This document shows, one piece after another, positions 1-45,440 of a stretch of 45,440 nt of DNA. The position numbers and the translations under genes were made by a program. The notes beneath the pieces were generated by a model, which saw only the letters and a list, made by a program, of their open reading frames with translations, had not been told where the DNA came from and ran no database searches. The stretch is from Octopus sinensis (lineage: Eukaryota): assembly GCF_006345805.1 (NCBI RefSeq), contig NW_021834884.1, forward strand, positions 1 to 45,440. Direction: 5' to 3'. The stretch's first letter is position 1. Every line of letters begins with the position of its first letter.

Positions 1-137
1 ATACATATACATATGTATATATATATATGTACACACACCCATATATATTCATATATATATATACACACACCACACACATAATATTATATATATATATATA
101 CACACACACATATATTTTGTTCTTATTTTTCTTTTTG

Positions 138-1160
138 TAGTTTCAGCTGAGAGCTGTGGCCATGCTGGGGCAGCACCCTTTTGCTACACTGTTATTACTT
201 AGAGCCTCCTCTGAATTGTGGCACCTGGTTAAGAATGGTTTGATATCGCGACCCTCATTCGCATCTCTTGCCGTGAGGTAGGTACATCTGGGATTGTACA
301 CAAGAAGAGATCCAGTTTTGATTTGAGAACACCTACATCTACTTTGTGCAGGTTCTTCAGACTCTTTGGGAGAATATTAAAAAGGTGTGGGCCCTTGAAA
401 CCAAGGCTGTTGCAGTAACTGGTCCTGAAGCGCGTTGGCGTTGCTGGGATCTTTGGCACTATGCAGTGTCGTCCCGTTCTGGCATAGGTGTAGCTTTCAA
501 TGCCAAAGTTTTTGGCACAATTCCTTCCGGGACCTTCCAGATATATATTACTGCATACCTCTCCCGCCTTCTCTCTAGGGAGTAGAGTCTTAGCTCTTTC
601 AGCCTTTCCCGGTGGCTGAGCAGTTGCAAAGAGACGATTTTCTTTGTGAATCTTCTCTGGTCCGCTGTTAATTTCACACAATTAGGTGACCATAGCTGTG
701 TGCAGCAATCCAGGCGGCTGAGGACGAATGTCCTACAGAGGACCATCATGGTTTCCTCATCTCTGGTTCTGAAAGTTCTCAGCATCCATCTAGCCATTCG
801 TCTGCACTTTGTCGCCATCCTGGTAATGTGCACTTGGAAAGAAGTATCATCACTCACGTCGATACCCAGGTCCCTCATTGACTTAGGCTCTGCGATTGAA
901 ATTCCCTTTGGACCAGTGTACCCTCTAAGTTTCATATTCAGTTTTGGACGCTGGTAGCGCAGGGCTTGGAAGTTTTCAGCATCAAACTGCATATTATTAT
1001 CCTCAGCCTATCTGTAAATTGAGTCCAACTCCTGCTGCAGATATGCAACATCGTTGGGGTTCTGTATTTTCTGCGAAACTTTCGTATCGTCTACGTAGCT
1101 CGCAAGGGTAACTATCCGGGCACTTGAGGGCATATCTGAGAGGGCTACTATAAAAAGCAG
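138..1160 (-). mobile_element. 5'-truncated, frameshifted CR1-group LINE (RT C-terminal half plus 3' tail)
   Basis: The minus strand reads LLFIVALSDMPSS..ASYVDDTKV (RT catalytic motif near 1080-1100). The ORFs 459..992 and 229..681 contain RDLG, LSRLD..QLWSP and LERRRERY. The element ends in the tail GGTGCTGCCCCAGCATGGCCACAGCTCTCAGCTGAAACTA. Confidence 0.9.
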
Positions 1161-2900
1161 AGAAGAAAGAAAGAGAAAGGAAAAGAGAGAGGAAGAATGA
1201 AAAACAGAGATAAAAAGAGAGTTAAATGAAGAAAAAAGGAAAACGAAGGAAAAACAAAGAAAAAAGACTAAAAATGAAAAGGAGGGAAAAAGAAAAAAGA
1301 GGAAAGCTGGTAGGGAAAGAGGAGAGAGAGAGAGACAGAGCGAGATAGAGAAATAGATAGATAGATGGAGATATAAGCAGCTAGAGCAATGAAGAGAGAT
1401 AGAAGGATGGATGGATAGACAGACATATAAATGATAGATAGATAGGTAGGTAGATAGGTAGGTAGATAGGTAGGTAGGTAGGTAGGTAGGTAGGTAGGTA
1501 GGTAGATAGATAGATAGATAGATAGGCAGGTAGGTAGGTAGATAGATAGATAGGTAGGTAGATAGGTAGGTAGGTAGGTAGGTAGGTAGGTAGATAGGTA
1601 GATAGGTAGATAGATAGGTAGGTAGATAGGTAGATAGGTAGGTAAATAGGTAGGTAGAATGACAAACTTATAAGTATATAATAAGATAGAGAGATAGACT
1701 GACAGACAGATAAAAAGATAAGTAGGTAGATAGAAAGAGAGAGAGAGATTGAGGGGGAAAGACTGAGGGAGTGTAAGATAAAGACTAAAATGAGAAAGAG
1801 GCTGGCATTAACAAGCCAGAGAAATGCAGGAGTGGTGGGGTAAAGAAAAACTGAGGACTAATAGTAGCGGGAGAGTGAGAAGAAGGTGGAAGTTAAAGGT
1901 AGAGGAGGAGGAAAAGGAAGGGGAAGAGAAGGTAAAGAAAGGATGTAAAGCAATTAGAAGAGGGAGTCATGGAAGGCTTGGGGATCGGTGCTAGCGGTGA
2001 GGAGTTCAATGTGGTGGGGGTAAGTACTGATGTGGGTTAGGAAAATAGGAGGAAGGAAATGATGAGTTTTGAAAGTGAAAGTGAAAGTATGAATGGTGGT
2101 GGTTGGAAGTAGAGCAGAATTGAAGGATGTAGATTACCTATTTACAGGCTAGGTAGACTGAGCTAGCAGTGGGTAAGATATAAAGAGAGAAAGTAGGATG
2201 GAGAAGGTGAAGGAAAACAAGTAAAAGAATAAGAGGAAAAGGAAAGGAATAAGAATATTAGAGAGGGCGGGAAAGGATACAGAGAGAGCAGGGGGAGAGG
2301 AAGAAAACAAGGGCTGGAGTAGGAGGAAGAGGAACCGAGGGTAGGAGTGTGAAGTGTCAACAAGCCTCACTCCCACCTCCATGTTGTTAGTGTGACACTT
2401 AATGTATAGATGAGTGAAAGGAAGAAGGGAAGGAGGGAGAAAGGAAAAATGAGGGTGTGAAAGAATAAAAAGGCGAATGAGTGAGAGAATGAATGACAGA
2501 GTCAGAGAGTGTGTGAGTAAAAGAATAAATGAATAACTTTATATATGAAAGAAAAATGAATGAGTTTATGAAGGAATGACTTATTGTTTGAAAGAATTTA
2601 GGATTGAATAAATAAATGAAAGAATGAGTACCTGGATGAATGAGTTTATGAATAATGAAAAGAATGGGTAAATGAATAAACAAATTTATAAATGAATAAA
2701 TAAATGAGAAAATGAAATGAATGAATAAGTTAATGAATGAATAGATAATTGAGAGAATGAGCAAATAAACGAATGAATTTATGGATGAATGAATAAATGC
2801 AAGAATAAATAGAGTTTGCGATTAACTGAAAGAAGGAGTTTTCGAAAGAATGAGTTTACGAAAGAATGAGTTTACGAACAAACACATGAAGAAATGAAAC
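1161..2900. repeat. Purine-rich low-complexity tract: (GA)n, (TAGA/TAGG)n, (GAAT)n
   Basis: Simple repeats are directly visible, with strong purine bias on the + strand. Similar tracts occur at 3690-4070 and 4600-5210. Confidence 0.9.
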
Positions 2901-2968
2901 ATGTAAAGCCACAACAACAAAACAAAGTAATTTCTTACAACAATGAAAAAAAAAATAATGGTTTCTGA

Positions 2969-3537
2969 TTTAGGCACAAGGAGTATTTGACTGGTACTCC
3001 GAGTACTTGACTGGTTCTTTGCTCTTTCAATCCCGGAAAGATGAAAAGTAAAGTCTACTTCGGAGACATTTGAGCATTGAACGTAAAAGACTGGAGTAAA
3101 TGCTGCAGGGCGTGTTTTCCAATATTCTGACGAAAAAGAAATGATTGTAGAAGGAAGTGAGGATGAGCATCGGGAGAAAGAAAAAAAACAAAAGCACGAT
3201 TTGCGGCCGCAGCGCACTTTGGTTCTTCGCGACGTTACGGCTCTGAAGCGTCGGCTTTTCCTTTGCTTCTAGAGACGAATCCCGTGCGGCCCAGCAAGGC
3301 GTGTTTTACAACATTCTGAAGATTCTACCAGCCCTCTGCTTTCTGATTTCGAATCTTGGCACAAGGCCATAAATTTTGAGGAGAGGGACGTAAGCGACAA
3401 CATCGGCTCCAGTAGAAGATGCTATTATATTTGTATAGACTCGGGAGTGGGATGGAAAGTAAAGTTGGCCTCGATGAGAATTGAACTCTGAATGTAAGGA
3501 GCTGGAACAAATACAGCAAAGCGTTGAAGATTCTGCC
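2969..3537 (-). mobile_element. Two degenerate SINE copies of the family seen at 9933-10697 and 36494-36700
   Basis: GGCACAAGG tail, ACTGGTACT, GATGAAAAGTAAAGTC and GATTCTGCC/GATTCTACCAGC blocks match the reverse complement of the better-preserved copies. Confidence 0.6.
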
Positions 3538-4164
3538 TATCTACCCAACCAACTCAAAAACAAACAAATTAAAAAGAAGAAACTAATGCCTACCCCCCCC
3601 CCCCCACCACCAATCCTGAGAAGAGTGATTAAAAAAACGAATAAGTATATATATTAATAGAATGCCAAATAGACAAACAGACAGACAGGTAGAGAGAGAG
3701 AGAGAGAGAGAGAGAATGTGAGCGTGAGGATTGAGGGGGATAATGTGAGTGAGAAGTGAGAGGTAGGAGAGAAAAAGGGAAAGAGAGGAAAGGTGGAGAG
3801 GAGGGAGTGAGAGGAGTGAGAGGAGAAGAGGGAAGTGGAGAAGAGGGAAGAGGAGGGAGGGAGAAATGGCGAGAGGAAGTAGGGAGAGTGGGTAGGTGGG
3901 AGAGAGGGGGAAAGAGAGGGAGGGGAAAAGGAGAGCAGAAAGGAGGTAGAGAGAAGAGAGAGATGAGAGAAAGGAAGGAAAGAAGAGTGAGAGAGTAGAG
4001 AGACAGAGGGAAGAGAGAAAAATGAATGAATGAGAGAGAGAAGGAAAGAAAGAGTGAGTGAGAGAGAGAGTTCTTTTCTATCATCGTTTACAAGTCATCA
4101 CTGGCGAAGTCTTTTAAAGACCCAAAATATTCCATATACAGACCCAGCGTAATTGGGTACATAA

Positions 4165-4199
<35 letters not shown>

Positions 4200-5219
4200 G
4201 TAGGTTGAAATGGGTGGAGATGAGAGAAAGAACAACGACATCGAGAACCCCATCAACAACAACAACAGTAATGAAAACAACAATTATTAGCAATAACAAC
4301 GAGAACGATGTCACGCTAAACGGCGATGACGATGTAGGGGCGGCAATAGAAGCGGAGATGAGGACGGCGGGAGATGTCATAATTAACTTCTTTTGATAAG
4401 CAACAAAAGATTCTGTAGTTTAGAGAAGAGTGGGGAGAGGGAGAAGATGTAAGGTTTAAAGACGTTCCCAAGACATTATTTTGGTGGTGCCAGTGGAAAG
4501 AATTGTTTTGGTTTCGTGTAGGAATTGAAATCAAGTCGCGAATTGGATTTATCAGGAGCCAACGAAGATTACAGCGGCCATAATTGGTTTCAGTTTGTAT
4601 AAGAACGAGAGAATGAGGAATTGGATGAGTTTGAAAGTATGAATGAGTTTATGAATGAGTAAATGAAAGAAGGAATTTTCTGAATGAGTTTATGAATTAT
4701 GAAAAAAATCAGTAATAAATGAATGAATGTGTTTATGAATAGTGAAAAGGTAACTGAATAAGTGAAAAAATTTATAAATGGATAAAGAATGAGCAAATGG
4801 ATGAATGAAAATATAAATGAGTTTATGAGTGAATAAATAAAAGAATGAGTGAATGAGTGAAGGACTTTATAAGTAATTTAGGATTGAATAATACAAAGAA
4901 TGAAGGAGCTTATGAATAAAAAATGAATAGACGAATAATTGAATGAATGAAAGAATGAACAAATAAATGAGTTTCTGAATGAATCATTTAATGAAATAAT
5001 GAATGAATGAATTCATGAAGAAAGAAATAACGAGTCACTGAGTTTATAAATAGTGAAAGAATGAATAAATGGGCAAATTACTTTCAGAATGAATAAAGAA
5101 TTGAAAGTGAAAAAAATTTGTGATTGAACAAATGAAAGAGTATATATGAATGAGTTTATGAATGAGTAAACGAAAGAATAATTAAATCAATGACTTTGAA
5201 AATGAATGAGTAAACTAAT

Positions 5220-5380
5220 ACAGGAGTGGCTGTGTGGTAAGAAACTTGCTTCGAAACCACAAGGTTCTGGTTTCAGTCCCACTGCATGGCACCTTGGGCA
5301 AGTGTCTTCTACTTTAGCCTTAAGCTAACCAAAGCCTTGTGAGTGGATTTGGTTGATGGAAACTGAAAGAGGCCGTCGTA
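5220..5380 (+). mobile_element. tRNA-derived SINE, 5' part (family A)
   Basis: A-box-like TGGCTGTGTGGTAAG, B-box-like GGTTTCAGTCC, then CACCTTGGGCAAGTGTCTTCTAC. Homologous to 7258-7672. Confidence 0.85.
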
Positions 5381-5429
<49 letters not shown>

Positions 5430-5430
<1 letters not shown>

Positions 5431-6426
5431 CTTGTCTTATGATAAAAGGCAGATTTTCTCTGCCTCCCAGATAGTTTGTTTTTAATACAATTGTACAATA
5501 TAGAATTTCTTCAATTGGAATTTACCTATGATTTTTCGAAGTAGATTCAATTGGGTCATGGCATATAAATTTTTTTCAATTTGACCCACAATTAAGCAAA
5601 AATTCCGAGAAAACTAAATATTTTACGATTTGCCTCTCTAATTTCAACTGCTTCACTACCTCTATTACCACAATTTCTCCTACTTTCACTTTGCAAGTGT
5701 ACCTTCAACCACTATTTAAAAAAATACACAGGAAACAGAAACAAATAAATACATAACGATTTACTCCTCACACAATTTCTTCAATTGGAATTTACTTATG
5801 ATTTTTCGAAGTACATTCTATTGGGTTATGGCATATAAATTTCTTTCAATTTGACCCCCAATTAAGCAAAAATTAGAGAAAACTCAATATTTTACGATTT
5901 CTCTCTCTCATTTCAAATGCTTTACTCCTTGCAAACGTATACATATATGACAGTGACAAACACAAACGTTTCAAACAACGACATACAAACACTCAAACAC
6001 ACACACACACGTGTGTGTTTGTTATTAGTAAAAAAGGCGCCAAACACAATTCACTTTCTCATTCGAACACATTTGCAGACACACACCAACAATTCACTAA
6101 CATATGGTGAGTAGATGCTAGCCGCTCACATTATGAGTTACACTATTACACCAATTGTACTGGGACTGTTGTCTACTTCCCGTTAGTTTTTAGTGTCGAG
6201 GAAACAAAACTTTCTCCAGAAAGAACAAAAAAAAAAAACACTCCTAGATTTCACAAAGGACTTTAAGAAACGATAGGAAGTAAGTTCAGTTGAAGAAAAG
6301 ACACGGACTTTAGGAAATCAGACGCTCGAATTACCATGATAACTCAACAGAAAAGGTACATTGGTTTTTAATTTACTTTCTATCGCTAAGTTTTCGTAGT
6401 ATTAATTTGCGAGCGTACTTCAGCTA
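5430..6426 (+). mobile_element. Possible old non-autonomous Helitron with an internal ~270-bp-period duplication
   Basis: Starts A|TC..ATAAAAG after a TA tract. A diverged direct repeat spans 5504-5652 and 5774-5921. A possible decayed hairpin and CTA(T) end lies near 6394-6427, so the 3' end is uncertain. Confidence 0.4.
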
Positions 6427-6460
6427 TCAATTGTTGAAACAAAGAAATTGTAAGCTAAGA

Positions 6461-6501
<41 letters not shown>

Positions 6502-6679
6502 CGAGCGCGTGTGTGTGTCTGTGTGTGTGTCTGTGAGTGTGTGTGTGTAGGAAGTGAACGATAAAAATATGGCAAGAAGTGGACAGATGTACATATATAC
6601 ATAATACATACATACATACATATGTGTGTGTGTGTGTGGGTGTGTGTGTGTATGTATGTGTATAAATGTGTGTGTGTTA

Positions 6680-7070
6680 TCTCTCTCTATATAAAGCTGA
6701 AGTTCTCTGTGTGCGCCAGGTTTGGTAAGCTTCAACTAACACTATCTCCTCCGAGACCCTGCGGCGCAAGTTGACCAAAATTGAGAGTATGATAGAAGAA
6801 GGGCTGCTCTTCCTTCCGTAGAAGATAAAATTAAAATCGGACCATGTTAACACCAAAAATTATTTTCATAAAAAAGGTGCTTTTTTCTATGAAAATCCCT
6901 ATATTTTACGATTTTTTCACTGGTGTGTCGCCACTTTTCGGTGTATTTCAACCAGAAAAATGTTCACTTGAAGAAAATAACAAGCTACATAATGCAAAAT
7001 TTTTACTTTTCAAAAATTCCAATTCCAGCTGGTCAAAACAAACCCGAGCAACGCCGGGCGATACTGCTAG
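6680..7070 (+). mobile_element. Non-autonomous Helitron
   Basis: 5' A|TCTCTCTCTATATAAAG. The 3' subterminal hairpin CCCGAGCAACGCCGGG is followed by CTAG|T. Inserted between A and T with no TSD. Confidence 0.85.
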
Positions 7071-7099
<29 letters not shown>

Positions 7100-7101
<2 letters not shown>

Positions 7102-7195
7102 CGACGGGCCTCTTTCAGTTTCCGTCTACCAAACCCAATCACAAGGCTTTGGTCGGCCTGAGGCTATTGTAGGAGACACTTGCCAAGTTGCCGCG
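7100..7195 (-). mobile_element. SINE family A fragment
   Basis: Reverse complement of the CTTGGCAAGTGTCTCCTACAATAGCC...GGAAACTGAAAGAGGCCCGTCG block. Similar fragments occur at 25828-25886 and 38885-39068. Confidence 0.8.
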
Positions 7196-7196
7196 C

Positions 7197-7254
<58 letters not shown>

Positions 7255-7257
7255 ATC

Positions 7258-7672
7258 GGCACAGGAGTGGCTGTGTGGTAAGAAGCTTGCTTCCCAACCA
7301 CATAGATCTGGGTTCAGTCCCAATGCGTAGCACCTTGTACAAGTGTCTTCTACTATAGCCTCCGGCCGACCAATTCCTTGAGAGTGGATTTGAAAGGCAG
7401 AAACTGAGTTGGTAGGCGGAAAGAAGCCCGCCGTATATATATATATGTGTGTGTGTGTAGTATGTATGTTTGAGTGTCTGTATTTGTCCCCCCCCCCCAC
7501 CATCACTTGCCAACCGATGCTGGTGTGTTTACGTCTCCGTAACTTAGCAGTTCGGAAAAAGAGAACGGTAGAATAAATACTAGGCTTACAAAGAATAAAT
7601 CCTCTGGTCGATTTGTTCGACTAAAGGCGGTGCTCCAGTATGGCCACTGTCAAATGAATGAAACAAGAAAAA
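7258..7672 (+). mobile_element. Near full-length tRNA-derived SINE (family A) with a LINE-like 3' tail
   Basis: A and B boxes (GGTTCAGTCCC), an internal microsatellite, and the 3' end GGCGGTGCTCCAGTATGGCCACTGTCAAATGAATGAAAC, which resembles the CR1-like LINE tail. Confidence 0.85.
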
Positions 7673-7694
7673 GATATAATAAAAGAATACATAG

Positions 7695-8550
7695 ATACCT
7701 GTAATTATTGGGTGCCTGTCTAAATGCCAGAGAAATTAAGCTTTTCAAAACCAGAAAAGATAAACCTAATTCGAAGACTACAGATCCAAGTCATTACTGG
7801 AACTGTAAAAGTCCGTAAAACTTTCCAGAAGTTTATCTTTTAAGTATATATGAGGGATATTTTCCTTTTGAACGGCAGATGTCGACATAATTTCTAGTTA
7901 ACTAAACACTTTTAAACTTCGTATACTGGTAGAATGTGTTTATAAAACATCATTTTCTCTTGGTTTTATTGAGAAAATTCTATAGTTTGTAAGATATTTC
8001 GTCTGAAAATCCGAGTATTTCGGCAATTTTAACCAATCGATTACCTCCATTCTACTAAAATCATTTGCTGCGTCTAAAACTGAGACAATATCCTGTAACT
8101 AACCCTAAACCTCCCCCCTAACCCTAACCCTAATTTTTTTTCTTAATTGTTAAATTAATTTAATTCCATTGCTTTAAGTTTTTTTTACACGCGTAACAAT
8201 TGAAATAATTTAACAATTAAGAAAAAAAATTTAGGGTTAGGGGGAGGTTTAGGGTTAGTTACAGGACGTCTCAGTTTTAGACGCAGCAAATGATTTTAGC
8301 TCAAAAGAGAGCATAGGATTGGTTAAAATTCGAAAAATTAAACTACGTTAAACAAGCAAATTACAATTTTCTCAAGAAAGCCAAGAGAAAAAAATGTTTT
8401 ATTTTGACACATTCTACAAGTATACGAAGTTTTAAAGTGTTTAGTTAACTAGAAATTGTCTGCCGTTCAAAAGGAAAAGATCCTATATGAGCACCTCTAT
8501 ATATATGCATGAGAATACATATGTAAAGCAAAACATACAAATCTGCATGT

Positions 8551-8590
<40 letters not shown>

Positions 8591-8750
8591 GTAGATAGAT
8601 AGATAATAGATAGATACATAGATACATACATACATGCATGCATAAATGCCCTCTTGATGTTGCAATTTCAATGAAGGAGCCTTGGATCTAGGTTAAAAAC
8701 CAGCTCTTTCTCTATTGGCAAGAAATCCTGAAATAAAACTGAATAATGAC
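7695..8750 (+). mobile_element. 3' end of an R4/Dong-like RLE LINE, interrupted by a MITE
   Basis: Translates as IPVIIGCL and then LQIQVITGTVKVRKTFQKFIF*, resembling RLE C-terminal motifs (P.IIGALG; Q...LLGT..I.R). The presumed 3' UTR continues past 8491 and its end is uncertain. Confidence 0.55.
7855..8483. mobile_element. Foldback MITE (629 bp) with an 8-bp TSD and GG termini, possibly Merlin-like
   Basis: Termini GGATATTTTCCTTTTGAACGGCAGA and TCTGCCGTTCAAAAGGAAAAGATCC. Imperfect inverted arms of ~300 bp. TSD TATATGAG at 7847-7854 and 8484-8491. Internal TAACCC/GGGTTA repeats. Confidence 0.9.
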
Positions 8751-8753
8751 ACA

Positions 8754-8797
<44 letters not shown>

Positions 8798-9013
8798 TGT
8801 ATAACAAGAGAGTTAGTAGTATGAGATGAAATATTTGAGCGGAATTAAATGAAAACTGAATACTGAAGATGGTGGTGCGTATTTTAAATGCAATTGGAAA
8901 TGTGCGTGATTGTAAAACCTCCATTATCCTCGCGTCATACTGGGAAAATAAATTGATTATGTAGACAATATTTTCATTGCATTGTTCGTTTTATTAATTA
9001 AATACGATATAAC

Positions 9014-9088
<75 letters not shown>

Positions 9089-9151
9089 ATATACATACAT
9101 ATGTATAATGTGATCGATGTAATGTATATACGTGAGGATATAAATACAGGA

Positions 9152-9196
<45 letters not shown>

Positions 9197-9932
9197 ATAT
9201 ATATGATAGATATAAATTATAGATTCACATACATTCATATATGTATACAAATGAATATATATCCACATAATATATTACAACGTTCACATCTTAGGCGTGG
9301 CTCCAGCATGGCTGAAGTCCTACAACTGAAAGCATAAAAAGAATAAAAGAATAGATGAATTACTCACGCATCAATTTAAATATTAAAGCTCCTGCGTTTG
9401 AAGTATTATCTCAAAGTCATTTAACAATGAGAAGTTCTTGTAGCTCTGTTAATGATTCGGCGCGAATGTCGTGACTGACGGAAGTGAAACACCCTTGTCA
9501 ACGAAGCGAATGTATGTCGGTTCGAATCCTGCCGTAGCCAAATACGCTTCTTGATATACTATTTTTATCGTATATTATCTTAATTTTTATACTCCCTAAA
9601 AGAGAAAGGTATTTGTTGCTGTTTTTTTTGCCTCCGATATTTGCGTACAAACAGAATCAGGAAACCATTATAGAGCACATATCATAGGCAGATCGAAGTG
9701 AGGGCACGGTTAGAAAGCTTGCAATTGGGTAGCGATGGTGATAAACCGAGTAGTGCTGTTAAAACGGGTGTTTGAGTTAAACCGGCGACGGAAAGAGTCT
9801 GCAACAAGGCGTCATGGTGACTGTAGCAATAATATATTAAAATGTTCAATAGTCCAGTCCATTATGTAGGGAGCATAGGTTGGTGTGATGTCTTGACTTG
9901 CGTGAGACGTGGATTAAATTGAGGGAGGGTTA

Positions 9933-10697
9933 GGATGGTGAGCTGGCAGAATCGTTAGCACGCCAGACGAAATGCTTAACGGCATTTCGTCTGCCATTGC
10001 GTTCTGAGTTCAAATTCCGCCAAGGTCGACTTTGCCTTTCATCCTTTCGGGGTCGATAAATTAAGTACCAGTTAAGCACTGGGGTCGATGTAATCGACTT
10101 AATCCGTTTGTCTGTCCTTGTTTGTCTCCTCTGTGTTTGGCCCCTTGTGGGTAATAAAGAAATAGGCATTCCGTCTGCCGTTACGTTCTGAGTTCAAATT
10201 CTGCCGAGTCGATTTTGCATTTCATCCTTTCGGAGTCGATTAAGTAAGTACCAGTTACGCACTGAGGTCGATGTAATCGACTTAATCCGTTTGTCTGTCC
10301 TTGTTTGTCCTCTCTGTGTTTAGCCCCTTGTGGGTAGTAAAGAAATATATTATTACCACGCCGGGCGAAATGCGTAGCCGTATTTCGTCTGCCGTTACGT
10401 TCTGAGTTCAAATTCTGCCGAGGTCGACTTTGCCTTTCATCCTTTCGGGGTCGATAAATAAAGTACCAGTTACGCACTGGGGTCGATATAATCGACTTAA
10501 TCCGTTTGTCTGTCCTTGTTTGTCCTCTCTGTTTAGCCCCTTGTGGGTAGTAAAAAAATAGACATTTCGTCTTCCGTTACGTTCTGAGGTCAAATTCTGC
10601 CGAGGTCGACTTTGCCTTTCGGGATCGATTAAATAAGTACCAGTTAGGCACTAGGGTCAATGTAATCGACTTAATCCCTTTATCTGTCCTTGTTTGT
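9933..10697 (+). mobile_element. Head-to-tail array of four SINE family B units (~185-210 bp period)
   Basis: The block TTTCGTCTGCCGTTACGTTCTGAGTTCAAATT..GTCGACTTTGCCTTTCATCC..AGTACCAGTT..GTCGATGTAATCGAC occurs four times. Only the first unit has the complete head. Confidence 0.9.
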
Positions 10698-11027
10698 CAT
10701 CCGCTTCTCTCGTCCCTGTCTTTCAGATTCCAGAGGCAGGACGAGGTCAATATCACTAGAAATAGGTCGGGATGAAGCGGATGGCCACATTGACAATCGT
10801 GTCTCACTGTACCCTGTCCACTCTACACAAAGCTTGCCGGTCCACCTTCCCGTTCGACCGCAGTCCGCGGAGTCCAGTCTTCACATGCATAGGTAGACAA
10901 GCCCCTATATAAATTGACAGAATGAGAGGAAAAATTCAAGGCTGTAAATAGTTCTCTTCTTTATAAATGTTCTGAAAACTATTTACAGCCTTAGCATTTT
11001 ATTTCATTTTGTCAATATATATATATA

Positions 11028-11240
11028 GTTAATCCAAACAAGAAAACAAAACACAAAAAAACACAACAACGCGAGGACGTGGAACAAATATAGTATTATT
11101 GGACGCTCAGGAAAGAAAGAAGGAAAGAAGGAGGGTTTAACGTTTCGAGCGGAGCTCTTCGTCGGAAACATAGGAGAAGGAAAGATCCCGAGAAGGGAAG
11201 ACAGAGGAAAAAAATCGCCAACGGTACACACGAGGTCACA
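11028..11240 (-). mobile_element. ~210-bp non-coding HHR-bearing element inserted in (TA)n
   Basis: Flanked by TA repeats on both sides. A highly similar copy lies at 33210-33401. Contains the HHR at 11135-11169. Confidence 0.8.
11135..11169 (-). ncRNA. Minimal type I hammerhead ribozyme (U4C variant)
   Basis: GUUU CCGACGA A GAGC UCC GCUC GAAA CG UU AAAC. Stem I GUUU/AAAC, stem II GAGC/GCUC, palindromic ACGU stem III. Confidence 0.7.
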
Positions 11241-11324
11241 ATATATATATATATATAATATAATAAATAAATATATGCATATATACATATATCTACATAC
11301 CTACAAATATATGGATATATACAT

Positions 11325-11480
11325 GCATATATGGGTACAGGACATAGAAAAAAAAACGTTGAACACAATGAGAAACGAAAACATAAAAACAAAAACATAG
11401 AAACGAACATTTTTTGAACAACGAAAAAAAACCATAGAAGCGATACATACAACATAAAGAATATCCCCCTTCTTCAGTTG
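11325..11480 (-). repeat. Fragment of a dispersed repeat family, related to 18530-18775, 32565-32945 and 34016-34082; possibly Penelope-derived
   Basis: Shares ATATGGGTACAGGAC and CCC..(T/A)TCAGTTG blocks with the other copies and is adjacent to a TA tract. The Penelope origin is inference. Confidence 0.45.
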
Positions 11481-11985
11481 TATATATATATATATATATA
11501 TTTACATATATATGTTATATATTTATATACATTTGTGTATGCATCGGTATAAATGTGTATATATATATGATGATGGACTCGCCCGTGGAAGACAACTTAT
11601 AAGCGTTCAGTGTAACTTTATTTTTTCTGCCGAACGATTTGATTAAAGCGATCAAGCGTTCGTGCCGCACATCAGCTCAGTCCTTCTATCAAATCCACGT
11701 GACGTGTATCGAAGTGATTGCAGAGCAACGTGAGGTAAGTCTTTTGCTCAAGAATACAACTCACCACGCGGTCTAGGAACTGAAGCCACAATCTCGATTG
11801 GTCTAGTGGTATTATCTATGTACATATATATAAATATAAAAATTATATACATATATATATACATATATATATATGTATATATATAATATAGAAAAAGGAG
11901 AGGAACGCTCGAGATGTTAATCCATTTATATCATGAAGTCCTCTGCACAATACAAACATATATCTATCTATCTATCTATCTATTC

Positions 11986-12020
<35 letters not shown>

Positions 12021-12063
12021 GTCTATCTGCCTATGTATCTATCTATCTATCTATCTATCTATA

Positions 12064-12132
<69 letters not shown>

Positions 12133-13461
12133 CAAAACTATAGGTGTTTTCTTTTTTGTCTTTTTATAGTTTGGTTGTCGTTGTTAAGCTCCATAGAATT
12201 CACAGCAAGCAGGCCTATGCTTCAAAGACAATCTTATTGCGATCAACCGGAATTTTAAGATAGCGTCGGTCGCGCCGGTTGCGGCGGTATTGTTGGTGGT
12301 GCTTAAGCTTAGGCATCCGTGCCTATAATATCTAATACAACCTTCTTGACTTAAAGACGAGAAAGGTGTTATTTCAAAGAAATATGGCAGCTAATTCCAG
12401 TAAACGGTACGACGGCCATCTTAAGTGTGACTCATTGGTGAATTTTTTTTTTGTTTTGAAAGGTGGGGCGGCTAGATGTTGCAATATATATAGAGAGTTA
12501 TAACAGATTAATGCAGAGAATTGGTGCACAGGTGTGCAACGACTGCATGCAACGATCTAGATGGCTGTGAAAATATGTTGTGTGGAAATGTAAATCAATA
12601 AATACTGATATAATATAAAAATACAGGTGTGTAGAGATGAGGTCATCATCGTGAATGCTTGTCTTAAGCAGTGGGAGCGTGTGTGTGCGCGCGTATGTGT
12701 GGTGGTGTGTATATGTATGTGTGTGTGCGTGTGTGTGTGTGTGTGAACGTGTGTGTATGTGAATGTGTGTAGATGTGTATATGCGCCTGTATGAGCGCGT
12801 ATGCGGCGTGCGCGTGCATGCGTTTGCGTTTATATGTAAACATCCGCGTCCATGTATGTATGTATGTATGTATGCATGTATGCATGTATATTTGGTATGT
12901 GTGTATGCATGTATGTATATATGCATAAATATATATATGTATATATGTATTTATATGTAATATATAAATATGTGTTGTACTTTGTGTTTATGTTTATGTG
13001 AAAAAATCTGTATATATATAAGTGTGTATGTATGTATATATATAATATATATATATAATATTATATATATATATGCGCACACACATACCATACATATGTG
13101 TATATACATGAACATATATCTACACATATACATATATAAATGTGCACATATATACACATATATATGTGTATATATATATCTATATATCTAGATATATATA
13201 TATGTGTATATATAATATATATATATGTGTACATTGTCTGTGTATGCGTTTGCGTGTGTGTGTTTGTGCGTTTTAGTATGTGTATGAATCTGCGGCTTGT
13301 GGCTTGAGTAATGTAATATAATATGATGCAACATTATACATTAACGCGTGCACTTACGGTTGTACATACAGAAATGTGGGAATGCAAGAGTATGTGCCAC
13401 TTCAGGGTATGTAACAGTGTCCTCTTATGTGTCGGTGTGTGTGTATATATATACTACTACA

Positions 13462-13811
13462 CTACTCTGTCGGTTACGACGACAAGGATTCCATTTGATC
13501 CGACCAACTTAACAGCCTATTCATGAAATTAACGTGCAAGTGGCTGAGTACTCCACAAACACATGTACCCTTAACGTAGTACTTCGGAGAGATTCGGTGT
13601 CAATACTGGCCCTTTGAAATACAGGTGCAACATAAACAGGAAGAAAGAGTGAAAGTTGTGGTGAAAGAATACAGCAGGGTTCGCCACCATCCCCTGCCGG
13701 AGATTTAGGTGTTTTCGCTCAATAAACACTCACAACGCCCGGTCTGGGAGTCGAAACCGCGATCCTATGAGCGTGAGTCCGTTGCTCTAACCACTGGGCC
13801 ATTGCGCCTCC

Positions 13812-13814
<3 letters not shown>
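13462..13814 (-). mobile_element. tRNA-derived SINE (family C)
   Basis: Minus-strand head GGAGGCGCAATGGCCCAGTGGTTAGAGC...GGTTTCGACTCCCAGACCGGGCG contains A and B boxes and is followed by a non-tRNA body. Confidence 0.8.
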
Positions 13815-13854
<40 letters not shown>

Positions 13855-13977
13855 TATAATATATATATATATATACATACATATATGTATGTATATATAT
13901 ATGTATATATATATATGCATATATGTATATATGTATTTGTATATATGTAGATATGTATATATAATATATGTTGTATT

Positions 13978-14051
<74 letters not shown>

Positions 14052-14629
14052 CATATATACACATGTATGTATGTAGTTATGTATATATATATATATATAT
14101 GTTTTATTTATATATATATGTGTGTGTATATATATATGTATATATATGTATATATGTTTGTATGAATGACGACTTAATTTCGAGCCCAGTGCATGACATT
14201 AAGGAAGTATATTTTTAACTATAGTCTTGGGTCTATCCAAGTCTTATAAGAGAAATGAGGTGGACGAAAACTGGGAAGAAGCCTCCAAGATGGATTGTAC
14301 AAGTAATTTACAAGGTTCAGCTTAGTCACACACATTACGTGTCTGTGGTATACTCAACCGTGTATATGTAAATTCAATAAGCAAGGTAGTTCAGTTGAAA
14401 GAACAACTGAACACGCACCGTCGAAACCGACGGAAGTTCACTTACCTTACGTATGTGTGTATGAAAAAAGTATCACTGTGTATTTAAGAAGTTCATTTGG
14501 CGATCACAAGGTCGCGGGTTCGATCCCTTTGTATAGGACCTGCTTAACCGTAACTTCAATTTAACATGTCTTCGGAGTGACATTTGGGTGGATGAAAACT
14601 ATGCAGAAGTGGAGGAGCGTGGTTTAGTG

Positions 14630-14800
14630 TTTGGGTTTTGAACTCGCAATCGTAAGATTGTGGTTTCGATTCTTGAACCGGGCGATGTGTTGTGTTCTTG
14701 AGCAAAACACTGCATTTCTCGTTGCTCTAGCTGGCAAAAATGATTAATCCTGCGACAGCCCGACATCCCCTCCGGTGGAGATGGGCATATACACAGAATC
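14630..14800 (+). mobile_element. tRNA-derived SINE related to family C
   Basis: GTGGTTTAGTG A-box, GGTTTCGATTC B-box, then TTGTGTTCTTGAGCAAAACAC. A related minus-strand head lies at ~11720-11800. Confidence 0.7.
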
Positions 14801-15399
14801 CCAGGAACTGATCTTAACGAATCTATATGACTCGAGAAGGATCTTTCCTCTTTTTCAAACTGTGCGGAAGTCCGTCGGACGGAGTGCAATTCATACGGCC
14901 CAGCTGTCTCCATACATCAGCATCACGTTGAGAATTAAGTATAGGGTTCATGTTGCTTTGGAATACTCTGCTAATTAGAAGTTATTATTCATTTTGGTGG
15001 AGCAACAGGAAATGAAGTGTTTTGCTCCAGAACACAAAATTTACTCTGTTTGATAGGTCAGTTGGTTGAGTATTTGCTAAATGATCGTCGAAACAGATGT
15101 AGAGACGTTTTGTATATTTATATGTGTATCCGTACGTGAGCCTGTGTATTTCGGCCAACAATTTTGTCAGTCTTTTGGTAAGGCTATGTAAATGGAGGTG
15201 TCAATGTATGTATGTATGTATGTATGTATGTATGTATGATGTATGTATGTATGTATGTATGTATGCATGCACGTATGTATGTATGTATGTATGTATGCAT
15301 GTATGTACGTATGTATGTACGTATGTATGTATGTACGTATGTATGTATGTATGTATGTATGTACGTATGTATGTATGTATGTATGTATGTATGTATGTA

Positions 15400-15442
<43 letters not shown>

Positions 15443-15593
15443 CGGTTTCCTGGTGTGAAAACCAGGTAAGTTTAGGCTACCAAAGTGTATGGCATGATTA
15501 TGTAAATATCTATTCTTTGCACATAGTGATACATACATACATACATACACACGCACACACATACATACATACATACATACATACATACATACA

Positions 15594-15627
<34 letters not shown>

Positions 15628-15824
15628 GATATATAGATATATAGACAGATAGACAAATAGGTAGATACACACACATATATATATATATATATGAGACAAT
15701 ATTTGGTGTAATATATTTATATATAATATATTAATATGATTTTTTTTATAGAAATATAATAATACATTAATACTTTATAATATATATATTTTGTAAATAA
15801 ACGCACACATCCATACAAACGTAA

Positions 15825-15856
<32 letters not shown>

Positions 15857-17948
15857 ATATACTCAGGATGACGGAGAGGTAAAAATCTGATTATGTAATA
15901 TTGGGTTACATACGGAAGACAACCCATCATCTTACTCATCATCCTTCAAATATTTATCTGGAAGTGAACAATACACGACGCTACACGTTCCTCACGCACA
16001 CACACACACTCACACAAACATAGTTTCGTATGCTCTCACGCATATACACATACATACATGCGTTCATACGCACACACCTGGATTCGTAAGTGCTTATTTG
16101 TGAGATGGTGCACGAGTGTATATAGGGTATCTGTGTATGTATGTTTGTGAGCGTGTATGTGAGTGTGGTGTGTGTGTGTGTGTGTGTGTGTGTGAGTAGT
16201 GCGCATGTGTATATAAAAAGTCTAGGTGCTTTTGGGTTACAGTGGTATATGCATTATAGCAGGCATTTAGGACACACGCAAACGTACATATATCTACATA
16301 TGTACATATATACATATATAAGTATAATATATGTGTGTGTATATAACATGTATATATATTACATTGTATATATATATATATAGAGAGAGGAGAGAGAGAG
16401 AGTGAGGGAGACAGAGAGAGATAGACAGATAGGTAAAGTATATATATAATATATATATATATATAGTATTATATATATATGTATATTATATATATACACA
16501 TATACATACATATATATTGTAAAATATATATATGTATCTATATGTATATATATATGTGTATATATATATATACATACATAGACACACACACACATATATG
16601 GGGAGAGAGAACGACAGAGGTAGGGAGGAGAAAATGAGAGACATTAAGTGCCCTCAAGGGGTATCTAAATGTATTTCCGAGCATGTTTGGAATATTACCC
16701 CCCACACCAACGCGAACACATACACACAACAATGCAATTATGTGTGTATATATACATATATGTATATATATATATAAATATATGTATGTGCATACGTGTA
16801 AATACATACACCCTACATATATATAAGTAAATACATACATACGTAAACATGCACATACGTATGTATGTACATACACACACAAACACACATATAGATATAG
16901 TTTTCTAGGATTAGAACGCTTCGCCTTTTATATTCTGAGAGAGTGATATAGTCGGTTGCGACGTCGGTGGTGTTGATGATGTTAGAGATGATATCGATGA
17001 TGGTGTAATTGGTTATAGCCATAGCTGTAGTAGTGATTGTGGTGGTGGTGGTGGTGGTGGTGGTGGTAGTGTTACTAATATGCATAGATTCAAATTATCG
17101 ATTAGTTTATAATTAATTAAGTGTTTTGCAATCAACCGATAAGTTTATAAGTTAAGAAATGGTAGTTAAGTTATCGACTAGTATTGACGAGTATATGGTA
17201 TTTTCTCTGGCTTCCTGCGTTGTTGGTTCAAATCCCATCGAGGTCAACATTGCCTTTATTTTCTCCTGGGTTGATATACAAAGTACCAGTCATGAATGTG
17301 GACTGGTATACATTGTCAAACGAGATGTCATTGCAGTGTTTGCTCCATCGCTTTATGTTCTGAGTTCAAATCCCACCAAAGCTTACTTGGGTGTTGGACA
17401 TAATCCAATACCCAGATTAATATCCTCACTCATTACCTTAGGTACTCCTTGCAGAGTTTCTGATCTGAGGTTACAGTCCTCTCTTCCTCTCACCTGTCTC
17501 GGGGGCCCCGAGGAAGTTTGTGGACATTTTCTTTCCCTCCTCACAAGCGCATATCGATTCTACGAATTCACACTCATGTCTGCTGTCTTCTATTCTTTTC
17601 TTTTATTTATTTCGGCTAGCAGACTGTGGTCATACTGGGGCACCGTCTTGAAGAACTTTAGTCGAATGGATCGACCCCAGCACTTATTTTCTTTAAAGCC
17701 GGTCTCTTTTGCCGGACCACTAAGTTACGGGGACGTAACAACACAAATACCGGTTGTCAAGCTGTGGTAAGGAACAATACAGACACTCATACCCACACAT
17801 GCACTCAACATACGCACACGCATATATATATATATATTAATATTATATATATATATATATATTATATATATAGATCATACATATTATATACACATATGTA
17901 TATATATAAATATAATAAATAGTAAATAATATATATATATATATATAT

Positions 17949-17983
<35 letters not shown>

Positions 17984-17986
<3 letters not shown>

Positions 17987-18487
17987 GTATTCCTAGCACA
18001 TATTTCGCCTTAATGTACTGATATATGAAACATATATGGCTTGTGTTAGTAAACCAGCGATTATAATTATTTTTATTTTATCGCAATTTGATTTGTTTAC
18101 ATATTTCTCGATAAATTATGAGCGCCAGGCGATATACCAGAATTCCCTAGTGTTGTCGGGACGTTCGGAGTCTGCGCAGTGATATGATTAGTTAGGGAGA
18201 GTAAATCATTAGACGCACATGCTTCTAGTGAGTTAGGATCCCAGAAAAACAGGGTCTCACTGAAGAATTCTCCCGGGGAAATAATTATCTTTATTGTGAA
18301 AAGAAAGAAACTGCGTCTGAGAATTACCGGTTTAGTAAATGTTTTTATCTTCATTTCACTTAATTTATCAAGCTTCTGTATTCCTAGCACATATTTCGCC
18401 TTAATGTACTGATATATGAAAAATATATGGCTTGTGTTAGTAATACCAGCGATTATAATTAGTTTTTATTTTATCGCAATTTGATTT

Positions 18488-18492
<5 letters not shown>
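17984..18492 (+). mobile_element. Retrozyme-like element: 391-bp monomer with ~116-bp terminal direct repeat, in (TA)n
   Basis: Near-identical direct repeats at 17984-18099 and 18375-18492. TA tracts on both flanks. One HHR lies between the repeats. No credible ORF. Confidence 0.8.
18255..18322 (+). ncRNA. Type I hammerhead ribozyme with an extended stem/loop II
   Basis: UCUCA CUGAAGA [aUUCU...AGAAa] GAAA CUGCG UC UGAGA. Perfect 5-bp stem I, intact core, GUC cleavage triplet. Confidence 0.75.
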
Positions 18493-18527
<35 letters not shown>

Positions 18528-18529
18528 GC

Positions 18530-18775
18530 ATATATGGGTACAGGACGTCACCAACGGTGTAAATAACATGAAATACGTAAACAACGAGAAAAATGGAAAA
18601 CAGGACAAGTAAACACAGAGAAAGGACCCTTTATCAGTTGTCGGCTGTCTATCTACTCCTCATTTCGAGCATTCAACGACAGTATGAGTCTTCAAAGACA
18701 GTTGCTCCCATACATTCTAAAATAAATTTGGATTTGAAGATCATAACAGTAGAGACATACATGACAGTAGAGACA
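18530..18775 (-). repeat. Dispersed repeat (same family as 32565-32945 and 34016-34082)
   Basis: AACACAGAGAAAGGACCC..ATCAGTTGTCGGCTGTCT..TATGAGTCTTCAAAG.CAGTTGCTCCCATA is shared with 32568-32670. Confidence 0.75.
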
Positions 18776-18785
18776 TACACATATA

Positions 18786-18930
18786 TACGGCGGGTTTCTT
18801 TCAGTTTCCGTCTACGAAACCCACTCACAAGACTTTGGTCGGTCTGAGGCTATAGTAGATGACCCTTGCTCAAGGTGTTAAGCAGTGGGGCTGAATCCAA
18901 AATAATGTAGTTGAGAGGCAAGCTTATTGA
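18786..18930 (-). mobile_element. SINE family A fragment
   Basis: Reverse complement of the 5220-5380 type sequence. Confidence 0.75.
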
Positions 18931-19399
18931 CTCTGAATAAATAAAAGATCCAGTTCTTATTGCGTTGTGGTTGGTTTGTGCGTCTCAGTAATCCTGACGG
19001 CTATGCTAGCAGGGCTGATAGGGCCTTCTATGCTGGATAGCTTAAGGGATATTGACCAGAACAATATGGACCACCACTTTTCAGATATAAAAATGGGTTT
19101 GTGCAGGGCCAACATTCCTACCTAGAAAGAAACAAAGTTTCATCGATACCATTCTCATATCAACAAGACGTGGAAGAAAGCCTTTCCTCTGGGAGACGTA
19201 TGCCCATTATGGAGGTGGAAGAGAAGAAGCCCTAAAATAATTGGAGACAAGAGAGTTGGGAAGTAGAAAAAAAAGGTATAGAATCGAGAGCAGTGGGGAA
19301 CGTTCCATATGCAGCTAGGGATTAACTGACTCAAGCCTAACCGAATGATAAAACCTCTTCAACCCAGACACCTCAAAATCGCAAAATCCACTCATCCAT

Positions 19400-19640
19400 T
19401 TTTCATCCATCCATCCATCCATTCATCCATCTTTTCCGCGCACTATTCCTTGGAGAATCGTTGGGGTAGAGTCCTCAGACACGTCTTCCACAGGGTCATA
19501 TCAGAAGCAACCACCATTATATTCCCAGCGAGTCTAAAGAACATTATCCAACCATTTCGTTCTTGGTCGACTCCTAAGTCTGCTGCCGATTGTCTCGGCT
19601 TGAAAAATCCATCTTGTAATTCTTTCCTGTCATTTGAAAT
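19400..19640 (-). mobile_element. Possible decayed 3' end of an RTE-type LINE with a (GATG)n tail
   Basis: ORF 19443..19664 ends VASDMTLWKTCLR, resembling the A.DR..W.. C-terminus of RTE RTs, and is followed by short tandem repeats. Weak support. Confidence 0.35.
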
Positions 19641-21004
19641 AAAAATGAACGACACATTGGGCAATGGAGTCGTCGATATACAAAAAGATGGGATGGTGAC
19701 GGTTGGAATGTCCTTGATTATAAAACGGCTCGGTCAGGGTTAATTTGGGGTTAAACAACCTCATTAACAACAATAATTCTAAAGGTGTCTCTTCGTAATC
19801 GCTAGAATTCTTAAATTGTTGTCTTGGAAAAAAAAAAGAAAATAAAGGAAAATACATTAGATAATGCAATACCAGATATCCCCAAACAAGAGGGGATGGT
19901 CATGGATGGAATGCTTTTGATCATAGGTTTGTTCGATTAGGACTGACCTGGGGATTAAACAATAATAGCACACCTAGATAAGTTATTTTCCATTACTTCT
20001 CATTACTATGATTTCTGGTGAGGATTTCACAGTCATGGCTAACACATGTTGGTCCTTCATCTCATTATCTGTCGTTTTAGTTTTCCTTCACAACTTGACA
20101 TTATTCTTGCATGTCGACATTATTGATGCGTTGTCTAGCCCCTCCCTCAGCCCTTATCTCTCCCGAAATGAATCATAGCTTCCTGTTTCAAATTCATCGC
20201 CAGCCAATCACAGGCCGAGCTCTGAGTCTTTCATTTCTTTCTTTATTTCTTTCTATTATTTTTTCAATCTACTTTCACCTCACCTTGCTGTTATCTGTTT
20301 CTCCATCTATCTTTACTCATTTCTCTATTCAAATGTGAATTACCTGAGTTGCTGTTGCTATTGTTGTGGTTGTTGTAGTTCTCTTTGTTGTTGCGTTGTT
20401 TGCTCAATCAATTGTCAACCGTGATTCAGAAAACTGATTTTAGTCATGAGCGTTTTATCTAAATAGAAATATCCAGGACTACATTAAGATAGTAAACTTT
20501 GATTTGGGGGAGATTTAGTTGCTATTTCTAGCAGTAAACTGACCATGCTCTTTTATTACATCAGATATGTGTGATTTAAATTATCGATAAATCCAGAAGA
20601 CCTGCTTTAAACAGCACAACGGTTTCAATATAAGGTTGTAGATATTTTCTTTCTTTTTGGCATTGATATAAACCAGGAAAGGCATGAACATCACACTTCA
20701 CACTTTTCCTGCTCCCTTAAAAATTATATTTCACTTTGACAGGACGAACTAATCCCATTTAATCAATTTTGCTGTTTTAGGCACGAATAAAGAAAAGCCT
20801 TCTTCATTCATAAACTGCTTCATTAGACACACAAACGGAAGAGAAAGGGAATGGGGACTGTTCTGACAACCATGTTTCCTTTAATAATATTAGAGCATAA
20901 ACGAAGTGAATTTGACTTCAGCTTGGAATTGAACCAGCAGCTTTGCTTTAGACTGCTGTAGCACCACACTTTGTTCAGCAGTGCTAGCTTTTCTCTTATA
21001 TATA

Positions 21005-21402
21005 ATCCTTTCTACTAGAAGCACAAGGTTTCAAATTTGAGGGAAGGGATTAAGTCTATTACATCGACCCCAGTGCGTCACTGGTACTTATTTAATCGAC
21101 CCCGAAAGAATGAAAGCCAAAGTCGACCTCGGTGGAATTTCAACTCAGAACTAACGGCAGACAGAATACCTATTTCTTTATTGCCCACAAGGGGTTAAAC
21201 ATAGAGGAGACAAACAAGGACAGACAAAGGGATTAAGTCGATTACATCAACACCAGTGCGTAACTGGTACTTAATTTATCGGCCCCAAAAGGATGAAAAG
21301 CAAAGTCGACCTCGGCGGAATTTGAACTCAGAACGTAACGGTAGACGAAATACCGCTAAGCATTTCGCCCGGCGTGCTAACGATTCTGCCAGCTCGCCGC
21401 CT
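21005..21402 (-). mobile_element. Dimeric SINE family B element
   Basis: Head GGCGGCGAGCTGGCAGAATCG at 21402, then two body units joined near 21168, then the CCTTGTGC tail. Confidence 0.85.
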
Positions 21403-21688
21403 TCTTTTCTCTTATATATAATGAGTTTCGACGAGTTTGGAATTGAAATAATTTATACGTCATTTCTGCTCAGAAAGTGCATGCTGTCACCTTTCCTAAT
21501 CGTTCACAGAGGCCCTCCTATATCCCGGTCAGACGTGAACAACTCACTTTTAAACCCAGGTTGGTTCAACCTTATGAGTTGATAAATCAGTTCAACATTT
21601 TGTAGCTATATACAATCATAGACACACATACCATGTCGTTCCCTTTACAACAACTATGCACATACCAAGCCATTACGTTTCACTATGC

Positions 21689-21722
<34 letters not shown>

Positions 21723-21778
21723 GGACTCACAGAACATCAACAAAGCAAGAGAACTATATGTGTGTGTGTGTGTGTGTG

Positions 21779-21966
21779 TACTTTATTGAAAAACAGCAGA
21801 AATATCACTAAAACTGTTACTCAGAGTTTCACGTTCCCGTTCGTCGGACAGTTTTATTTAGAAAAGTAAAACCTGTTTTATTTTCTAAACAAACCTTCCA
21901 AGGAACGGGAACGGGGAACTCTGAGTAACAGTTTTTGCGATATTTCTGCTACTTTTCAATAAAGTA
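21779..21966. mobile_element. Palindromic HHR element: two inverted ~87-bp arms, each with an HHR copy
   Basis: Arms 21779-21865 and 21881-21966 are imperfect reverse complements. The left arm HHR is intact on the minus strand and the right arm copy is mutated. Confidence 0.8.
21810..21855 (-). ncRNA. Minimal type I hammerhead ribozyme (U4C variant)
   Basis: AAAACUGU CCGACGA ACG GGAA CGU GAAA CUC U GAG UA ACAGUUUU. 8-bp stem I, stem II with a GNRA loop, stem III CUC/GAG. Confidence 0.8.
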
Positions 21967-22071
21967 TATACTCTACCTCAGGTATACGAGTACTATTTTT
22001 TTCCACCTTGTTTCGCATTTATGTGCTTACTCCGGTATATATTTATCATTATATATATATATATATTATAT

Positions 22072-22131
<60 letters not shown>

Positions 22132-22432
22132 ATATATATATATAAATATATATATTGTGGCTTTCTCATCAGGAAAAAAACAGGATATATATATATATAT
22201 ATATAATATATATATGAGCTAACTGCGAAACCGGTATTTCTTTAAAAATTATAAAATTATGTCATTTTAAGGAGGGGAAAAAAATTTTTCCAATATTCTC
22301 CAGACATTTTGACGCAAAAATATAATATTTTTAACATTTAAGCCTTCGGTCGTTTTTTCACTCTTTTACTATTTTCTTATATATTCCCCCACGTGCTTTA
22401 CCAAACAAACTTTCTTATATATATAATATATA

Positions 22433-22489
<57 letters not shown>

Positions 22490-23915
22490 GTGTGGTGTTA
22501 TGTGTGTGTGTATGTATGTATGTATGTATGTATGTATGTATGTATGTATGTATGTATGTATGTATGTATTCGCCGCCAGACACAAACAAACACCTAAAAT
22601 GCACATAGTTCTACAGGGGCACAACAGAACTGTGCCAGTGACCAGGTTGTAGTTGTACGAAGAAAATGTTAACATCTCAAGAAAAAAATTAATTTAAACA
22701 TTTTTATGCTCTTACATGGCTAAATGAGGTAATTGATACATGCATATGTATGTACTCATACACACACACACGCACGCACGCACGCACGCATACACACACA
22801 CACACACACGCACACACACGAGCATACACTGGTATACGTACATTGAGTTATGTCGGAGCATTCAGAGGGGAGTGCTCAATGTATGTTATAGAGGATATGT
22901 TTTTTTTATAGAAACTGAAACGAGAGTTTGTCTCTCGACTCAAGTCTCATGGTTCTGCAATCTTCAGGCGAGAACTGTCACATCTCGTCATTGGTGGTGT
23001 ATTTACATCGTTTGGATGCTGTTTTCTGAACTCTTCATTGGTTGTTTAGGTTATTTTTTGTGTTATAGTGTTTGTATTTCTTGTAATTGTGTGTGGGTGT
23101 ATAAATTTGTTTGGAATTTATTGTTGAGTTTGGGATGGGGCATCTTTTTTCTTTACTTTTCATGGGTGTGAATGTGTGCATGTCTCTATGTGTATGCTTG
23201 AAGTCATTTTCCAAACAAAAATAATCCCTAAATGTTTCCTTATTTCTGTCATAATAAACAACAAACAAGATAAAATTTCAGCCGTCTTAAATAACTGGAT
23301 TGTATTTATAGTAAAATTATTCTGTAAAATCGTTATTTCAGACTTTATTGGCTTTCATTGTTTCCACGTTCTTGTGTTTTAATTCCAATTATTGGAGCTC
23401 AAATTAGTTATGCCTCGAAGATCATCATTACTGCTATGACTAACGAACACTCCAGTTAGCATAACTAACGTCATAAACAGCAAAATCACACCCGTCCACC
23501 AACACTGCCACCATTACCATCACCACCACACGTACCACTACAGTTATCACCCTCACCATCATCACGACAACGACGACGACGACGACCACCACCAGAACTA
23601 CCACCACAATAATCGCCAAGACCGTATTTATGTATATGTATATATATACATTTATATGTATGTATATATAGGTGCATTAATATGTGTGTATCGTAAGTAT
23701 ATATGAATATATATGTATGTATGTTTATATGTATGTATGTATACTGTCCAAGCTGTTATTTGCGGTCTGTTCAGCCATATTTTAGGTGACATTTTCCATG
23801 TCTAAATTAAATCTTCCATCTGTAAATCGTTCATGTTTGTTGTTCCGTGAATCCGTGGAATATCCCCAAGGACAGGAAGGGTTTCGCTAAATGTCGGAAT
23901 TAATTACACACAAAT

Positions 23916-23963
<48 letters not shown>

Positions 23964-24055
23964 TAACATACACATATATCTAGATGCCTAAATGGTTCAT
24001 ACACGTTCGACGGTCTACGTTGTATCATACATACGTACATACATACATACATACA

Positions 24056-24089
<34 letters not shown>

Positions 24090-24250
24090 CATACATATAT
24101 GCATGCATATATATTATATATATATATACATATATACATATATACATACATATATATTATACTTACACAGTACATATGTAAATATATATAATGTATATTA
24201 TGTTATATATAACCATAATATTGCATTATATTACGTGTATATTATATATG

Positions 24251-24296
<46 letters not shown>

Positions 24297-24315
24297 ATAT
24301 ATATATATTTACATA

Positions 24316-24358
24316 TAGTTTCAGCTCACGAGCTGTGGCCATGCTGGGGCACCGCCAT
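24316..24358 (-). mobile_element. Isolated 43-bp LINE 3' tail in a TA tract
   Basis: Identical to 26051-26093 (TAGTTTCAGCTCACGAGCTGTGGCCATGCTGGGGCACCGCCAT). Confidence 0.85.
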
Positions 24359-24729
24359 ATATATATGTATATATATATATATGTACATTGTACGTATGTA
24401 TTTATATATCAATCTATCTCTCTCTCTCTTTCTATATATATATATATATATATATACAAACATATATACACGTACATTAATGTATGTGTGTTTGTGTATT
24501 TATATAAATAGCAGGTAATATCACCAGGAGCATCAATCATATTCAGGATACAAGACAAAAAAATAAGAACATGAGAAAAAAAAGCGTTTATATACGCCAA
24601 CCGTCGTACACTTACACACAGATAAACACAAACTCTTGTGTGCTTAGACACATCTACATGCTTATACATTGCCTCTACAAATAAACACGTACATAGTTAA
24701 AGTTAGTATATATGGATCGCCGATGGTTC

Positions 24730-25575
24730 CTTCATAAGCTTGTTTCCCAACCACATGATTCCGAGTTCAGTCCCACTGTGTGACACCTTGGGCAAATGCT
24801 TTCTACAGAGTTGGGCACGAAAAATAATCCCGGGTTCCAAAACATAGTGTAAATGCAGAAATAAATTTACAAGTGCTAGAAAGGATTACCATCATAGATT
24901 TTGAAAATGGGTTCCTGTGGCATCAATACACAGCTGTGTACCTTTAACCATGCACCCGGCGTAAAATATGACTTCAACTTCAGACTTTTTCAACACCCGT
25001 TGCCAAAACCTCCTGCTTATGTGAAACAGCTGCGCTAATTTACACCTCGACTTCTTTAGACTTCGTATAATCCTTCGGTCAATGGCCTGAACTGTGGGGT
25101 CTCTTTGTTTCGAGGTGTTGTGCACCGACCCCGTAGCGCTCCACTTCTTAACCAGCATTCGTATCGTTCTCTTCGCCAGTAAGCATTTACCCAGAAAATT
25201 GACTTCAAAAATATCACAAGTTTGCTTAACAGAACCCGTTCTCACACCCGCTTTCACACTCTCTACTCTTTCCACTACTGAGTACGCCATCTGCAAAAAA
25301 AGGTTAGAGGTGTTCACTCAATGTAATCTTACAGTCAACTATGGTGAGGAGGCGGTGAGGAGAACGTAACAAACAGTCGATTACCGCGCCATCTTTGTTC
25401 GGCAGTTAAAAGCGGTCGAAATAACATAGTGACACTAGCAAGCGAAAAAATGAGTGTTTTTGCCTTGTGAATAAATTTATTCGATGTTAAGGAACCCTGG
25501 CTACTTTTTCATGCAACATCATGCAACATCATGTACTATAGCCTTGGGTCAACCAAACGTTTGTGAATGCATGAG
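24730..25575 (+). mobile_element. SINE family A copy split by a DNA transposon
   Basis: CACCTTGGGCAAATGCTTTCTA ends at 24805 and resumes as (TA)CTATAGCCTTGGGTCAACCAAA at 25534. Confidence 0.75.
24806..25533 (-). mobile_element. Internally deleted Tc1/mariner-superfamily DNA transposon (N-terminal HTH region only)
   Basis: TA TSD and imperfect TIRs (GCACGAAAAATAATCCCGGGTTCC / GGAACCCTGGCTACTTTTTCATGC). ORF 24892..25317 has YSVVERV..TIRMLVKKWSATGSV, typical of the transposase DNA-binding domain. Confidence 0.8.
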
Positions 25576-25754
25576 GGAGATGGAAGTCATCAGGAAACAT
25601 AACTCTGGCTTCATCACGCGCATGTCCTTATGTTTTATATGTATATAATGTATCTCTTCCTCAAGTTCTGTCTGTCTGAGTCTCTCTTTCGCACACATAT
25701 GCTCATCAAAGATACTGCAAGCGCGTGTGTGTGAGAGAGAAATATGCACCCATC

Positions 25755-25788
<34 letters not shown>

Positions 25789-45440: not shown

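Follow-up and report, generated by a model that had tools for sequence, protein, structure and literature searches.

A hammerhead motif lies between the direct repeats of a 509-nt insertion

The window analyzed in this work (the whole stretch of DNA, 45,440 nt in length) contains on its plus strand a 509-nt insertion at positions 17984–18492, which corresponds to 1.30 copies of a non-coding 391-nt unit with a GC content of 35.5%. Its ends are formed by direct repeats, A and A′, which start 391 nt apart and flank a 275-nt middle region, B. When compared by BLAST, A and A′ are 96.7% identical over 123 columns (E = 7e-53); within the repeat they differ by one substitution and two 1-nt indels, three changes in all, and a fourth difference lies at the TA boundary. 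A first-pass annotation of this DNA had described near-identical terminal repeats of ~116 bp with a 391-nt period, a single hammerhead motif (HHR) between these repeats rather than within them, TA tracts on both sides, and a predicted cut after C18317. All of these are present at the coordinates given below, and the core of a putative type I HHR can be read directly at the predicted cut.

17822..17983, no strand: left AT-rich or (TA)n target tract (sequence)
17984..18492, plus strand: whole insertion, 1.30 units of the 391-nt unit (sequence, repeat alignment)
17984..18099, plus strand: 5′ partial copy A, 116 nt, a pseudo-LTR (repeat alignment; read as a 5′-truncated end of reverse transcription)
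18098..18104, plus strand: TA-like patch TACATAT at the unit position where copies stop (sequence; candidate role in priming)
18255..18322, plus strand: type I hammerhead (own descriptor, direct reading)
18275..18314, plus strand: five differences from the family in helix II and loop 3 (contig comparison)
18375..18492, plus strand: 3′ repeat copy A′, 118 nt, stopping at the recurring family 3′ end (repeat alignment, contigs)
18493..18522, no strand: right (TA)n target tract (sequence)

The element occurs as a single copy within the window, and a target-site duplication is indistinguishable inside the flanking (TA)n microsatellite. The TACATAT patch matches the (TA)n target at six of seven letters and may represent a priming microhomology. 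The sole frame of at least 90 amino acids in the unit (122 amino acids, minus strand) has no Pfam match and was taken as spurious. An open reading frame for reverse transcriptase (RT) and GIY-YIG, as expected of an autonomous Penelope-like element (PLE), is absent from the 391-nt unit.

Near-identical terminal repeats that flank a short middle could also belong to a small LTR- or TRIM-type element with two fixed LTRs. However, the insertion lacks TG...CA ends, and inspection by eye finds neither a TGG-starting primer site after A nor a purine tract before A′. The features of an LTR retrozyme or TRIM (two LTRs, each with a type III HHR, plus PBS, PPT, and a 4-bp TSD) were not found; the unit is non-coding and has no LTR, PBS, or PPT (the last two judged by eye), and its HHR is of type I and lies outside the repeats.

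The HHR core consists of helix I (18255–59 paired with 18318–22, five Watson-Crick pairs), CUGAAGA (18260–66), GAAA (18307–10), and a 2-bp helix III. The helix II region is long (18267–18306), with an unpaired A on each side of its base. When the unit was shuffled 5000 times with its dinucleotide composition kept, a strict descriptor of this motif matched none of the shuffles; it matched one of 100 shuffled windows. In Rfam, a hammerhead was matched neither at the gathering score nor when the E threshold was raised to 10, which yielded 20 matches. The assignment of one type I HHR per unit is that of our own descriptor.

Copies of the unit recur in other sequencing runs

The family to which the insertion belongs is present in 20 of the 24 listed runs, which come from 10 studies and 8 organisms (A–H); 15 of the runs hold at least half of its 31-mer words, and three of the holder runs contain only 5–6 million letters. 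The copy at 17984–18492 has eight private differences from the family, and these leave 326 of its 479 31-mers untouched (0.68). The best share of words in any run is 0.66, close to the value expected if only these eight differences were missing, and, these differences aside, the family is therefore almost identical across organisms A, B, and C.

Contigs from four of the 20 holder runs (X2, X4, X11, and X13, with 1091, 566, 14, and 1 records, respectively) were aligned to one unit, 18042–18432, which spans both repeat ends. Among the listed contigs, the junction from A to B is spanned by X2 records 9–14, X4 records 17–18, X11 record 1, and X13 record 8, and the junction from B to A by X4 records 21–24, X11 records 4 and 6, and X13 record 8. 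The share of contigs that continue into unlike sequence is 0 in X2, X4, and X13 and 0.18 in X11. Because both junctions recur and this share is 0 in three of the runs, the closed 391-nt unit is the form of the family and not a local duplication, within the power that short contigs allow.

These results bear on two outcomes that the first-pass annotation had named as evidence against its own proposal. One, a single-copy local tandem duplication, is not what we see, since the family is found in eight organisms with both junctions. Together with the HHR type and the ends of the copies described below, this spread largely refutes both a local duplication and an LTR- or TRIM-type element, and we consider this pair of explanations very improbable. 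Against the other, that the element is the terminus of a long coding PLE (this locus being then a chance partial tandem), stand the recurring junctions and the unlike share of 0 in the three DNA-type runs; the contigs are short, which limits the power of this test. HHRs of similar type sit in PLE termini (PMC4209133, PMC8557442), and one X11 contig exits the unit, but we regard this origin as quite improbable. The claim that the unit has the size of known metazoan retrozymes held: the unit is retrozyme-sized, bears an HHR, and has many copies.

The X11 contig in question leaves the unit behind 18344 and continues for 108 unlike letters. Further diverged relatives were seen in X11 record 3, at an X2 loose end behind 18105, and in X4 record 19, and in one of them the HHR region is replaced by 146 unlike letters; all of these may be subfamilies or a link to a longer parent. 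X13 record 8 reads B-A-B in a single contig, and it was rejected as proof of multimers, as its depth is 4.6 and it may reflect graph collapse. Two exact-motif scans of metagenome contigs gave 0 matches.

X11 is only guessed to be RNA, and its 14 contigs were not counted as evidence of expression; none of the holder runs is listed as recorded RNA. In studies P5, P8, and P10, some of the guessed-RNA runs hold about half of the words and others of the same study next to none, an unevenness that could reflect tissue-dependent expression or DNA carry-over.

The hammerhead of the family differs from that of this copy

Six of the eight private differences are 1-nt indels, and five of the eight (one substitution and four missing letters) cluster in 18275–18314 (P = 0.006). 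An A behind 18314, absent from this copy, was found in all four runs (49610 of a depth of 49610 in X2 and 9066 of 22907 in X4). With the family letters, loop 3 is palindromic and its self-duplex has an energy of −12.5 kcal/mol, compared with −3.3 kcal/mol in this copy, where the palindrome is one letter short and broken. Helix II is also longer with the family letters (−5.9 versus −2.9 kcal/mol). The free minimum-energy fold of the copy does not form the ribozyme, and a fold constrained to the HHR is 5.6 kcal/mol worse. As assembled, the copy is probably a poor cutter. The bias toward indels suggests assembly error, whereas the perfect 94-nt and 27-nt repeats of a second element in the window (see below) argue against a general error rate this high; real decay and assembly error are both possible sources of the private differences.

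The G10.1-C11.1 pair is absent from the HHR, with A at both 18267 and 18306 and no other letter listed there in the four runs. The base of helix II may be read as A·A, or as U-A after an extra A, and the helix is in two parts with an internal loop. In diverged relatives, core position 7 varies (A, C, or U), one relative has a U4C change, and matching changes in both arms of helix I occur in separate contigs. These variations and the palindromic loop 3 are marks of PLE-type hammerheads that act as dimers (PMC4209133). As judged from these letters, the family HHR most likely cuts only as a dimer, in which case transcripts that have a single HHR or fold slowly would stay uncut and usable as templates.

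When the unit was folded as a circle, the plus strand was 61% paired and no more stable than 60 shuffles (z = −0.7 for this copy, and z = −1.0 for the family letters, with a minor letter at 18205 included). This minor letter lies outside the HHR and makes up 13% of the depth in X2 and X4. The corresponding value for the minus strand was z = −2.4 against 60 shuffles. In the family-letter circle the pair probability of helix I is ~0.01, and the ribozyme is therefore not predicted by this model to fold in a monomer circle.

Copies stop at a recurring 3′ end on (TA)n

Copies of the family end behind 18104, where they run into (AT)n, in 21 X4 contigs with full agreement and in one X11 contig. This recurring 3′ end is the same place in the unit as the 3′ end of the 17984–18492 copy. 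Among the 18 loose-end entries listed (47 more exist), no other 3′ end on (AT)n was found, and the six from X2 show no (AT)n end; nor does any listed loose end fall at the 5′ start of our copy (18375 in the unit). The one other 5′ start is that of X11 record 3, a single diverged contig, near 18104 after an AT-rich flank. No pile-up of contig ends on the unit was tabulated, and no loose end lies at 18318 among those listed. These data describe a partial tandem with a fixed 3′ end and unfixed 5′ ends, the 5′ half of this description being weaker than the 3′ half. The proposal that the ends of copies are circularly permuted does not agree with a 3′ end that recurs at one place on (AT)n, and the lack of a recurring 5′ end among those listed also argues against two fixed LTRs.

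Between the predicted cut and the 3′ end there are 175 nt; the extra copy measures 116–118 nt. The HHR falls between the repeats because the cut is farther from the 3′ end than the extra copy reaches, as results from 5′ truncation; any copy of 1.0–1.44 units would have its one HHR between repeats without the need for a circle. The position of the HHR, which had been taken as a sign of a circular template, therefore loses that meaning. The broader claim, that a structure longer than one unit reflects reverse transcription around a circle or along a tandem transcript, fares better in one respect, as reverse transcription past the cut site is needed, and worse in another, as partial tandems in (TA)n are ordinary for PLEs.

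A further reading of the ends is that the RT, having copied 175 nt, arrives at the cut 5′ end of a monomer and switches to the 3′ terminus of a monomer, which would yield 0.45-, 1.45-, and 2.45-mers and truncations of these. The summed depth of contigs is higher on the downstream side of the HHR than upstream, by factors of 1.85 (X2), 1.85 (X4), and 2.6 (X11), and it changes within the segment containing the cut site, which is a weak hint in this direction. However, such depth cannot be read as a copy number, divergence around 18210–18265 inflates the X4 ratio, and the private differences of our copy blank the critical depth bins. Neither a listed loose end at 18318 nor a tabulated pile-up accompanies this change, and we hold jumping to be improbable.

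Other hammerhead elements in the window have a similar layout

A relaxed descriptor found three type I HHRs in the window, at 18260 (plus), 31830 (minus), and 42094 (plus), compared with 0.035 per shuffle (7 of 200 shuffles with one). These and other repeats of the window are listed here.

31487..32166, minus strand: second HHR element, a 562-nt unit as a 1.17-mer, with 94-nt repeats 100% identical and (TA)n on both sides
~41907..42233: third HHR (42094, plus strand), with palindromic helix III and predicted cut at 42129, in a TA-flanked inverted-repeat block
5504..5926: direct repeat of 154 nt, 91% identity, period 270, with (TA)n to the left and no HHR by relaxed scans
9937..10701, 21044..21398, and 36493..36687: dispersed repeat with internal ~185-nt tandem units (sequence comparison)
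34745..35206 and 40209..40538: broken mariner/Tc1 transposase pieces (Pfam PF01359, PF01498)
229..1007, 26118..27099, and 35289..36371: frames resembling LINE remnants by eye (three scanned, no Pfam match)

In the second element the HHR (31830, with a cut predicted at 31781) lies between the repeats and has a helix III of 4 bp, with one unpaired A flanking helix II on each side. At its 5′ end this element has a 27-nt inverted piece (32140–32166), and five letters of its 3′ junction resemble TA; the element looks younger than the insertion at 17984–18492. The block that holds the third HHR is related to 33401–34009, of which 33552–34009 is a long inverted repeat in which no HHR was found. Outside self-matches and AT-rich bits, the three HHR elements show no similarity to one another. 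Since two neighboring HHR elements are PLE-like in layout, such a layout is ordinary in this genome. A hammerhead form whose helix II is long and in two parts, flanked by an unpaired A on either side, occurs in two unrelated elements of the window and may be a lineage-specific variant.

The direct repeat at 5504–5926 is possibly an older partial tandem, and the dispersed repeat with ~185-nt tandem units is presumably SINE-like. No tRNA gene was found in the window, and none of the eight window frames scanned for an autonomous partner matched RT or GIY-YIG.

Discussion

Based on these results, we propose, with a probability of about three in four, that 17984–18492 belongs to a non-autonomous PLE family of retrozyme size with many copies, of which it is a dispersed member with some changes. 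The family is built of a closed 391-nt unit and is present in many copies; its 3′ end recurs on (TA)n, with an HHR 175 nt upstream of that end. In the mechanism that we envisage, an autonomous PLE that targets (TA)n would supply the RT-endonuclease that nicks a TA microsatellite, and reverse transcription would start from a fixed position within the RNA, at which the TA-like patch may pair with the primer. The RT would pass the HHR site and one whole unit and drop off 116 nt into the next unit, which would leave the pseudo-LTR, and uncut transcripts, either with a single HHR or slow to fold, would serve as templates. Hydra-clade or Neptune PLEs are candidate helpers, with Neptune an equal candidate; Neptune PLEs have a microsatellite bias (PMC8557442). 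Naiads also target (TA)n and are described as long inactive in cephalopods. A 23-letter motif of the family is absent from the supplement of PMC8557442, where line wraps could hide it.

Because the RT crossed the cut site, the template must have been a circle, an uncut multimer, or monomers joined by a template jump, and because a cut template read once yields only 175 nt, the 509-nt copy excludes a cut monomer that was read once. Given that the element is a PLE derivative, we put the odds for an uncut multimer at about even, consider a circle possible but doubtful, and think a jumped monomer unlikely.

In the first case, a source locus of at least 1.3 units would be transcribed, its dimer-dependent HHR would stay uncut, and the RNA would be copied with 5′ truncation. 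A 1.3–1.44-mer has one HHR, and motifs with a 2-bp helix III cut poorly as monomers (PMC4209133, PMC7229834). In addition, HHR mutants left insertion in vitro unchanged (PMC11167929), and non-autonomous PLEs with pseudo-LTRs and head-to-tail copies have been described without circles (PMC8557442). On the other hand, this model requires source arrays or another way to regain length, and an HHR that is intact in the family across organisms suggests that cutting matters. Taken over all readings of the locus, uncut multi-unit RNA is our tentative choice of template, somewhat short of even odds, and it fits the data as well as a circle or better.

In the second case, monomers cut by the HHR would be ligated into a circle of ~395 nt, and a PLE RT would run 1.3 times round it from a fixed site. 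As required, the RT crossed the cut site. All three differences between A and A′ are private to this copy, and the similar rate of private differences in the repeats (three in 234 nt) and the middle (five in 275 nt) fits repeats that were identical at insertion, as the 94-nt repeats of the second element still are; identical repeats are, however, also expected from a homogeneous tandem source. Mussel retrozymes of 350–390 nt have been seen as circles (PMC7229834), and the B-A-B contig of X13 is what such a template might give, although this contig, at a depth of 4.6, may reflect graph collapse. Against a circle stand a plus-strand circular fold that is not unusually stable, the loss of the HHR palindrome in this copy, and the finding that the anole PLE mainly used uncleaved RNA as substrate (PMC11167929). 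We consider a circular template rather unlikely. Its fullest form, in which the family would be young, numerous, and almost identical between several related animal species and would be copied off a covalent ~395-nt RNA circle by a (TA)n-targeting PLE enzyme that starts at the TA-like patch paired with the nicked microsatellite, is unlikely.

Both the element class and the circle hypothesis are already in print (PMC4209133, PMC7229834), and the 391-nt family is a new example, which may already carry a name in a repeat library. Our search found no published paper on such an HHR family in cephalopods; the supplement of PMC7229834, which lay outside that search, may list cephalopod elements. The words ribozyme, hammerhead, and retrozyme do not occur in the main text of a 2026 paper on Octopus vulgaris repeats (PMC13282606).

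For the PLE template, the literature holds both a proposal of circles (PMC4209133) and the use of uncleaved RNA in vitro (PMC11167929). The family, abundant and little diverged, with a fixed start of reverse transcription and a cut site lying 175 nt upstream of it, is of value as test material. Patterns of 5′ ends separate the models: a circle predicts smooth decay past one unit, an uncut multimer a ceiling set by source loci, and jumping peaks at the cut site. If the circle reading were true, the template could be read directly from where copies end on the 5′ side and from the variants within each insertion, which would test the proposal of ribozyme-made circles.

Comparison with known elements

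The element is retrozyme-like in its size, GC content, HHR, lack of coding capacity, and copy number, with one HHR at this locus. Metazoan non-LTR retrozymes are likewise 150–450 bp long with a GC content under 50%, non-coding, and provided with one type I HHR per unit (PMC7229834); at 391 nt and 0.355 the family falls within these ranges, and it is similar in size to the mussel units of 350–390 bp. Axolotl HHR_Amex2 likewise combines a 2-bp helix III with a tetraloop and has a mismatch at the helix II base (PMC7229834). In contrast to metazoan retrozymes, the insertion is a dispersed 1.3-mer with one HHR, its helix II region is 40–43 nt long, and its 3′ end is fixed on (TA)n; its predicted plus-strand circle is no more stable than shuffles. 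Circles as templates for PLE copies longer than one unit were proposed in 2014 (Cervera & de la Pena, PMC4209133), and circle-templated reverse transcription by PLE machinery was later proposed for metazoan retrozymes (Cervera & de la Pena 2020, PMC7229834).

Typical of PLEs are copies in partial tandem or truncated at the 5′ end, 5′ pieces in inverted orientation, and insertion into (TA)n (PMC8557442). The pseudo-LTR partial tandem, 5′ truncation, and recurring 3′ end of the family are shared with non-autonomous PLE derivatives (Craig et al. 2021, PMC8557442), and its (TA)n target is that of PLE-type insertion. Shared as well are a microsatellite target in which no target-site duplication can be discerned and the dispersal of retrozyme monomers over chromosomes (PMC8557442; 10.64898/2026.07.22.740005). 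A derivation of retrozymes from the pseudo-LTRs of PLEs has been argued for Xenopus by Li et al. (2026, 10.64898/2026.07.22.740005), who count an element as active when it has two HHR units, whereas the present locus has one. For the anole PLE in vitro, reverse transcription starts internally at fixed sites and uncleaved RNA is the main template (PMC11167929).

With PLE-type hammerheads (PMC4209133), the family HHR shares a helix I of 4–5 bp, a long helix II, an unpaired letter after A9, and a small palindromic helix III. Such hammerheads act as dimers, a property that the palindromic loop 3 suggests for the family HHR as well; this loop is palindromic in the family and not in the 17984–18492 copy. 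The family HHR differs from them in lacking G10.1-C11.1 and in its two-part helix II with an internal loop. Many Hydra-clade HHRs likewise lack G10.1-C11.1 (PMC8557442 File S2).

Hydra-clade PLEs insert into (TA)n and have the HHR close to the 3′ end, a self-complementary helix III, and often one extra letter on each side of helix II (PMC8557442 Files S1–S2), all of which are seen in the 391-nt family. Unlike it, they are coding elements of 2–2.7 kb (PMC8557442). The HHR motif window starts ~100–210 nt from the end in the complete Hydra-clade entries compared and ~260 nt from the end here, and Penelope-18_HMa has its HHR near the 5′ end (PMC8557442). Inspection by eye reveals no sequence similarity between the family HHR and the HHR listed for Hydra-1_oBim (PMC8557442). 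Copies of Hydra-1_Obim "terminate at same site", as do those of the 391-nt family (PMC8557442).
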